Shown piece after piece: positions 1 to 64,000 of a stretch of 64,000 nucleotides of DNA; positions within the stretch are counted from its first letter, which is position 1; the number at the start of each line of letters is the position of its first letter. The notes below the pieces were generated by a model. That model was not told the DNA's origin and made no database searches. It was given only the letters and a program-made list of their open reading frames with translations. This stretch comes from a candidate division WWE3 bacterium RAAC2_WWE3_1 (GTDB lineage Bacteria > Patescibacteriota > WWE3 > UBA101185 > UBA10185). The stretch spans positions 657,680 to 721,679 of the forward strand of contig CP006914.1 in NCBI GenBank assembly GCA_000503835.1, read 5' to 3'. The translations under genes were made by a program, and so were the position numbers.

Positions 1-248
1 CAACAAAAGAGGAGGTCAACAAGGTTTTTCTTGAAGCCAAGAATAATCCGTTCTACAAGGGTGTTCTGGACGCTACTTATGCCCCTCTAGTCTCATCCGA
101 TATTATAAAAAGCAATTATTCGGCCATTGTTGATCTGGAGATGACGCGTGTGGTCGACGGCGATCTGATAAAGATCCTGGCTTGGTACGATAATGAGTGG
201 GGTTACAGCAACAGGCTTGTCGAGCTGGCTCTTTTGACGATTTCCTAA
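1..248 (+). CDS. gap: glyceraldehyde-3-phosphate dehydrogenase, C-terminal fragment (5' end outside window)
   Basis: In-frame translation ends ...LAWYDNEWGYSNRLVELALLTIS*, the classic GAPDH C-terminal motif. Stop at 246-248. Confidence 0.85.
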   Translation, partial: TKEEVNKVFLEAKNNPFYKGVLDATYAPLVSSDIIKSNYSAIVDLEMTRVVDGDLIKILAWYDNEWGYSNRLVELALLTIS

Positions 249-272
249 TATTATCCCTATACAAATGATAAA

Positions 273-1259
273 ATGGTTCCAATGAAATCAGTGTTGGAAG
301 CTAATATAACCGCCGGGCAAAAAGTCCTTGTAAGATGCGATCTGGATGTGCCGGTGGCACACAGGGAAGTTCAAGAAAAATACCGCTTGGAGGCTTCTTT
401 AGAAACTCTGAAATATATTATTTCCCGAGGCGCCTTGCCTATAATAATGGGGCATATGGGAAATCCCGGGGGTAAAACCGATGAGAGACTTTCAACCAAA
501 ACACTTTCATTCTTTTTCGATAATGAGCTGGGCGCGGGAAAGTACGAACTTATGGAAAACCTTCGTTTTAACCGCGGTGAAGAAGAAAATAATCTCCAAT
601 ATGCCAGGCAGTTGGCCGGCAACGGTAACATCTACGTAAACGAAAGCTTCGCCACCTCACACAGAAAACACGCGTCTATCGTAGGTATCCCCGAATGGTT
701 GCCTTCGTACGCAGGAATACGTTTTCTAAAAGAGATAGAAAATCTAAACGTCCTGCAGGGAGATGTGAAAAGACTTTTCGTAATAGTTATTGGCGGGGCG
801 AAGCTGGAAAGTAAGCTTCCCGTAGTGAAAAAATTCCTGAAAAGAGCTGATTTCATTTTATTGGGGGGCAAGCTGGGAACGGAATGGAAAGAGGAAATTC
901 CGTTCAATCTTGTGTTACCCGAGGACTATGCTCCTGAAAATAAAGATATCGGTAAACAAACAATTGCAAAATACACGGAAATTATTAACAGGGCGGGAAC
1001 GGTGCTTTGGGCAGGTCCTATGGGAGCCTATGAACAGCCGGAATATTCCCTGGGAACTATAGAAATCGCTTCAGCAATTGCTAAAAAAACGAAGGAAGGC
1101 GCTTTTACAGTTGTCGGCGGAGGGGATACAATAACGGCCGTCAGCAGTTATTCTCTGCTCGATAAATTTAGTTTTGTCTCTACCGGGGGCGGAGCGATGT
1201 TACAGTATTTAGCCGAGAGAACCTTACCCGGAATAGAAGCCTTAAATAAAAGAAAATAA
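273..1259 (+). CDS. pgk: phosphoglycerate kinase
   Basis: 328-aa ORF. N-terminal VLVRCDLDVP substrate-binding motif and C-terminal GGGDT...STGGGA motifs typical of PGK. Directly follows gap. Confidence 0.9.
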   Translation: MVPMKSVLEANITAGQKVLVRCDLDVPVAHREVQEKYRLEASLETLKYIISRGALPIIMGHMGNPGGKTDERLSTKTLSFFFDNELGAGKYELMENLRFNRGEEENNLQYARQLAGNGNIYVNESFATSHRKHASIVGIPEWLPSYAGIRFLKEIENLNVLQGDVKRLFVIVIGGAKLESKLPVVKKFLKRADFILLGGKLGTEWKEEIPFNLVLPEDYAPENKDIGKQTIAKYTEIINRAGTVLWAGPMGAYEQPEYSLGTIEIASAIAKKTKEGAFTVVGGGDTITAVSSYSLLDKFSFVSTGGGAMLQYLAERTLPGIEALNKRK

Positions 1260-1510
1260 TGCCAAAAATATTAAAAATAAGTTTTCCTGAGAAATGCGTA
1301 GGTTGCGAGATGTGCGCCATAGAAGCTCAACGACAGCTTAGAAAAATCGGGCTCGAGGGGGCGTTAATACGCGTCTTTAGGAACACAAACTCAAAGCTCG
1401 GAAACATAGAATACGCCTTAGAAATAGATCCGAGAATCAGCAGTCTTAACGTGGATAAAATACAAAAAATATGTCCGAAAGGCGTATTTGAAGTTGAGGA
1501 GACAGACTAA
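1259..1510 (+). CDS. small 4Fe-4S ferredoxin-like protein
   Basis: 83 aa with C-x2-C-x2-C (CVGCEMC) plus a distal CP (KICPKG), the single-cluster ferredoxin pattern. Start overlaps the pgk stop. Confidence 0.4.
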   Translation: MPKILKISFPEKCVGCEMCAIEAQRQLRKIGLEGALIRVFRNTNSKLGNIEYALEIDPRISSLNVDKIQKICPKGVFEVEETD

Positions 1511-2353
1511 ATGGAAACAAGACCGAGAAAGGTACTATCCATAGATCTGACAAAAAAGGAATACGAGGTAAAAAGTTTCGAAGATCTCAACAGTTACATC
1601 GGGGGTGTAGGGCTGGGATTCAAATTAATGGAGATGTATTACGATAAAAATCCTCTGATATTCGCAGTGGGCCCTCTGAATGGTCTTTTTCCCTTCGCAT
1701 CAAAAACGGCAGTCGTTATAAATAATGACGGGGTAATTGAAGATGTTTATCTTGGAGGAAGTATATCTTTACGCATAAGGTATGCCGGTCTGGATGCACT
1801 TGTCATACACGGGACTGCACAGGAACAAACTGTTCTGGATATCACAAATGCCGGTGTAAGTTTTAAAAATCAATCCGAAGATCCTGACACTTTGGGACTT
1901 CCCGGAAAAAGAAGCGTTATAAAAATGGACGGTTCAAAAATATTACTGGGCGGTTACTTTACGACCCCCGAACATTTCCTCGAAAAAGAATTCACGGATA
2001 AAAACATCTCCGGAATAGTAGTAACCGGTACAGAACTGATAAACATAAAGGACTTCGATAAATATGAAGAACTATACAAAAAGATCCTAAATAGAAAAAA
2101 CGAACTCAGCGTTATGGAGGGAACGTATCCGTCATGCTCTAACTGTCCGATGGGGTGCGGAAAATCAAAGACCGGAGAGATGGGCGGGAACGTCCTTCTG
2201 CACAGCCTGGTAGCCTGCCAATATGCGGATAGAATATATACTGACGTCGGTGTGGTCTTTTCCTGCCTCAATGTACTGGGGTACAATTACACTCATGAAG
2301 ATATCGAGGCTTTGCCGAAATTGATAGAACAAACACTAAGGAGGATCTCGTGA
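1511..2353 (+). CDS. truncated aldehyde:ferredoxin oxidoreductase (AOR) family protein, N-terminal domain only
   Basis: 280 aa. N-terminus (KVLSIDLTKKEYEVKSF..GGVGLGFKL...PLIFAVGPLNG...YAGLDALVIHG) aligns by eye to the AOR N-terminal domain. Retains a C-x2-C-P-x-G-C-G Fe-S motif (CSNCPMGCG). Lacks the ~320-aa tungstopterin-binding domains. Confidence 0.5.
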   Translation: METRPRKVLSIDLTKKEYEVKSFEDLNSYIGGVGLGFKLMEMYYDKNPLIFAVGPLNGLFPFASKTAVVINNDGVIEDVYLGGSISLRIRYAGLDALVIHGTAQEQTVLDITNAGVSFKNQSEDPDTLGLPGKRSVIKMDGSKILLGGYFTTPEHFLEKEFTDKNISGIVVTGTELINIKDFDKYEELYKKILNRKNELSVMEGTYPSCSNCPMGCGKSKTGEMGGNVLLHSLVACQYADRIYTDVGVVFSCLNVLGYNYTHEDIEALPKLIEQTLRRIS

Positions 2354-3000
2354 AATATATCGTAGCCAACTGGAAAATGAATATGAGCTTACAGGACGTG
2401 ATCGGGTGGACGGCCGGATTCGACACATCGGTGTTGAATGCAGATATTGAAGCAATTGTCGCCCCCTCCTCCTTGCACATTTTTCCTGTTGCGGAGATTC
2501 TGAAAAAAACCGGGGTAAGTGTAGCCGCACAGGATGTTTCGGTGGAAGAAAAGGGGGCTCATACAGGTGAAACGGGAGCTTTTCAGATCAAAGAGTTATG
2601 TAAATATGCGGTTATTGGACACAGCGAAAGGAAAGAAACTCCCGAAATTGTTGCCAAAAAAATAGACATTTGTCTGACCAACGGAATAATTCCTATCGTA
2701 TGTTTTGTCGAGCCGAAGAAAATAAGTCTGTATAAACGCCCCGGTATTATGTATGCATGGGAAGACCCGGCAAATATTTCGAAAAACGGCAGGTACAAAG
2801 AAAAAAGTGAGGAGGAAATAAAAGAAGGGGTGAATAAGATAAGGGAAATTTTAGATGATAAAGAACCTCTGCTCTATGGAGGATCAGTTAATGGACAAAA
2901 TATCTCCGGTTTGGTTAATATAGAAAAATTGGACGGTGTTTTAGTAGGCCACGCCAGCCTTGACCCAAGACACTTCTCCGGAATAATTGCCAGTTATTAA
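2350..3000 (+). CDS. tpiA: triosephosphate isomerase
   Basis: GTG start. MKYIVANWKMN N-terminus and an AIGHSERK-like catalytic motif (VIGHSERKE). 4-bp overlap with the upstream gene. Confidence 0.9.
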   Translation: MKYIVANWKMNMSLQDVIGWTAGFDTSVLNADIEAIVAPSSLHIFPVAEILKKTGVSVAAQDVSVEEKGAHTGETGAFQIKELCKYAVIGHSERKETPEIVAKKIDICLTNGIIPIVCFVEPKKISLYKRPGIMYAWEDPANISKNGRYKEKSEEEIKEGVNKIREILDDKEPLLYGGSVNGQNISGLVNIEKLDGVLVGHASLDPRHFSGIIASY

Positions 3001-3009
3001 TAGCATTCT

Positions 3010-4158
3010 ATGAAGTACATGGACATGTGCAAAAAAACTAACGGAACCGTTAGTACCATAAGAAACGAGCGCGGGGGCTCTCAGACAAAAACTCTCAAAT
3101 TTATTGGGGTTATAGGTTTGGTTGCCGCCGTGGCTGTGGCTTTTGTTTTTAAAGATAAGATACTCGCAGCCTTTAACCCCATTTCCGTGGTCGCCACAAT
3201 TGCAGGAACAAATCTCAAAGAAACCGACGGTAGAACGAATGTTTTAATATTGGGATCGGACAGAAGAGTAGCCGGAGCAGAGTCCGGAAGACCTGTGCTG
3301 ACAGACACCATCCTCGTTGCCTCTATAGGAAAAGTTGATAAAGATGTTGTTTTAATCTCTCTCCCCAGAGATTTGTGGGTAAAAGATCTCAACGGTTCAC
3401 ACAAAATTAACTCAGTTTATGCTTTCTCAAAGGGAGGGGAGGGGGCCGACAACCTGAGAGCAGTACTGCAGGATGTTTTGGGAATTCCGATTCACTATCA
3501 CGTTATGGTCTCTTTCGATCTTTTCCAAGAGATAATAGACATTCTCGGAGGAGTCGAAGTTACCGTAGACACATCTTTCACCGACTACGCGTATCCTATC
3601 GAAAACATGGAGGATAACAAATGCGGAAGAACAGACGAAGAAATTAAAAAGATGGGCGAAGAAGGTAAATCCGAACTTGAAATCTACTTTTGCAGATACG
3701 AAAAAATCGTGTTCAATCAGGGAGTGCAAAGCATGAACGGCGATACAGCCCTGAAATTTGTCAGGTCACGCCACGGAACCAACAACGAAAACACGGATTT
3801 TGCGAGATCCAGAAGACAGCAAAAAATTATCACGGCAATTAAAAATAAGTCGCTGTCGATCCAAACGCTGGTCAATCCCACGAAGCTTAAAAATTTGTAC
3901 GACGCTTACGCACAAAATACCGACACCGACATAGATTTCGGAGCCGTTAATTCTTTCTACCTGCTGTCGCAACAGATTAACTTTGACCGTGTGGTGTCCG
4001 TAGTACTCGATGACAGGAGCCCTGCAGATCAGGGAGGACTTCTGTACGCTCCCGGCGATAAAACCTTGTATAACGGACAGTACGTGCTGATACCCCAAAC
4101 CGGGGATTACGTTCAGATCCACGCATTTGTCCAAAGATACCTTTTCGGAGGAAAGTAA
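3010..4158 (+). CDS. LytR-CpsA-Psr (LCP) family cell-envelope protein
   Basis: N-terminal TM helix. NVLILGSDRR...DTILVASI and R..VNSVYAF motifs of the LCP domain. Confidence 0.75.
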   Translation: MKYMDMCKKTNGTVSTIRNERGGSQTKTLKFIGVIGLVAAVAVAFVFKDKILAAFNPISVVATIAGTNLKETDGRTNVLILGSDRRVAGAESGRPVLTDTILVASIGKVDKDVVLISLPRDLWVKDLNGSHKINSVYAFSKGGEGADNLRAVLQDVLGIPIHYHVMVSFDLFQEIIDILGGVEVTVDTSFTDYAYPIENMEDNKCGRTDEEIKKMGEEGKSELEIYFCRYEKIVFNQGVQSMNGDTALKFVRSRHGTNNENTDFARSRRQQKIITAIKNKSLSIQTLVNPTKLKNLYDAYAQNTDTDIDFGAVNSFYLLSQQINFDRVVSVVLDDRSPADQGGLLYAPGDKTLYNGQYVLIPQTGDYVQIHAFVQRYLFGGK

Positions 4159-4862
4159 TGATATACATAGTACACGGAGAAAATCTCTCCAAGTCTAGAG
4201 CTCTTATCCTAAACCAACAAAAGAAACTGATGGTCAGATACAAACAGGAGTTCTCGATACAGGACACAACCCCAACCGACCTTACCAGTAAAATAAGAAG
4301 TATCGATATTTTCGGGGAACCTCAGTTCTTTGTTGTGAACATCTCGGGTGCGGGACGTACTAATCTCGAGGATTACATAGACGTTATAGCGCAAACTCCC
4401 CCTCACACAACCCTCGTCATACTTTCAGAAAAAAAACTAACTGCCTCTAATATTTTTATTAAAAATGCCGGAATAATGAAAGCTCAAATCCTTGAAAACG
4501 AAAGTTTGGTTACCGGAACTTCGTTTGATTTTGTGGATGCCGTTATGAGAAAAGACAGAATTAACTCCTACAAACTCATGCACAGGGAACTGGATAGAGA
4601 TAAAGATCCGTTTGAACTCTTCGCTCTTCTTATGTATGGGCTTAGGTCACTGGCTCAGATTAAACTTGAAAGTCCGTCCTCTTCGGGGATGAATCCTTAT
4701 GTACGTTCCAAACAAAAAAATTTGATCGGAAAATACACCGAAGATGGAGTAAAGGATATGTTCAAAGAATTCTACGAACTGGATTTAAAAACTAAGGTAG
4801 GGGAGATAAACCCCGAGGTTATGCTAACTTTGGCCGTTGAAAAAGTGTTAAACTCTAAATAA
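4158..4862 (+). CDS. hypothetical protein, possibly DNA polymerase III delta (HolA)-like
   Basis: 234 aa. N-terminus MIYIVHGENLSKSRAL resembles the HolA N-terminus. Weak call; the protein is short. Confidence 0.3.
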   Translation: MIYIVHGENLSKSRALILNQQKKLMVRYKQEFSIQDTTPTDLTSKIRSIDIFGEPQFFVVNISGAGRTNLEDYIDVIAQTPPHTTLVILSEKKLTASNIFIKNAGIMKAQILENESLVTGTSFDFVDAVMRKDRINSYKLMHRELDRDKDPFELFALLMYGLRSLAQIKLESPSSSGMNPYVRSKQKNLIGKYTEDGVKDMFKEFYELDLKTKVGEINPEVMLTLAVEKVLNSK

Positions 4863-5593
4863 TGCCGATCCCGATTGAGCCCAGAAAATACGTCAAAGAT
4901 CATTCGAACGACCCCATTTATAAGACGGTAAATTATAGATTTTATTTCAGGTCCAGAATTCTGTCGGGACTGTTGTTGTCCTTGGGGTTTCTGGTACTTG
5001 GAACCCAGGTTGTGCTCCCCCTCGTCTTTTTCAAAACACAGGATGAGATTTCTAAACCTATGCGAAGCAGTATTCTCGGCCTTGCGACAGGATTTGATGA
5101 TTTTGAGTTTGTGGAGCTGGATGAAAAGAACGCAGGGGAGCCCAAAAAACCCGCGGAAACACCAAAATTCTTTACCATTTCGATACCGAAACTCGGGATA
5201 AAGGATGCACTGGTGGAAACCAATTCCCCCAGCCTGCGCCCTGACACAGCACTGGGGCATTATAACGGTTCCGCACTGCCCGGAAGTGTAGGCAACGCCT
5301 TCATTTACGGTCATTCCGTCCTACCCTGGTTCTACAATCCCAGGAACTACAGAACGATATTTTCAACTTTGGGTGATCTGGAGACAGGGGATGAAATCCA
5401 GATTAAATATATGGGAAGGGATTTGAATTATGTTGTAGAGTCCAAAGAACTCCTTCAGCCTGAGAAAGTAGACCCGCTGGCAAATTTTAAACCCGCGTAC
5501 CTCAACGAATCCACACTAATCCTCATGACGTGCTGGCCGCCGGGAACCAAAACAAACAGGTTGTTGGTGAAGGCTGTTCTGACGGAAAAGTGA
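4862..5593 (+). CDS. sortase family transpeptidase
   Basis: N-terminal TM anchor, conserved His (FIYGHSVLPWF) and the TLxTC catalytic motif (LILMTCWPPG). Confidence 0.8.
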   Translation: MPIPIEPRKYVKDHSNDPIYKTVNYRFYFRSRILSGLLLSLGFLVLGTQVVLPLVFFKTQDEISKPMRSSILGLATGFDDFEFVELDEKNAGEPKKPAETPKFFTISIPKLGIKDALVETNSPSLRPDTALGHYNGSALPGSVGNAFIYGHSVLPWFYNPRNYRTIFSTLGDLETGDEIQIKYMGRDLNYVVESKELLQPEKVDPLANFKPAYLNESTLILMTCWPPGTKTNRLLVKAVLTEK

Positions 5594-5595
5594 TA

Positions 5596-6096
5596 TCAAT
5601 TGTCTTTGAGGATTTTTTTCTCGAAACCGCCGAGCGCTGATTTTCTGGGGTTGCTGGCGATGTAGTACATTCCTGTCAGGAAAAATACCAGAGAGACTAA
5701 TAACCCCGCGGTAATTTCAACTGTACCGGTTTCCGGAACAGCACTTCCGCTCCCCGTCGTCTGAGAAGCCGTCGGCGAAGACGTGGCTCCTGCCAGTACT
5801 ACTCCCTCATTAACAGGAACAGCATCAACGGGCTTATCAGCAATCTCTCCGAAAATCGAAGAATCGGATGAAGTGTCAGAAATCCCTTCTACCTGTCCTG
5901 TGTCAACTTCCAGCGCCAATGCATCCGAAGGAAGCGGTTCTGTCGTCACGGGAGCTGTGGAAGCCTGGTATGGCGCGGATGAATTATCTGCACTGCTGTT
6001 CGTCACAAGGTAATAGACAACACTAAACACAATAAGGGAAATGGACAATGTCAATATAAAGGTTTTAAATCCGTTTTTTGCGCTATCGCTGTTCAT
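5596..6096 (-). CDS. hypothetical membrane protein with Ser/Thr-rich region
   Basis: 166 aa with N- and C-terminal hydrophobic helices flanking an S/T/A-rich low-complexity segment. Confidence 0.4.
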   Translation of the reverse strand: MNSDSAKNGFKTFILTLSISLIVFSVVYYLVTNSSADNSSAPYQASTAPVTTEPLPSDALALEVDTGQVEGISDTSSDSSIFGEIADKPVDAVPVNEGVVLAGATSSPTASQTTGSGSAVPETGTVEITAGLLVSLVFFLTGMYYIASNPRKSALGGFEKKILKDN

Positions 6097-6271
6097 AGGC
6101 AGGTTTCAAACTTCGTAGAAACTCTATGTCAATAGTAACATCTATCGGACGGGACATGTCAAGTATATTCTGAGTAATATATTTATCCCTATTTACGTTC
6201 TGGTCTCCGAAGAAAATCCAGAAACCCCCGGCTACGACAAAAAACGCGGTAGTAATAAGTAGTCTTTTCAT
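6083..6271 (-). CDS. small hypothetical membrane protein
   Basis: 62-aa ORF with one hydrophobic helix. In an operon position with the pilN/pilO-like genes. Confidence 0.25.
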   Translation of the reverse strand: MKRLLITTAFFVVAGGFWIFFGDQNVNRDKYITQNILDMSRPIDVTIDIEFLRSLKPAYEQR

Positions 6272-6275
6272 AATT

Positions 6276-6818
6276 TTACAGATTAAATATCCTTAAATTA
6301 ACGGTGGCCTCGGCACTGTCAGTGAGTTTTTCATATTTCACAGAATCTACGACCGTGACCCGCTGCATTCCTTCTAAGGCCGAGATGAAGCCGGAGAGAT
6401 CCCCGGTCCCCTCCAGAATAACCACAATGGGTACCTCTCCCCCCTCGCTCTCAGCAGAAGACACAAAATTCTTCACACTGAATCCTGACGCCGCCGCCTG
6501 CTGCATAAACAGAACCATGTAACTGTGCGTATTCAATTCTTTGGGTACGGTAGCTTCAAGTATAGGTCCGAATCTTTCTGCCACCGAAACGTCCGCCGAC
6601 AGTTCACTTAAACTCTGTAATTTTACGTTCAAACCGTAATTTAGCGCTCTCATTTCCTTGTATAAGGTAACCTTCTTACCCATGCTGAACGCCAACGGGC
6701 CTATGGCGAAAAATCCGAACAAAACCATACATACCAAAGCCCAAACGGTATATATCCTGGAAAGGAACAGTTCGTTCGAAAAAAATAGTTTGGCCGAATT
6801 CTGCACTTCGTCTCTCAT
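6276..6818 (-). CDS. PilO-like type IV pilus assembly protein (bitopic)
   Basis: 180 aa. Short cytoplasmic N-terminus, one TM, periplasmic domain. Size, topology and adjacency to a PilN-like gene. Confidence 0.35.
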   Translation of the reverse strand: MRDEVQNSAKLFFSNELFLSRIYTVWALVCMVLFGFFAIGPLAFSMGKKVTLYKEMRALNYGLNVKLQSLSELSADVSVAERFGPILEATVPKELNTHSYMVLFMQQAAASGFSVKNFVSSAESEGGEVPIVVILEGTGDLSGFISALEGMQRVTVVDSVKYEKLTDSAEATVNLRIFNL

Positions 6819-7411
6819 CTATAAACTCCTTCCAGTTTGACCGCATATACATTCTCGGAGGAGGAAAAAACCGCTTCCTTGATAACCACTTCCGATACTC
6901 CGCCGTCCTTCAGCCAGCTGAGAAACATGCCGGTAATACCGGCGGGTGAACTGCCTTTTACAACAATCTCAAATTTTTCGGGATTAAAATCGACTTTGCT
7001 TAGGCTAAGATCCTGAGAAAGCCTGGACATAATAAAGGAAATCCTGGTGGTCAGCGGCTTTCTGGCGCCGATGGTATTTTTGCTGTAGTTGATCTTACCG
7101 GCGATTTGCCTGGCTTTTTCTTCCACACCTGCGTATTCGTTTATTTTAAATTCCAGGTTTTTCTGCTCGCTGAGAAGGCTGTTGAGAAGGAAAGTCACCA
7201 CCATGTGTGCGGCCAAAAGTCCGGCAAGAGCGACACTAAAAAAAACAATCAACGAGGAGGAAATTTTTACGGTGCTGCCCGCAGTAAACGCTTCGGCACG
7301 TAAAGATTCGGGATTGAAAAATAAAGTGTCGTCCGGTGTATAAATTTCGCCCTTAAGCGTTTTTTCTTCGTTTTCCCGGGGCTTTAGAAAGGGCAGATAT
7401 TTTTCTAGCAT
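6815..7411 (-). CDS. PilN-like type IV pilus assembly protein (bitopic)
   Basis: 198 aa. About 50-aa cytoplasmic N-terminus, one TM, coiled-coil plus periplasmic domain. The 5' 59 nt overlap the rpsT 3' end, so the start is uncertain. Confidence 0.35.
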   Translation of the reverse strand: MLEKYLPFLKPRENEEKTLKGEIYTPDDTLFFNPESLRAEAFTAGSTVKISSSLIVFFSVALAGLLAAHMVVTFLLNSLLSEQKNLEFKINEYAGVEEKARQIAGKINYSKNTIGARKPLTTRISFIMSRLSQDLSLSKVDFNPEKFEIVVKGSSPAGITGMFLSWLKDGGVSEVVIKEAVFSSSENVYAVKLEGVYR

Positions 7412-7649
7412 ACCTAGATTTTAACCTATTTGCCTTGTTTTTATGAATGACTTTTTCCTTTGATGCTTTATCGAGCACTTGCTGAAGAACCTGCATCTGG
7501 TCCTTGACCACTTCCGCACCGTTAGAGGAGGCCAATGAAGCCTTTATACTTTTGATGGAAGACTTGTATTTGTCCTTCCAAAAAATATTGTGTTTTCTTT
7601 TCTTCGCAGAGCCCCTCAGAGCCTTTTTTGCTGATTTAGTATTTGGCAT
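7353..7649 (-). CDS. rpsT: 30S ribosomal protein S20
   Basis: MPNTKSAKKALRGSAKKRKHN... N-terminus and overall K/R-rich helical composition match S20. The ORF track extends to an upstream Met at 7670. Confidence 0.85.
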   Translation of the reverse strand: MPNTKSAKKALRGSAKKRKHNIFWKDKYKSSIKSIKASLASSNGAEVVKDQMQVLQQVLDKASKEKVIHKNKANRLKSRYARKISALSKAPGKRRKNA

Positions 7650-7711
7650 AAGCGCTACGTATGATAACATACTTACGTACTAATTCAACGTTTTTTGCCC
7701 CATGGAAAAGC

Positions 7712-9361
7712 ATGGTTCTGGATATTAACAAAACACAACTTAATGGGGTTCTTCTTAAAACTCAGAACACAATATTGTCCGCGGCCTTTATCATAGCGGC
7801 TTCTAATGGCCTAAACGCCATTTTCGGTTTCCTCAAGGGAAGACTTCTTGCGCACTACTTTGGGGTTTCGAACGAGTTAGCCGTTTTTTACACTGCCGAC
7901 AGAATACCTAATATGGTGTATTCCGTACTTATAGTCGGCGCGGTATCAACCGTTTTTATACCTATTTTCGCGGAAGGACTCAGGAAAGATAAAGAGGAAG
8001 CCAATAAAATGGGGAGCTCCATGATTACGGTGACCCTCGTGTTTTTCTTATTTTTGACCGCTCTGGTATTGTTTCTTGCCAAGCCACTTTTTAATCTTGT
8101 GTCTCTCGGTAAATTCACTCCTGAGGAAGCTTCCCTCGGAGTTACCTTAATGAGAATAATGATGCTTTCCCAGATAATGCTGGTTTTGGGAAGTCTGGCC
8201 ACAAGCATTTTACAAACATTTAAATACTTTTTGGTATCGGCCTTAGCACCTCTGGCCTACAGCACAGGCATGGTTCTGGGAATAATCCTATTTTCGGAGA
8301 AATACGGTATTTACGCCCCGGCTTTTGGTGTGGCCGCCGGCGCAACTTTTCATTTCGCCCTTCAAATACCGGCCCTGCTAAAAACAGGGTTTAATTTCGT
8401 GCCCAAGATTAGCTTCTCAGACAAAGGTCTACGTAGTATGACCGGGCTCGTACCCCCGCGCATTCTCAGCGTGCTCCTGGCCAATCTGATCCAGGTCATA
8501 AACAACAGTTTGGCAATACTCGTATCCACATCGTCCGTTATTTACCTTAAATTTGCGCTTCAGCTCCAATCCTTTCCGGTAAGTTTGTTCGGAATATCCC
8601 TGGGCGCAGCAAGTTTACCGACGCTGGCGACCCAAAGTCGAAAAGAAGATCTGGGAAAGTTTAAAGAAACGTTTACCACATCTCTGATGCAAATGCTTTA
8701 TCTCGTTTTACCACTCAGCATGCTCCTCCTTGTACTAAGAGGGCCGGTCGTACGTATCGTATACGGAGTTTCTAATTTCCCCTGGGAAGCAACTTTAAAA
8801 ACTTCGTATACTTTGGCCTTTTTCAGTATCTCAATATTTGCCCAGAGCACGAACTACCTACTTACCCGGGCATTTTATGCACTCAAGGACACCAAAACTC
8901 CTGTTATAGTAAGCTTGTTTACCACAGCTTTGAACGTACTTCTTTCCCTGTTCTTCGTTACAGAGCTAAAGTTCGGGGTTTGGGCGGTAGCACTTTCTTT
9001 CTCGATAACTTCTCTCATAGACACAATCCTTCTTTTTTATCTTTTGCACAAACAAATCGGGGGTTTTGAGATCGAAAAAATACTCATTCCTTTTACGAAG
9101 ATTTCGTATGCTACTTTATTTATGGGACTCGCGCTTTATATCCCGGTAAAGCTTCTGGACAGGTATATATTCGACACCACAAGAACAATCAACCTGTTAG
9201 GTCTGGTGGGCGTTGCCGGAATATTCAGCACCGCCGCCTATTTCTTTATTACCACACGTATGCACGTCAAAGAAGTTGATTTGTTCTACAAACTAATCAA
9301 AAAACTTACACCCATAAAGAAAGGCGTCCCCTACCTTCCTGAAGAAGAACAGGTTGTTTGA
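7712..9361 (+). CDS. murJ: lipid II flippase MurJ (MviN)
   Basis: Polytopic. N-terminus ...ILSAAFIIAASNGLNAIFGFLKGRLLAHYFGVSNELAVFYTADRIPN is the canonical MurJ start. An in-frame upstream Met at 7661 is also possible. Confidence 0.85.
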   Translation: MVLDINKTQLNGVLLKTQNTILSAAFIIAASNGLNAIFGFLKGRLLAHYFGVSNELAVFYTADRIPNMVYSVLIVGAVSTVFIPIFAEGLRKDKEEANKMGSSMITVTLVFFLFLTALVLFLAKPLFNLVSLGKFTPEEASLGVTLMRIMMLSQIMLVLGSLATSILQTFKYFLVSALAPLAYSTGMVLGIILFSEKYGIYAPAFGVAAGATFHFALQIPALLKTGFNFVPKISFSDKGLRSMTGLVPPRILSVLLANLIQVINNSLAILVSTSSVIYLKFALQLQSFPVSLFGISLGAASLPTLATQSRKEDLGKFKETFTTSLMQMLYLVLPLSMLLLVLRGPVVRIVYGVSNFPWEATLKTSYTLAFFSISIFAQSTNYLLTRAFYALKDTKTPVIVSLFTTALNVLLSLFFVTELKFGVWAVALSFSITSLIDTILLFYLLHKQIGGFEIEKILIPFTKISYATLFMGLALYIPVKLLDRYIFDTTRTINLLGLVGVAGIFSTAAYFFITTRMHVKEVDLFYKLIKKLTPIKKGVPYLPEEEQVV

Positions 9362-9387
9362 TCCGTTCAATAAGGTAAAATCTCCCC

Positions 9388-11181
9388 ATGGAACAGAAAA
9401 AGATACGGAATTTTTGCATAATAGCCCATATCGACCACGGCAAATCCACGCTGGCTGACCGTTTTCTCGAGATAACCGGAACCGTCGATAAAAGACACCT
9501 TCAGGAACAAACGCTGGACAGCATGGAGCTGGAGAAGGAAAAGGGCATAACGATTAAGCTCAAAGCCGTGAGGATGAGTTACAAGGGTTACCAAATGAAT
9601 CTCATCGACACACCCGGGCACGTTGATTTTTCCTACGAAGTTTCCAGGTCCCTGGCCGCCTGCGAGGGCGCCGTCCTTGTCGTGGATGCTACACAGGGAA
9701 TACAGGCACAAACCGTTTCAAACGTATACAAGGCCCTCGAATCCAACCTGGTGATAATTCCTGTAATTAACAAGATCGACCTGACAGCTGCCGACGTCGA
9801 GAGCACCGAGAACGATCTCATAGGTACTTTCGGATTTAAAAAGGAAAACATATTCAAAGTGTCGGCTAAGACCGGCGAGGGCGTGGATGCGCTACTTGAA
9901 GAGATAATTAACAAAGTACCGGCACCTTCGGGAAATAAAGAAGCGGCACCGCGCGGGTTGATATTCGACTCCTTTTATGATGAGTATCTCGGAGTTATCA
10001 CGATGGTAAAAGTGACTGACGGAGAGTTCCGGGAGTTTACCGGCGGGACCGGCAGAAAAATACGTTTTCTCGCTACGGGAGTCTCCACAAAACCGGAAGA
10101 GATGGGATATTTCAAGCCCGAAAGAATAAGGGAAGGCAACCTTTCCACGGGGGAGGTCGGTTACATAGCCACGGGGTTAAAAGATATTACCGCGGCAAAC
10201 GTCGGAGACACGGTCTCTTTGGAAGGACGGGAAACGGCACCACTGCCCGGGTACAAAGAAGTTAAACCTTTCGTATTCGTTTCTATTTACCCGATTGAGA
10301 ATGATAAGTTTCCGCAACTCAGAGAAGCCCTTCAAAAACTTTCGCTTTCGGACTCAGCTCTTATGTTCGAGCCTGAAACAAATTCGGCGCTTGGTTTCGG
10401 TTTCAGATGCGGGTTTTTGGGACTTCTGCACGCCGACATAATCCAGGAAAGGCTGGAAAGAGAATACGACCTCAGACTTATATCGACAACTCCCTCCGTC
10501 GAATACCATGTGGAACTTACAAGCGGAGTCACCGTTGAAGTAAGGGCTCCATCTGAAATGCCCGACAGGTCAAGGATTCTCCGGATTTTGGAACCGCGGA
10601 TAAACCTGACAATTATATCTCCCTCCGAATACGTGGGAGAGGTCATAAAACTGTGTGAAGAAAGACGCGGAGAAAACACCAGAATGGAATACCCCAGTGA
10701 AAAAACAGTTTACTTCAGCTATATACTCCCGCTGGCGGAACTTGTTTATAACTTCTTTGACGACTTAAAAAGGGTTTCGTCCGGGTTCGCCTCCCTCGAT
10801 TATGATTTTAGAGACTACGCCCCCGTTGACGCAGTAAAAATGGACATATTAGTTCATAACTCGATTGTCGACCCCCTCTCTCACATAGTCCTCAGGAACA
10901 GAGCCCATGATGTCGGTAAAAACCTTTTAAAGAAACTTAAAGAAATAATACCCAAACAGCAGTTCACTGTGTCATTACAAGCGGCCATCGGCGGAAAAAT
11001 AATCGCCAGGGAAGATATTCCTGCTTTCAGAAAAAACGTTCTGGCCAAGATGAGCGGCGGGCACAGGGAAAGAAAAGACAAACTTTTGGACATCCAGAAA
11101 AAAGGCAAGGAAAGGATGAAAAGAATAGGAAAGGTTGAAATACCGCAGGAAGCCTTTAGACAGATCCTTCAAACCAAGTAA
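9388..11181 (+). CDS. lepA: elongation factor 4 (LepA)
   Basis: IRNFCIIAHIDHGKSTLADR G1 motif, DTPGHVDF, NKID. 597 aa. Confidence 0.95.
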   Translation: MEQKKIRNFCIIAHIDHGKSTLADRFLEITGTVDKRHLQEQTLDSMELEKEKGITIKLKAVRMSYKGYQMNLIDTPGHVDFSYEVSRSLAACEGAVLVVDATQGIQAQTVSNVYKALESNLVIIPVINKIDLTAADVESTENDLIGTFGFKKENIFKVSAKTGEGVDALLEEIINKVPAPSGNKEAAPRGLIFDSFYDEYLGVITMVKVTDGEFREFTGGTGRKIRFLATGVSTKPEEMGYFKPERIREGNLSTGEVGYIATGLKDITAANVGDTVSLEGRETAPLPGYKEVKPFVFVSIYPIENDKFPQLREALQKLSLSDSALMFEPETNSALGFGFRCGFLGLLHADIIQERLEREYDLRLISTTPSVEYHVELTSGVTVEVRAPSEMPDRSRILRILEPRINLTIISPSEYVGEVIKLCEERRGENTRMEYPSEKTVYFSYILPLAELVYNFFDDLKRVSSGFASLDYDFRDYAPVDAVKMDILVHNSIVDPLSHIVLRNRAHDVGKNLLKKLKEIIPKQQFTVSLQAAIGGKIIAREDIPAFRKNVLAKMSGGHRERKDKLLDIQKKGKERMKRIGKVEIPQEAFRQILQTK

Positions 11182-11211
11182 TTCTTGTTATTACAAAAAC
11201 TTCCCGGGGTA

Positions 11212-11240
11212 TTGACACCCTTAGCACTCGTGATATATTA
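11212..11240 (+). promoter_or_regulatory. sigma70-like promoter (TTGACA-N16-TATATT) overlapping a CIRCE-like half-site TTAGCACTC
   Basis: TTGACA at 11212-11217, TATATT at 11234-11239. TTAGCACTC (CIRCE left arm) at 11221-11229, with a degenerate right arm TACTGATAA (6/9 to GAGTGCTAA) 9 nt downstream. Sits just upstream of hrcA. Confidence 0.5.
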
Positions 11241-11248
11241 CTGATAAT

Positions 11249-11971
11249 ATGTTAAGTGACAGACAGCTCCAACTCATACATGCCGTAATAGATGAGTATA
11301 TAAAAAACGCTGAGCCTGTCGGTTCAGTCGAGATAGTGGCTAAGTATAATTTGAGATGCTCCCCCGCAACAATAAGAAATGAAATGGCTAAGCTCATCGA
11401 CCTGGGTTTTCTGGAGATGATGCATACTTCTTCCGGCCGTGTTCCCACAAAAATGGCGTACCGGCTCTATCTGGACCAAATGATGGAAGAAAGAGAACTC
11501 CCTGTCCTTCAGGAAGTTGCTTTAAAACAGCGTCTTTGGACGAACAGATTTGAGTTTGAAAAACTTCTACGCGAATCCGTCTTAGCCTTATCCGAAATGA
11601 GCAGATCCTTGGCTTTCGCAACAACCGGAGATGGCTTTGTAACTTACGCGGGGGCGGCAAATATACTGGATCACAAAGAATTCTGGGATATCGACGTAGC
11701 AAAGCAGGCATTTTCTTTATTGGATGAGTATCACCTTCTGGAAAGGGTTCTTGATAATGCGTCGGCACAAGGCGACATTAAAACACTCATTGAAGAGGAG
11801 GTCGGAATTGAAAAACTAAACAAATGCGCCATGGTCTTCACCGACTACTCTGCCGGAAAAAGATCGGGTAAGATCGGCGTTTTCGGGCCTTCCAGGATAA
11901 GCTACCCGGAGATAATACCTTCGGTTAAATATACAAAGAGATTGATTGAAGAACTCGGCGGTTCCTGGTAA
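11249..11971 (+). CDS. hrcA: heat-inducible transcription repressor HrcA (short form)
   Basis: N-terminal winged-helix region LSDRQLQLIHAVIDEYIKNAEPVGSVEIVAKY... matches HrcA. Followed by grpE-dnaK. Confidence 0.8.
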   Translation: MLSDRQLQLIHAVIDEYIKNAEPVGSVEIVAKYNLRCSPATIRNEMAKLIDLGFLEMMHTSSGRVPTKMAYRLYLDQMMEERELPVLQEVALKQRLWTNRFEFEKLLRESVLALSEMSRSLAFATTGDGFVTYAGAANILDHKEFWDIDVAKQAFSLLDEYHLLERVLDNASAQGDIKTLIEEEVGIEKLNKCAMVFTDYSAGKRSGKIGVFGPSRISYPEIIPSVKYTKRLIEELGGSW

Positions 11972-11991
11972 CCCCAAACATACATTCAAAT

Positions 11992-12444
11992 ATGAAAGAG
12001 GATAAATTACAAAAAGATAAGATTGAGACCCTTGAGAAAAAAGTTGAGGAATTAGAAGAATGCTGGAAAAGGGCTCTCGCGGACTATAAAAACCTCGAGA
12101 AAAGAGTTGAAGAAGAAAAGGGCAGCTGGAGATTTTTCGCAAACGAAGGTTTGATCAGAAGAATACTCCCCGTAATTGACAACCTCGAGCGTCTGAAAAA
12201 ACACATTAACGATAAAGGGCTGGATTTGATAATCAATGAAATGACGTCGGGATTGAAAGAGTTCGGGGTCGAGCAAATCCATTCCGAACAGGCAGAGTTT
12301 GACCCGATGAAAATGGAAGCCGTCGAAATGGTTGACGGAGAAAAAAATAAAGTGGTCGAGACAGTTTCAAAAGGATATTTACTAAATAAAAAGTTAGTTC
12401 GCCCGGCTATAGTTAAAGTCGGCAATGGCCAAAAGGAGGCTTAA
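11992..12444 (+). CDS. grpE: nucleotide exchange factor GrpE
   Basis: 150 aa. Coiled-coil N-terminus and C-terminal beta-domain (ADYKNLEKR..., EAVEMVDGE). Placed between hrcA and dnaK. Confidence 0.85.
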   Translation: MKEDKLQKDKIETLEKKVEELEECWKRALADYKNLEKRVEEEKGSWRFFANEGLIRRILPVIDNLERLKKHINDKGLDLIINEMTSGLKEFGVEQIHSEQAEFDPMKMEAVEMVDGEKNKVVETVSKGYLLNKKLVRPAIVKVGNGQKEA

Positions 12445-14352
12445 ATGTCAAAAATAATAGGGATAGATTTAGGTACAACAAATAGCGTAGTAGCAATTAT
12501 GGAGGCCGGGAGTCCGAAGGTCATTCACAACTCCGAGGGGGCAAATACGACTCCTTCCGTAGTGGTTCCCGACCAGAATCTTGTGGGCGTTCCCGCAAAA
12601 AGACAGCAAGTTGTAAACCCTAAAAATACTGTTTTCAGTATTAAGCGGTTAATGGGCAGAAAGTTTTCAGATACCGAAGTTCAGCAATTGAAAAAAGAGC
12701 TGCCTTACGATATAACACAAACCCCCGGTGGTTTAGCAGGTGTAGAAGTTGAAGGAAAGATCTACACTCCTCAGGAAATTTCCGCGAAAATTCTTGCGAA
12801 GTTAAAAACCGAAGCTGAAAAGTTTACCGGAACAACAATTACCGATGCAGTCATAACTGTCCCTGCCTATTTTAATGATTCCCAGAGAACCGCAACTAAA
12901 GAAGCGGGTCAGATAGCAGGATTAAATGTAAAAAGAATTATTAACGAGCCTACGGCCGCTGCGTTGGCATATGGACTCGATAAAAATATAACCGAAAAAA
13001 TTGTGGTCTTCGATTTGGGAGGCGGAACTTTCGATGTTTCCGTTCTCGATATTTCCGAAGGAGTTTTCGAAGTTAAATCAACGAACGGGGACACCCACCT
13101 TGGGGGTGACGACTTCGACCAGAAAATAATTGCGTGGCTTCTGGAAGAATTCAAAAAGGAAAACGGGATGGATCTTTCTTCGGACAGACAGGCAATGCAA
13201 AGGTTAAAGGACGCCGCTGAAAAAGCAAAAATTGAGCTTTCTTCAACTACAACAACAGAAATTAGTGTTCCCTTTATCACAGCGGACCAGACCGGACCTA
13301 AGCACCTTACCGCCACACTAACACGCGCTCATCTGGAACAACTGGTAGAAGATTTACTGAACAGAACAATCAAACCTATGGAATTGGCATTGAAGGACGC
13401 CGGAATTTCTGTATCTCAAATAAACGAAGTGGTGATGGTCGGCGGAATGACAAGAATGCCTAAAGTCAACGAGATTGTTAAAAACTTTTTCGGCAAAGAA
13501 CCCCACAAAGGTATAAATCCTGATGAAGTGGTTGCCGTCGGAGCTGCTATTCAGGGAGGAGTACTCGGAGGAGATGTTAAGGATGTAGTTTTGCTCGACG
13601 TGACCCCACTGACTCTTGGAATCGAAACTCTGGGCGGCGTCTCAACTCCTTTAATCAAAAGAAACACAACAATACCTACTAAAGCATCCGAAACATTTTC
13701 TACGGCAGCAGACAACCAGCCCGGTGTGGAAATCAATGTACTGCAAGGCGAAAGAAATATGGCCGCAGATAACAAATCTCTCGGAAGATTTATGCTGGAC
13801 GGAATTCCTCCGGCACCCCGCGGATTACCTCAAATTGAGGTGACCTTCGACATTGACGCCAACGGTATTTTGCATGTTACCGCAAAAGACAAAGCGACGG
13901 GAAAAGAACAAAGAATATCCATACAGGGCGGAACCGGATTAAACAAAGATGAAATAGACCGTATGGTTAAAGAAGCTGAAACCCACGCCGACGAAGATAA
14001 AAAGAGAAAAGATCTGGCGGAAAGCAGAAACGTCGCTGACGGATTAACTTACACAGCTGAAAAATCTTTGAAGGACGCCGAAGGAAAAATCCCTGAAGAA
14101 ATGAAAAAAGAAATTAACGATAAAATCGCCGAAATAAGAAACGTACTTCAAACGGCTACCGCGGAAGAACTGAAAAATAAAACTCAGGAACTTTCAACTT
14201 CGTTGCAAAAAATCGGACAGCACTTATACGGCCAACAGGGACAGCAGGGGCAACCTAATCCCGAACAAGGAGGACAGGGGCCTCAGTCCGGACCTGCAGA
14301 CGGACAAGAGCCGAATAACGAAGGGCCTGTCGAGGGCGAGGTTGTTGAATAA
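12445..14352 (+). CDS. dnaK: molecular chaperone DnaK (Hsp70)
   Basis: [18 protein letters not shown], and a GQ-rich C-terminal tail ending in acidic residues (EGEVVE). Confidence 0.95.
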
Positions 14353-14412
14353 GTACCCGGCACTTCAGGTAGAAAACTATTTACGGGTTATCAAAAATGC
14401 TATATTTACTCT

Positions 14413-15570
14413 ATGCCTGTTGAAACAGTGAATAGTATTGCATTCGAAGTTTCCCAAGATGAAAAAACCAGAGAAGAGACACCCCATGGAACAGACTCGT
14501 GGGCTATCCCTGAAACCAAAGAACTCACTACAAGCGGAGCAGAAGCACGCGCCGGTGAGGTGTTGATGGATGTTTATAAAGCAGTACCGGAAATAACCGG
14601 GTACCTGCTGGGCTCAAAGGAAAGTACCCCAACAGTTATTGGAGTCGACTCAAACGGAATGATTCTTTTTCCTGAAACCGGCACCGTAGTTATACCTTAC
14701 GATGTTTCCTCACAAGAACGCATCCGTATGTTGAAGCAACCTATAAAATCCGCACTCGATACGACAGACGATGGTTGGATTTTTACCGAAGTAATAAGAC
14801 CTGAAACTTCCGCTGGAAGGAACCGCATTGATACGGAAGAAGACCTTGCTAATCTTTCGGTAAGAAATATAACTGAAAGGGCGCCTCTCGAGGCAAAAGA
14901 CGTTAAAAAAATGACGGCACAAGTGATGAGACATATATCGGGAGCGCTTCCCACCGACGGGGAAACCAGCGCAGTCGAGCTATCCGGAGAAGGCGGAGTA
15001 AAAGTAAAGGTGCACACGGAAAAGGACGGAAAAGGAAAAACAATATTACTTGATGAAAACGGACAAAAAGTAAATCTTTCCGACTACCCTGACGATGTTA
15101 GGAACCTGTATGAAAGCTACTTTCACGGACCTGCTTCAGGGGAGGAACCTCTGGGAATAGAGGCGGCCTTTCCTTCAGCAAGAGGGCAAAAACTTCCAGA
15201 CGAACTTGAAACAAGAATCGGGGACTTTCCGGAAACAGAAGAGAAAGTGAAAAGGTACGCCGGGAAAAAACGCCACGGGATCTATATGGAACTGGAACAC
15301 CCTGCAGAGGCTGTAAACAAAATGCTTGCCGCTGAAAGAAAAGAAAGGCCGCTTCAACTGCCCGCAAATGAACCGGGAAGACTCCCGGAAGCATTTGAAA
15401 GAACAGGTATTGTTCCCATTATTATCGGAATAGAAGGAAAATTTACTGCCTTTTACGACGAAAAGAAAAATGACATCATTCTTTGTGTGAGAAACCGGGA
15501 GAACAACTGGACTGCCTCAAGGTTAGAAAAGATACCGCAGGAAAAAATCGAATCTCTTTGGGCTGAATAA
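14413..15570 (+). CDS. hypothetical protein (occupies the position where dnaJ is often found)
   Basis: 385-aa ORF with clean coding frame. No recognisable motif. Confidence 0.5.
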   Translation: MPVETVNSIAFEVSQDEKTREETPHGTDSWAIPETKELTTSGAEARAGEVLMDVYKAVPEITGYLLGSKESTPTVIGVDSNGMILFPETGTVVIPYDVSSQERIRMLKQPIKSALDTTDDGWIFTEVIRPETSAGRNRIDTEEDLANLSVRNITERAPLEAKDVKKMTAQVMRHISGALPTDGETSAVELSGEGGVKVKVHTEKDGKGKTILLDENGQKVNLSDYPDDVRNLYESYFHGPASGEEPLGIEAAFPSARGQKLPDELETRIGDFPETEEKVKRYAGKKRHGIYMELEHPAEAVNKMLAAERKERPLQLPANEPGRLPEAFERTGIVPIIIGIEGKFTAFYDEKKNDIILCVRNRENNWTASRLEKIPQEKIESLWAE

Positions 15571-15580
15571 CTCTTACCAA

Positions 15581-15607
15581 TTGAACAAATCCCCACGTTG
15601 ATATAAT
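15581..15607 (+). promoter_or_regulatory. candidate promoter with extended -10 (TTGAAC ... TGATATAAT)
   Basis: TGATATAAT at 15599-15607, TTGAAC at 15581-15586 (short 15-nt spacer). About 70 nt upstream of the 15675 ORF. Confidence 0.35.
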
Positions 15608-15674
15608 ATATTCTTATACACAAACTGCCCAAGTTGTTGCTATCCCTGCAATGACAGCGGCATAAGTAAAGACC

Positions 15675-15941
15675 ATGAATGCCGTACAAATAACCACAAT
15701 AATTGTTTTAGTAGTTTTCATTATTGATGTGACCGCCGTATCGGTTTTTCTCATCTTATTTCTGAGAGATTTGAGAACCGCGGCACAGGACGCCGACAAA
15801 ACCCTCAAAGACGTCAGGCATATTACAGGCGCAGTAGGAGGACCGATTGCCGTTGCAGCCGGACTTCTTGAGAACGTAGCCAGAGGAACAAAAGCATTCA
15901 AAGTAATAAGTAGTATTTTTAATAAAAACGAGGAGGACTAA
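15675..15941 (+). CDS. small membrane protein
   Basis: 88 aa. One N-terminal TM helix followed by an amphipathic region. Confidence 0.4.
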   Translation: MNAVQITTIIVLVVFIIDVTAVSVFLILFLRDLRTAAQDADKTLKDVRHITGAVGGPIAVAAGLLENVARGTKAFKVISSIFNKNEED

Positions 15942-15942
15942 T

Positions 15943-16254
15943 ATGTGTGACCATGACGACCCAAAATCTTTCGTGAAAGGGGCTTTTTGGGGAGCGCTGG
16001 CAGGGGCGGTTTTAGGTATTTTGTTCGCCCCGGAGTCAGGCGAGAAGACCAGAAAAAAGATAAAGGACAAATCTGAAGAGCTGGCGGAAAAAGGTATGGA
16101 AGCCGCAGAGCGAGTGACCGATAAAGTAGAAGAAGTAAAAAACCGGGTCGAGCCCTACAAGGAAAAAGCCGAAGAATTTATCCGCGACACGGAAGAGCGT
16201 GCCAAAGAAGAAGCGGACAACATCAAAAAACGATACTTTAAGGGAACTAAATAA
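15943..16254 (+). CDS. YtxH-like (DUF948) stress protein
   Basis: GAFWGALAGAVLGILFAPESGEKTRKKIKDK hallmark N-terminus, then a K/E-rich coiled coil. Confidence 0.6.
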   Translation: MCDHDDPKSFVKGAFWGALAGAVLGILFAPESGEKTRKKIKDKSEELAEKGMEAAERVTDKVEEVKNRVEPYKEKAEEFIRDTEERAKEEADNIKKRYFKGTK

Positions 16255-16274
16255 CCCGGGACCGCGCCTGATAC

Positions 16275-16610
16275 TTGTTAATATCCCCGTTTGTTAGTGT
16301 TAGAATATTTCTAATGCCGCGATCAATCACATCTTTGGGAAATTTCGAAGAGACCTCTCCGGAAGTACAAGAGCCCGGAATTGAAATTATTCCTCAAGTA
16401 ACTCCCGAAGTAGAAAAGGGGGGAGAAATGCCTTCTGTAGTCAATATACCGGAAACTGCCGCGCCTCCGATTGTTGATGTAAGCACGCACGAAACTCTAC
16501 CGGACCACCCCGTCACCCCGAAAGATTCCATAACATCTCTTGCGAACGAAGAGGAAAGCCGCTTCAGACAAGAAGTTCAGGAAGAAAAACTGCCCAATGG
16601 ATCAGCTTAA
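16275..16610 (+). CDS. hypothetical Pro/Glu-rich protein
   Basis: 111-aa low-complexity P/E/T-rich ORF. Its 3' end overlaps the VirB4-like gene start. Confidence 0.3.
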   Translation: MLISPFVSVRIFLMPRSITSLGNFEETSPEVQEPGIEIIPQVTPEVEKGGEMPSVVNIPETAAPPIVDVSTHETLPDHPVTPKDSITSLANEEESRFRQEVQEEKLPNGSA

Positions 16611-19041
16611 CAATCTAGATAGCATTAATACAACAGTCGAAAACACTGCGCACACAGCTGAATTTATTGCACCTATCCTTTTCGTCCTCTTCATAGCTCT
16701 TTATGTTTTTGTCGTGTGGAAGAAAAAACAGAACGAGAAAGTATCCCAATACAAGCTGACTTTTTTACAGGTTAAACTTCCCCCCGACAACGAAATAGAG
16801 GTAAAAGCCGCTGAACATATGTTTTCCAACCTGATGGGTTTTCAAAAAAGTTTCCTTCAATCCATATTTACAGAACCTTTTAGGATTTCGTTTGAGATAG
16901 TTTCAAAAGCCGACGGAATAGCATTTTACGTTGTCGCCCCAAATGAAATTGCAACTATAGTAGAAAAACAAATTAACGGAGCTTACCCTACGGCGGAAAT
17001 AGATATAATAAACCCCCATGAAATATGGGATAGGGGCTCTTACACACAGGTAGTGGAATTAAAACTACGCGGACCTTCATACTACCCACTCAAAATTTAT
17101 GAGGATCTGAAAAACGACTCTCTGAGCTCTATTACTTCTGCCATGAGTAAACTGAGCGATGACGAGGTCGTTGCGGTACAGTACGTTATTCAGCCTGCAG
17201 GGGATAACTGGAGACTGGCCGGTAGAAGATTTTGCTCCAGTATCAGACAACGGGCGGCTGATCCGGAAAAAAAGGTAAACATAGACACGTCATTCCTCGA
17301 AGGAATAGAAAAAAAGACCGCACTACCCGGGTTCTATACAAAGATCAGGATCGTCTCCGTGGCTAAAGACAAATTTGCCGCACAGTCCAACGTTCAGAAC
17401 ATGCTCAGCGCCTTCGAACAATTCACAAACATGAACTACAACAAACTTGTAAGGAAAACTATGATTTCGGCCAAAACTCTCATCAAAAATTTTATTTACA
17501 GAAAAATAAAAGTGAAGGATGTATACATACCTGTTGCCGGAATACAGATTTACTCCGATACGTCGGTCCTAAATATCGAAGAGCTTGCGACCGTGTTTCA
17601 CTTCCCGAATAAAAATATTGAGACGCCGAACATTATTTGGCTCACCGCGAGAAAATCTTCGGCCCCGGTCAACCTGCCGACAACCGGCCTTTACCTTGGA
17701 AAGAGTAACTTCAGGGGCGTAGAGAAGCAGATCTTTATGAGCCAGGAAGACAGGGCGCGGCACTTTTACATCATCGGACAAACGGGTACCGGTAAGTCTC
17801 AATTTTTAATGTCGCTTGCATTGCAGGATATCCAAAATGGCGAGGGTGTGGCAATAATAGACCCCCACGGAACTGATGTGGAGGAATTGTTAAAAAAGAT
17901 ACCGCCTTCAAGAAAAGATGATGTTATTCTTTTCGACGCGTCAGACACAGAAAGACCGATGGGTATAAACATGCTGGAAGCAAGGTCGGAAGAAGAGAAA
18001 CATCTGATAATCAACTCTTTCATAGCCCTTCTTTATAAACTTTACGACCCTAACCACCAGGGAATAATGGGGCCTGTTTTGGAGCGAACCGTAAGAAACG
18101 TTATGCTGACCGCGATGTCTGACCCGGACAGCACAATGATTGACGTTATGAGGCTCCTCACGGACTCCAACTACAGCAAAGTATTTATCGAAAGACTCAC
18201 CGACCCGCTGGTGAAAAGGTACTGGATAGACGAGGTCGCCAGCGTTCCGCAGGGAAAAAGGGGTGAAAATATGCAATATTTCACCGCTAAGTTCGACCGT
18301 TTCGTTACTGACAGAACTATGCGAAATATTTTAGGCCAGAAGAAATCCGCGTTTAATTTTGATGATGTTATGGCACAGAAAAAAGTACTTCTCGTCGATC
18401 TGTCAAAAGGAAAAATAGGCGAGGAAAATTCCAACTTTATTGGGTTATTATTGGTACCGAGAATATTATCAGCTGCCCTGAGAAGACATTCTCTATTAAC
18501 CAAGGGGGTCGCTTATCCGGACTTTTATCTCTACGTCGATGAATTTCAAAACTTCGCTACCCCTGACTTCGCGACAATCCTTTCGGAGGCCAGAAAGTAT
18601 AAATTGAACCTTACCGTTGCGCACCAGTTTATTTCCCAGCTCGATGACCAGATCAAAGAAGCCGTGTTCGGCAACGTCGGTACGATGTGTGCTTTCAGGG
18701 TGGGAGCGGAAGATTCGGAATTTCTGGAAAATCAATTTGCCCCTAAATTCACAAAGACCGATCTTATAAACCTATCGATAGGCAACTGCTACGCAAGAAT
18801 GCTTGTGAAAGGACAACCGACCCCTCCTTTCTCTCTGGCTGTAGACTGGAACAAGATAACTTCAACTCCAAAGGACGAGATACTGGCAAGGAACATCAAA
18901 GAAACATGCCGCCTCAAATACGGAGTTCCGGCAGAAGAAGTCGAAGAGTACATAAAACTCCGTGCCGGTTACGAAGAGAGAAAAGAACCGGAAGAGGCGC
19001 CCCTGCCTAAGATTCCTCCTCCCGGCAGAATTCCCTTTTAA
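16597..19041 (+). CDS. VirB4/TrbE-like type IV secretion ATPase (DUF87-type P-loop NTPase)
   Basis: About 815 aa. N-terminal TM helix. Walker A GQTGTGKS near residue 415. Walker B ...LYVDEFQNF and an ...EARKYKLNLTVAHQ motif about 240 aa downstream. This spacing is VirB4-like rather than VirD4-like. Confidence 0.5.
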   Translation: MDQLNNLDSINTTVENTAHTAEFIAPILFVLFIALYVFVVWKKKQNEKVSQYKLTFLQVKLPPDNEIEVKAAEHMFSNLMGFQKSFLQSIFTEPFRISFEIVSKADGIAFYVVAPNEIATIVEKQINGAYPTAEIDIINPHEIWDRGSYTQVVELKLRGPSYYPLKIYEDLKNDSLSSITSAMSKLSDDEVVAVQYVIQPAGDNWRLAGRRFCSSIRQRAADPEKKVNIDTSFLEGIEKKTALPGFYTKIRIVSVAKDKFAAQSNVQNMLSAFEQFTNMNYNKLVRKTMISAKTLIKNFIYRKIKVKDVYIPVAGIQIYSDTSVLNIEELATVFHFPNKNIETPNIIWLTARKSSAPVNLPTTGLYLGKSNFRGVEKQIFMSQEDRARHFYIIGQTGTGKSQFLMSLALQDIQNGEGVAIIDPHGTDVEELLKKIPPSRKDDVILFDASDTERPMGINMLEARSEEEKHLIINSFIALLYKLYDPNHQGIMGPVLERTVRNVMLTAMSDPDSTMIDVMRLLTDSNYSKVFIERLTDPLVKRYWIDEVASVPQGKRGENMQYFTAKFDRFVTDRTMRNILGQKKSAFNFDDVMAQKKVLLVDLSKGKIGEENSNFIGLLLVPRILSAALRRHSLLTKGVAYPDFYLYVDEFQNFATPDFATILSEARKYKLNLTVAHQFISQLDDQIKEAVFGNVGTMCAFRVGAEDSEFLENQFAPKFTKTDLINLSIGNCYARMLVKGQPTPPFSLAVDWNKITSTPKDEILARNIKETCRLKYGVPAEEVEEYIKLRAGYEERKEPEEAPLPKIPPPGRIPF

Positions 19042-19059
19042 TCCCGTTGCTGTATAATC

Positions 19060-20274
19060 ATGATAATGATAACGCTGCCGTTCCTCCAGAAAAGTACAAA
19101 GCGCCCCAGCAAATTTTTGACACTTTCCATAAATTCCGAAGATGTAAAATGCGCTGTTTTTTATGACGACCCGGCAGAAGCAAAACTTAAAATATTGGGG
19201 GCGGGAAGACAGATTTTATCAAAAGACAGTTCAAGAGCCGGAATAATCGTCGATAAAGATGATGTAGAAGGCGCCGCCGAAGAGGCTATAAGACGTGCGC
19301 TGGAAAATACCGAGGGTGACGTTCCTCATCTTATTATCGCTGCAGGAAATGCTACAGTGCTCGGAATTACAACAACGGTAAGGTACAGAAGAAAGGAGCC
19401 CCACACGGCCATAAATGATAAAGAGGTCACCCGTCTTTACGAACGCATCTCGGAGGCCGCTTATATTGAAGCCCAGAACGAATACTTGAGCACCACGGGT
19501 AACGCCGACGAAAATCTCGAGATTATAACAACATCCGACGTTTCGCTAAAAATTGACGGGCACTCGGTAAAAGGTTTGGAAGGAAACGCCGGGTTGGTTA
19601 TAGAAGCGGCCGTCTACCATGCTTTTTGCCCCGAGTATCACATAAAAGCTCTTCAGGCACTGGCAAAAAAGCTCGGTCTGAGCATACTGGCGGTAGGCTC
19701 CGGAATGTATTGCGCAGCTCAATGGGTCAAGAAAATAACCCCCGAGATAACCGATTACATCCTGGTAGATGTTGCGGAGGATACTACCAATGTTTCAATC
19801 GTTTTCGGCGGAGGTATTGTAGCCACTAAATTTTTAAGTCTGGGGCACAGACATTTTGTGGAACAAATTGCCGAGCGTATGGGAGTCACCATGGAAGAGG
19901 CCGGAAAATTACTCAAATCTTATATCAGTGAGGTACTGTCCGACCCCGAAATGGAAGTGGTCGGAGGCTGTATAAAAGAGGCTATAAAAATATGGGTGAT
20001 GGGGATTGAAATACTATTCGGAGAGTTCACCGGGGTTAAAACCTTTCCTTCCAAAATATTTTTACTGGGGGCGGGAGCGGAGATACCCGAAGTTGTAAAG
20101 GCGCTGATGACGGATTCGTGGGCAAAGAACATACCCTTCAGGGAGACGCGGGAAGTATCTCTCATGGAAATCGAAGGTCTTCCTGTCACCGACGCAACAG
20201 GGGTCGTGAAAAGTAAAGACTGGTTTAGCAACGCAGTTCTATCTATAATCTATAAGGAAATTTTTGATAAATAA
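19060..20274 (+). CDS. actin-like ATPase, PilM/FtsA family
   Basis: 404 aa. N-terminal FLTLSINSEDVKCAVF resembles the PilM/FtsA phosphate-1 region. No ftsZ follows. Confidence 0.4.
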   Translation: MIMITLPFLQKSTKRPSKFLTLSINSEDVKCAVFYDDPAEAKLKILGAGRQILSKDSSRAGIIVDKDDVEGAAEEAIRRALENTEGDVPHLIIAAGNATVLGITTTVRYRRKEPHTAINDKEVTRLYERISEAAYIEAQNEYLSTTGNADENLEIITTSDVSLKIDGHSVKGLEGNAGLVIEAAVYHAFCPEYHIKALQALAKKLGLSILAVGSGMYCAAQWVKKITPEITDYILVDVAEDTTNVSIVFGGGIVATKFLSLGHRHFVEQIAERMGVTMEEAGKLLKSYISEVLSDPEMEVVGGCIKEAIKIWVMGIEILFGEFTGVKTFPSKIFLLGAGAEIPEVVKALMTDSWAKNIPFRETREVSLMEIEGLPVTDATGVVKSKDWFSNAVLSIIYKEIFDK

Positions 20275-20291
20275 TTTTTAGAAAGTTTTAA

Positions 20292-21803
20292 ATGACAAAA
20301 CTTGAACTGGAAATACATGACGACGCCCTTTCGACGATAAATAAAATCAGAAACCTGAATGATTCAGGGATTGAACTGATTGTTCCCGAAGGTTCTATTC
20401 TCTTCGACAATATAATCAGTCTTAAACTTATCTCTCAGGCCGCCGACAAGAATCAAAAGATAATCCAGTTCACAACAACCGATGAAACCGGAGCCTCTCT
20501 CATCGCAATGCTGGAAGAGCCGGCGGGTCAGTCCGGACAGGACTACCGACCCGGGGAGATTGAACAGTTCGTAAACACTGCTCCGGAAAAGAGCCGCTTT
20601 ATTTTTAAAAAAGATATGCTTCCGAAGATAAAACTTCCGAAATTTAAAAGTGGCTTGATGCTGCCTGCAATAATTCTTGCGATACTGGCCGGAACAGTGT
20701 TTTTTCTTTCAAAAAAACCCGTGGCTTACGCAAGAGTTTTACTCAACTCCCAGCCTCTGACGAGAAGTACCACCGTAAAAGTGAAGCACGGAGGAACTAC
20801 AGACGCCGCAAAAATGGAATTGAAAGGACAGACACTGGACACCAATGTCGAAATTACGGATGAAATACCCGCAACGGGTGAGAAACTTGTGGGAAAAAAA
20901 GCGGAAGGGGAGGCGCTGCTTTATAACAAAACGGTTGAAGAAGTCGAACTTAAGAAAGGCAGCAAGTTAAATTATGATGAAAAAGACCTTGTCTATATCC
21001 TTGATGACGATGTTACTATTCCGGCACGCGTAGATGACCCGGTAGATCCTACAATAATAAAGCTCGGGGAAGCCACCGTAAAAATTACGGCAGCGGACAT
21101 AGGAAGTGACTACAACATCGACGCAAACGAAAACCTTGAAGTAGACGACCACAAATCAAGCGAAGTTGTGGCAAAAACGAAGGATGACCTGGAAGGGGGA
21201 GAGAGTAAAAAAGTAAAGGTGGTGGCAGAAGCGGACAAAGCGGCGCTTCAGAAAAAAGTTATAGAAGCCGCAAAGGAAAAGGCAGCCTCAGACCTGAAAT
21301 TTAAACTTGGAAAAACGCAACGTCTTATCGAAGGCTCCGTAATACCCACAATAACAAAAGAGGTTTATAGTGCAAAGCCGGGAGACGAAGCAGAAAAACT
21401 TATCCTTACAGGATACGCGAGCGCTTCGGGACTTACCTATCTGGACTCAGAGCTTAATTCCCTGCTCGATAAGATAGTCCAAAACCTGGTTCCTCAGGGG
21501 CACGTTCTCTCAGAAAAACAGCGCGAGGTCAGCGCAATACCTTTAGGTAACTCCAGTGCCAGCATACTTAATTCAGCCGAAGCCGACATGCAGATAACTT
21601 TAAAGACCTTTACCGTAACGGCAGTTGACAAAGAAGAGCTTAAAAAGACTCTGGCCGGAAAATCGGTGGCGGAAGCCGAAAAGGTCCTGGGAAGCATCGG
21701 CAGTCTTAGCACCTATTCCATCGAAATCAAGCCCGTGATACCCCTGTTTAACAAAGTTCCCAAGGATCTGAACAGGATCAATCTGGAAGTAGAGAATGAG
21801 TAA
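20292..21803 (+). CDS. hypothetical bitopic membrane protein (about 120-aa cytoplasmic domain, one TM, large K/E-rich extracytoplasmic domain)
   Basis: 503 aa. TM at about residues 122-140 (LPAIILAILAGTVFFL). May partner the upstream PilM-like ATPase. Confidence 0.45.
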   Translation: MTKLELEIHDDALSTINKIRNLNDSGIELIVPEGSILFDNIISLKLISQAADKNQKIIQFTTTDETGASLIAMLEEPAGQSGQDYRPGEIEQFVNTAPEKSRFIFKKDMLPKIKLPKFKSGLMLPAIILAILAGTVFFLSKKPVAYARVLLNSQPLTRSTTVKVKHGGTTDAAKMELKGQTLDTNVEITDEIPATGEKLVGKKAEGEALLYNKTVEEVELKKGSKLNYDEKDLVYILDDDVTIPARVDDPVDPTIIKLGEATVKITAADIGSDYNIDANENLEVDDHKSSEVVAKTKDDLEGGESKKVKVVAEADKAALQKKVIEAAKEKAASDLKFKLGKTQRLIEGSVIPTITKEVYSAKPGDEAEKLILTGYASASGLTYLDSELNSLLDKIVQNLVPQGHVLSEKQREVSAIPLGNSSASILNSAEADMQITLKTFTVTAVDKEELKKTLAGKSVAEAEKVLGSIGSLSTYSIEIKPVIPLFNKVPKDLNRINLEVENE

Positions 21804-22236
21804 GAAAAAGGTTGTAGAAACAAACAAAAGCTATATCGGCATAGATTACGGCAGGAGTAACATCGGGGTCGCATTGGGAAAAAACGGATTCGTAACTCCT
21901 CTCAAAATAGTCAGCGGAAAAAGCCAAAACGGCGCGATAAGTGAGCTTATAAGGGCAGCGTTGGAGAACAAGGCCGCAGCATATGTAATGGGACTTCCCT
22001 TAACGGTAGATGGTAAGGAGACAGCGCAGTCTTTAGCAAACAGAAAGTTCGCTAAACTCCTAAGGATAATATCCAGAAAGCCTGTGATATTTACGAACGA
22101 AGCAGAATCAACACAGGAAGCACTTGAAAGCATGACTATTCAAAAAAGTACCGGAAGAAGGAAAGCTTACTCCGATGACATTGCGGCTGCGATAATACTC
22201 AGGCGTTTTTTTCAGGAAACCCCTGGAGGAGTTTAA
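21796..22236 (+). CDS. ruvX: Holliday junction resolvase-like RuvX/YqgF
   Basis: IGIDYGRSNIGVALG ... GLPLTVDGKE motifs of YqgF/RuvX. Confidence 0.8.
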   Translation: MSKKKVVETNKSYIGIDYGRSNIGVALGKNGFVTPLKIVSGKSQNGAISELIRAALENKAAAYVMGLPLTVDGKETAQSLANRKFAKLLRIISRKPVIFTNEAESTQEALESMTIQKSTGRRKAYSDDIAAAIILRRFFQETPGGV

Positions 22237-22438
22237 CCTCTGTCGACCCGCACTGACAACATTCAAAATTTTCTCCCGGCGTCAAGCACGACGGGCATAT
22301 AAAAACGCCCTCTTTTTCAACCAAATCTTCCTGCTTACAGGTGTTGCACAAGAACATAACCTGGTCCTGCGGTATTTTCCCGCATTTCGGGCACTGGAAT
22401 TTTAGGGAGGCTCTTTCCTGTTTATTAATTTCCGACAT
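22199..22438 (-). CDS. zinc-ribbon protein (multiple CxxC pairs)
   Basis: 79 aa with CPKCG, CNTCK, CPSC and CCQCG pairs. Convergent 38-nt overlap with ruvX. Confidence 0.4.
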   Translation of the reverse strand: MSEINKQERASLKFQCPKCGKIPQDQVMFLCNTCKQEDLVEKEGVFICPSCLTPGENFECCQCGSTEVKLLQGFPEKNA

Positions 22439-22501
22439 AACAATACGCTAGCAAAAATCACGATGATTGTCACCATCGGGCGCATAGTCTAGAATGCATA
22501 C

Positions 22502-23464
22502 ATGAGCCTTCTACAAATATTCCTGATAGTATATTTAGCGGCCGGCGTGGTGTATGTCGGGTTCGTTCTATCACAAAGGTCTTTCAGTATTTTTATGCTG
22601 CCTATAAATATCCTCGGCGGTCCGCTCCTGGCGCTTCATTACTTCATAAAATATTTTTTAAAAAAGGACGCCGGTCCCGCGAAGATAAGACACAAGGACA
22701 TTCTGAAAGGGAAGAAGGCAGTGTTCTTTGATCTAGACGGCACAATATGGGACTCGGACATGCTGTGGGTAGAGGCAATAGAAAAAGTTGCCGTTGATAA
22801 CGGCCTCGGAAAAATAGATATAAGGAGTACGTATATGCCGGGAACGGAACTTGTGAAAATATGGAAAGTCCTGCGGGCTTACAACGGATTTAAATTTCCC
22901 GATAAGAAAGATCCCCGTACACTTGCCCGGGAGACTGAGGCCAGAATGGTAGAGCGTATAAATAGCTCGGAAAACATAGAGCTTATCGAAGGTTTCCGCG
23001 ATATCGCCTTTTTCTTAAAAGAAGAGAAGGGTTTAAAGCTCGGGCTGGTCACAAACTCAAGCAAAGAAGTAGCCGGGGCCCTGACACAGAAAGCAGGAAT
23101 ATCCTACATGTTCGACCTGATCCTTACCGGAAGCGAGATATCAAAAAAGAAACCGTCCCCGAAAATGTTTTTTAAGGCAGCAAGAAAACTTCGTGTCCCT
23201 CCAAAAAACGTGCTTGTGTTTGAGGACTCCTTGTCGGGCTCAAAAGCCGCCTGGAGGGCCGGGATGGACCAGATAATCATATGGAGAACGGATATTCCTC
23301 AGGTAGATTACCACGGTAATATATACGGATTCTATCCCGACTTTGAGAGCCTGGATAAAATAATAAGCGCGTCGTCCCACCAAAGAGTTCTTGAAGGGAT
23401 AAAACACTTTAGAGAATCAAAGGGAATTTTGGATACGCCCGAAGAACCGCAGGTTAATCAATAA
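22502..23464 (+). CDS. membrane-anchored HAD-family hydrolase
   Basis: Two N-terminal TM helices, then HAD motif I FFDLDGTIWDS and motif IV-like VFEDSLSG. Confidence 0.7.
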   Translation: MSLLQIFLIVYLAAGVVYVGFVLSQRSFSIFMLPINILGGPLLALHYFIKYFLKKDAGPAKIRHKDILKGKKAVFFDLDGTIWDSDMLWVEAIEKVAVDNGLGKIDIRSTYMPGTELVKIWKVLRAYNGFKFPDKKDPRTLARETEARMVERINSSENIELIEGFRDIAFFLKEEKGLKLGLVTNSSKEVAGALTQKAGISYMFDLILTGSEISKKKPSPKMFFKAARKLRVPPKNVLVFEDSLSGSKAAWRAGMDQIIIWRTDIPQVDYHGNIYGFYPDFESLDKIISASSHQRVLEGIKHFRESKGILDTPEEPQVNQ

Positions 23465-23765
23465 ACGTAAAAATAATCTTGTCCAGCTTTACAAAAAACA
23501 TCGGGTTTTTCAAAGATTTTATAAACTTCCATAAATTACCGGAGTCCCCGGAAACTACCAACTCACTGTGATCGGACGAGTAGTGCTCAACCCCGTGCAG
23601 ATGGAGTTTAAATGTACGGATTTTGGTCCGGAGAAACAACTGCGTCCATATCTTTTCGTGTTTACCAAGTATATTCATTTGTAGTTTTCTTTTCTTTGTT
23701 TCTTTCATATCTACCAAAGAACCGTATATTATAACACACAGAATCGGAGATGCGAAACGGACAAA

Positions 23766-23774
23766 AGTGGATAA
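23766..23774 (-). promoter_or_regulatory. DnaA box (TTATCCACT, 8/9)
   Basis: AGTGGATAA on the + strand. Lies in the dnaA upstream region. Confidence 0.5.
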
Positions 23775-23861
23775 AAAACAACAAAGATTAGACAGAATTC
23801 ACAAAATGGCCAAGACACCAAACAAAAAGCTTCCAACAAGCAACACAAGTTGCTTTATCAT

Positions 23862-23870
23862 TGTGGATAA
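23862..23870 (-). promoter_or_regulatory. DnaA box (TTATCCACA, perfect)
   Basis: TGTGGATAA on the + strand, about 50 nt upstream of the dnaA start. Confidence 0.6.
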
Positions 23871-23920
23871 CTTTTGATATATTTGACAAATCCCGCCTAA
23901 AAAGAAATTTTTTGCACCCT

Positions 23921-25330
23921 ATGATGGAGAACTTTAAAGAAAAACCAATAGAGTTCTGGAAGGCTGTCCTCGGAGAAGTAGAACTTAAACTATCACCCAT
24001 GGTGTTTAAATCTTTAGTTTCCAGAACCACCGCAGAAATTGATAACGACGGAAACTTAAAGGTTCTGTGCGAGGACGATTTTGTTAAAAACAACGTAGAA
24101 AAAAGGTATAACGGGGTAATCGAGGAGGCAGCCATGAAACTTGCCAACCGCAGGGTGTTGCTTAAAGTAGTAGTAAAAAAAGCGGGTGTAGAAGAAAAAT
24201 CCGCCGCGGCAGCTGCTAATACAAACTTGGGGCCCCTTTTTATCCAACCAAGATCTCCCGCGGACACAATGAGGGAAAAACAGAAAAAATCCAACCTGTC
24301 TCCCAAGTTCACGTTCGAAAGTTACGTTATGGGAAAAAACAACAACCTCGCATATGCCATAGCCACGGCTGTGGCCCAAAGACCGGGAGAGTTATACAAC
24401 CCTGTTTTCGTATATTCCGGGGTAGGTTTAGGAAAAACACACTTGATCCAGGCAATAGGCAATGAAATAGTAAAAAACAAGCCGGGAATGAATGTTGTAT
24501 ACACGACCGGGGAAGCCTTTACGAACGAGCTCATAGATGCAATCAAGAACGGTAAGGGAGGTCCGGGTAAATATACTACCAACGATTTTAGAAATAAGTT
24601 CAGAAAAGCCGATGTGCTCCTGATAGACGATATCCAGTTCGTGATAGGAAAAGAGGCCACGCAGGAAGAGTTTTTCCACACATTCAACGCGCTTTACATG
24701 GCGCAAAAACAGATAGTGATTACTTCTGACCGCCCCCCAAAGGACTTCAACAGTTTTGAAGAAAGAATAACGTCAAGATTCAGCAGTGGAATAATCGCGG
24801 ACATACAAGCCCCGGACATGGAGGTCAGGGCGGCTATTCTGAGAACAAAGAGGGATATGCTGGGACACAACATTTCGAACGAAGTTCTTAATTTTATTGC
24901 CGAAAGCGTCACAACAAATATCAGAGAGTTGGAGGGTGCCTACGTGCAGGTATTAAGCGGCGCTATGGCCTCAAAGATAGAGCCTACCAAAGAATCCGCC
25001 GCGGCCGCTCTAGGACAAAACCTCAGAAACAACCAAAAAAGGAATGTCAGTGTAAACGAAATATTAAAGGCAGTATGTACTTACTACGCTGTAAAAGTTC
25101 CGGACATAAAAGGAAAACGAAGAACAAAAGACCTGGTAATACCGCGCCAGGTGGCAATGTTTCTTATGAAAGAAATGACCGACACACCTTACATGACAAT
25201 CGGAGATTTTTTAGGAGGGAGGGACCACACCACCATAATGCACGGGGTAAGAACCATTGAGGGAGAAGTTTCAAAGGCCGGAAAGATAAAACAAGATATC
25301 GTTAACGTGCGGCTTACGTTGGCAGAATAA
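23921..25330 (+). CDS. dnaA: chromosomal replication initiator DnaA
   Basis: MMENFKEKPIEFWKAVL... N-terminus. AAA+ Walker A GVGLGKTHL, Walker B LLIDDIQF. C-terminal DNA-binding domain (...VAMFLMKEMTDTPY...IGDFLGGRDHTTIMHG). An upstream in-frame Met at 23861 is also possible. Confidence 0.9.
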   Translation: MMENFKEKPIEFWKAVLGEVELKLSPMVFKSLVSRTTAEIDNDGNLKVLCEDDFVKNNVEKRYNGVIEEAAMKLANRRVLLKVVVKKAGVEEKSAAAAANTNLGPLFIQPRSPADTMREKQKKSNLSPKFTFESYVMGKNNNLAYAIATAVAQRPGELYNPVFVYSGVGLGKTHLIQAIGNEIVKNKPGMNVVYTTGEAFTNELIDAIKNGKGGPGKYTTNDFRNKFRKADVLLIDDIQFVIGKEATQEEFFHTFNALYMAQKQIVITSDRPPKDFNSFEERITSRFSSGIIADIQAPDMEVRAAILRTKRDMLGHNISNEVLNFIAESVTTNIRELEGAYVQVLSGAMASKIEPTKESAAAALGQNLRNNQKRNVSVNEILKAVCTYYAVKVPDIKGKRRTKDLVIPRQVAMFLMKEMTDTPYMTIGDFLGGRDHTTIMHGVRTIEGEVSKAGKIKQDIVNVRLTLAE

Positions 25331-25361
25331 TGTGCATAAAATAGTATAATACTACAAGCCC

Positions 25362-25557
25362 TGTGGACAAGTGCCCTGAGTTATACACAAGAGTATCCCC
25401 AGGAATATAGGACTTTTCAACAAACACAGTTGCCAGCAATTCAACTTTTATATTTTAACAAGAGTGCTTAAGGCCGAAGGAATCACTTTTTCTGCCTGTC
25501 CACAAAACCGGTGGAGGCCAAACGCCCGAGCAAAGCCAAACAGAGAGATTGTCCACA
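25362..25557. other. probable oriC region (DnaA-box cluster plus AT-rich tract) between dnaA and murT
   Basis: Three TTGTCCACA-type boxes at 25362-25370 (reverse orientation), 25497-25504 and 25549-25557. AT-rich stretch at 25585-25620 (TGAATATGTATATATAAAACTTAATGAAATATAAT). Additional boxes lie upstream of dnaA. Confidence 0.5.
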
Positions 25558-25630
25558 AATACACAGCACTAATGAAACTAAGACTGAATATGTATATATA
25601 AAACTTAATGAAATATAATGGGGATAACAA

Positions 25631-26776
25631 ATGTTGTTTTTAACAATACTGACTACAAAACTTCTTGCATTCCTTATAAAACTTTTCGGTCTTGGTTCAG
25701 GAGGTACCTGGCCCGGGCATGTTGCCTTAAGGTTATATCCGAACGTCTTGTCCGATTCCGGTATTTCTCCCTCTCTCGGTACGATTCTGGTATCAGGTAC
25801 TAACGGAAAGACCACTACAACTAAAATGCTCTGCCATGTTTTGCGCGGAAAAGGTCTTGTCGTCACCACTAACGCTTCGGGGGCAAACCTGACTAACGGT
25901 ATAGCTTCCGCCTTGCTTTTAGGCAACTCTCTGTTTAGTAAACGCCGCGCCGACTATGCCGTTCTGGAGGTAGACGAGTTCGCCCTGCCTTCCGTCTTAA
26001 CGCAAATGAAAGTTGAAGGAGTTGTACTGCTGAATCTTTCCCGCGATCAGCTGGACCGCTATGGGGAAACCGACCTCATTCTCGAAAGGTGGGAAAAATC
26101 CGTAAATGAAAGCGACATTAATTGCGTGGTTTTGGACAAATCTTTTAAGTACTTTAGTGAAATGAGGTTTACGTCGGGTGTGCAGGTTGTCGACACTCAG
26201 GACATTCCGGAAGGAGCCTTACCGGCAGAGCTGAAGGAAAGGTTTCACGCCAAGAATATAAAAGCGGTCTTAGCAACGTTGTCCTTTTTAGGGATTCCGT
26301 TCGAGGAGGCCGCCTTATTGCTGGCCGATTTTCAGGCGGCTTATGGTAGGGGAGAGGTGATTGGCTCCGGAGGTATTAATTTTCATTTGTTTCTGGCAAA
26401 GAATCCGGCAAGCCTTGCTGCTAATCTGAAAGTTTTTGAAGAAAAGAAAAATGATTTTGATGCCGTACTTTTTATTCTGAATGACAACATCCCTGATGGG
26501 CGGGATGTCTCATGGATTTATGATGTTGAACCTTCGCTCGTTCTTTCGGCGTGCACCGGGAAAGAAGTTTATGTTTCCGGTGTGAGGGGTTTTGATATGG
26601 CCGTGAGACTTGATTACGCGGGCGTGTCTTTCCCCCAAAAGAACGTATCTGTATCAGTGCCTGAAATCATCGAGCACATAAAAAATAAAAGTTCTGTGAA
26701 AAATGTCGCTGTGTTTCCCAATTACTCTGCAATGCTGGATTTCAGGAAAATGCTGGTGGGAAGGAAAATATTATGA
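25631..26776 (+). CDS. murT: lipid II isoglutaminyl synthase subunit MurT (Mur-ligase family)
   Basis: ILVSGTNGKTTTTKMLCHVL P-loop. C-terminal AKNPASLAANL...NDNIPDGRDVSWIYDVE matches the MurT DUF1727 region. Confidence 0.85.
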   Translation: MLFLTILTTKLLAFLIKLFGLGSGGTWPGHVALRLYPNVLSDSGISPSLGTILVSGTNGKTTTTKMLCHVLRGKGLVVTTNASGANLTNGIASALLLGNSLFSKRRADYAVLEVDEFALPSVLTQMKVEGVVLLNLSRDQLDRYGETDLILERWEKSVNESDINCVVLDKSFKYFSEMRFTSGVQVVDTQDIPEGALPAELKERFHAKNIKAVLATLSFLGIPFEEAALLLADFQAAYGRGEVIGSGGINFHLFLAKNPASLAANLKVFEEKKNDFDAVLFILNDNIPDGRDVSWIYDVEPSLVLSACTGKEVYVSGVRGFDMAVRLDYAGVSFPQKNVSVSVPEIIEHIKNKSSVKNVAVFPNYSAMLDFRKMLVGRKIL

Positions 26777-27540
26777 ACAAACTTTCGATAGGGTACCTGT
26801 ACAAAGACGAACTCAATTTATACGGAGACAACGGAAACATCGAAGTGTTAGCCGCAAGATGCTTGCGCAGGGATATTGAATGCGAGATTGTTTTAATAAA
26901 TAAAGGGAAACTTTCCGCCTACGATCGATTGTCAGGGGTCAACTTATTGTTTATGGGAGGAGGGCCCGACTCATCCCAAAAATCAATTTACAGGGATTTT
27001 TTGGAAGAAAAAGAACCCTTCGTTCGGGACTACGTGGCCTCCGGAAAAACAGGACTGTTCGTGTGCGGCTCCTACCAGCTGATGGGTGATTACTACAGGT
27101 CGGCGGATGGAACTGAGCTGAAAGGGCTGGGTATATTTAAAGCTCACACCGTTCATTTCGGGAAAAACAAACCCCGTTGTATAGGTAACGTCAGGGCTAG
27201 GCTCAACAACCAAATTTCCTCCGATTCGGTCTTTAAAAGCACGGATTTCTTAGGAGAAGAAGTGCTCGGGTTCGAGAACCATGGTGGCAGGACCTATCTT
27301 GACGCCGGGGTAAAGCCTTTTGCGCACGTAACGTACGGGCACGGAAACAATTCCGAAGACGCTACTGAAGGAATTGTCGAAGGAAATTGTATAGGCACTT
27401 ATTTTCACGGCCCCGTACTTGCAAAAAACCCTCATTTAGCGGATTATCTAATTGCAAAAGCTTTGGATGTTAATGAGTTGCCAAAGCTGAACGACGCGCT
27501 CACAACCGCTTCTTACACTGCCTCAAAGAAGCTGAGGTAA
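26773..27540 (+). CDS. gatD: lipid II isoglutaminyl synthase glutaminase subunit GatD (CobB/CobQ-like GATase)
   Basis: LNLYGDNGNI, FMGGGPD, catalytic Cys in FVCGSYQLMG, GFENHGGRTY, YFHGPVLAKNP. 4-bp overlap with murT. Confidence 0.9.
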   Translation: MNKLSIGYLYKDELNLYGDNGNIEVLAARCLRRDIECEIVLINKGKLSAYDRLSGVNLLFMGGGPDSSQKSIYRDFLEEKEPFVRDYVASGKTGLFVCGSYQLMGDYYRSADGTELKGLGIFKAHTVHFGKNKPRCIGNVRARLNNQISSDSVFKSTDFLGEEVLGFENHGGRTYLDAGVKPFAHVTYGHGNNSEDATEGIVEGNCIGTYFHGPVLAKNPHLADYLIAKALDVNELPKLNDALTTASYTASKKLR

Positions 27541-28758
27541 ATGAAGAAGATACAAATCTCAAAAATATTATTTTTTGTCCTCATCGCAGTTTTACCTGTC
27601 AATCTCGGTAAGCATTTTGAATTTTCAGGAGCTTATGTTTACGGAAATCTTGTTGATTACCTCGTTCCTGCTTTATATCCCCAGGACATTTTGGCACTTG
27701 TTCTTCTACTTGCGATTATTTTCGAAAAAAAGAAGATTGTATTACAGGGGCCTGTCAGGAAGTTGGGCGTCTTTTTAGGGCTCTTATTTCTCTCTTCCAT
27801 ATTCGCTTCGAGAGTTCTTCCGTCACTGTGGTTTTCTTTCAGAATATTTCTTTACTCTATGACGGCGGTATATGTTTATTTTTGGGTTGATCTGGAAAAG
27901 GACGCCGCGCTGTTACGGAAAATCCTGACCATACAATTTTTATTTATCAGTACTCTGGCCATTCTGCAGTTTTTTATGAGGGGAGCCGTCTTTGATAACT
28001 ACCTTTTTCTGGGCGAACAGCCCTATTCGGTTAGCACTCCCTTTATCACTAAGGAATTTTTCTTCGGCTCCGCAATACTTCCGCCTATGGGGTTATTCCG
28101 GCACCCTAACGTACTGGCGGGATATTTAGCTCTCCTGTTAATAATGACTATTTTCCGCTTCCCGAGAAACAACCTGGGAGTTGTCTCTTTTTGTCTTGGG
28201 CTGTTGGCACTTCTTATGACATTTAGTGTGTTTACGTGGGCGGTAGTTTTCTTAACTTTGGTTCTGTATAAAATACTCCCCGACAAAAAACACATAATGT
28301 ACCTGTATCTTTTCGGGGCGTCGCTAATAATGCTGGTCCCGTTCTTTCCTTTCTCTTCTGACAGTGCCTCTTTTTACAGAAGGGACAGTCTTCTGGGGGC
28401 AAGCTATAGAATTGCGGGAGAATTTCCTTTACTTGGGGTCGGGGCGAACAACTTTACTTCTTACGTGGATGATTATCAGGTCACTGACGACATTAGATTC
28501 ACCCAGCCCGTGCATAACGTGTTTGCTTTGGTACTTGCGGAGTCAGGTGTTTTTGCTTTCCTGCTTTTTTTGCTCATCTTTTTTGAAGCGTACGCCGGAG
28601 TGTTCCGGGAAGGATCGACCCCCCTGTTTATTTCCATGTCCGTACTGCTTTTACTCATGAGTTTTGATCATTATTTTTGGACAATGCACCAGACATCACT
28701 TCTGTTTTTCCTTGTTCTGGGGTTGTCCTGGAAGTATGCCTATGGACAAAGAAATTGA
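27541..28758 (+). CDS. O-antigen ligase-like (Wzy/WaaL family) polytopic membrane protein
   Basis: About 10 TM helices with an extracytoplasmic loop containing HNVFALVLAESGVFAFLLFL, typical of the O-antigen ligase family. Confidence 0.55.
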   Translation: MKKIQISKILFFVLIAVLPVNLGKHFEFSGAYVYGNLVDYLVPALYPQDILALVLLLAIIFEKKKIVLQGPVRKLGVFLGLLFLSSIFASRVLPSLWFSFRIFLYSMTAVYVYFWVDLEKDAALLRKILTIQFLFISTLAILQFFMRGAVFDNYLFLGEQPYSVSTPFITKEFFFGSAILPPMGLFRHPNVLAGYLALLLIMTIFRFPRNNLGVVSFCLGLLALLMTFSVFTWAVVFLTLVLYKILPDKKHIMYLYLFGASLIMLVPFFPFSSDSASFYRRDSLLGASYRIAGEFPLLGVGANNFTSYVDDYQVTDDIRFTQPVHNVFALVLAESGVFAFLLFLLIFFEAYAGVFREGSTPLFISMSVLLLLMSFDHYFWTMHQTSLLFFLVLGLSWKYAYGQRN

Positions 28759-28779
28759 TATTTATATATAATTCTTTTA

Positions 28780-30093
28780 ATGCGCAACAAGCTCCTATTA
28801 ACTGCTCTTATACTGGTGATTCCTTTCCTTCTTACAGCGTGCACCCTTAAAGATTTGCCGGTTGTCGGTAGATTTTTCGGCGGAGGCGGCGGACTGCCCG
28901 GAGGACCGGTAACTCTGAATGTCTGGGGTCTGTGGGAAAATCCGGAAGTGATGCAGGAATTAATAGCTAAATACAAGGAAACCCATCCCAATGTTGATAT
29001 AAGGTATGACGATAGGAGTATTATGAAAGCTTCCCAGTACAAGGAAACTTTAGTCGGAAGGATCGGACAGCCCGACGTCGCCGACGTATTTTTAGTGCAC
29101 AACACCTGGGTGCCGGAGCTAAGGGGATCTCTCGCACCGGCTCCGTCGAAGACCGTAAACGAAGCGCAGTTTGTTGAAAGATATTATCCGGTAGCGAAAG
29201 ACAGTGCCGTCTTTGAGGGCAACGTGTATGCACTTCCCATGTATTACGACGGAATCGCGCTTGTTTATAATAAAAAACATTTTGAGGAGGAAGGGCAATT
29301 GTCTCCTCCTACCTCCTGGGAGGAATTTAGAAGACTCGCTTTTAACTTAACTAAGAGAGACGAGGACGGGAATGTTACGAGAGCTGGAGCTGCTATGGGT
29401 ACCGCGGACAACATCGATTTCTTTTCCGACATACTTGGAACTTTTTTTGCTCAAGCCGGAGTGGAAGTTCCGAGCGGCCTGGACAGCAAACCTGCAAGAG
29501 ACGCACTGGCCTTCTACGTCCTTTTCAGCAAATCAGACAAGGGGTGGGACAACAGCTTTCCGGAAGCATCTGCGGCGTTCGGACAGGAAAGAGTATCTAT
29601 GATTTTTGTCCCCAGCTGGAACTTGCTGGATATTTTAAAAGCACGTCCCGATCTGCAGATCGGCGTCGCCCCGATTCCTCAGGCGACTCTGGACAGCCCT
29701 GTTTCCTGGGCAAGTTTTTGGATGTATGCGGTTCCGGCGGCCAGCCCGAATAAAGAGGCTGCCTGGGAGTTTATAAACTTTTTAGCCCAGGAAGAGTCTC
29801 AGTCGGCACTTTTTAATGCCGCCGTAAGGTACAGAACCTACGGTGCCCCCTTTAGCTTAGTTTCCCTGAAAGACCAAGTTTCCGCAGGTCCTTACGGAAC
29901 TTATCTCAAACCAATATTAGAAACCGCGACTTACGCGAAGTCCACGCCGTTTGCGTCACGTGCAGGTAATGATATTTATGTTAATGCTCTTAAGGAGGCG
30001 GTGAATTCGGTCCTTACCTCCACCGAGGACATAAAAATTGCCAGTGAGGCCGCGCTTAAAGTAGCAAAATCCAAAATAGTTTCTCCCAAATAG
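28780..30093 (+). CDS. ABC transporter substrate-binding lipoprotein (sugar/solute-binding family 1)
   Basis: Lipobox LLTAC after the signal peptide. VTLNVWGLWENPEV...IAKYKETHPNVDI pattern of family-1 SBPs. Confidence 0.7.
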   Translation: MRNKLLLTALILVIPFLLTACTLKDLPVVGRFFGGGGGLPGGPVTLNVWGLWENPEVMQELIAKYKETHPNVDIRYDDRSIMKASQYKETLVGRIGQPDVADVFLVHNTWVPELRGSLAPAPSKTVNEAQFVERYYPVAKDSAVFEGNVYALPMYYDGIALVYNKKHFEEEGQLSPPTSWEEFRRLAFNLTKRDEDGNVTRAGAAMGTADNIDFFSDILGTFFAQAGVEVPSGLDSKPARDALAFYVLFSKSDKGWDNSFPEASAAFGQERVSMIFVPSWNLLDILKARPDLQIGVAPIPQATLDSPVSWASFWMYAVPAASPNKEAAWEFINFLAQEESQSALFNAAVRYRTYGAPFSLVSLKDQVSAGPYGTYLKPILETATYAKSTPFASRAGNDIYVNALKEAVNSVLTSTEDIKIASEAALKVAKSKIVSPK

Positions 30094-30140
30094 ATTTGGA
30101 GCAGGTTTGAATAAGAGAAGTTTTGAGGTATTCTTTCCCC

Positions 30141-31172
30141 ATGAAAATATTGGCCATTGAGACTTCCTGTGACGAGACGGCATGCGCTATCGTTGAGGAC
30201 GGTACAAAAGAACTGGTCTCCGTCGTGGCATCGTCAAAAGATTTCCATGAAAAAACGGGCGGGGTTGTACCCGAAGTGGCTTCAAGAAAGCAACTGGAGT
30301 TCATTTTTCCTGTATTAGAAAGGACGATTGAAGATTATTGTGAAAAGACCGGCATTTCCGGTAAAGATGAGGCTATTGCCTCAATAGACGTTTTGGCAGT
30401 GACTGTAGGCCCCGGATTGATCGGTTCTCTGGTAGTAGGTGTTACTGCAGCCAAGGCTCTCTCTATGGCCTGGAAAAAGCCTCTTATTCCGGTCAACCAC
30501 TTGGTAGGCCACATTTACGCTAATTTCTTAGGGGAGCCCTCCGATATAGCTTTTCCGGCCGTGTGTTTGCTGGTAAGCGGAGGACACACCGACCTTGTTC
30601 TTATGAAAGGGCACGGAGATCTTGTGTATCTTGGCGGAACGCTGGATGATGCGGCAGGGGAGTCTTTTGATAAAGTCGCACGCATGCTGGGGATATCACG
30701 CTACCTGGGAGGTGCCGTTCTTTCGCAAAAAGCCCTGGACTGCGGAAACCGCGGTCCCGCAAAATTATTTCCCCGCCCAATGCTTGATCAGGATAATTAC
30801 GATTTTTCTTTTTCAGGTTTGAAAACAGCCGTAAAAAGGTATCTGGACGGAGGAGAAAGAGATATTTCATGCACGGCAAGGGAATTCGAAGAGGCGGCGG
30901 TGGAGGTGCTCACGGCAAAAACTATGAAGGCGGTAAACAACTTTGGTATAAAAAGCTTATTGGTAGGCGGAGGAGTTTCAGCGAACAACAGACTCCGCGA
31001 AAACTTGAAAAGCGAGACAGAAAAAGCCGGAGTAAAATTATTCATTCCGGAGCCGAGATTGTGTACCGACAACGCTGTCTACATCGCTGCTGCCGCATAT
31101 TTCAATAACACAACGAAAGTGTCGGAAGAGATAAGAGCCGAACCGTCCTTAAATATAATGGGATTAGTTTAG
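30141..31172 (+). CDS. tsaD: tRNA N6-adenosine threonylcarbamoyltransferase TsaD
   Basis: MKILAIETSCDETACAIV N-terminus. Metal-binding HxxGH (VNHLVGHIYANF). GGVSANNRLRE. Confidence 0.85.
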   Translation: MKILAIETSCDETACAIVEDGTKELVSVVASSKDFHEKTGGVVPEVASRKQLEFIFPVLERTIEDYCEKTGISGKDEAIASIDVLAVTVGPGLIGSLVVGVTAAKALSMAWKKPLIPVNHLVGHIYANFLGEPSDIAFPAVCLLVSGGHTDLVLMKGHGDLVYLGGTLDDAAGESFDKVARMLGISRYLGGAVLSQKALDCGNRGPAKLFPRPMLDQDNYDFSFSGLKTAVKRYLDGGERDISCTAREFEEAAVEVLTAKTMKAVNNFGIKSLLVGGGVSANNRLRENLKSETEKAGVKLFIPEPRLCTDNAVYIAAAAYFNNTTKVSEEIRAEPSLNIMGLV

Positions 31173-31173
31173 G

Positions 31174-32421
31174 TTAAGCCAGTTTTTGCACTAATTCTTC
31201 AAGTGTCAGCAGGGAAGTTGCTTCTTCCGTTCTTTTTTTAAGCTCTATTTTTGTACCATTCTTTCTGGACACAACGGCTCTGTAGGGGATGCCTATAAGG
31301 TCGGCGTCGGAAAATTTGATTCCGGCCGTAACCTCTTCACGGTCGTCGAAAAGGACGTCAGTCTTGTTATGAAGCAGCGTGTCATAGACTTTTTCGGCAA
31401 TCTCGGCAGTCCCCTCGTCCTCGAGGTTTAACCCGATAAGATGGAGTTTGGCCGGGGCAACACTTTCGGGCCACACAATACCTTTATCATCCCCAAAAAG
31501 TTCCACGATGGTCGCCATAAGTCTTGCGGGCCCTATTCCGTATGCCCCCATGATCACGGGCTTTCGTTTTCCTTCCTCGTCGGTAAAGAATAAACCTAAG
31601 GGTTCGGAAAATCTGGTTTTTTGTTTGAAAATATTACCTACCTCGATTGCCCTGACTTCTTCAAGTTCTTCCCTTTTTACACCTAAGTCGGTTAGGACTT
31701 CCTCAGTTAAAACCTCCTTGTTTATTCCTATTTTCTTTTTGCGGTCAATGTAGATTGTATCCTCCCCTGACTCACACACTGTCTGAAATTCGTGGCTATA
31801 TTTGCTGAACGTACCTCCGCTGGCGAAAGTAAGATAAGTTTGGCCGCCGATTCCCGCGCGGGAAAATATTTTGAAATATGCTTCGGTGGCTTTCCCGTAA
31901 AAGGTATCCAGGTCCTCTTCGTTCTTGTTGAAGGAGTAAAGATCTTTCATTAAAAACTCACGTGTACGTAATAGCCCGTTTTTTGCTCTTATTTCGTTCC
32001 TGAACTTTGTCTGAAACTGAAACGGGTAGGATGGAAGGTCTTTGTACGAATTTATTTGTCGGGACATTAAGGTCGCTAAGGGCTCTTCGTGTGTGGTGGC
32101 AAGACCTACCTCGGTGTCGTTCTTGAGCTTAGTTTTGAACCAGATGTCCACAACGTCATCGCCCCATCTTCCTGATTTTTTCCAGGAGTCGGGATTTTGT
32201 AAAGCGGTCATTTGAATTTCCTGTCCTCCGATGGCGACTATTTCTTCTCTGATTATTTCTACAATTTTATTCAGAGTTTTTAATCCCAGTGGAAGAAAGG
32301 TATAGACGCCGGCCATTTCTTTGTTGATATAGCCCGCCCTCGTCAGGAGTTGAGCGTTTTTACTTGTCTCATCTTTTGGAGCTTCTTTTAAGGTTTTACC
32401 GAGCATCTGACTGTAACGCAT
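31174..32421 (-). CDS. proS: proline--tRNA ligase (short form lacking the INS editing domain)
   Basis: MRYSQMLGKTLKEAPKDE...LLTRAGYI...GVYTFLPLGLKTLNKI aligns with bacterial ProRS. At 415 aa the insertion domain is absent. Confidence 0.85.
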   Translation of the reverse strand: MRYSQMLGKTLKEAPKDETSKNAQLLTRAGYINKEMAGVYTFLPLGLKTLNKIVEIIREEIVAIGGQEIQMTALQNPDSWKKSGRWGDDVVDIWFKTKLKNDTEVGLATTHEEPLATLMSRQINSYKDLPSYPFQFQTKFRNEIRAKNGLLRTREFLMKDLYSFNKNEEDLDTFYGKATEAYFKIFSRAGIGGQTYLTFASGGTFSKYSHEFQTVCESGEDTIYIDRKKKIGINKEVLTEEVLTDLGVKREELEEVRAIEVGNIFKQKTRFSEPLGLFFTDEEGKRKPVIMGAYGIGPARLMATIVELFGDDKGIVWPESVAPAKLHLIGLNLEDEGTAEIAEKVYDTLLHNKTDVLFDDREEVTAGIKFSDADLIGIPYRAVVSRKNGTKIELKKRTEEATSLLTLEELVQKLA

Positions 32422-32488
32422 TGACCTATTATATACCATTTTTTGATTGAGCTGGCAGGTTTTTTGTGATAATCTCAGTCAATAACCC

Positions 32489-34738
32489 ATGGATAAGAGG
32501 TACGAACATAAAATAAAAGAGCCCGAAGTACTTAAAAAGTGGGCAGATGCCGAAGCCTTTAAAGCAGATATAGACTCAGGTAAAAAACCCTACACCATAA
32601 TCCTTCCTCCTCCGAACGCTTCAGGAAAGATGCACGTCGGCAACGCCTTGATGATAGCTATCGAGGATTTATTAATACGCTGGAAAAGGATGAAGGGATA
32701 CGAGGCTCTTTGGGTTCCCGGCACGGATCACGCCGGTTTTGAATCCCAGACCACTTTCGAAAGAGAGCTTAAGAAGCAGGGAAAATCCCGTTTTGACTAT
32801 GACCGCGACACTTTCTACAAAATGATGATGGAGTTTGTTTTAAACAACAAAAATCTTATCGAGGAGCAATTCAAAAGTATGGGCGCGAGCGTTGATTGGT
32901 CCCGTTACACGTTTACGCTGGAAGAAAGATCTATAAACACGGTCATTAGCACTTTTGAGAAAATGGTAAAGGACGGCCTCATCTATCGTTCCGACTACGT
33001 TGTTAATTACTCGTTTAAGTACGGTACTACTTTCTCAGACGCCGAAATTGTAATGAAAGAAAGAACCGACCCACTCTATTATATTAAATACGGACCTTTA
33101 ACCGTCGCTACGGTAAGACCGGAAACCAAGCTGGGCGACACGGCTTTGGCGGTTAATCCTGCGGACCTCCGTTATAAGGACTATATAGGGAAGGAGATTT
33201 CTTTTGATGATGTTACGGGGAAAAATAAATTAAAAGTTATAGGGGACTCTTATGTCGACCCCGCATTCGGTACCGGGGTTTTGAAAGTTACCCCCGCGCA
33301 CGACAAAAATGATTATGAGATAGGGATAAGACATGGGCTTGAAGTGAAACAGGTGATTGGGATTGACGGAAAAATGACCTCTTTGGCGGGAAAATATGAG
33401 GGAATGAAGGTTTTGGATGCAAGAAAACAGGTGGTTGAGGATTTAGAAAAGATGGGGGTGATGGAAAAAATAGACACCACTTACGTACATCCTGTGCCGG
33501 TCGACTATAGAAGTGAGGATTACATCGAGCAGTTAGTGTTGCCCAACTGGTTCATAAAAGTGGACAGCCTGAAAAAAGCGGGATTGGAAGCTGTGCAAAA
33601 AGGGCACGTAAAGATTTTCCCCAAATGGCAGGAGATAACTTACACAAGGTGGATGGAGAATATGAGGGATTGGGCTATTTCCCGTCAGATAGTTTGGGGG
33701 ATAAGAGTTCCCGCGTGGTACAGCGTTGATGAGAACCCCAATCTTTTTGTGACTTTTATTAAGGGCGGCAAAGCTGTGTCAGGAAAGGTTTCCCACCTGC
33801 TGAGCAAGTATGAACTCGGCGAAATCTCTTCCGGGTTGCAGTCCTTGTTCGCCCCCAATAAAGCTAAATATGTTGTACAGAAAGATTCCCCCGGAGCCGG
33901 ATTTTTACCTGAAACCGACACCTTCGATACGTGGTTTTCAAGCGGCCAGTGGCCTTTGATTACTTTAGGCTACCCCGATTCAAGAGATTATAAACATTTC
34001 TACCCCACGGATGTTCTGGAAACGGGTTGGGAGATAATCACGAGGTGGGTATCCAGGATGATAATGTTCGGAATTTACCTTACCGGCAAACCGCCCTTCA
34101 AAGAAGTCTATCTTCACGGCAGGGTAATGGCTTTGGACGGTAAGAAAATGAGCAAAAGCCTCGGCAATGTTATCAATCCCGAAGAGTACCAGACTGAGTT
34201 CGGCACCGACGCTTTGAGAATGGGATTAATAAGCGGTACCGCCAACGGCAAAGATTTTGCGTTTCCCAAGGACAAGGTTCTGGCCTACAGGAATTTCTCG
34301 AACAAAATATGGAACATGGTCAGATTCTTATTTTTATTGGCTGAGGAAGAGAACTTAAGCTCGGAGGAGATGAAAAGTTATAGACCGGGTGATTCGGAGA
34401 AAGACTCTACTGACCTTGAAATGTACGATGACTTTAAAGAGCTGGTAAAGTCCGTTGATAAATCTCTGAGCAAATACAGGTTTTCGGATGCCGGTGACGC
34501 TATTTACCACTACATGTGGGACAAGCTGGCTTCCACTTACATCGAAGATGTTAAGTCGCGGGAAAACCCTGAGTTGAAGAAAGTCGGGTTGAAGAACCTT
34601 TCTTATTTGCTCATAAATTGCCTGAAGGTTTTGCACCCGTTCATGCCGTTCGTGACAGAAACAATTTGGGGGGAGTTTTTGGAGAAGGGTTTGGTGGAAA
34701 AACCGTTATTGGCAAAAACAGAGTGGCCGGGGGTTTGA
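32489..34738 (+). CDS. valS: valine--tRNA ligase
   Basis: PPPNASGKMHVGNAL (HIGH), ATVRPETKLGDTALAVNP, KVTPAHDKNDYEIG, KMSKSLGNVINP (KMSKS). 749 aa; the C-terminal coiled coil is absent. Confidence 0.85.
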   Translation: MDKRYEHKIKEPEVLKKWADAEAFKADIDSGKKPYTIILPPPNASGKMHVGNALMIAIEDLLIRWKRMKGYEALWVPGTDHAGFESQTTFERELKKQGKSRFDYDRDTFYKMMMEFVLNNKNLIEEQFKSMGASVDWSRYTFTLEERSINTVISTFEKMVKDGLIYRSDYVVNYSFKYGTTFSDAEIVMKERTDPLYYIKYGPLTVATVRPETKLGDTALAVNPADLRYKDYIGKEISFDDVTGKNKLKVIGDSYVDPAFGTGVLKVTPAHDKNDYEIGIRHGLEVKQVIGIDGKMTSLAGKYEGMKVLDARKQVVEDLEKMGVMEKIDTTYVHPVPVDYRSEDYIEQLVLPNWFIKVDSLKKAGLEAVQKGHVKIFPKWQEITYTRWMENMRDWAISRQIVWGIRVPAWYSVDENPNLFVTFIKGGKAVSGKVSHLLSKYELGEISSGLQSLFAPNKAKYVVQKDSPGAGFLPETDTFDTWFSSGQWPLITLGYPDSRDYKHFYPTDVLETGWEIITRWVSRMIMFGIYLTGKPPFKEVYLHGRVMALDGKKMSKSLGNVINPEEYQTEFGTDALRMGLISGTANGKDFAFPKDKVLAYRNFSNKIWNMVRFLFLLAEEENLSSEEMKSYRPGDSEKDSTDLEMYDDFKELVKSVDKSLSKYRFSDAGDAIYHYMWDKLASTYIEDVKSRENPELKKVGLKNLSYLLINCLKVLHPFMPFVTETIWGEFLEKGLVEKPLLAKTEWPGV

Positions 34739-34771
34739 CGGAGCTTTTGTGGAAAAGGGTTGTCAGAAATC

Positions 34772-35452
34772 TTACTTTTCTTCTTTCTTTTCCTTCTTTT
34801 CCTCGCCGCCTTCTTCTTCCTCTACGGCAGTCTCTTCGGTGGCCTCTATCTTTTCGAGGGCTTCTTCTTCGCTTACAACAACCTCTTCCTCGACCTGTTC
34901 TTCAATCTTGTCGAGTTTGATAACCATATCTCCGGGTTCGAGGTCAACCAGGCCTACTTTGGAGGTATCGTAGCTAAGTTGTGAAGCAAGAACAACGTCT
35001 CCGACCTGCATGTTCGATACATCGATTTCAAATGCATGGGGGAGGTCCATAGGCAAAGCTTCCACAGCGATTTCGTTGGTAAGTATTAAAACTATAGCCT
35101 CGCCGTTCTTTAGAAATTCGTTGTTCTCTTCGCCGATTACCTCAACAGGTACCTGAGCCTCTGTCTTTTCTTTGAGGTTAGGCTTATAAAATCCGGCATG
35201 AATTATTTTGCCGGTAAGAGGATCTTCCTGCATTTCCTTAAAGAGTACTTTTTCAGTGTCTTTACCTATCTTTATGTCTATGAGGGTCGTTTCACCACCT
35301 TCATTGTAGGCTTTTTCAACCTCTGTCTGGGAAACCGTTATAGCTTGGGACTTCAAGCCTTTTCCGAATATAACGGCAGGCATAAAGCCGCTTTTCTTTA
35401 GGCTTTTCGAGGCTTTGCCAAGTTTTTCTCTTTTTTCTGCAATAAGTTCCAT
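34772..35452 (-). CDS. rplY: 50S ribosomal protein L25/general stress protein Ctc
   Basis: MELIAEKREKLGKASKSLKKSGFMPAVIFG N-terminus. Long acidic/Lys-rich C-terminal tail. Confidence 0.8.
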   Translation of the reverse strand: MELIAEKREKLGKASKSLKKSGFMPAVIFGKGLKSQAITVSQTEVEKAYNEGGETTLIDIKIGKDTEKVLFKEMQEDPLTGKIIHAGFYKPNLKEKTEAQVPVEVIGEENNEFLKNGEAIVLILTNEIAVEALPMDLPHAFEIDVSNMQVGDVVLASQLSYDTSKVGLVDLEPGDMVIKLDKIEEQVEEEVVVSEEEALEKIEATEETAVEEEEGGEEKKEKKEEK

Positions 35453-35757
35453 ATGCGTTCTTTTTTTAGGGCAAGGTGGAGGTCCAAGACCTCATCATAG
35501 CTTACTGACTTAATTCCGACAAATTTTTTAAACTCCGTACCTTTTAGGTCGGATTGTACCGGCACTATTCCGTTGCCTGTTGGTGTAATGGTTACCATGC
35601 TTTCCGCTTTACATTTCGGGCAGACGGCGTGCGCGACCCACGCTATGCTAGCTTCGCTTGAAATGGGCACGATCTCGGCTCTCTCTAAACTCGTTCCACA
35701 TTTGTAGCAGAGGGTCTTCCGTAGGTTGTCCAGAATATACTTTTCTTTGGTCATCAT
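35398..35757 (-). CDS. zinc-ribbon domain protein
   Basis: 119 aa with CYKCG...CPKCK pairs. The 3' end overlaps the rplY start by 55 nt. Confidence 0.35.
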   Translation of the reverse strand: MMTKEKYILDNLRKTLCYKCGTSLERAEIVPISSEASIAWVAHAVCPKCKAESMVTITPTGNGIVPVQSDLKGTEFKKFVGIKSVSYDEVLDLHLALKKERIWNLLQKKEKNLAKPRKA

Positions 35758-35875
35758 CCTACTTAAGCAACTGGTATTCTACTGACTCTCCCCAATAAGG
35801 TCAATGACTTAATTGAGGCAGTAGGGGGCTGTTGCGGCAAACACTTTAAATACTACAGGTCTCTATGGCAGCAGG

Positions 35876-37684
35876 TTAATTCTGAGACTCCATGCTAATA
35901 GTCATGACCTTACTGCCGTTGAGAAGGTAAATAGTGCTCTCGTCTGAGGTCACGGTCATATCTCTAAGGGAATCCCACGATGCTTGAGGTTCGTGCGTAT
36001 ATTGTTTGACAAGATTTCCCTCGGTGTCCAACACAATAACCCTTTGATTAGCAGGATCGAGAACATAAATATTATCGAAATCTATGTCGGTAATTACTTT
36101 CGTAGCTCCCCCAAGATCCTTATTTAGTCCTTTTACTTCGAACGTATTTTTATTTCCGCTGGTGTGTTTTGTCAGCTCGCCGTTAGACGTGAGCAGGTAA
36201 ATACTGTAAGCGACCGAGAGCGAACGGGCGTTTTGAAATTCCGCACTCTGCCCCCAAAGAGTTTCGGAATATTGTGTTCCGTCTTTTTCATATCTATTGA
36301 GCTTATCTGCCGTTATTCCGTAAAGATAATCCGAATATGTATTTATAATCTCAACGCCGGGCATATCAAAAGATGTAAGATCCGCCGGGTTGGACGGGGT
36401 ATAGGAGTGGAACTTATTGTTTTGCAGGAAGCCGACACGGCCGTTAAGGGCTATGAGGGAGCTGAGTCCCGGGTAGGTTGTTGCCTCAGCCTCAAATTTA
36501 GCGGGATCCGTAGCGGATTTGTAGATCTTTCCCGATACTGGGTCGCCTGCGATTAAATATCCGGCGACCGAAACGATTTCTTTAGGTTCCGCGGCCTGGT
36601 CGGTAATTTTGATATCGTAAAAAATCTCGGGGGTTACGCGTAATACTTTATATTGGCCGTCGTCTTTGGTAATTTCGGCTACGTCTACCGGCTGTTCCCG
36701 GGGAGGTGTTGTCTCTACGGAAACTTCGTTCTGAACCTGTGGCGCGGGTACCTCCGGCGACGATTTTTTTCCGGCAAGCTGCCAGACCAGAGCCGTCACC
36801 AATACAAGTCCGAGTACAGGCAGGAGGAACACAACTTTTTTAGTCAGTTTTATTCCCTCTTTTTTATTCACGCCCGAAGTGTCTATCCTGGTAGTTGTCT
36901 GCTTCTTTTTTGCGAACAGCCCCGTAACCTTTTTTGCTAACGGTGCCGCTTTTTCGACACTTTTCCTCGCTCCCAGGATTATTTTTTCGACCTGTTCCCT
37001 TTTTCGATTCCTGCTCGCTTGTTTTTCGAGACCGAAATCGATAACCTCATCTTCCGTAAAGGAAGTGTCAATAATAAATTTCAAAAGTACACAGGCTTCG
37101 TTCTCTTTTAAATTCTGTTCTGCGATTCTCGTCGACAAAAGTCTTTGAGGAGGATAGTTTTTTGTAAATTGTCTTGAACAAAGAATTACAACATCTTCGT
37201 CTTTAACAATTCCTGACGCTGCAGCGAACGTACCCTCGCTTACGGCCTCTATGGGTTTTACTGTTCCGTCGCGCATAAGGTAACTATCGGCGTCTCCCAC
37301 TCCTACTGCATAAAAAACATTACCCCACAAAACTCCTGCGGTGACGTTCAACTGTACCCCGGTCGGTTCGGCGCTCAGGGCATCGTTTGAAAGTTGTAAT
37401 ATTTTCTCTTTAGCCTCAACAATTGCTTTTTCCAGAGATTGAATGGGCGAAATATTATCTGATTGGTAGTAACTATTGTGAAGAATGTCGCGCAGAACAC
37501 GGTCGGTAAGCGCGGTATCAAAGTTGGCGGCCCCGGTTATTTCGTACACTGCATATATACCGCCCTTTTTTAGTAGAAGCTCTTTTGACTCGGGCTCGAT
37601 TACCAGACATTTTGCAAAAGAAGTAGCAAACTGCTGAAGGGGCGGGTTGATTTCCTGGATTTTGGCAGTAAGTTTCTTTTTCAT
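35876..37684 (-). CDS. membrane protein with N-terminal PP2C-like (PPM) domain and extracytoplasmic repeat (beta-propeller-like) domain
   Basis: 602 aa. N-terminal region with GDADSYLMRDG and VVILCS motifs reminiscent of PPM phosphatases. One TM (VVFLLPVLGLVLVTALVW). C-terminal repeats such as IYVLDPANQRVIVLDTEGNLV. Confidence 0.45.
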   Translation of the reverse strand: MKKKLTAKIQEINPPLQQFATSFAKCLVIEPESKELLLKKGGIYAVYEITGAANFDTALTDRVLRDILHNSYYQSDNISPIQSLEKAIVEAKEKILQLSNDALSAEPTGVQLNVTAGVLWGNVFYAVGVGDADSYLMRDGTVKPIEAVSEGTFAAASGIVKDEDVVILCSRQFTKNYPPQRLLSTRIAEQNLKENEACVLLKFIIDTSFTEDEVIDFGLEKQASRNRKREQVEKIILGARKSVEKAAPLAKKVTGLFAKKKQTTTRIDTSGVNKKEGIKLTKKVVFLLPVLGLVLVTALVWQLAGKKSSPEVPAPQVQNEVSVETTPPREQPVDVAEITKDDGQYKVLRVTPEIFYDIKITDQAAEPKEIVSVAGYLIAGDPVSGKIYKSATDPAKFEAEATTYPGLSSLIALNGRVGFLQNNKFHSYTPSNPADLTSFDMPGVEIINTYSDYLYGITADKLNRYEKDGTQYSETLWGQSAEFQNARSLSVAYSIYLLTSNGELTKHTSGNKNTFEVKGLNKDLGGATKVITDIDFDNIYVLDPANQRVIVLDTEGNLVKQYTHEPQASWDSLRDMTVTSDESTIYLLNGSKVMTISMESQN

Positions 37685-37687
37685 CTT

Positions 37688-37927
37688 TTATAAATTTACA
37701 AGGGCGGCGAGCAAAAGTATTAACGCCACGAAAAAATGTAATCTTCCGAAAAATGAAAACACCGAGCCGAGCGGCGTTGAAAAACTTTTATTCATTAGCC
37801 TTATTTGTCTCATAAGAAGAAACGCGAAAATTAAATATCCTGCAACGAAGAATAGAACTACAAAGTCCGTTACGGTAATTACTCCCGCGGCAGGTATTAA
37901 ATTTTCTAAGCTAGGCGTTGTGTTCAT
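37688..37927 (-). CDS. small membrane protein
   Basis: 79 aa with two hydrophobic helices. Confidence 0.3.
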   Translation of the reverse strand: MNTTPSLENLIPAAGVITVTDFVVLFFVAGYLIFAFLLMRQIRLMNKSFSTPLGSVFSFFGRLHFFVALILLLAALVNL

Positions 37928-38471
37928 GATTTTTCACCCTTGCGACCAGGTCAGACAAAACGTCCCTTATTTTTGAAGGGTCGTCTACACCCCCGAACTC
38001 GAACTCTCTTTTTTCTGCTGCTGTTTGTATGTAAAGGGCGCCGATGTTAAATGTAACTCCGATGGCTCCCGCAACATTTGAAGTTACGTCTTCGATATTG
38101 TCCAGAGTGGTTTCGGAAATATTCTTGTAAAGAATCCCCACAAAGTCCACGTCCACGATTTTTTTATTTGTGATAATGAGTACGTTAAAAAACCAGTTCA
38201 AAACATTTTGAAGAAAAAATCCGAAAACAAAAAGATACCAAAGAACCGTTAGTATTAAAACAGAACCACCATCGAGTATAGCGGGGGCTCCTTTCGGAAC
38301 TTGACTGACAATAAGCGGTACCAATATGGGGACAACGAAGAGGAACGCCGTCGCAAGTATCCACGGGAATGTTAGTAGTACGGATTTCCTTATTACGTAT
38401 TTTATTCTCTCGTCGTCATCTCTTCCATCATAAGAGGTGGATTTAGGGTTTTCCTGGAGTGATCCGAGCAT
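37911..38471 (-). CDS. bacterial PH-domain (YdbS/YdbT-like) membrane protein
   Basis: Two TM helices followed by about 90 aa resembling the bPH_2 fold (..VDFVGILYKNISETTLDNIEDV...). Confidence 0.4.
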   Translation of the reverse strand: MLGSLQENPKSTSYDGRDDDERIKYVIRKSVLLTFPWILATAFLFVVPILVPLIVSQVPKGAPAILDGGSVLILTVLWYLFVFGFFLQNVLNWFFNVLIITNKKIVDVDFVGILYKNISETTLDNIEDVTSNVAGAIGVTFNIGALYIQTAAEKREFEFGGVDDPSKIRDVLSDLVARVKNHEHNA

Positions 38472-38513
38472 GCTGCAATTATAGCATTACGGTAGGTGAC
38501 CGGGGCAAAAAAG

Positions 38514-40415
38514 TTATTTTTTTAGAATGTTAAACAACGCCTTACTGTCGGGGGTATGTTTTATAGCTATGTATCCGGGCGCTCTTATGTTGAACGCTTC
38601 TGCGAATATTTGACCATCCACCTGTTTTTCCCCTTTATCTGTGATAAAAGTTAGAGTGGTGGTTCTACCGTCGTTGAATTTAATATTTTTTACTCCGGTG
38701 ACATTTTCGTAACCCGCGTTGCTATCAACGGATTTGGCTTTACCCCTAAGCTCTTCTTTGTCGTAAGGATCCCCGCTCATTCCGGCAATCGGGCATTTGT
38801 TTATGGTTTCAGGCAGAATTCTGCTGGTATTTTTGTTCGCTTTTAACAAAACGTATGCATTTAGGATGTCCGCCATTTCTTCTCCATTAAGCCAGGGGTG
38901 TTTTCTGCCGCAGGTAGAAGAATCCCTTTTGTATGTTTGTGTAAACCAAGCTTTATAGAACCAAGGTGACTCCGCCTTTTTTTCATACGCATCGTTTGGC
39001 CACGAACCTCCGTCTGTAATGTCCCACCCCACACCATTTATCCATCCACCGGTAGTAGAGGAGTATTGGGCTGACACGCCTCCTTTGAGAATTCTGTCTT
39101 TGGTGTCGTCGGCCTTTATTGCCTCGTACCACCTTTTTCTGTCATCTCTATTCATTAGAGAGCTGCTGAAATACTGACAGCTAGTAGAGGTACAAATGCA
39201 GCCCCCATCTTTGGTCTTATTGTAGGCGTAGGTTCTAGCTGCTATGGCCTGGGCTTTTAGGGCGTCTGTGTCCCATGATGGGGGCATTTCGCCCAACCCT
39301 CTCAGATACTCTCCCATTTTCATATCCCCCACGCCCTGCACACATATAGTTTTTCCGTCAAGACCGTCTTTTTTTTCTATCCCCGTCTCGTAATAGTATT
39401 CAAGAATTTCTTCAAAGCTTTGGCCATCCTCAGCGCGCCCTTTCGCCCCGTATTGGCTCATTCCATTTCGGTGTGTGTATGCTCCGTAGCTGAAGGATCC
39501 GAATGCCGGGCTGAAGCCGGGGTTATAGCCAGGGTCAGTTCTCGAGTCATCTGTTTCCACTCCCTCACTCAAGGAAGCACTAAAATCACCGGATTTTGCC
39601 TGCAAAACTGCCTGTTGTTTTGATGTGAGGTCTGCGAGATCCTCTTCTATTTCTCCCAACTTCCCCTCAACTTCTTTCTCGTCGCCGGTGACATTACTCA
39701 ACTCTCCCTGTGCGGAATTCTTTCGCGCGTCAAGTTCAGCTTTGGCGGCTAAAAACTCTTTTTGCGTATCTTCAAGTTCCCCCTTTAATTTTTCTCCCTC
39801 AGCTTTATCTTTTTCGTAGCTGTCTATTTCCGAATTCAATCCTGTGATTATTTTTATCGTTTCGTCGGTTACTGCGGTATTAAAAGCCTGGGATAGGGTA
39901 GCGAATTGAAAACCGTTCAATCCCGTTGAAGCATTTGTTACCAAAAAAGTTTCAATGTCGTTGAGCAGGTGTCTTTTGGAATATGTACGTACTACTTTGT
40001 TTCTTAGGGATATTTTTTCGGCAAGAGAAGTTTTTCTGTCTGCAAGTATCGCATTTATTTCATCGAGCTGTTTTTTTATTTTTGTGATTTCATTTTGAAG
40101 GTCATCGATCTCTGCTTGTGTCACGCTGATCTGGCTAAGAAGCCCGGAGATTTTTTGTGTTATCTGGTTTTTTGTTTCTCGGATTTGGGAAAGTTTGCTG
40201 CTTGTGGATTGGTATTCATCTTCTTTTTTTTCTATTTGTTCTTCGTAGCATTTTGCTTTGTCATCCAGGTCTGAGATGTTTTTGCAGGGGTCGTCTGCGA
40301 AGGTGTGGGTGGCCAGCAGCACTGCCAGGAGTGTAAACAAAAAGATAGTCCATACGCTGGAGTTTAGATGTTTAACGGATACAGATGTAGGCAGATGTAT
40401 GTTGGGCTCGAACAT
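38514..40415 (-). CDS. SpoIID/LytB-domain peptidoglycan-remodelling protein with long N-terminal coiled coil
   Basis: Signal/TM, then about 250 aa of coiled coil (SMC/CwlO-like). GMSQYGAKGRAEDGQSFEEILEYYY matches the SpoIID/LytB signature. Confidence 0.6.
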   Translation of the reverse strand: MFEPNIHLPTSVSVKHLNSSVWTIFLFTLLAVLLATHTFADDPCKNISDLDDKAKCYEEQIEKKEDEYQSTSSKLSQIRETKNQITQKISGLLSQISVTQAEIDDLQNEITKIKKQLDEINAILADRKTSLAEKISLRNKVVRTYSKRHLLNDIETFLVTNASTGLNGFQFATLSQAFNTAVTDETIKIITGLNSEIDSYEKDKAEGEKLKGELEDTQKEFLAAKAELDARKNSAQGELSNVTGDEKEVEGKLGEIEEDLADLTSKQQAVLQAKSGDFSASLSEGVETDDSRTDPGYNPGFSPAFGSFSYGAYTHRNGMSQYGAKGRAEDGQSFEEILEYYYETGIEKKDGLDGKTICVQGVGDMKMGEYLRGLGEMPPSWDTDALKAQAIAARTYAYNKTKDGGCICTSTSCQYFSSSLMNRDDRKRWYEAIKADDTKDRILKGGVSAQYSSTTGGWINGVGWDITDGGSWPNDAYEKKAESPWFYKAWFTQTYKRDSSTCGRKHPWLNGEEMADILNAYVLLKANKNTSRILPETINKCPIAGMSGDPYDKEELRGKAKSVDSNAGYENVTGVKNIKFNDGRTTTLTFITDKGEKQVDGQIFAEAFNIRAPGYIAIKHTPDSKALFNILKK

Positions 40416-40546
40416 GTGGGTTTATTATATCAGGTAACGTTTCGGATGCAGTAACGCATTAGGTAAAGAATAAGGCACTAAGCACCCTAAAAGCCGTGTC
40501 AATCTGTAGATTTTTTCCAAAATAACTGGTAGATTTTAATGTAGTT

Positions 40547-41350
40547 ATGTTCTTTGTGAAAAATAATTTCTTAAAAGTGTTGGGCATAGTATTTGTGCTT
40601 TCTCTTTCTATGACAACCACGACCGCCCCCTCTGTGTTTGCTGCTGAGGGTGGGGTGTGCTCGGGGTACACCTTACACAATACATGTGGCGGACAGAAAA
40701 CAGCGGATGGGCTCGAGTGCACTTGTGCGGTGGGGTACCGTTGTTTGGCCCCAAGCCTGTCTTGTTACTGCCAGAAAGATGATACGTGCGGTGTTGCCAC
40801 GGATATTTGTGATGCTGCCCACGAGGGTCAGTGCGGGGTTGCAGGGGGTTGTGGTAAAACAACAACAGTTTGTAAGAAGACGGTTGCAACCGTAAGCGGA
40901 GGCTCTCCGGTATATAACTACGACTGCGTATACGATTACTCTTCTCCGTGTGCATGCGTGTTGGGGCAAACATGCCCTGACGATGGTATCCACCAGTGTC
41001 TTCCTACCGGAGGTTGCTGGGCACCAACACCGACAAGTACAGGAGACTACACTTCAGGAGAATGGGTGTATAACGAACCTGAGTACAAAGGTCCTATAAT
41101 CACGGATATTGCCGGCCTTCTCGCCCCTGTTTTTAAAATCCTTTTCTACGCCGGCATTTTCATTGGAATATTAGGCATTATTTACTCAGGCTATCTGTTA
41201 ATCGCAAGCGAAGGCGACCCCGGAAGGGCAAAAGAAGGCAAAGATCAATTTACCGCAGCCATTTTAGGCACCCTTTTCGTGCTGTTGTCAGTATTAATAC
41301 TGCGGGTTATAATTAACAACATCCTGGGTGTTACCAACTCAGTATTGTAA
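40547..41350 (+). CDS. Cys-rich secreted domain fused to a VirB2/TrbC-like two-helix pilin module
   Basis: Signal peptide, about 130 aa with at least 20 Cys, then a C-terminal module (TM, SEGDPGRAKEGKDQ loop, TM, ...INNILG) that is paralogous to the three downstream small proteins. Confidence 0.5.
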   Translation: MFFVKNNFLKVLGIVFVLSLSMTTTTAPSVFAAEGGVCSGYTLHNTCGGQKTADGLECTCAVGYRCLAPSLSCYCQKDDTCGVATDICDAAHEGQCGVAGGCGKTTTVCKKTVATVSGGSPVYNYDCVYDYSSPCACVLGQTCPDDGIHQCLPTGGCWAPTPTSTGDYTSGEWVYNEPEYKGPIITDIAGLLAPVFKILFYAGIFIGILGIIYSGYLLIASEGDPGRAKEGKDQFTAAILGTLFVLLSVLILRVIINNILGVTNSVL

Positions 41351-41390
41351 CTGGTTTTTTTGAGGGAGGTGTAGAAACTAAATAATTAAT

Positions 41391-41717
41391 ATGAACTTAT
41401 TATCTTTGTTAGAATCAAAGGTTTACGCGGCTGCTGCTCCTGTCGATAAAATAGAAGGTATTCCGGTTAGTAGCGTTAACGAACTCGTTACAGTTATAAC
41501 AAACATCCTTATTATTGTTGGAGTAGCTGTTGTCGTAATCTTTTTGGCCATGGGGTTTATTAAGTACATTACTTCAGGAGGAGACAAGAACGCTGTAGAT
41601 TCCGCGCAGAAGACACTTACCTACGCGGTCATCGGAGGAGTCGGGCTGCTTATAGTTTATGGGTTAAGAACGCTGCTATTGAACTTGCTGAATGCCCAGT
41701 CTCTTGAGGGCTATTAA
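41391..41717 (+). CDS. VirB2/TrbC-like pilin paralog
   Basis: 108 aa. TM, TSGGDKNAVDSAQKT, TM, LLLNLLN. Confidence 0.5.
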   Translation: MNLLSLLESKVYAAAAPVDKIEGIPVSSVNELVTVITNILIIVGVAVVVIFLAMGFIKYITSGGDKNAVDSAQKTLTYAVIGGVGLLIVYGLRTLLLNLLNAQSLEGY

Positions 41718-41750
41718 CCACGGGGCCGCCGCTTTAGTTTGCTATTAAGT

Positions 41751-41771
41751 GGGCCCGGTAGGCCCGGGCCC
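41751..41771 (+). other. GC-rich perfect hairpin (GGGCCCGG-N-CCGGGCCC) between pilin paralogs
   Basis: GGGCCCGGTAGGCCCGGGCCC. No U-run follows. Possible intra-operon attenuator or RNA-processing/stability element. Confidence 0.35.
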
Positions 41772-41797
41772 CCGTTATAATTTAGGAGTTTATTCAT

Positions 41798-42109
41798 ATG
41801 AGACCTTTCGAGTGGCTGGAAAGTGCTGTATCCAGCGTACCTATAGCTGTAGAGACAAATAAAGGAACGAATTTAACCGGGCTGGCGGTTATGTTTGCGA
41901 ATGTTGCCGTAATCATAGGGTTTGGCGTATCTCTTATAGGGCTTGCCTACTCCTTTATCATTTATATTACAAGTGGGGGGGATCCTAAATCAGTACAGAG
42001 AGCTCAAAGGTCTGCGACATGGTCAATCCTAGGTCTACTAGTGAGCTTGGCTGCATGGGGTATAAAAACTGTGCTACTTAACCTCTTGAATGTTACTGAT
42101 ATTTATTAA
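41798..42109 (+). CDS. VirB2/TrbC-like pilin paralog
   Basis: 103 aa. TM, TSGGDPKSVQRAQRS, TM, VLLNLLN. Confidence 0.5.
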   Translation: MRPFEWLESAVSSVPIAVETNKGTNLTGLAVMFANVAVIIGFGVSLIGLAYSFIIYITSGGDPKSVQRAQRSATWSILGLLVSLAAWGIKTVLLNLLNVTDIY

Positions 42110-42121
42110 TATCTAATTTTT

Positions 42122-42601
42122 ATGCTAAATCTACTTATATTAAAAATCATTAAATTTACAAAAATATTTTTCGTTCCTGTTTTTTATATTTTTCTTTCCT
42201 ATATTTTTTCACCGGTATTGTTTGCGGCGAATTTTGATGAACCTACATTAGGCCAGGCAAGGCCACTTCTTGTCAGCATCATGAACTGGCTGGTGTTTCT
42301 TGTCGGAATAGTATTTGTTATTGTCGTGGTTTACGGTGCCTGGAAAGCTTCGACAGCAACAGGGGACCCCCGTGGCCTCGACTCTGCGAAGAGCACCTGG
42401 AGCTACGCCATTTTCGGGCTGTTAGTTGTAGCAGGGTTTTTTGCTCTCTACACAATCATTTCCGGGCTTTTTGGTTTCAAGATAGGCTTTACAGAAATTT
42501 TTGACGGAATTTTTGACGGTATTTCGGAGCTTACTCAGATAGCAATTCCCAGTCCTGCGCCGTTACCTCCCCCAAGTGAACCTCCGCAGCAACCGCAGTA
42601 A
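42122..42601 (+). CDS. VirB2/TrbC-like pilin paralog with Pro-rich C-terminal tail
   Basis: 159 aa. TM, TGDPRGLDSAKST, TM, then a PSPAPLPPPSEPPQQPQ tail. Confidence 0.45.
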   Translation: MLNLLILKIIKFTKIFFVPVFYIFLSYIFSPVLFAANFDEPTLGQARPLLVSIMNWLVFLVGIVFVIVVVYGAWKASTATGDPRGLDSAKSTWSYAIFGLLVVAGFFALYTIISGLFGFKIGFTEIFDGIFDGISELTQIAIPSPAPLPPPSEPPQQPQ

Positions 42602-42645
42602 AAAGCCTTGGAAGCCGTACTCGACGTTTTCCCGGTTCTGTGAGA

Positions 42646-43245
42646 TCAATAGAAAGATCTGTCCGGTGAATCCTGAAAGACTGAAGAAAAAACCTGTTTG
42701 AACTGACTGAGCGGCATTGGGTCGAAAGTTGCCACATAGTAAACTTGCCCGGAATATTCCTCGAATACCACAGCCACACCCTGTTGGGTATAAACGTGAA
42801 CGGTTCCCACACTGGAGTTTGAGAGATACATTACAGCGTCCGGTGTCCCTAACTTGTAATATTCTTTTAAACTGGTTACGTTTTTTTCCTGGTCAGTTGC
42901 CGCCGGTCTCATTACTCCCACCACTTTTGTTTCTTCATTAGTTATGACATCGACGGAACGGTAGGTGTCTTTATCCGTGTACCTGTTTATGGTAAATCCC
43001 TTCCCAATATTTTCCTGGCCAACTTTTTCGAGATTTTGGTGGGTTTCTTCTACGCTTGATATTGTGTCGCCGGGTGTTTGATCCAGGGGGTATGTCGTAA
43101 CGACGCTCTGCTCTCCGGTCGAAGTGGTAAATCCTGCCGGGGGAGTGCCTTCCTTTGGTTTTTCTGTGTTTGTAACTGCAAGCAATATAATCAGTGCGAC
43201 AGCCAAAATAATGTAGGGAGTGTATTTTTTAATCCGGTTTAACAT
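42646..43245 (-). CDS. membrane-anchored extracytoplasmic protein (immediately downstream of the giant zincin protein)
   Basis: Start chosen at MLNRIKKYTPYIILAVALIILLAV (signal-anchor). The ORF track's longer version overlaps the upstream gene. Confidence 0.45.
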   Translation of the reverse strand: MLNRIKKYTPYIILAVALIILLAVTNTEKPKEGTPPAGFTTSTGEQSVVTTYPLDQTPGDTISSVEETHQNLEKVGQENIGKGFTINRYTDKDTYRSVDVITNEETKVVGVMRPAATDQEKNVTSLKEYYKLGTPDAVMYLSNSSVGTVHVYTQQGVAVVFEEYSGQVYYVATFDPMPLSQFKQVFSSVFQDSPDRSFY

Positions 43246-43252
43246 ATTTTTA

Positions 43253-46200
43253 TTATCGTACAAATAATACTTCCTGAGCAAACCTTTGATGCACCGGGAA
43301 TTTATCCCAAAAGGCGTTGTAGTCGCCAAGAGGGTAAGTAAGTTTTGCTGTTGCCGAGCAGGAACCGAAAGTATTTATTGCTACCATGTCGCCGATAGTT
43401 TCGGCGAAATCCTCGCCGGTGCTGTTATTCGTGGTGCAGTTTCCGTCATACGTAGGTAATGTTTTTCCGCCCTCAAGTCCCTTTACGGAGTCAAATCCTC
43501 CAGGGAACCCCGGTACGGCGGTACTTGTGTTTAACCGCCAAAAATTATAAATGTGTCCCAATTCGTGAGCCAGGAGATAGCTTGTGGCATTTAACCTTGT
43601 GTAGTAGCTGGTGCATGTGTCGTTAAAAGTTATTATTCCGCTCCCCGAAGCGAATCCGCAGTACCCGCCTCCGCCGCTTACTCTGCTAAGCGTTATCTTT
43701 TTGTCATCCGAACAAAGAGTGCCCAAAAAAGTTCCTGTAATTCCCGAGATGTTCCACAAAGCGGCCTCAAAGTTTGCTCTTTCACCTCCGGGGAAGCCTT
43801 GAAATACAAAGCAATCCATGGGAACCGGAGGAGTCCCTATCCTTAAATATCTGGCGAAGGTAACCGTTTCTGCGGCGGTTCCCTGAAAGCTTGGGGTTTC
43901 CACCGAAAGCGTGTTTTTTAATAACGAGTTTTCAAAAGCGGTGCCTAGTGAAACCCCGTTAAGGGTTAGCGTGTAAGTTTCCCCCGCCGTGAACGCCCCA
44001 AGATTTTGATTGTCTGCGAGAGTCGCAACCGTCGTTTCCCCGTTCTTAGTTAGCTGAGTGACCACATCGGAAAACACGACTGAGGCTCCTTCGATGTCGA
44101 CCTTGGGAGTAATCCTTATCGTGTACGTTGCCGTTATTCCGGGTACGAGTTCGCCGTTATCCAGACTCTCCGTAGGGTTGAGTTTATTTGGTGTTCCACT
44201 GGCAAACGAAACCTCCACGTCCTTTTCAATTTTAATCAGTGCGTTTTCTCCTTGGGGAAGTCCGGCCCCCGTTCCTCCATACCCGCTATTGTCCCTGGTT
44301 GGGTCGATTGGAGATATAGAACTGAGGACAGTTCCGAACAATCCGTATACCAGAATATAGATTAGTATTAGCGGAATTCCTATAACATACATTGAAAACT
44401 TAACGACTTGCCCAATCTCTTTGTCTATTTGCGCTATTGCTTTGTTTATATCTCCCTGAGCCAATGCGCCCACAAAGTTTTGTCCGAATTCAACAACTTT
44501 TCTTGTTATGAAACGTACGAGGGGTTTTAAAACTTTTTCTATCAAATAATCCAAGACAACGGTGGCACCGCCGGTTGCTGCATGAAGGAATTTGGTCGCA
44601 AGTTCGGTTATTATAGTAGCAACTACTTCTGAGATTTTTTCTGCAACGATCGTTTTTATTTGTAGAACGGGACGGATAGCTTTTTGAAACAGGGCAAAGC
44701 CGAAGATTTTGTTTTGGAGTTTGTTCAGTCCTACCCCCAATCTCTGAATTGCACCGGAGAACTCCTTGGTTATCTTTAGAGACCCATAGAATTGGTTTTC
44801 TTTATTCAGACCATTGAAAAGTGCAAGGACGCGTTTTTGGGTGTCTGCGTCCATTGCCTGGAAATCGTCCCAAGAAATTCCAACAGATGCTCCGTTTGTT
44901 TTTAGCCATTCCTTAAAATCGTCGATTTGCTTTTGTACGATTTCTAGAAAATGATCGTCTTTGCTCCAAAAACCCGGTAGTTTTTCACCATAAATCTTTA
45001 CAAGCTTTCCATTTTTGTCCAGGACAGTGTCTGTGATTTTTCTTGCTGTTCCATCCGCTGTTTTCCCTCTAATCAAGTCCAGCAAATCGTCATCACTGAG
45101 GTGACTAACGTTTGATAGTGTGTTCCCTAAAGTTTCAACCGCTGCTAATTTTTTATCTCCAAGAAAGGTCGCTCCTATTTTATTACCGCCCTGAAATACT
45201 CCATCTTTATTGTCAAGTTCTACAGTAAATTTATGACGGAAGACATCATTAAAGCGTTTACTGTTTCTCAGTCCATCGGAAATGTAGTTATCGTCGATAA
45301 CTAGTCCAAAATATCCGACTTTGTTGAGAGTTTGTGTCGCAATCTCCCCCGGGGTATACCCGACCAGTTTCTTAGATAGCTTGTTCCAAACGTACCTCTC
45401 CATAAACTTTCCTTCTGTTACAGCGTCGTAAAATTCCTGTATAGCGTAAGAACCTCTATCTATCTCCAACCTGGAGGCCACCATTCGTGCTTTGTTCGCA
45501 AAAAACCCTTTGTAAACTTGTCCGTCCTTTTGGAAAAGCTGTTCCAAAGTTTCTCCGTTTAGATTTGGTTGTTTTGACAACTGCTCTAGCTCACTGAGAT
45601 AGGTGCCTATTTGAAACCTTTTATCAACACTTGTTAGTTTTCCGGGCAGTATGATGTCGCTTTCCATCTGTCTCAACAGACCGCGGTGAATACTCGTGTC
45701 GAACAAACCACCTCCGGTTAGTTCTTTTCCGTTCACAGTGATGTTCGCTATTTTGTTATATAACTGGCGGTCGTCTCCTGTGTACGTATTAAGAGCGTCT
45801 TGTACTTTACGTAGATACTCTTTATACATGTCAGTATGTTTCTGAAGTGCTGTTGCGGATGCCAGATCAATTTTCTTTACACGCTCAATAGTCTGGTCAA
45901 TCGAGTCGTCCCCGGTTGCTGCCAACCTATTAGAGATGTTTGTTTTTAAAGACGCCATTTTTGCTTCAAATCGCGTCTGAGTTCCTGTCGGACTTTCTTT
46001 GGAGTCCCAACGGGCTTCTTCGTCCGTGCTTCCGGAAATTCTCGCTTTGAGGGCACTTTTAAGTCCGAACCTACCTGATATAGCTCCGTCCATAACTATA
46101 TCCATATCGTTGGCCAGTTTGTTTTTTTCGGCTAATATTTTTACGGCATTTTGGAAGTTTTCCGCTTGTTTGGGGTCGGAATAGAGTTGCGAAAAGAGCT

Positions 46201-47074
46201 CTACACGGCTTTTGGATTTGGTCAGTGGATTTCCCTTGCTGTCGACTTTCTGGACTCCTGCCTCGTCGAGGTCGGGCACATTGTATTTTCCATTAAGCTC
46301 TGCTCCAATTCCTTTGGATAGAGATGATACAAAGCTGTCGAACTTGCCGTCCCTTTTCTGACCGGCCTGCATAACTTTTTGGACATCCACAACATTCTTA
46401 GCCATCGTTTCATAAATTTTTCCCACCCCGTCGACGTAGTCGGCTTCAGGAAAGTTGAAAAGTGCTCCACTGCTGTCCGGAGAACCTGCCATTGCCTTAG
46501 TTGCGGAGGTAATTGACACTCCTCCCTCTCTTCCCAGGGGGCTAACATCCTCTTGCAATCCCATCGCAACTCGCCACATACCCGATTTAACACGGGTGTC
46601 GTAGTCAGTTAAATCTACCGGCCACGCTTCAAGCCCCCAGCCTTTTTTCTGGAACCGTAGACCGGTGCCGGCCTTTATCCAGCTTTTCGCCGTTTTTTCC
46701 AACACCTTGCCGGGATCCTGCCATTCTGCCGGGTCGAGGGTCAGGCTGATGCTAGATACGCCCGGCATAACGTCTTGGTCGTAATCATCCATCTGCTCTA
46801 CCGGTATATCGCCAGGATTGTAAGTTGCTTTCAGATTGCTCTTAAAGTCATCAACATATCTATCTAAAAACCACTTAGGAAGATTTCCCGCGTCAAAAGA
46901 CATCTGATCCAACTGCTCCAGCCAGTAGTCGGCATTGTATTCATATTTTCCTAGGGGAACTCCGGGGGGCGGTCTATAAGCCCTTTGTCCTTGAGAATAC
47001 CCCGGAAAAAGCGGGTTGGTAGAGTCCCCCTCTTTTTGTGGTATGTACCCCGGAAATAGGGGATTGTTTGCCAT
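43253..47074 (-). CDS. giant (1273 aa) membrane-anchored protein with C-terminal HEXXH zincin-like domain
   Basis: No N-terminal signal peptide. NPLFPGY x2 at the N-terminus. Single TM about 870 aa in (YVIGIPLILIYILVYGLFGTVL). C-terminal about 370 aa with Ig-like segment and LLAHELGHIYNF...EDFAE (HEXXH plus downstream Glu). Confidence 0.6.
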   Translation of the reverse strand: MANNPLFPGYIPQKEGDSTNPLFPGYSQGQRAYRPPPGVPLGKYEYNADYWLEQLDQMSFDAGNLPKWFLDRYVDDFKSNLKATYNPGDIPVEQMDDYDQDVMPGVSSISLTLDPAEWQDPGKVLEKTAKSWIKAGTGLRFQKKGWGLEAWPVDLTDYDTRVKSGMWRVAMGLQEDVSPLGREGGVSITSATKAMAGSPDSSGALFNFPEADYVDGVGKIYETMAKNVVDVQKVMQAGQKRDGKFDSFVSSLSKGIGAELNGKYNVPDLDEAGVQKVDSKGNPLTKSKSRVELFSQLYSDPKQAENFQNAVKILAEKNKLANDMDIVMDGAISGRFGLKSALKARISGSTDEEARWDSKESPTGTQTRFEAKMASLKTNISNRLAATGDDSIDQTIERVKKIDLASATALQKHTDMYKEYLRKVQDALNTYTGDDRQLYNKIANITVNGKELTGGGLFDTSIHRGLLRQMESDIILPGKLTSVDKRFQIGTYLSELEQLSKQPNLNGETLEQLFQKDGQVYKGFFANKARMVASRLEIDRGSYAIQEFYDAVTEGKFMERYVWNKLSKKLVGYTPGEIATQTLNKVGYFGLVIDDNYISDGLRNSKRFNDVFRHKFTVELDNKDGVFQGGNKIGATFLGDKKLAAVETLGNTLSNVSHLSDDDLLDLIRGKTADGTARKITDTVLDKNGKLVKIYGEKLPGFWSKDDHFLEIVQKQIDDFKEWLKTNGASVGISWDDFQAMDADTQKRVLALFNGLNKENQFYGSLKITKEFSGAIQRLGVGLNKLQNKIFGFALFQKAIRPVLQIKTIVAEKISEVVATIITELATKFLHAATGGATVVLDYLIEKVLKPLVRFITRKVVEFGQNFVGALAQGDINKAIAQIDKEIGQVVKFSMYVIGIPLILIYILVYGLFGTVLSSISPIDPTRDNSGYGGTGAGLPQGENALIKIEKDVEVSFASGTPNKLNPTESLDNGELVPGITATYTIRITPKVDIEGASVVFSDVVTQLTKNGETTVATLADNQNLGAFTAGETYTLTLNGVSLGTAFENSLLKNTLSVETPSFQGTAAETVTFARYLRIGTPPVPMDCFVFQGFPGGERANFEAALWNISGITGTFLGTLCSDDKKITLSRVSGGGGYCGFASGSGIITFNDTCTSYYTRLNATSYLLAHELGHIYNFWRLNTSTAVPGFPGGFDSVKGLEGGKTLPTYDGNCTTNNSTGEDFAETIGDMVAINTFGSCSATAKLTYPLGDYNAFWDKFPVHQRFAQEVLFVR

Positions 47075-47131
47075 ATGATAGTATTCTATAATTAGGGGGA
47101 CAAAAAGGAAACCATCTATTTAAAGGAATTT

Positions 47132-48472
47132 ATGAGTAAAACAACGAAATTTTTATTACCCGTCGTCATTTTTTCAATCATATTTTCTCTTGTACAGGGA
47201 TCTGTTTTTGCCGCCGACCCGAAGTGCGAGGTTGAAAAAAGAATGTTCGATAAAAACCTTTTCAGCGACTTATTAGGAATTCCTCTAACTACAAAAGATT
47301 TTGTTACATCCGTGGCCACTTCGGCATATAGCACCGTCTCAGGATTTGGAATAACCGAGACCGTAAATTGCGGTAGCTATGTGGCCACCAAACTGAGTTT
47401 ACCTACAACAGGAGGCATCGGATACTTTTACGATTGCTCGGGGACCGACACAGCGGTGTGTGATCAAATGTTGAATTCCCAACCTTCCGGGGGTTCGGCA
47501 GGAACAACCAATTGGTTAGCTTCCTACTCACAAAGTCGGGTTGCAGGAACGTTGCTGGGCGCGGCTTACTTAACTGAAAATTTCACAATGAACGAACCTT
47601 TGCCCGCCAACCTTGCTTTTTATGTCAACGATACTTTATCAAGGGTTCCGATAGTTAACAAAACGTTTGCGGCAACACAGGACTACGGTCACGCTCTGCT
47701 TAATTCGATTTTGGGTACCTGGAAAGTATTCCGAAATCTTGCATATGCTTTGATGGCTATCATCCTTCTTTACACAGGAATAATTATTATCTTGAGAAGA
47801 AAAATCAGTTCTCAGCTGGTGGTCAGCGTTCAGTACGCTTTGCCCAGAATAATAATAGCCATAATACTAATCACATTCAGTTATCCGATTGGAGCTACCA
47901 TCGGAAGTTTGGGTTGGACTTTATTTAAAAGTAATTGGGCAATCGCAGAAAGCATTTTCAGGGACAGTTTTGCAGGAACCGCTATAGCAGGCACTATTGC
48001 GCAGGGAGGGGCTCTCAGACTTTGGGCAACCATGATTCCCTTGATTTCTTTAACAGGTACCGGACCTATATTTTTATTGGCGATAGTTGCGATTGTAATT
48101 ATATATTTGGTCGCCGGTCTGATATTTAACTTCAAAGCAATAATCATTTATATCAAGATAATACTTTCAATACTAACTGCCCCGCTGGAATTTGCACTGG
48201 GTGCCGTGCCCGGAAACGACGAAAAGATAAAAGGGTGGTTTATGAGAATGGCCAAATATACGCTCACGTTGTTCGCGATGGGTATTATTCTGCCTCTGGG
48301 AACGATCATCGCTATGTTCGTTGCTCTGGATTACGCTGTTGAAACTGCAGGTGTCGGAGTACTTTTATCGATGGCAATGCCGATTTTCATAATTCTCTAC
48401 TGTTTCGGAATAGGAATAGGAATGGAAAAGAGAATTGAAGAGTTTATGGGTACGGGTCAGAAGAAAAGATAA
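47132..48472 (+). CDS. VirB6/TrbL-like polytopic membrane protein
   Basis: Signal peptide, about 190-aa extracytoplasmic N-domain, then 5-6 TM helices. This topology is typical of VirB6. Embedded between two giant surface-protein genes. Confidence 0.45.
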   Translation: MSKTTKFLLPVVIFSIIFSLVQGSVFAADPKCEVEKRMFDKNLFSDLLGIPLTTKDFVTSVATSAYSTVSGFGITETVNCGSYVATKLSLPTTGGIGYFYDCSGTDTAVCDQMLNSQPSGGSAGTTNWLASYSQSRVAGTLLGAAYLTENFTMNEPLPANLAFYVNDTLSRVPIVNKTFAATQDYGHALLNSILGTWKVFRNLAYALMAIILLYTGIIIILRRKISSQLVVSVQYALPRIIIAIILITFSYPIGATIGSLGWTLFKSNWAIAESIFRDSFAGTAIAGTIAQGGALRLWATMIPLISLTGTGPIFLLAIVAIVIIYLVAGLIFNFKAIIIYIKIILSILTAPLEFALGAVPGNDEKIKGWFMRMAKYTLTLFAMGIILPLGTIIAMFVALDYAVETAGVGVLLSMAMPIFIILYCFGIGIGMEKRIEEFMGTGQKKR

Positions 48473-48487
48473 TCAGCGTTAGTTTGT

Positions 48488-51400
48488 TTAGTTCGGTAGT
48501 TGCGTTGCGCTGCCTCCTGCGTAGCACGAGCTCCACAGGATACCTTTTTCCGTCCAGTAACCTGCTAGTTCAGTATCAGCGTATGCCCCGACCCTATTTC
48601 CTCCAAATGCAAGATCCTTTATCGATTCGGAGGCTTGGGGCCATGTCAAATTTGCGCAACCTGAACCGGATAATTCTTTAGCCGCAGCGAACGTGGCATC
48701 AAGGAAGTTACATCTGGACGCGACAGCGCTTCTTCCGGCGGACAGGGCATCCAGTTCTGAGGAAATGTCCACTTTATCAAACCAAGTCTTTATCCAATCG
48801 TAAGGTCCTATAGCTGCAGTGTTTGTGTCGTCGCATTGGGACACCTTACCATACCAGGGAAAGCTGGCTTCAAAAAGAGCCTGTTCGCCTGCAGTTGAAA
48901 ACAGATATTGATACAAAGGTATGTCCGGTTTGTGCACAACTTTTAGATAGGTTATTATCGATGCTGCCGGTACCTGATATATACTTGCAGCCGCGTCCAC
49001 AATTAATCTGAAGGTGGGGGAGAGTGCTCCGATGCCGCTTCCAAAATTATTTGTGCACTCCTGTGTAGTGGAAAGTTGGCACGCGGGAACTAAGCTTTGC
49101 GCAAGCACATTTGGATCTATTATTTCAGGAATAGGCACCGGATTGAGGGGGCATAACCATCCTGTGCTGGAGCCTAGCTCGCTGTTAATACAGTGATAGT
49201 TTAAAGTATCTCCTCCGGAATAGGGATTAACGTATAGTGCGTGGGCAGATATCATTTTATATTCCGGAGCAGCCCCCCCGAATCCCATAATGTCTTTATT
49301 CTTATTCTCAGAAACATTGGTAGTGTCCTGACTTACCGATGTGTTAGCGGACATAAAAGCAAGATTTCCGTAAACTTTGTTTGTGAGGGGGTGAGAAAGC
49401 TTTTTCCACATTTCGTTATTTATTATTTTTGTGGAATCTAAGCCAACATCCGGAGTTGCTTCCCTGAAAGTTGATTGTGATGATCTAAAGTTGGAGTCTT
49501 TGGAAACGGAGGCGGCGCAGGTATACGGGCCTGCGTCCTGCAAGTTACATGCATGCCCCTTGTCGCTTTCATCCACCCTCTTTATTGCGCAGGAAGTATT
49601 TTCTTGGCCGACACAGTATTCCCTAGGTCCTATCTCACCGGGACAGTTGTAAACTACGCACCCTGAAGAAGGCATGGTGTTCAGACTTCCCCAATAGCTG
49701 TCGGAACTCTCAGCGGGGCAGGTGACGTTGGCGTCCAGATTGTAACCATAATTTTGACTCATACAGGAGAGATCCGGAGTTCCCCCACTCATGCAATCTA
49801 TGTTTTTTTCTATGCATTGTTGGATTAGTGTAGTGTCCCCTGTTGTCGGACATTGTTCTGTTTTAACTGATGGAGCGCAGCCATACTTTACGACGCTTCC
49901 ATTGACCACCTGGCAAGTGCAGGTTTCCACTTCCTGTACCGTCACACAGTTTTCAACCTTGCATGTTCTTGTAATTTCGCTCGGAGCTGGGGCATTCCAA
50001 CGTTCGTAACAGCTATCTCCGACACCTATCTCGTTCCAAGGGTAGCAGGCTGAATTTCCCCACTGGTCGCTGGATAAATTTGCTGTGGTAGGCAGTCCGA
50101 AAACATTCTCAAAATTCTCCTCGCTCAGGTCAAATCCTACCTGTATGTCGTCTCTTAAGTCTCCTGCGCCCGGGTCAAGGTTATAAGTACTGGTTCTGTC
50201 AAAATACGATTTGTTGTCCGACCCTAGACCGCTATTAATCGCCGCACCTATCCATGTGAGAAACAAGGTAATAGGATTATAGCTTCCCGAGCCGTGGGAT
50301 GACGTCAAAAGACTGTCGTATATATCCATTCTCTTTGTGACCTCGTTTGTAAGGTTCTCGTAGGCATACTCTCTGAATTTTGCGGCCGTTGTATAGAATA
50401 TGGTGGAGGTGGCTGTTCTTTTGCCTTTTGGGCTTAATTCTACGGTATCAAAATAATGGTCCTGGTTGCCTTTAAAATCATTATTCATATCCACAGTAGC
50501 TTCGTTTTGCGGTAAGAACACGTCGTTGTGGTTGTTAACATTGGAATTTTCGCAGAATGAGAGTAAGTTTGATCCCGCATCCTCTATTTTGATTGTTCCC
50601 TGGTCATAGAGCGCTTTATCTTCCAATGTTTCCCCCGGCCTTTGAAGGACGTAACTTAAACTATAGCTGGTTTTACTAAGCTCTGATGTAGCAATCCCCG
50701 CCATAATGGGTGTAAGTCCGTTGTTTCTGGATAGGGCGTAGTTATTATCCGAGTAGTATGTTCCTCCCTTTACGGGAACACCGCCCTTTTCTTGGTTTCT
50801 GGTAAACGTTTTTTGATTTACGCCGGCTCCGTAAAAAGTATCGTTTGTTCCTTCAAAGCTGTACCCAACCTTTGTTGATGTACCTTTATTTCCGAAAAAA
50901 TATGAAAATTCAGGATTCCAGTATGTTTTATCCAGAACAAACGTGCACCCTGCTTTACCGGGCGTGCAGTAGCTCCATGGGGGTTGTATGTCGCCTATTT
51001 TTATCTTTGTCCCGCCTTTTTGGCAAACGTATGTACCTTTTATACTGTCATCTAAAGTTGCTTCAGTCTCCGATAGTAAGATTGCAGGATTAGCCAAATT
51101 TCTGGCGGGCCCTGCGCTGTATTGTCTATTTCTATAATCTCCTTCAACTGTCGCACTTGCAGAATTGCATGATTTTAGTTCATCGCATTCGGGCAAAACA
51201 TCTTTGGTCGTATCGTTCCTTTCTCTTAGGTAAACGCTTCCTCTGCAGTTACTGAAAATTGTGTGCAGAAGCTGAGCAGGGGCGGTGGGGTTTTGCGAAT
51301 AATTTACGACATCCTGTCTGGCAGTAATGTCTTTAAAGAATAACAAGGAGTTTTTAATCGGAATATTAGGTAAAAAATTCATCCTGGTAAACAGGGCGTT

Positions 51401-52300
51401 GGTGTAAAGGTTGTTTTCGTAAGCATTTCGGGCTGTTCCCTGCTGTGCTATAGTTGAACCCGCAGGGGGGTTAAAACAAAGGGCGCTTACGGTATCCTGA
51501 CTGCCGTATATTCTCTGGCAATCTTCGTGATAAAAAGCTCCTTTATCCGGAGTGACGTCCGGATCATTTAGCCATCTGTCGAACTCTCCGATTACGCTTC
51601 CCCGCACTTTATATCTCGAATCCGCGTTAGTTATTTTCAGGAAAAAATTAAATTCGAGCTCAGGTTTGTAGGCCTGACTAAAAGTACCCTCGTATGAGGG
51701 AAGAAGAGAAGTGTCTGCCGGATTAGTTCTCGTTATATCGCAGCTCAACTTGTTAAAACTTACCGGATTTAATTGGGGCGGGGGTGGTGCATAGCTTGAG
51801 GCACCTGTACAGCTTAAGGGGGTGTTCAACGTAAAACTTGCGTAAGAAGGTATTCTAAATAGCCCTGCTAATTTCCCCCCGCAGGCAAATGCGAGGTACC
51901 TTATTTGGTTGTTTCCGACTTTCCTCATTGTTATGTAGTAGTAACCATTTTCATCGGAGGAGGTTGAGGAGAAGATGTTTGTTAGAGCCCCGTCGCTTTT
52001 GCAGGTAGGGGAAGTGGGGTCGCATTCGTACATATAAACAGAAACCCCTTCAATAGGGGGATTTGGACTGGCCGTAGTGGCACCTCCGACATCTACTTCC
52101 TGTGGGGTGGCACTTCTTACTACTCCGCAAACTACACCGAGTCTTGGATCTTCAGTTTTACGGCACGTTGTTCCGGGTTCGAAAACATCTGAGGGATCTG
52201 TTAAGTCCGCAGCGTGTGTAGTTGTTTTTCCAATACCCGCCGCAAAAATGAACAGCAATAATGAAAAAATATATTTTCCGCTCAGAAATTTGTACCTCAT
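48488..52300 (-). CDS. giant (1270 aa) secreted Cys-rich surface protein
   Basis: Cleavable signal peptide (MRYKFLSGKYIFSLLLFIFAAGIGKTTTHA). More than 60 Cys distributed throughout. No TM after the signal peptide. Confidence 0.6.
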   Translation of the reverse strand: MRYKFLSGKYIFSLLLFIFAAGIGKTTTHAADLTDPSDVFEPGTTCRKTEDPRLGVVCGVVRSATPQEVDVGGATTASPNPPIEGVSVYMYECDPTSPTCKSDGALTNIFSSTSSDENGYYYITMRKVGNNQIRYLAFACGGKLAGLFRIPSYASFTLNTPLSCTGASSYAPPPPQLNPVSFNKLSCDITRTNPADTSLLPSYEGTFSQAYKPELEFNFFLKITNADSRYKVRGSVIGEFDRWLNDPDVTPDKGAFYHEDCQRIYGSQDTVSALCFNPPAGSTIAQQGTARNAYENNLYTNALFTRMNFLPNIPIKNSLLFFKDITARQDVVNYSQNPTAPAQLLHTIFSNCRGSVYLRERNDTTKDVLPECDELKSCNSASATVEGDYRNRQYSAGPARNLANPAILLSETEATLDDSIKGTYVCQKGGTKIKIGDIQPPWSYCTPGKAGCTFVLDKTYWNPEFSYFFGNKGTSTKVGYSFEGTNDTFYGAGVNQKTFTRNQEKGGVPVKGGTYYSDNNYALSRNNGLTPIMAGIATSELSKTSYSLSYVLQRPGETLEDKALYDQGTIKIEDAGSNLLSFCENSNVNNHNDVFLPQNEATVDMNNDFKGNQDHYFDTVELSPKGKRTATSTIFYTTAAKFREYAYENLTNEVTKRMDIYDSLLTSSHGSGSYNPITLFLTWIGAAINSGLGSDNKSYFDRTSTYNLDPGAGDLRDDIQVGFDLSEENFENVFGLPTTANLSSDQWGNSACYPWNEIGVGDSCYERWNAPAPSEITRTCKVENCVTVQEVETCTCQVVNGSVVKYGCAPSVKTEQCPTTGDTTLIQQCIEKNIDCMSGGTPDLSCMSQNYGYNLDANVTCPAESSDSYWGSLNTMPSSGCVVYNCPGEIGPREYCVGQENTSCAIKRVDESDKGHACNLQDAGPYTCAASVSKDSNFRSSQSTFREATPDVGLDSTKIINNEMWKKLSHPLTNKVYGNLAFMSANTSVSQDTTNVSENKNKDIMGFGGAAPEYKMISAHALYVNPYSGGDTLNYHCINSELGSSTGWLCPLNPVPIPEIIDPNVLAQSLVPACQLSTTQECTNNFGSGIGALSPTFRLIVDAAASIYQVPAASIITYLKVVHKPDIPLYQYLFSTAGEQALFEASFPWYGKVSQCDDTNTAAIGPYDWIKTWFDKVDISSELDALSAGRSAVASRCNFLDATFAAAKELSGSGCANLTWPQASESIKDLAFGGNRVGAYADTELAGYWTEKGILWSSCYAGGSATQLPN

Positions 52301-52354
52301 AAAGTCCCCTAAATTATACCATCAACCGTTTCGAAAACCTGTTAAAATGGACCT

Positions 52355-52840
52355 ATGGGAGCCCATATTTTAGCTAAAAAAGATTACGTTCTGGCAAAGA
52401 ATAAAAAAGCCTTGCACAATTTTGCGGTCCTCGAGACTTATGTTGCAGGATTGGAATTAAAAGGCTATGAAGTCAAAGCAATCCGTGAGGGAAAAGTAAG
52501 TTTTGAGGGCTCTTATGTAGAAGGTGAGGACGGCGAGCTTTATGTAGTCAATTTATACATCGGCCGCTACTCTAAACAATCCAAAAACTTTGTCGAGGAG
52601 GATGCTAAGAGGAATAGAAGACTGCTTCTTAACAAAAATGAGGTATTAGGGGTCCTCCGTGACATTTCAGAAAAAGGGAAAACGGCCGTTCCTTTAGCTT
52701 TGGTTCTTAGGAACGGACGCATAAAGCTGGAAATTGCGGTTGCCAAGGGTAAGGGGGAATTTGAAAAAAAGGTAGTTACAAAAGAACGGCAGCTACAGCT
52801 CGACTTGGCGCGGGAAGCGAAAGAAATAATGTCCCGTTAA
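52355..52840 (+). CDS. smpB: SsrA-binding protein SmpB
   Basis: KKALHNFAVLETYVAGLELKGYEVKAIREGKVSFEGSYV matches the SmpB core. A tmRNA gene follows immediately. Confidence 0.85.
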   Translation: MGAHILAKKDYVLAKNKKALHNFAVLETYVAGLELKGYEVKAIREGKVSFEGSYVEGEDGELYVVNLYIGRYSKQSKNFVEEDAKRNRRLLLNKNEVLGVLRDISEKGKTAVPLALVLRNGRIKLEIAVAKGKGEFEKKVVTKERQLQLDLAREAKEIMSR

Positions 52841-52884
52841 CCGCATGGAATGACGACCTATAGTTATAATTAATCCTATTTTCG

Positions 52885-52893
52885 TGGTAAAAT
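52885..52893 (+). promoter_or_regulatory. extended -10 element (TGGTAAAAT) upstream of the tmRNA
   Basis: TGn-TAAAAT located 18 nt upstream of the predicted tmRNA 5' end. Confidence 0.35.
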
Positions 52894-52911
52894 ACGCGTG
52901 TACTTTAACAA

Positions 52912-53300
52912 GGGGATGCACAGGATTTGATTGAGTCCGATTTCGTGCAGTCGCAAGCAGGGGAGCTGAACCCTTATATTTAGCAAAACCATAAATGCCG
53001 ATAAAGACGCATTTGTAGGCGTACCAGCAATGGCCGCCGTAGCAGCTTAATTTATTAACGCTGCGGATCCCGTTTCTTTTGCCCGGAAGGGTTTACGGGG
53101 TCTAATAAATCCGGGAAGAGGTCATATCAGCAATAGCCCTGTTGATACACCGGGGATGAAAAATCCAAAGATCTTAGCTTGCGGTAGGGCAGAAAAGGTT
53201 CTTCAAGCACCCGGCTCTATCTAAGATAAGCTTGGATAAGTTTGTAGAAGCTGCATGAGAAGTTCTCAAGACGGGGGTTCGATTCCCCCCATCTCCACCA
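52912..53300 (+). ncRNA. ssrA: transfer-messenger RNA (tmRNA, SsrA)
   Basis: 5' GGGGATG pairs with 3' CATCTCC(A)CCA (G3-U wobble). Canonical T-arm GGGGGTTCGATTCCCCC. Internal tag ORF ending ...GCA GCT TAA (AMAAVAA*) at 52997-53050. Confidence 0.8.
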
Positions 53301-53465
53301 TGAAATTTTGAAAAGCAACAAGTATATTCGGGTATGCTTCGTATGTCGAAATCCGTTTGTGTTGCCTGGTACATAAGTCATAGGCTGTTATAAAAGCCAA
53401 AAGTCCTCCTATACACTATAATGCTGTATTTTCTCTGCATCACGATGTATCATAATCATTGCATT

Positions 53466-54953
53466 ATGATGCAGATAGAGTTAGATAACATTTTAGATAC
53501 TGTAAAGAAGCTAAACCCGTGGTTTAAGACTGCGGAAGTCCCTTCTAAATTCTTAAAACCATATGTTCGAGAAGAGTTGAGCATCCTAAAGGATACAATG
53601 CAAAACAATGAGCTAGCCACGCTTCTTATTGGTGGCAGAAGAGTTGGAAAAAGCGTGTTGATGTATCAACTTATTGATTCTTTAATTAGGTCGGGGGTAG
53701 ATCCTAAGAAAATACTTTTTGTCCAAGGCGATAACACCATTTTGAGAGAAAACATTTTGGATAAAAATATTTTAAGTGCGGTCATAAAGACTTATGAGAA
53801 GTATATTCTTGATGATGACTTATCTTCTGTTGAAGACACAGTCTATATTTTTCTTGACGAAGCACAGGCACTGCCTAATTGGGATGCCGAGGTTAAAAAT
53901 CACATAGACTTGAAGTACCCAATAAAATTTCTTATTTCTGGTTCCTCCAGTACTAAATTGAGGCAAGGAATTCAGAATCCATTAGTAGGTAGGGTTCACG
54001 TTACAATTTTGTCCCCTTTCAGTTTCCGTGACTTTATTGGATATGAGTCTAGTACCAATGCACTCGATATCCCTTTAAGGGAAATAGACGAGTTGCGAGA
54101 TGAATTCCATGAGTTACTTAAAGCACCGAATATGATTAAGATACAGGAAATTGTAAATAACTTAACACACGTTAAAAACTCATCAGCGTTAGTAAATTTG
54201 TTTAAAGATTATGCTTTATACGGTGGGTTTCCTTATGTAGTTGAGAATAAGGATAAAGAGGATGTTAATAAATACTTACGCGATATATTGCAAATGACTT
54301 TTTCAAAAGATGTTTTGCAGGAAGAGCAAATAAGGGAACCTTTAGCGTTTGAAAGGTTGATGGTAAATATATGTATGAATATAAGTGGTGTATTTAAGTT
54401 AAACTCACTTGCTGAAAAGATTGGTCTTAAAGATGAGAGGACGGTTAGAAGATACATAGATTACTATGTGGACTCACATTATGCTTTTGTCAGCTTGCCT
54501 TTTTCGTTTACAAATAAGCAGGAAACTATAAAGTCAAACAAAAAGATCTACTCTATAGATTCAGGTGTAGTCAATACTCTCTTGTTTAAAAACCAAAAGG
54601 ATTTAGAGAAGGATACAGCGTACATGGGTGTAATAGCTGAGAATATAGTTCATAACGCATTGTTAAGATTTAAACAATGCGCAAGTGGAAATATATATGA
54701 TAGCATTCCTCATTGGAATAATACAAAAACACATCGAGAGATAGATTTTGTTTTTGAAACAGACGGTCAGATTTATCCCGTTGAAGTTAAAAATAAGGAT
54801 ACAATCCGAGAGGAAGAGTTGTTAGAACTGGACTCGTTTTTAACAAGAAAAGAGCTGTCGGGAGTTGGTTTTGTAGTTACCAGTTCATTATTTGAGAAAC
54901 GTGGTACTAATATGTTATTAGTTCCCACACCCATTTTTTCCTTACTCCTGTAA
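53466..54953 (+). CDS. AAA+ ATPase with DUF4143-type C-terminal domain
   Basis: Walker A LLIGGRRVGKSVLM, Walker B IFLDEAQ. Architecture common to the archaeal-ATPase/DUF4143 family. Visibly AT-richer than its neighbours. Confidence 0.7.
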   Translation: MMQIELDNILDTVKKLNPWFKTAEVPSKFLKPYVREELSILKDTMQNNELATLLIGGRRVGKSVLMYQLIDSLIRSGVDPKKILFVQGDNTILRENILDKNILSAVIKTYEKYILDDDLSSVEDTVYIFLDEAQALPNWDAEVKNHIDLKYPIKFLISGSSSTKLRQGIQNPLVGRVHVTILSPFSFRDFIGYESSTNALDIPLREIDELRDEFHELLKAPNMIKIQEIVNNLTHVKNSSALVNLFKDYALYGGFPYVVENKDKEDVNKYLRDILQMTFSKDVLQEEQIREPLAFERLMVNICMNISGVFKLNSLAEKIGLKDERTVRRYIDYYVDSHYAFVSLPFSFTNKQETIKSNKKIYSIDSGVVNTLLFKNQKDLEKDTAYMGVIAENIVHNALLRFKQCASGNIYDSIPHWNNTKTHREIDFVFETDGQIYPVEVKNKDTIREEELLELDSFLTRKELSGVGFVVTSSLFEKRGTNMLLVPTPIFSLLL

Positions 54954-55378
54954 CTACATGTACCTAATTCTAATATATGGTTTTGCAGGAAGCTGCTTAA
55001 CAAGTTACGATTATGCGGCTAGATAAGCTAGTGTCCCATTTTAATACTCATTCTAAGGTTGGGCTCTAGCAGTATAGTTAATGCTGTCTTAAAAAATTTA
55101 ATCCCGTTTGTAGAGGGGCATATTTTTTCTCCGTAAAAAAAACAGAGCCTTCCGGCCCCGCTTTTATATCCGTCTCTCTTTTCTTATTTATCGCAAACCG
55201 AAATGTTACCAGACATTTCATCAGGATGTCTACAAAATTCTAATTTGGTTAGAGGGCTGCTCCTTTTAACAGGTGCCTCCAAGCGTATTATTACTACAGG
55301 ACACCAACTGTCCCATACTATGAGTCCCCATGTATTTAATCCTTGTAATAACAATATAAAATGCGTTGTGGATAACCT

Positions 55379-56107
55379 ATGGAGAACTTACTAAAATATT
55401 TATTTCCGCCCAAATGTGTGTTTTGCGGTAGCGAGGGAGAGATTTTTTGCGGCACGTGCCTGGCTGAATGTTCGTTACTTCCTACACAGTATTGTTTACT
55501 CTGCGACTTACCCTCAGAAAGCGGTTATACCCACAAGCATTGCGCGGAAAAGGCTAAAGTTCCGGTGCCCTCGCGCCTTTTATGCGTGTACAGCTACTCG
55601 GGAAAAGTTAGAGATTGCATAAAATTTTCCAAATATGGAGCAAAACAGTTTTTGAGCTTACGCCAGTTATGCAGAGAGGCCGCCGGTGTTTACGATGAAA
55701 TGTGGGGCGTCCCTACAACGGATTTATGCCTGCCGATTCCTTCCAGTCCTAAGAAACTTGCGTCCCGCGGTTTTAATCAGGCAAATATGATAGCGGAGGA
55801 ATTTTCCAAGAAATTTCATTTGTCCCTGAACAAAAATTTGTTAATTAGAGTGAGAAATACCGAAGCGCAGCACACGCAGGATAGAGAAGGCAGGCGAGAG
55901 AATGTAAGAGGATCGTTTGCCGTAACTAACCCATCTGAAATAAAAGAAAAAAAGATTCTACTCGTGGATGACATAAGTACGACCGGCGCCACCTTTATAG
56001 AATCAACTAAAGTTTTATACGCGGCGGGAGCGGCGGAAGTTCAGTGTCTCGCCCTAAGTAAACGCGAAAAAGTTTGCTATAATGGTGCGGCATATAACCC
56101 CGCTTAA
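55379..56107 (+). CDS. comF: ComF-family protein (double zinc ribbon plus phosphoribosyltransferase domain)
   Basis: N-terminal CVFCG...CGTC and CLLC...HKHC zinc ribbons. PRTase motif ILLVDDISTTGATF. Confidence 0.75.
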   Translation: MENLLKYLFPPKCVFCGSEGEIFCGTCLAECSLLPTQYCLLCDLPSESGYTHKHCAEKAKVPVPSRLLCVYSYSGKVRDCIKFSKYGAKQFLSLRQLCREAAGVYDEMWGVPTTDLCLPIPSSPKKLASRGFNQANMIAEEFSKKFHLSLNKNLLIRVRNTEAQHTQDREGRRENVRGSFAVTNPSEIKEKKILLVDDISTTGATFIESTKVLYAAGAAEVQCLALSKREKVCYNGAAYNPA

Positions 56108-56126
56108 TGTGGCCGTATATATCCCT

Positions 56127-56214
56127 GGAGGGTTGGCAGAGCGGTAATGCAGCGGCTTGCTAAGCCGTGACGGTTAATTGCCGTCCACAGGTTCGAATCC
56201 TGTACCCTCCGCCA
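56127..56214 (+). tRNA. tRNA-Ser (anticodon GCT)
   Basis: Acceptor GGAGGGT/ACCCTCC, anticodon loop TTGCTAA, long variable arm GACGGTTAATTGCCGTC, T-arm ACAGGTTCGAATCCTGT, G73, CCA encoded. Confidence 0.85.
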
Positions 56215-56231
56215 AGAAACAACAACTTATA

Positions 56232-57320
56232 ATGACTGCTAAGCGACACAGAACAAAGATCGGAATAATACTGGGAACCCGCCCCGAAATAATAAAGTTA
56301 TCATCTATAATTCAAATATGCCGGGAAGAGAAGGCAAACTTTTTTATTCTTCACACTAACCAACACTACTCGGAAAACATGGACAAGATTTTTTTTAAAG
56401 ACCTGGAGTTACCCGAACCCAAATACAACCTTAATGTTCAGGAGAGGCTTCACGGGAAAATGATAGGCAGAATGATCGTCGGAATCGAAGAGGTACTTAT
56501 TAAAGAGAAACCGGATTGGATTTTAGTTCAGGGAGACACTAATACGGTTTTGTCAGGGGCGTTGGCCTCCTCGAAATTAAATGTAAGGATAGGCCACGTT
56601 GAATCGGGACTGCGAAGCTACGACCGCACCATGCCCGAGGAGATAAACAGGATCGTGGCCGACCACATCTCGGATGCATTGTTTTGTCCCACGGAAAAAC
56701 AGGCAAACATAGCCCGGGGCGAAGGAATATCGGCGTCGAAGATATTTGTCACGGGAAACACCGTTGTGGACGCCGTGTATAGGGGTAAAAAAATACTGAG
56801 AAAAGGTCGTCTAGCCGATAAATACAAAAGCGAACGTTTCGCTCTCTTAACGCTTCACCGTCCGTCAAACGTAGATGACCGCGGAACACTTTACCGTATT
56901 CTTGAAGCAGTTCATTCCGCAGCCGTCGAAAACAACCTAACGGTTTATTTTCCCGTACACCCGCGGACCATGAAAAACTTGGAAACATTTAATATTAATC
57001 TTGACCCGAGCACCTTTAAGCTGATTGAGCCCGTTGGGTTTTTGGAAATGCTGACGCTGGAGCAATCGGCAAAAGTAATTCTGACCGATTCCGGAGGAGT
57101 GCAGGAAGAGGCTTGTATATTAGGTATTCCCTGTGTAACTATCAGGGATAATACCGAACGACCCGAAACTATTGAGGTCGGAGCGAACGTATTGGTCGGG
57201 AGTGACCCTAAAAAGATCCGAAAAGGAATAACAGACTCTTTGTTGCAGAAACGACATTGGAAAAACCCCTTCGGTGATGGTCTTGCGGGGAAGAGGATAT
57301 TTAAGCACATTACGAAATAA
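56232..57320 (+). CDS. wecB: UDP-N-acetylglucosamine 2-epimerase (non-hydrolysing)
   Basis: KIGIILGTRPEIIKLSSII, VQGDTNTVLSGALAS, HVESGLRSYDRTMPEE, CPTEKQANI are all hallmark WecB/MnaA motifs. Confidence 0.85.
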   Translation: MTAKRHRTKIGIILGTRPEIIKLSSIIQICREEKANFFILHTNQHYSENMDKIFFKDLELPEPKYNLNVQERLHGKMIGRMIVGIEEVLIKEKPDWILVQGDTNTVLSGALASSKLNVRIGHVESGLRSYDRTMPEEINRIVADHISDALFCPTEKQANIARGEGISASKIFVTGNTVVDAVYRGKKILRKGRLADKYKSERFALLTLHRPSNVDDRGTLYRILEAVHSAAVENNLTVYFPVHPRTMKNLETFNINLDPSTFKLIEPVGFLEMLTLEQSAKVILTDSGGVQEEACILGIPCVTIRDNTERPETIEVGANVLVGSDPKKIRKGITDSLLQKRHWKNPFGDGLAGKRIFKHITK

Positions 57321-57392
57321 TTCCGGAGCGGAAAACTCTAAGTATGTTTCGCATTTATTGCGTTCTATCGGTAAAAAAACTATTATTGGACT

Positions 57393-57974
57393 ATGCAAAT
57401 ACCATACTCAAAGATTTTGAACTTTGTAGGTTTGACCAACCAAAAACCGTCCGATAATAAACGACCTGATGGTTTTGACCCCCAAACTCTTGCACCGAAA
57501 GAAATATACGTTGAATGGGAGTCGGTAGTTAAGGCTGAGGTCAAAGAGATGAACAAAAGATTCTCAAGGACCTTTATTATTATAGCTGTTGTTATCGCAC
57601 TTTTGCTCGTGGTAATGAAGGAGTTCGGGTTGATCTTTGTTGTGGCGAGTTTGATTTTTTTCCTGGTGTCGCTTAACAGGCTGCCCGAGCACTCTGTTCA
57701 TGTGGAAGCATCGAGCCACGGAATTAAGTACGGTGACTCCATGTATTATTGGCACGACCTCAGGCAATTCTTTTTTAAACAAATCGCAGGGGCGGAGATT
57801 ATGATTGTAGATACCTACACCTACCTTCCCGGGCGTTTATTTTTTAGTTTCAATCCCGCCGACAAGGCTAAAATAAAAGAGTCGTTGGATAAGCACATAA
57901 CTTATCTTTCAGTGGAGCCGATGTCCTTTCTCGATAAGCTTTTCGAGAACGTCAAAAGCAAATTTAATATATAA
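57393..57974 (+). CDS. hypothetical membrane protein
   Basis: 193 aa. Two TM helices in the middle (FIIIAVVIALLLVVM / VVASLIFFLVSL). Confidence 0.4.
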   Translation: MQIPYSKILNFVGLTNQKPSDNKRPDGFDPQTLAPKEIYVEWESVVKAEVKEMNKRFSRTFIIIAVVIALLLVVMKEFGLIFVVASLIFFLVSLNRLPEHSVHVEASSHGIKYGDSMYYWHDLRQFFFKQIAGAEIMIVDTYTYLPGRLFFSFNPADKAKIKESLDKHITYLSVEPMSFLDKLFENVKSKFNI

Positions 57975-57989
57975 TCACCCTGTAAATAG

Positions 57990-58065
57990 GCACCCGTAGT
58001 TCAGAGGATAGAACGCAGCGTTGCGGACGCTGAAGTCGGGGGTTCGAGTCCCTCCGGGTGCGCCA
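57990..58065 (+). tRNA. tRNA-Arg (anticodon GCG)
   Basis: Acceptor GCACCCG/CGGGTGC, D-arm GTTC..GAAC, anticodon stem CAGCG/CGCTG with loop TTGCGGA, T-arm GGGGGTTCGAGTCCCTC, CCA encoded. Confidence 0.8.
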
Positions 58066-58222
58066 TGAAATTTCGTAAGTACCCAAAGGATGCTTACGAA
58101 ATTTTATTGTTGTACTTGAAGACTCGAATGGCGCAGGCACGGCGGTGCCGAGCCGGGGCCGGGCGGATTGCCAGCAGGCGAGAACGCGTGGCCGAGTCCC
58201 TCCGGGTGCGCCATGGAATTTC
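58046..58222. repeat. 29-bp direct repeat of the tRNA-Arg 3' end (28/29 identical), copies at 58046-58074 and 58194-58222
   Basis: GAGTCCCTCCGGGTGCGCCATGAAATTTC versus GAGTCCCTCCGGGTGCGCCATGGAATTTC. att-site-like duplication flanking about 120 bp. Confidence 0.8.
58068..58108 (+). terminator. intrinsic terminator-like hairpin after tRNA-Arg
   Basis: Perfect 12-bp inverted repeat AAATTTCGTAAG / CTTACGAAATTT with 13-nt loop, followed by a TTTTATTGTTG tract. Confidence 0.5.
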
Positions 58223-58241
58223 AGCATGCTACTATAGAGGT

Positions 58242-59057
58242 ATGAAGCATATTCTTTATCATGAGAACAATCTAAAGCACCCGTATGCTCCTCAGGAAGA
58301 TTCCTATCTCCATTCTACAAAAGAAGGTATTTTTGTAGTTGCAGATGGTGTAACGCACGACCCCACAGACCCAACTCTATATCCAATGCCTTCAGATTCT
58401 TATGAGGTTGCACGAATTGTATGTAATGAAGTAATTAAATACCTTGAAGGAAAAGAATTTACAACCGACTCAATAAAGTCGGCTTATTCGGAAGCAAACA
58501 AAAAAGTTGCCGAATATAATTTACATTCTCCTTTATATGCAGAAAGAAAAAATAATGGATTTACTATTGGAGCAGCTGCTGCATCGGTAGTTTGGATAAA
58601 AGAAAATAAACTACTTTATGGAGTTTTAGATGATTGTTTTATTTCTGTATTTGGAGACGATCTTGTTGACCACCCGATGTTGAAATCCTACGTTGAGATG
58701 TCGGCTAAATACCTCGATGGTAATTTTGATTGGGGAAAAATAGGAACCAGAAGACATTGGCGGGAGAATATCAGAAATCACAAAGTAGTTATTGAAGGTA
58801 AGGAGTATGGTTATGGTGTCATTGATGGTAGGGAAGGTTTTGACCAATATCTCCAAACAGGTGAGGTAGCCCTCAACAAAGGAGATTTAGTTTGTGTTTA
58901 TACTGACGGGTTTATTAAAATGTTTCAAGACAGGGAATTCGCCAAAGAGTTGAAGGAAAAGCCGTTTACAGCTGAAACATATAAATTTATCTCTGAAACA
59001 GCAATAAAACTGGAACAATATAAAGAAAAGACCGGTTACTTTATAAAAAATGATTAA
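58242..59057 (+). CDS. hypothetical protein (weak PP2C/SpoIIE-like features)
   Basis: Start chosen at MKHILYHE, downstream of the second repeat copy. GIFVVADGVTHD and GVLDDCFISVFGDD segments are loosely phosphatase-like. Confidence 0.4.
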   Translation: MKHILYHENNLKHPYAPQEDSYLHSTKEGIFVVADGVTHDPTDPTLYPMPSDSYEVARIVCNEVIKYLEGKEFTTDSIKSAYSEANKKVAEYNLHSPLYAERKNNGFTIGAAAASVVWIKENKLLYGVLDDCFISVFGDDLVDHPMLKSYVEMSAKYLDGNFDWGKIGTRRHWRENIRNHKVVIEGKEYGYGVIDGREGFDQYLQTGEVALNKGDLVCVYTDGFIKMFQDREFAKELKEKPFTAETYKFISETAIKLEQYKEKTGYFIKND

Positions 59058-59183
59058 CACACCGAGCTTTTGTGTAGAGATTTAATTTCTGAACTGATGT
59101 GCTGCGGTGCGTTAGAAATTTCGGGGGTATTTCCAACGCTGTTTATTCCCAAACCAACCCAATTGCCTTAAACTAATAAATAC

Positions 59184-60890
59184 ATGAACCTGTTCACTGA
59201 ACTTAGTGTGATCATTGTTGTAGCGGCTGCCCTCGCCGGTGTAATGCGCGTTCTCAAACAGCCCATCGTCATCGGGTACGTTCTTACAGGCATAATCCTC
59301 GGTCCGCACGTTTTGGGTTTGTTGAGCTCGAATGAATCCATGTCGGCCTTTTCCCAGATGGGTATCGCAATCCTGCTTTTCATTGTCGGACTAAACCTTA
59401 ACCCAAAAGAACTTAAAAGTTTCGGTACCACTTCTTTCTTAATCGGATTCCTTCAGGTTTTATTCACATCATTTTTCGGATTTTTGATTTCGCGGCTTTT
59501 AAATTTTCCGGTTATAGAAAGTTTGTATATCGGAATAGCGCTATCTTTTAGTAGTACGATTGTCGTTTTAAAATTTCTCTCAGACAAAAAGGATCTCGAA
59601 AAACTGTACGGCCGTCTTACAATCGGCGTCTTGCTCCTTCAGGACATTTTAGCCGCCGTAGCTTTAATCGCGGTTTCGGGAATAGCGGGAGGCAGCGAAG
59701 GACTCTCCTCGTTTTTACTGCTAATAGTTAAGGGTCTCGCAGTGATTCTGGTAATCTCACTCGTAAGCTACTACGCAATGCCGGCGCTAGGTGCGTTTTT
59801 TGCCCGCTCCCAAGAGTATCTCTTCATTTTTTCACTGGCCTGGGGATTCGGATTAGCTACCCTTTTTGGGATACTCGGATTTTCGGTTGAAATCGGCGCC
59901 CTAATTGCCGGAGTTTCTTTATCAATCTTGCCGTACAGCTCGGAAATAAGTTCGCGTCTAAAACCTTTGCGTGACTTTTTCATCGTTATGTTTTTCATCT
60001 CCCTCGGATATCAGATTTCCTTTGATACTTTGTCGGGAATGTTTGTGCCCCTTTCAATTTTGGCGGCTTTTGTTCTATTCGGGAAACCGTTAATTCTTGG
60101 AATTTTGGTAGAAGTTTTCGGCTATTCCAAAAAGACAGCCTTCCTAACCGGAGTGAGTCTAGCCCAAATCAGCGAATTTTCGATGATATTTGCCCTCCTG
60201 GGTTTAAAGGTCGGGCACGTCTCCGGAGAGGTCGTAAGTGTAATTACAATTCTGGGATTTTTAAGCATAGCCCTGTCGTCCTACCTAATTGTGCATGCTG
60301 AGAAAATTTACCCGCTTTTTGTGCCGATCTTAAAAATATTTGAAAGCAGGGCGCCCGCCGTTGAAGATGCCCCCGACCGTGTCTACGACACCGTATTGTT
60401 CGGTTGCAACAGGGCAGGTTACGATTTCGTGAAAATATTTAAGGAATTTGGGACGCAGTTTTTGGCGATCGATTTTGATCCCGACATTATTAAGGAATTA
60501 ACAGGCAAGGGAATAAATTGCATTTACGGCGATGCCGAGGACAGCGAATTTCTGGAGGAAATTTCTATTGGAAGGGCAAAGATAGTTATTTCTACCGTTC
60601 CCGAGTACGAAACAAACCACTTTCTATTATCAAAAATTCGCTCAGAGAATGCGGATTCTCTTGTGCTGCTCCTTTCATACAATATCGACGACGCAATAAA
60701 ACTTTATGAAAATGGTGCTACTTATGTTATTTTGCCCCACTTTATAGGCGGAGAATTTGCAGTCAAAATAATTAGTGATGCCGGATTTGACGTTGCAAAA
60801 TTAAACGCCAAGCGCGAAGAGCACGTGAATTATCTTAAGGAAAGAAAAGCTCTAGGACACGCGCACCCGGTGTGGAATCACAATAAGTAG
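59184..60890 (+). CDS. Kef-type (CPA2) cation:proton antiporter with C-terminal RCK/TrkA-N domain
   Basis: N-terminus VLKQPIVIGYVLTGIILGPHVLG typical of KefB/KefC. 12 TM helices. C-terminal Rossmann VLFGCNRAGYDFVK. Confidence 0.8.
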   Translation: MNLFTELSVIIVVAAALAGVMRVLKQPIVIGYVLTGIILGPHVLGLLSSNESMSAFSQMGIAILLFIVGLNLNPKELKSFGTTSFLIGFLQVLFTSFFGFLISRLLNFPVIESLYIGIALSFSSTIVVLKFLSDKKDLEKLYGRLTIGVLLLQDILAAVALIAVSGIAGGSEGLSSFLLLIVKGLAVILVISLVSYYAMPALGAFFARSQEYLFIFSLAWGFGLATLFGILGFSVEIGALIAGVSLSILPYSSEISSRLKPLRDFFIVMFFISLGYQISFDTLSGMFVPLSILAAFVLFGKPLILGILVEVFGYSKKTAFLTGVSLAQISEFSMIFALLGLKVGHVSGEVVSVITILGFLSIALSSYLIVHAEKIYPLFVPILKIFESRAPAVEDAPDRVYDTVLFGCNRAGYDFVKIFKEFGTQFLAIDFDPDIIKELTGKGINCIYGDAEDSEFLEEISIGRAKIVISTVPEYETNHFLLSKIRSENADSLVLLLSYNIDDAIKLYENGATYVILPHFIGGEFAVKIISDAGFDVAKLNAKREEHVNYLKERKALGHAHPVWNHNK

Positions 60891-60920
60891 AGTTGGATTT
60901 TTCGGCGGTATAAGGTACTA

Positions 60921-60948
60921 TTGGCACGTTGCCTCAGTTGTTTATGCT
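60921..60948 (+). promoter_or_regulatory. candidate promoter TTGGCA-N16-TATGCT for tRNA-Ala
   Basis: -10 ends 6 nt before the mature tRNA 5' end. Confidence 0.35.
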
Positions 60949-60954
60949 GTATGG

Positions 60955-61030
60955 GGGCCGTTAGCTCAGTTGGTAGAGCGCCGCATTCGCATTGCGGAGA
61001 TCAGCGGTTCGACTCCGCTACGGTCCACCA
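60955..61030 (+). tRNA. tRNA-Ala (anticodon CGC)
   Basis: Acceptor GGGCCGT/ACGGTCC with the G3:U70 Ala identity pair. Anticodon loop TTCGCAT. T-arm AGCGGTTCGACTCCGCT. CCA encoded. Confidence 0.85.
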
Positions 61031-61178
61031 GAAAAAGTAGCGGTAGCCTGGCTACCGATAGTTTTTCTGTGAATCTAAAGCGAAGAACTACGAAGTGGTT
61101 CGTCATTGCGGAGCAATGTATGAGGAAGCGCAGCGAACGAAGTGAGTGAGCAAGCTCTTACTCCGCTACGGTCCACCA
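61012..61178. repeat. 19-bp perfect direct repeat of the tRNA-Ala 3' end at 61012-61030 and 61160-61178
   Basis: ACTCCGCTACGGTCCACCA occurs twice, 148 bp apart. The second copy lies 26 nt upstream of the 61205 NUDIX gene ATG. Confidence 0.85.
61036..61067 (+). terminator. terminator-like hairpin plus T-run after tRNA-Ala
   Basis: TAGCGGTAGC-CTG-GCTACCGATA followed by GTTTTTCTG. Confidence 0.45.
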
Positions 61179-61204
61179 AAAACTTTTAGTACTAGAAAAA
61201 TATT

Positions 61205-61645
61205 ATGAAAATCGGCGAAGATTTTATAGGTATTGCAACACCCTTCTACTGTAACGATGGAAAAGGCAATTTCTTGCTTCATAAGAGGAGTAAAAAGTGT
61301 AGAGACGAAAATGGTAATTGGGACCCGGGTTCCGGAAAGTTAGATTTTGGAGTAAGTATCGAAGAGAACGTTTTGAAAGAGGTTGCCGAAGAATACGGAT
61401 GTAAGGGGGAGATTCAGGAGCGGCTTCCGGCGCACGATGTTTTTCGCGAGCACGGTGGGGTAAAAACCCATTGGATATCAATTCCATTTTTCATAAAAGT
61501 CAACCCAAAAGAGGTTAGGAATAACGAACCGGATAAAATAGATGAGATTGGTTGGTTCAGATTAGATAATCTGCCAAAACCGCTCCATACTGGTTTTCAA
61601 TTCAGCTTCTCTAAGTTTCGGGATTATTTTGAGAAATACAAGTAA
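61205..61645 (+). CDS. NUDIX hydrolase
   Basis: NUDIX box G-x5-E-x7-REVxEExG: PGSGKLDFGVSIEENVLKEVAEEYG. Confidence 0.6.
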   Translation: MKIGEDFIGIATPFYCNDGKGNFLLHKRSKKCRDENGNWDPGSGKLDFGVSIEENVLKEVAEEYGCKGEIQERLPAHDVFREHGGVKTHWISIPFFIKVNPKEVRNNEPDKIDEIGWFRLDNLPKPLHTGFQFSFSKFRDYFEKYK

Positions 61646-61662
61646 CTGGTTCCAAAAATAGG

Positions 61663-61971
61663 TTAGACGAAATAAGCTTTGGAGACACTAAAATCTTCCC
61701 CGACCTCAACCCCATCTTCTTCCAGAAGTCTTTTCTGTTCTAGCGCCGGAATTTCGTTGTGTTTTATACTTATATAACCTTTCGCGTTGATAATTCTCCA
61801 CCAGGGAGTATCTTTTTCATCGCCCCATCGGTTGAGTACCCACCCGACTTCTCTTGCCCCTCTGGGTTTTCCGGCAAAAAGGGCGATTTGACCGTAGCTT
61901 GCAACCCGGCCTTTTGGGATTCTCCGTACCTCTTCTAATACCTTATCTTTAAAGCTCGTTTGTGCCTCCAT
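61663..61971 (-). CDS. alkyltransferase-like (Atl) / MGMT-family DNA-binding protein lacking the active-site Cys
   Basis: RVASYGQIA...GKPRGAREVG...PWWRIIN. The MGMT C-terminal HTH-like domain is present but PCHR is replaced by PWWR. Confidence 0.55.
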   Translation of the reverse strand: MEAQTSFKDKVLEEVRRIPKGRVASYGQIALFAGKPRGAREVGWVLNRWGDEKDTPWWRIINAKGYISIKHNEIPALEQKRLLEEDGVEVGEDFSVSKAYFV

Positions 61972-62013
61972 GATGCCTTTATTCTACCAATGCTGTATAC
62001 TTTATTCGACTTT

Positions 62014-62104
62014 GGAGGGATACCGAAGTGGTCATACCGGGCTGGTCTCGAAAACCAAGCGTGGGGCAACTCACACGTGGGTTCGAATCCCACTCCCTCC
62101 GCCA
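62014..62104 (+). tRNA. tRNA-Ser (anticodon CGA)
   Basis: Acceptor GGAGGGA/TCCCTCC, anticodon loop CTCGAAA on a CTGGT/ACCAA stem (top pair mismatched), long variable arm, T-arm GTGGGTTCGAATCCCAC, G73, CCA encoded. Confidence 0.7.
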
Positions 62105-62241
62105 GCAAAAAGTGGCCGGCGTTCACCGCCGGATATTTTTTGCTTGAGGGAAGCTGATTGAACAGCGAAGCAGGTTCGAATAACACATTTCTGCGAACGA
62201 AGTGAGTGGAAATGCTTTACGAAGTAAAACTCCCTCCGCCA
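62092..62241. repeat. 13-bp direct repeat of the tRNA-Ser(CGA) 3' end at 62092-62104 and 62229-62241
   Basis: ACTCCCTCCGCCA occurs twice, 137 bp apart. First member of a downstream repeat series. Confidence 0.75.
62116..62141 (+). terminator. terminator-like GC hairpin plus T-run after tRNA-Ser(CGA)
   Basis: CCGGCG-TTCAC-CGCCGG followed by ATATTTTTTG. Confidence 0.45.
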
Positions 62242-62304
62242 TGTACGAATTCGTTACTACCACAACCAATTCCTAGTTCCAAAGTTAAGTAGTATTATTG
62301 TTTT

Positions 62305-62697
62305 ATGCGAAGGGCTGTTGCTGGTATTGTGTTATTCAAAAATAAAGTACTGATTGGCAAAAAGATTGTCAAAGAAGGCCATTTTGTTAGTGGTGGTTGG
62401 CACATACCGGGAGGACATGTAGAAGAAAATGAAAATGACACCGACGCTTTGATGAGGGAGTTTCAAGAGGAAACACAATTAAAAATAAGAATTATTAAAA
62501 AGTTATGTGATTTCATCATCGAAGAAACAGATACCAGTTTGGGCTGGTTTATTTGTTCTACCGATACGGATAAAGCTGTACCGGGAGATGACCTGACTCA
62601 AATAGATTTTGTAGATAAAACAGAGGTTGCTACAAAATGCGATTCTCGCGCAGTAAGATTATGGCCATCAGAGGTAATAGACTATTTATCTAGATAA
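62305..62697 (+). CDS. NUDIX hydrolase
   Basis: NUDIX box GGWHIPGGHVEENENDTDALMREFQEETQL. Confidence 0.65.
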   Translation: MRRAVAGIVLFKNKVLIGKKIVKEGHFVSGGWHIPGGHVEENENDTDALMREFQEETQLKIRIIKKLCDFIIEETDTSLGWFICSTDTDKAVPGDDLTQIDFVDKTEVATKCDSRAVRLWPSEVIDYLSR

Positions 62698-62720
62698 GTA
62701 TTAGGGAATTTAGCTATCGC

Positions 62721-62767
62721 GAAAAAAGTTCCAAGTACGTCCAACTCCCTCCGCCATGTTAGAATGT
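62721..62767. repeat. intergenic repeat unit R2 containing a tRNA-Ser 3'-end-like core (AACTCCCTCCGCCATGT)
   Basis: GAAAAAAGTTCCAAGTACGTCCAACTCCCTCCGCCATGTTAGAATGT. About 85% identical to R3 at 63328-63374. Confidence 0.7.
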
Positions 62768-62771
62768 CCTT

Positions 62772-63317
62772 ATGTCTATAAGAATTACCTATTTTGTTCA
62801 TGGAACAACCACTGATAATCTACAAGAAATTTCTTCTGGTTGGTCGGATGTAGAACTGTCGGATAAAGGAGTTCAACAATCTATAGATTTAAGGGATCAA
62901 ATAAAAGGTAAAAAGTTCGATGCGGTGTTTTGTTCGGATCTAAAAAGGGCAGTGAAGTCTGCTGAATTGACTTTCAAGGATGAAGCTCCTATTTTTCAGG
63001 ATAAGCGATTAAGAGAATGTAACTATGGAAAATATAATGCACAACCATCTTCAGTTGTTGAGCCCCTCCAAGAGAAATATATAACTGAGCAGTTTCCTGA
63101 TGGCGAAAGTTATGAAGATGTGAAGCTAAGAATACTCGAATTTTTACAGGATTTGAGACAGAATTACGAAGGAAAAAGTATCGCTATTGTTGCGCATAAA
63201 GCCCCACAACTCGCTTTGGATGTGTTACTAGTCGGGAAATCTTGGGAAGAAGCGTTTGCACAGGATTGGAGAAAAAGAAAAGCTTGGCAACCCGGTTGGG
63301 ATTACACCCTCGCGTAA
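62772..63317 (+). CDS. histidine phosphatase superfamily (phosphoglycerate-mutase-like) protein
   Basis: N-terminal ITYFVHGTTTDN (RHG-type catalytic motif variant), ...SDLKRA..., C-terminal IVAHKAP (His of the second motif). Confidence 0.6.
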   Translation: MSIRITYFVHGTTTDNLQEISSGWSDVELSDKGVQQSIDLRDQIKGKKFDAVFCSDLKRAVKSAELTFKDEAPIFQDKRLRECNYGKYNAQPSSVVEPLQEKYITEQFPDGESYEDVKLRILEFLQDLRQNYEGKSIAIVAHKAPQLALDVLLVGKSWEEAFAQDWRKRKAWQPGWDYTLA

Positions 63318-63327
63318 GCTAACTTGG

Positions 63328-63374
63328 AGAAAAAGCTCCAAGTACGTCCCATGCCCTCCGCCAAGGTAGAATGT
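63328..63374. repeat. intergenic repeat unit R3 (degenerate copy of R2)
   Basis: GAGAAAAAGCTCCAAGTACGTCCCATGCCCTCCGCCAAGGTAGAATGT. Confidence 0.65.
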
Positions 63375-63462
63375 TGCTAGCGCGCCTTTATTAGCTATCC
63401 AACCACTGTTGATCTGCATGCTATAATGCATCCAACTTAAAATCAAAAGGAAGGAGTTTGCA

Positions 63463-63729
63463 ATGACTGACCCGGCTTCAGATTGTAGTGGCGCATTTCT
63501 AAACATTCCTGAAATCATGTGTGATTGGTTTAATGTCAGCACCGAGGAGGAGGGACGCACAAACGCTCAGAAAATAGCCAATGAAATGGGTAAGGTAATA
63601 ATCCTCCTAAGAAACGCTGACGGGGTATTCTATTTTGCCCTAGCGGGTTCGGGAGGGTTTGAAAGGGCAAAAAAGCAGTTAATTGAGTTTAACTTTGTGC
63701 AAATAGCAACCTATGAACCCGTGAAGTAG
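63463..63729 (+). CDS. hypothetical small protein
   Basis: 88-aa ORF preceded by a GGAAGGAG ribosome-binding site 7 nt upstream of the ATG. Confidence 0.4.
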   Translation: MTDPASDCSGAFLNIPEIMCDWFNVSTEEEGRTNAQKIANEMGKVIILLRNADGVFYFALAGSGGFERAKKQLIEFNFVQIATYEPVK

Positions 63730-63846
63730 ATAGTACTACCAGCCTATGTTTTACCATCCTAAACATAGGCTTTCTTTTTAAAATTTTTCCCCCGGCCCAG
63801 TACTCATCGGACACATAGATAAATAATTTCCAATATTACCCAGTGT

Positions 63847-63873
63847 CCTCCGCAATGTATCAAATTCGTTACC
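63847..63873. repeat. repeat unit R4 (same subfamily as R1: CCTCCGC[C/A]ATGTA..AAATTCGTTAC)
   Basis: TCCTCCGCAATGTATCAAATTCGTTACCC versus R1 CCCTCCGCCATGTACGAATTCGTTACTACC at 62232-62261. Confidence 0.6.
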
Positions 63874-63924
63874 CTTGGATCATTGGCAAGTTCCAACCCT
63901 GAAAATTTTCTGTATTATAGTTTC

Positions 63925-64000
63925 ATGGACACTAAAGAACTTTCTCATACTAGAGTAAATCAACCACAGGAAACTGACCCCGTATTTTTCTATCCAAAAG
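63925..64000 (+). CDS. possible 5' end of a further cassette gene (runs off the window)
   Basis: An ATG 78 nt downstream of R4 opens a frame (MDTKELSHTRVNQPQE...) that continues to the window edge. Same spacing as the R1-to-NUDIX arrangement. Confidence 0.2.
   Translation, partial: MDTKELSHTRVNQPQETDPVFFYPK

Follow-up and report, generated by a model that had tools for sequence, protein, structure and literature searches.

The window analysed here, a 64,000-nt stretch from the genome of an ultra-small WWE3 bacterium, ends in an array of small genes behind tRNA-Ser(CGA). Over the 1.8 kb that follow this tRNA, four copies of its last 9–13 nt occur, each within a longer repeat (R1 to R4), and successive copies delimit discrete units with one small gene. 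Further upstream, tRNA-Arg(GCG) and tRNA-Ala(CGC) are followed by tail repeats as well. The features are, in order:

57990–58214, + strand: tRNA-Arg(GCG) (57990–58065), hairpin, structured module A and tail repeat (58195–58214)
60955–61179, + strand: tRNA-Ala(CGC) (60955–61030), hairpin, module B and tail repeat (61161–61179)
62014–62104, + strand: tRNA-Ser(CGA) (ARAGORN; Rfam tRNA)
62105–62241, + strand: non-coding mini-insert of 137 bp (conservation, fold)
62229–62241, + strand: R1, ACTCCCTCCGCCA, the 3' end of the non-coding mini-insert
62242–62282, + strand: right flank of R1, P'-type, TGTACGAATTCGTTAC..., then AGTTCCAA at 62275–62282
62305–62697, + strand: cassette gene 1, NUDIX hydrolase, 130 aa (ORF; Pfam NUDIX)
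62723–62756, + strand: R2, putative attR-type scar, P-type arm AAAAAGTTCCAAGTACGTCC followed by tRNA tail AACTCCCTCCGCCA
62772–63317, + strand: cassette gene 2, histidine phosphatase (His_Phos_1), 181 aa (ORF; Pfam)
63330–63363, + strand: R3, putative attR-type scar, AAAAAGCTCCAAGTACGTCCCATGCCCTCCGCCA
63463–63729, + strand: cassette gene 3, 88-aa protein with no family match (ORF)
63822–63896, + strand: R4, putative decayed attP-like junction
63925–64000 (start), + strand: cassette gene 4, NADAR, 163 aa, running past the window end (ORF; extension on contig L001)

The tRNA and the repeats lie where the first-pass annotation had put them, and each interval indeed holds one ORF: NUDIX, His_Phos_1, the 88-aa protein and the NADAR gene starting at 63925. 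The 88-aa protein has no Pfam or NCBIfam match; its gene, as read from the sequence, comes with a TGCTATAAT box of its own and an SD sequence, and a hairpin with a T-run lies downstream of it. The identical contig L001 gives a view beyond the window end, where a radical SAM gene and a CTP_transf_like gene, both on the minus strand, precede a fifth repeat, R5 (L001 13105–13140), and a 512-aa ORF. The window had been described as free of integrase genes; this holds, and the next 9.3 kb also contain no recombinase.

Behind tRNA-Ala, a NUDIX gene and an Atl-like gene had been taken for an equivalent pair of cargo genes. The NUDIX gene (61205–61645) is unique to the present species, but the Atl-like gene (61663–61971, minus strand) adjoins tRNA-Ser(CGA) in seven of eight species and is thus conserved backbone. 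The tRNA-Arg insert is likewise followed by a species-specific gene, PP2C-like (58242–59057, PP2C_2 match).

tRNA tails within the repeats

The 9-mer CCTCCGCCA from the tRNA tail is found without mismatch at 62233, 62748 and 63355, and a fourth copy, at 63847, differs by one base; elsewhere in the 64 kb it recurs exactly only at the 3' ends of the two tRNA-Ser genes. Allowing one mismatch at most, 23 matches are found where 9.8 are expected. None of 100 shuffled sequences reaches 23, which rules out a chance origin of the repeats, so that they withstand the significance test proposed for them. For the exact 9-mer, simple arithmetic over one strand and 1.9 kb gives an expectation of about 0.007, against three found. 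A repeat search groups the four sites into a single 45-nt family, at 62208, 62723, 63330 and 63822 (spacings of 515, 607 and 492), and the DNA between the repeats is unrelated from interval to interval.

R2 and R3, 87% identical, consist of a 24-nt arm, AAAAAGTTCCAAGTRCGTCCCA, and about 10 nt of tRNA tail; both have AAAAAG[T/C]TCCAAGTACGTCC as left arm and GTAGAATGT as right flank. R1 and R4 have only a right flank in common, TGTA(T)C(A)AATTCGTTAC, followed by a GTTCCAA motif whose first base lies 35 nt 3' of the last tRNA-tail base (CCA at R1, CAA at R4). The division into R1/R4 and R2/R3 subfamilies is correct, yet judging by the shared arm or flank the two represent different parts of a junction. 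In R4, a degenerate P arm, TTTCCAATATTACCCAGTG, leads into the tail TCCTCCGCAA ending at 63855, then into the P' flank TGTATCAAATTCGTTAC... and AGTTCCAA at 63889–63896. The flank of R1 is homologous to one in L008 that directly follows the tRNA there, and its type also adjoins the 3' end of a recombinase gene in L122.

Structured inserts behind tRNAs

R1 is not the end of a gene cassette; it is the 3' end of the 137-bp insert, which consists of a terminator-like hairpin (62105–62143), a structured tRNA-like core and R1 itself. This mini-insert is kept in L001, L010, L011 and L013 with compensatory changes, and its single-stranded DNA folds with z = -3.1. Structured inserts of this type, about 130 bp long, follow tRNA-Ser(CGA), tRNA-Arg and tRNA-Ala; the fold scores of the latter two are z = -5.1 and z = -4.3, their tail-repeat coordinates having been read off the raw sequence. 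Module A of these units has a helix that co-varies with the target tRNA.

A known RNA family was sought for the repeats and mini-inserts, and Rfam (cmscan of L001, E up to 1) returned only tRNA, tmRNA and chance matches, none of them for either. A tRNA pseudogene, split tRNA or intron was also rejected: the tRNA upstream is intact and the insert contains no 5' half. If confirmed, the structured mini-inserts behind tRNAs and tmRNA would form an undescribed class of element.

Site geometry across WWE3

The R unit, defined as the 24-nt arm plus tail, stands behind tRNA-Ser, tRNA-Asp and tRNA-Gln in eight WWE3 species and in 45 metagenome loci matched by a strict 19-nt pattern. Wherever the contig has a tRNA (Ser, Asp or Gln), the unit lies downstream and co-oriented in 44 of the 45 loci; in the exception, L092, the pattern match is not followed by a tRNA tail. 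Usually the unit carries the last 9–14 nt of its own upstream tRNA. A scan of IMG/VR for a free phage or plasmid R unit gave three matches, with no tRNAs and no tail after the motif, which we treated as chance.

Of 65 R units, 57, R2 among them, have the first base of GTTCCAA 29 nt from the CCA end; in 84 of 85 tRNAs, the first base of GTTCRA is 24 nt from the CCA end, as is that of GTTCGAA in tRNA-Ser(CGA). In serine-integrase sites the ZD motif occupies bp 16–24 of attP and bp 11–19 of attB half-sites, a 5-bp shift (PMC3783163). The 5-bp offset between R units and tRNAs appears to be this attP/attB offset typical of serine integrases. We infer that the GTTCCAA/GTTCRA motif is the ZD site and, from the 5-bp shift, that the crossover would fall about 6 nt before the tRNA 3' end; the same centre is indicated by a dyad in L094 and by A/T tracts in L122. 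A crossover within the T-loop, or at a YR dinucleotide 11–12 nt from the tRNA end, was rejected as conflicting with both the 29/24 geometry and the published ZD positions. The tRNA-Ser(CGA) gene would be the primary attachment site, offering a B-type half-site.

The second GTTCCAA, in direct orientation about 35 nt after the CCA end, is foreign to standard serine-integrase sites. As a universal left boundary of cassettes it fails, since among 135 distinct junction ends only 8 are followed by GTTCCA with its first base at 33–38 nt; we keep it as a lead.

Variation between genomes

The order tmRNA, Ser(GCT), Arg, exchanger, Ala, Ser(CGA), Ser(GGA) is found in all eight WWE3 species, in the loci covering the region (exchanger identity 95–54%; two loci incomplete). 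Spacing, on the other hand, ranges among species from 318 to 6994 bp between Ala and Ser(CGA), from 1239 to 7716 bp between Ser(CGA) and Ser(GGA), and from 72 to 7061 bp between Arg and the exchanger. From species to species, the content behind a tRNA changes in steps of whole units. Gene order is not constant across related genomes, whereas an identical order would have counted against the array.

One comparison is with the array of L133. The histidine-phosphatase unit (62723–63363) is 87.7% identical to L133 4952–5593 and homology of the NADAR unit begins at 63888, but the 88-aa unit with one repeat (63364–63887) is missing there. Units also change place. The CTP_transf unit takes the first position after the tRNA in L011 but the fifth in the present genome; a YbaK-like unit heads the row behind Ser(GCT) in L093 and comes second after Ser(TGA) in L117. 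For three cassettes, homology between copies begins exactly at GTTCCAA. The NUDIX unit next to the tRNA, whose gene and flanks are also present in L008 at 89% nucleotide identity, has diverged from that copy as much as the backbone has, yet the distal units differ. Strictly tRNA-proximal insertion is therefore not the whole story; units must also be lost, or exchanged at internal repeats.

Variation is confined to comparisons between species: close strains, one of them at 98.6% identity, show none in the array, for which a strain-level comparison of cassette number and order had been proposed. Two other candidates were set aside. Deletions in the GenBank records of L003 and L004 fall within the tRNA and tmRNA genes themselves and resemble assembly errors, not excision events; and f44 and some other shared families, similar only in their coding parts and with no flanking R units, are uninformative as evidence of mobility.

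Serine recombinase elements in sister species

Elements of 5–7 kb that encode a large serine recombinase (LSR) and a rolling-circle replication initiator (Rep) of the G2P/Phage_CRI type adjoin tRNA-Ala in L014, Ser(GCT) and Ser(CGA) in L015, and Arg in L011. Their LSRs have the Pfam domains Resolvase and Recombinase (plus Zn_ribbon_recom; L014 and L015 proteins), with a PHROG integrase match at 1e-75, and the LSR ORF has its stop codon inside the tRNA, on the antisense strand. An integrase beside the tRNA is present in intact copies in L014, L015 (twice), L011, L122 and L132, all of them in sister species and none in the window.

These elements are tied to the repeats by their ends. The L014 element ends in AGTTCCAACATAGTCTAGAATGGTCCACCA; in L122, tRNA-Gln is followed by a TGTATCGATATCGTTG flank, then by a fragment of an LSR, and finally by a canonical R unit that carries the Gln tail. 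Both thus end in the R-unit arm, and they are the only two with both ends identified. In L132, a canonical R unit lies between two LSR-Rep elements. Among the roughly 40 proteins scanned from these regions there is no tyrosine recombinase; the large minus-strand ORFs by tRNAs, considered as candidates, proved to be GH130, to have a 5-hmdU kinase or a SIR2 domain, or to match no family.

Origin of the array

We propose that the array is an accretion zone formed as elements integrated one after another, site-specifically, into the tRNA-Ser(CGA) 3' end, with a probability of about 0.78, and classify it as a new version of tRNA-anchored island accretion. Each unit would be a small piece of foreign DNA with an attachment-site scar at its right end, composed of the element's recombinase-binding arm (P-type, AAAAAGTTCCAAGTRCGTCCCA) and then about 10–13 nt of tRNA tail. 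The recombinase is most likely an LSR, carried by the 5–7 kb elements with rolling-circle Rep, and we infer that such an enzyme made these particular junctions. Integration would regenerate the tRNA and move the old tail downstream; because the tail is displaced at each integration, repeated events would stack units, the newer ones probably nearer the tRNA. In the present genome the array would consist of scars retaining the genes delivered (NUDIX, histidine phosphatase, the 88-aa protein, NADAR and others). Of the two origins first suggested, the LSRs of sister species favour serial integration at one att site; IntI and attC, which an integron-like array would call for, are missing.

Several points sit less easily with serial integration. 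No recombinase lies in the window or the next 9.3 kb, L014 and L122 alone have both ends identified, and the second GTTCCAA belongs to no standard serine-integrase site. To our knowledge, serine integrases are not expected to target attL-like sites, so re-integration at an occupied tRNA needs explaining. Moreover, most units are far smaller than intact elements, with a median of 600 bp against 5–7 kb.

The single-gene units may instead be mobile themselves, as an integron-like cassette system in which circles of 0.3–1 kb, each with one gene and a single recombination site made up of arm and tRNA-tail core, are integrated, cut out and shuffled in trans, by the LSR of a resident element or by a rolling-circle Rep copying between two GTTCCAA motifs. 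This reading, which refines serial integration and does not exclude it, is a serious possibility, if well short of an even chance. Non-redundant units delimited by a tRNA or an R unit number 42, of which 34 are below 1 kb and 29 have exactly one ORF of at least 50 aa; their median length is the 600 bp given above. One-unit indels, cassettes that change position between arrays and between tRNAs, and the homology of three cassettes from GTTCCAA onwards point the same way, as does L132, where a cassette-like unit (GTTCCAA, a 207-aa ORF, R) lies between two intact LSR-Rep elements. The phage f1 origin with GTTCCAAACTGGAAC is served by a Rep of the G2P family. The occurrence of GTTCCAAACTGGAAC within that origin (PMC8134756) also favours copying by Rep. 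However, selection for useful cargo together with the deletion bias of streamlined genomes could shrink decayed full-size elements to a similar size; GTTCCA follows too few junction ends at the required distance (8/135); the cassettes stand in both orientations with their own -10 boxes, unlike integron cassettes; and there is no turnover among close strains.

In its fullest form, this would amount to an integron-like cassette economy of WWE3 without an integron: 0.3–1 kb single-gene units and 130-nt structured non-coding units would be individually mobile, copied as single-stranded DNA by Rep between GTTCCAA motifs and inserted by an LSR at tRNA or tmRNA 3' ends, with the target reprogrammed by a few bases of the tail core. 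As a whole, we consider it less likely than not. Should single-gene units indeed move alone, they would constitute a serine-recombinase counterpart of the integron.

Slippage can produce direct repeats, and local duplication or unequal crossing-over of the tRNA 3' region was considered for this reason; the arm beside the tail is not tRNA sequence, though, and stays conserved between species and whether it follows a Ser, an Asp or a Gln tRNA, while the inter-repeat DNA is unrelated. Targeting of tRNAs is classically a property of tyrosine integrases, which would argue for another type of integrase, such as an unsampled tyrosine recombinase. A tyrosine recombinase is present in 910 of 937 tycheposons (bioRxiv 10.1101/2020.12.28.424599), but only serine recombinases were found at the sites described here. 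Duplication or another integrase is, taken together, improbable.

There is even less reason to see in the repeats host promoter, terminator or tRNA-like processing signals for the small genes. The 24-nt arm occurs both upstream of plus-strand genes and downstream of minus-strand genes, its orientation always follows the tRNA and not the gene, and it marks the ends of LSR elements; R4 and R5 have decayed, and the neighbouring genes are intact nonetheless. Such signals would fit the terminator-like hairpins of the mini-inserts and the -10-like hexamer that follows CCA in R2 and R3, with a similar one before a phosphatase gene elsewhere. TAGAAT lies 6 nt 5' of the histidine-phosphatase ATG, and on its account R2 and R3 had been suggested for testing as promoters. 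After R2 it is probably the -10 box of the phosphatase gene, but as part of the cassette and not of the repeat, because a -10-like hexamer stands at equal distance before the phosphatase gene in unrelated contexts. R units as sigma-70 promoters were rejected, as a promoter scan found no enrichment (6 against 5.4 expected) and GTTCCAA lies at an inconsistent -35 distance.

A classical integron, with IntI acting on folded attC sites and the tRNA end as a coincidental neighbour, can practically be dismissed: one ORF and one repeat per unit is a superficial resemblance in organisation and its only support, no IntI or tyrosine recombinase occurs in the window, the 9 kb beyond or the scanned proteins, which come from eight species and from the metagenome loci, attC-like hairpins are absent at R2, R3 and R4 (single-stranded DNA fold z of +0.17 to -1.34, both strands), the repeats are tRNA tails, and genes of sister arrays lie on both strands.

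Comparison with known systems

Under serial integration, the nearest relatives of the array are the tycheposons of Prochlorococcus (Hackl et al., bioRxiv 10.1101/2020.12.28.424599). These also lie next to a full-length tRNA, with partial tRNA copies separating the elements, and in the WWE3 array we find just this, a full-length tRNA at one end and co-oriented partial copies between units. In both, incoming elements are thought to push older ones outward, islands contain scattered degenerate remnants and extra partial tRNAs, and elements with integration, replication and cargo modules reside in streamlined host genomes. A minority of tycheposons have a large serine recombinase, whereas only serine recombinases are seen in WWE3. 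The WWE3 system further differs in its CPR host, its rolling-circle G2P-type Rep as replication module, its mostly uniform single-gene remnants of about 0.6 kb, each with a conserved 24-nt arm, and its structured non-coding 130-bp inserts at the same sites.

With serine integrases such as A118/LI, Bxb1 and phiC31 (Rutherford et al. 2013, PMC3783163) the WWE3 sites share the LSR domain set, a 7–8 bp motif shifted by 5 bp between element-type and host-type half-sites, and hybrid flanks of attL/attR type. They differ in that the LSR stop codon lies antisense in the tRNA, that occupied sites seem to be re-used, and that the targets are the 3' ends of several tRNAs, for which the element must carry the tRNA tail, giving direct repeats of at least 10 nt. 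Repeats of this length are uncommon among serine integrases. A single site design, apparently retargeted to Ser, Asp and Gln tRNAs by a few core bases, would if confirmed be relevant to serine-integrase engineering.

Integrons, for their part, resemble the array in their mostly single-ORF units with one recombination site each, their single primary anchor site, and the gain, loss and repositioning of whole units, as in the one-unit indel between the window and L133. The WWE3 array has no IntI, no folded attC and no common promoter; its genes lie on both strands with their own -10 boxes, and its primary site is a tRNA 3' end. The sister-species elements also recall the inovirus-like or rolling-circle elements of CPR bacteria, which combine a G2P/Phage_CRI Rep with an integrase at a tRNA (Roux et al. 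2019, PMC6813254), except that Pfam and PHROGs recognise no morphogenesis (pI/Zot) or coat genes in the intact copies, so that a viral nature is not evident.

Bacteria of the CPR have tiny genomes, and we know of few recognised routes of gene exchange among them. Here, tRNA 3' ends would serve as landing pads on which small accessory genes are stacked and swapped between species, and repeated site-specific insertion would explain why related species have different genes behind tRNA-Ser. The 24-nt arm followed by a tRNA tail provides a simple search key for mapping such cargo across metagenomes. As for the cargo itself, the theme of 'housecleaning' enzymes holds qualitatively: enzymes of nucleotides, of NAD-related reactions or of DNA repair account for many of the genes, with NUDIX, histidine phosphatase, NADAR, methylpurine glycosylase, a YbaK-like editing domain and an rRNA methylase as the examples.

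An array of attachment-site-bounded units behind tRNA-Ser(CGA)

Downstream of tRNA-Ser(CGA), units bounded by attachment sites have accreted in an array anchored on the tRNA; elements with a serine recombinase, of the kind found intact in sister species, most likely built it. The first-pass annotation had described tandem one-gene units separated by tRNA-tail repeats, a description confirmed by the tRNA call, exact repeat copies, shuffles, the repeat family and the ORFs. Exact copies of the tRNA's last nine bases, CCTCCGCCA, lie at 62233, 62748 and 63355, and a copy with a single mismatch at 63847; elsewhere in the 64 kb, the sequence is found exactly only at the ends of the two tRNA-Ser genes. 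Allowing up to one mismatch, 23 matches are found against 9.8 expected, a count reached by none of 100 shuffles. A repeat search places the four sites, R1 to R4, in a single 45-nt family whose successive members are 515, 607 and 492 nt apart (R2 and R3 are 87% identical), and each interval between repeats holds one ORF.

tRNA-Ser(CGA) and ORFs of the array intervals
62014-62104, tRNA-Ser(CGA), ARAGORN
62305-62697, NUDIX
62772-63317, His_Phos_1
63463-63729, 88-aa protein without family match
from 63925, NADAR

On L001, a contig that is identical to the window and reaches beyond its end, the array continues with NADAR, radical SAM and CTP_transf_like genes, the latter two on the minus strand, and then repeat R5, the fifth. 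The 9.3 kb past the window end contain no recombinase. The radical SAM gene (L001 11708-12427, just past the window end) has its best NCBIfam similarity to prokaryotic viperins, and the adjoining NADAR protein matches an anti-phage NADAR family, both below threshold; a defence or counter-defence flavour of the cargo is possible.

A classical integron, which the arrangement had been said to resemble, is ruled out: no IntI gene was found, the R2-R4 junctions do not fold (z +0.2 to -1.3), and genes of sister arrays lie on both strands with individual -10-like boxes. R2 and R3, with the hexamer TAGAAT near the ATG, had been raised as possible promoters. A promoter scan gave no excess, which speaks against that role for the repeat; the TAGAAT that follows R2 probably serves the phosphatase gene as its -10 box. 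TAATAT or TATAAT stands at about the same distance 5' of the phosphatase in the compared locus L133 and in an unrelated Yonathbacteria context.

The repeat unit and its recombinase

R2, R3 and R5 are copies of a cross-species unit, (G)AAAAAAGTTCCAAGTRCGTCCCA followed by two variable bases and a tRNA tail. Scanning metagenome contigs with the 19-nt arm yielded 45 loci, in 44 of which a tRNA-tail-like sequence follows the arm (the exception is L092). Wherever a scanned contig carries the tRNA, the unit lies 3' of it and co-oriented, behind Ser(GCT/CGA/GGA/TGA), Asp(GTC) or Gln(TTG), and its tail usually equals the last 9-14 nt of that tRNA.

In sister species, minus-strand Resolvase + Recombinase (+ Zn_ribbon_recom) genes are found directly 3' of tRNA-Ala (L014), Ser(GCT) and Ser(CGA) (L015) and Arg (L011). 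These are large serine recombinases (LSRs), each followed by a rolling-circle replication initiator (Rep) of the G2P/Phage_CRI type. Their ORFs extend antisense into the tRNA (L014 11841-11870; L015 2122-2169; L011 2876-2940; L122, oriented, 1723-1785), with the stop codon inside it; since the ORF crosses the attachment site, the recombinase's last residues are encoded by tRNA sequence. AGTTCCAACATAGTCTAGAATGGTCCACCA closes the L014 element 5.1 kb downstream, and GGTCCACCAATT is common to that end and the tRNA side. Behind tRNA-Gln of L122 stands TGTATCGATATCGTTG, where a fragment of an LSR gene has its 3' end, and the element finishes in the canonical arm joined to the Gln tail. L132 has a canonical unit between two LSR-Rep elements, abutting the LSR gene end of the second. 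L122 and L132 are two further loci that tie the arm to the LSR elements. No tyrosine recombinase was present among about 40 proteins scanned, and no virion genes were recognised among proteins of the sister-species elements.

The flank TGTATCRAWWTCGTTRC is present after R1 and R4 in the window, as in L122. Because it follows R4, this repeat has the form arm-core-P' and is an attP-like junction between two stacked units. The junction in L116/L119 equals the reconstructed L122 attP, bar about three core bases (Ser versus Gln tail).

In 57 of 65 units the distance from the start of GTTCCAA to the CCA end is 29 nt; for the T-loop GTTCRA of tRNAs it is 24 nt, in 84 of 85. In serine integrases the distal (ZD) motif occupies bp 16-24 in attP versus bp 11-19 in attB, 5 bp farther out (Rutherford et al., PMC3783163). 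Read by this rule, the 29/24 geometry would set the crossover some 6 nt short of the tRNA 3' end, with CC(G)CCA as its predicted location; the same centre is indicated by a perfect dyad in L094 and by A/T tracts in L122.

A second GTTCCAA, in direct orientation, occurs about 35 nt past the CCA of some junctions and some native tRNA-Ser genes, at 8 of 135 ends, where 0.2 would be expected. In copies of the same cassette, homology begins exactly at this motif; the 33-nt spacer before it keeps its length and not its sequence. Two intact LSR elements also have GTTCCAA at +94 and +195. A similar repeat, GTTCCAAAC, is part of the f1 phage origin.

Sites of the second GTTCCAA
window, 62276 and 63890
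L008, 5117
L011, 13926
L093, 10950
L117, 1643
L133, 5627

The closest described system is the tycheposon islands of Prochlorococcus. New here are the CPR host, the pairing of serine recombinase with rolling-circle Rep, the uniform one-gene units with a conserved arm, and the structured mini-inserts described below.

Units vary as wholes

The 42 non-redundant units have a median length of 600 bp, and 29 of them contain one ORF. Window 62723-63363 (R2, phosphatase, R3) aligns with L133 at 87.7% identity, the phosphatase being 89% identical; 63364-63887 (the 88-aa gene and R4) is missing from L133, and the alignment of the NADAR unit begins at 63888. The CTP_transf unit is fifth in this genome; in L011 it has been inserted precisely at the border of tRNA and non-coding insert. 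A YbaK-like unit takes first place after Ser(GCT) in L093 and second place after Ser(TGA) in L117. The NUDIX unit is 89% identical to its L008 copy, a divergence equal to that of the backbone, and everything distal to R2 differs, so loss or exchange at internal repeats must take place too. To mobility of single cassettes on their own we give about one chance in three.

The histidine phosphatase (62772-63317, 181 aa) has over 7,400 homologues. Copies from distant CPR lineages, in unrelated gene contexts, are 73-78% identical (L136 5001-5546; L137-L139); one lies between pheS and pheT in a Yonathbacteria genome, and one identical protein occurs on three contigs with different neighbourhoods. A -10-like hexamer is found just 5' of its ATG in every context compared.

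Structured mini-inserts

R1 is the end of a 137-bp non-coding insert (62105-62241), kept in four species, with a terminator-like hairpin and a structured core. Kindred inserts lie behind tRNA-Arg, tRNA-Ala, tRNA-Ser(GGA) and tRNA-Ser(GCT), and behind tmRNA in two sister species. The tRNA-Ala tail recurs 137 bp downstream as ACTCCGCTACGGTCCACCA (61161-61179), the tRNA-Arg tail likewise 137 bp downstream (58195-58214, running a few bases past CCA), and the tRNA-Ser(GGA) repeat 202 bp downstream in L001.

Mini-inserts, 126-202 bp
window, 58066-58214, 61031-61179 and 62105-62241
L001, 16855-17067
L013, 6576-6724
L120, 6216-6362
L132, 4250-4436

Each combines a terminator-like hairpin, a module backed by covariation and a tRNA-tail copy. 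The inserts fold far better than shuffles (z -3.1 to -5.1), and no Rfam family matches. Their module A, a three-way junction in 13 distinct copies, has 96.4% of cells paired and double changes in 14 of 26 pairs; none of 500 shuffles reaches these values, and pairing is about 30% in slid controls. The outer helix of module A base-pairs with the T-loop segment of the tRNA-tail copy and changes in step with tRNA identity. The mini-inserts behave as insertion units of their own: L124 has two one after the other, and in L011 and L012 cassettes separate the tRNA from the mini-insert.

Conserved backbone and variable content

The window, from candidate division WWE3 (CPR), is identical to an ENA contig and near-identical to GenBank MAGs, and the array is unchanged in close strains, one at 98.6% identity. 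The backbone is kept in seven other WWE3 species (Na/H exchanger identity 95-54%; two loci truncated). What comes immediately 3' of each tRNA varies strongly among the species. The Atl-like gene, earlier taken as cargo after tRNA-Ala, belongs to this backbone: it is kept next to Ser(CGA) across species except in L013, which lacks the ORF. The Ser(CGA) site of L013 is essentially empty, with the non-coding insert only.

Backbone order and spacings
Order: tmRNA, Ser(GCT), 193-aa gene, Arg, exchanger, Ala, Atl-like (minus strand), Ser(CGA), DNA_alkylation, NTP_transferase, Ser(GGA)
Ala to Ser(CGA), 318-6994 bp
Ser(CGA) to Ser(GGA), 1239-7716 bp
Arg to exchanger, 72-7061 bp

In L005, a strain with 98.6% identity downstream, the UDP-GlcNAc 2-epimerase-like gene immediately 3' of tRNA-Ser(GCT) (56220-57352) is absent, and identity is only 76% upstream of this tRNA (L005 71-1183 versus window 55136-57352). 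From the alignment, the difference looks like a recombination breakpoint at tRNA-Ser(GCT); the right end of the region is missing a repeat unit. At 52912-54953 the tmRNA precedes an AAA_14/DUF4143 ATPase gene, which lies in the window's lowest-GC stretch (0.38); gene content there differs in other species, two of which carry a module A insert behind tmRNA. Two 2015 assemblies, L003 and L004 (LCDP01000005, LCCL01000008), have short deletions in the tmRNA, tRNA-Arg and tRNA-Ser(CGA) bodies (window 53020, 53246, 58053, 62044, 57912-57974 and 61937-62024), most likely assembly errors, which strip the tRNAs from their annotation.
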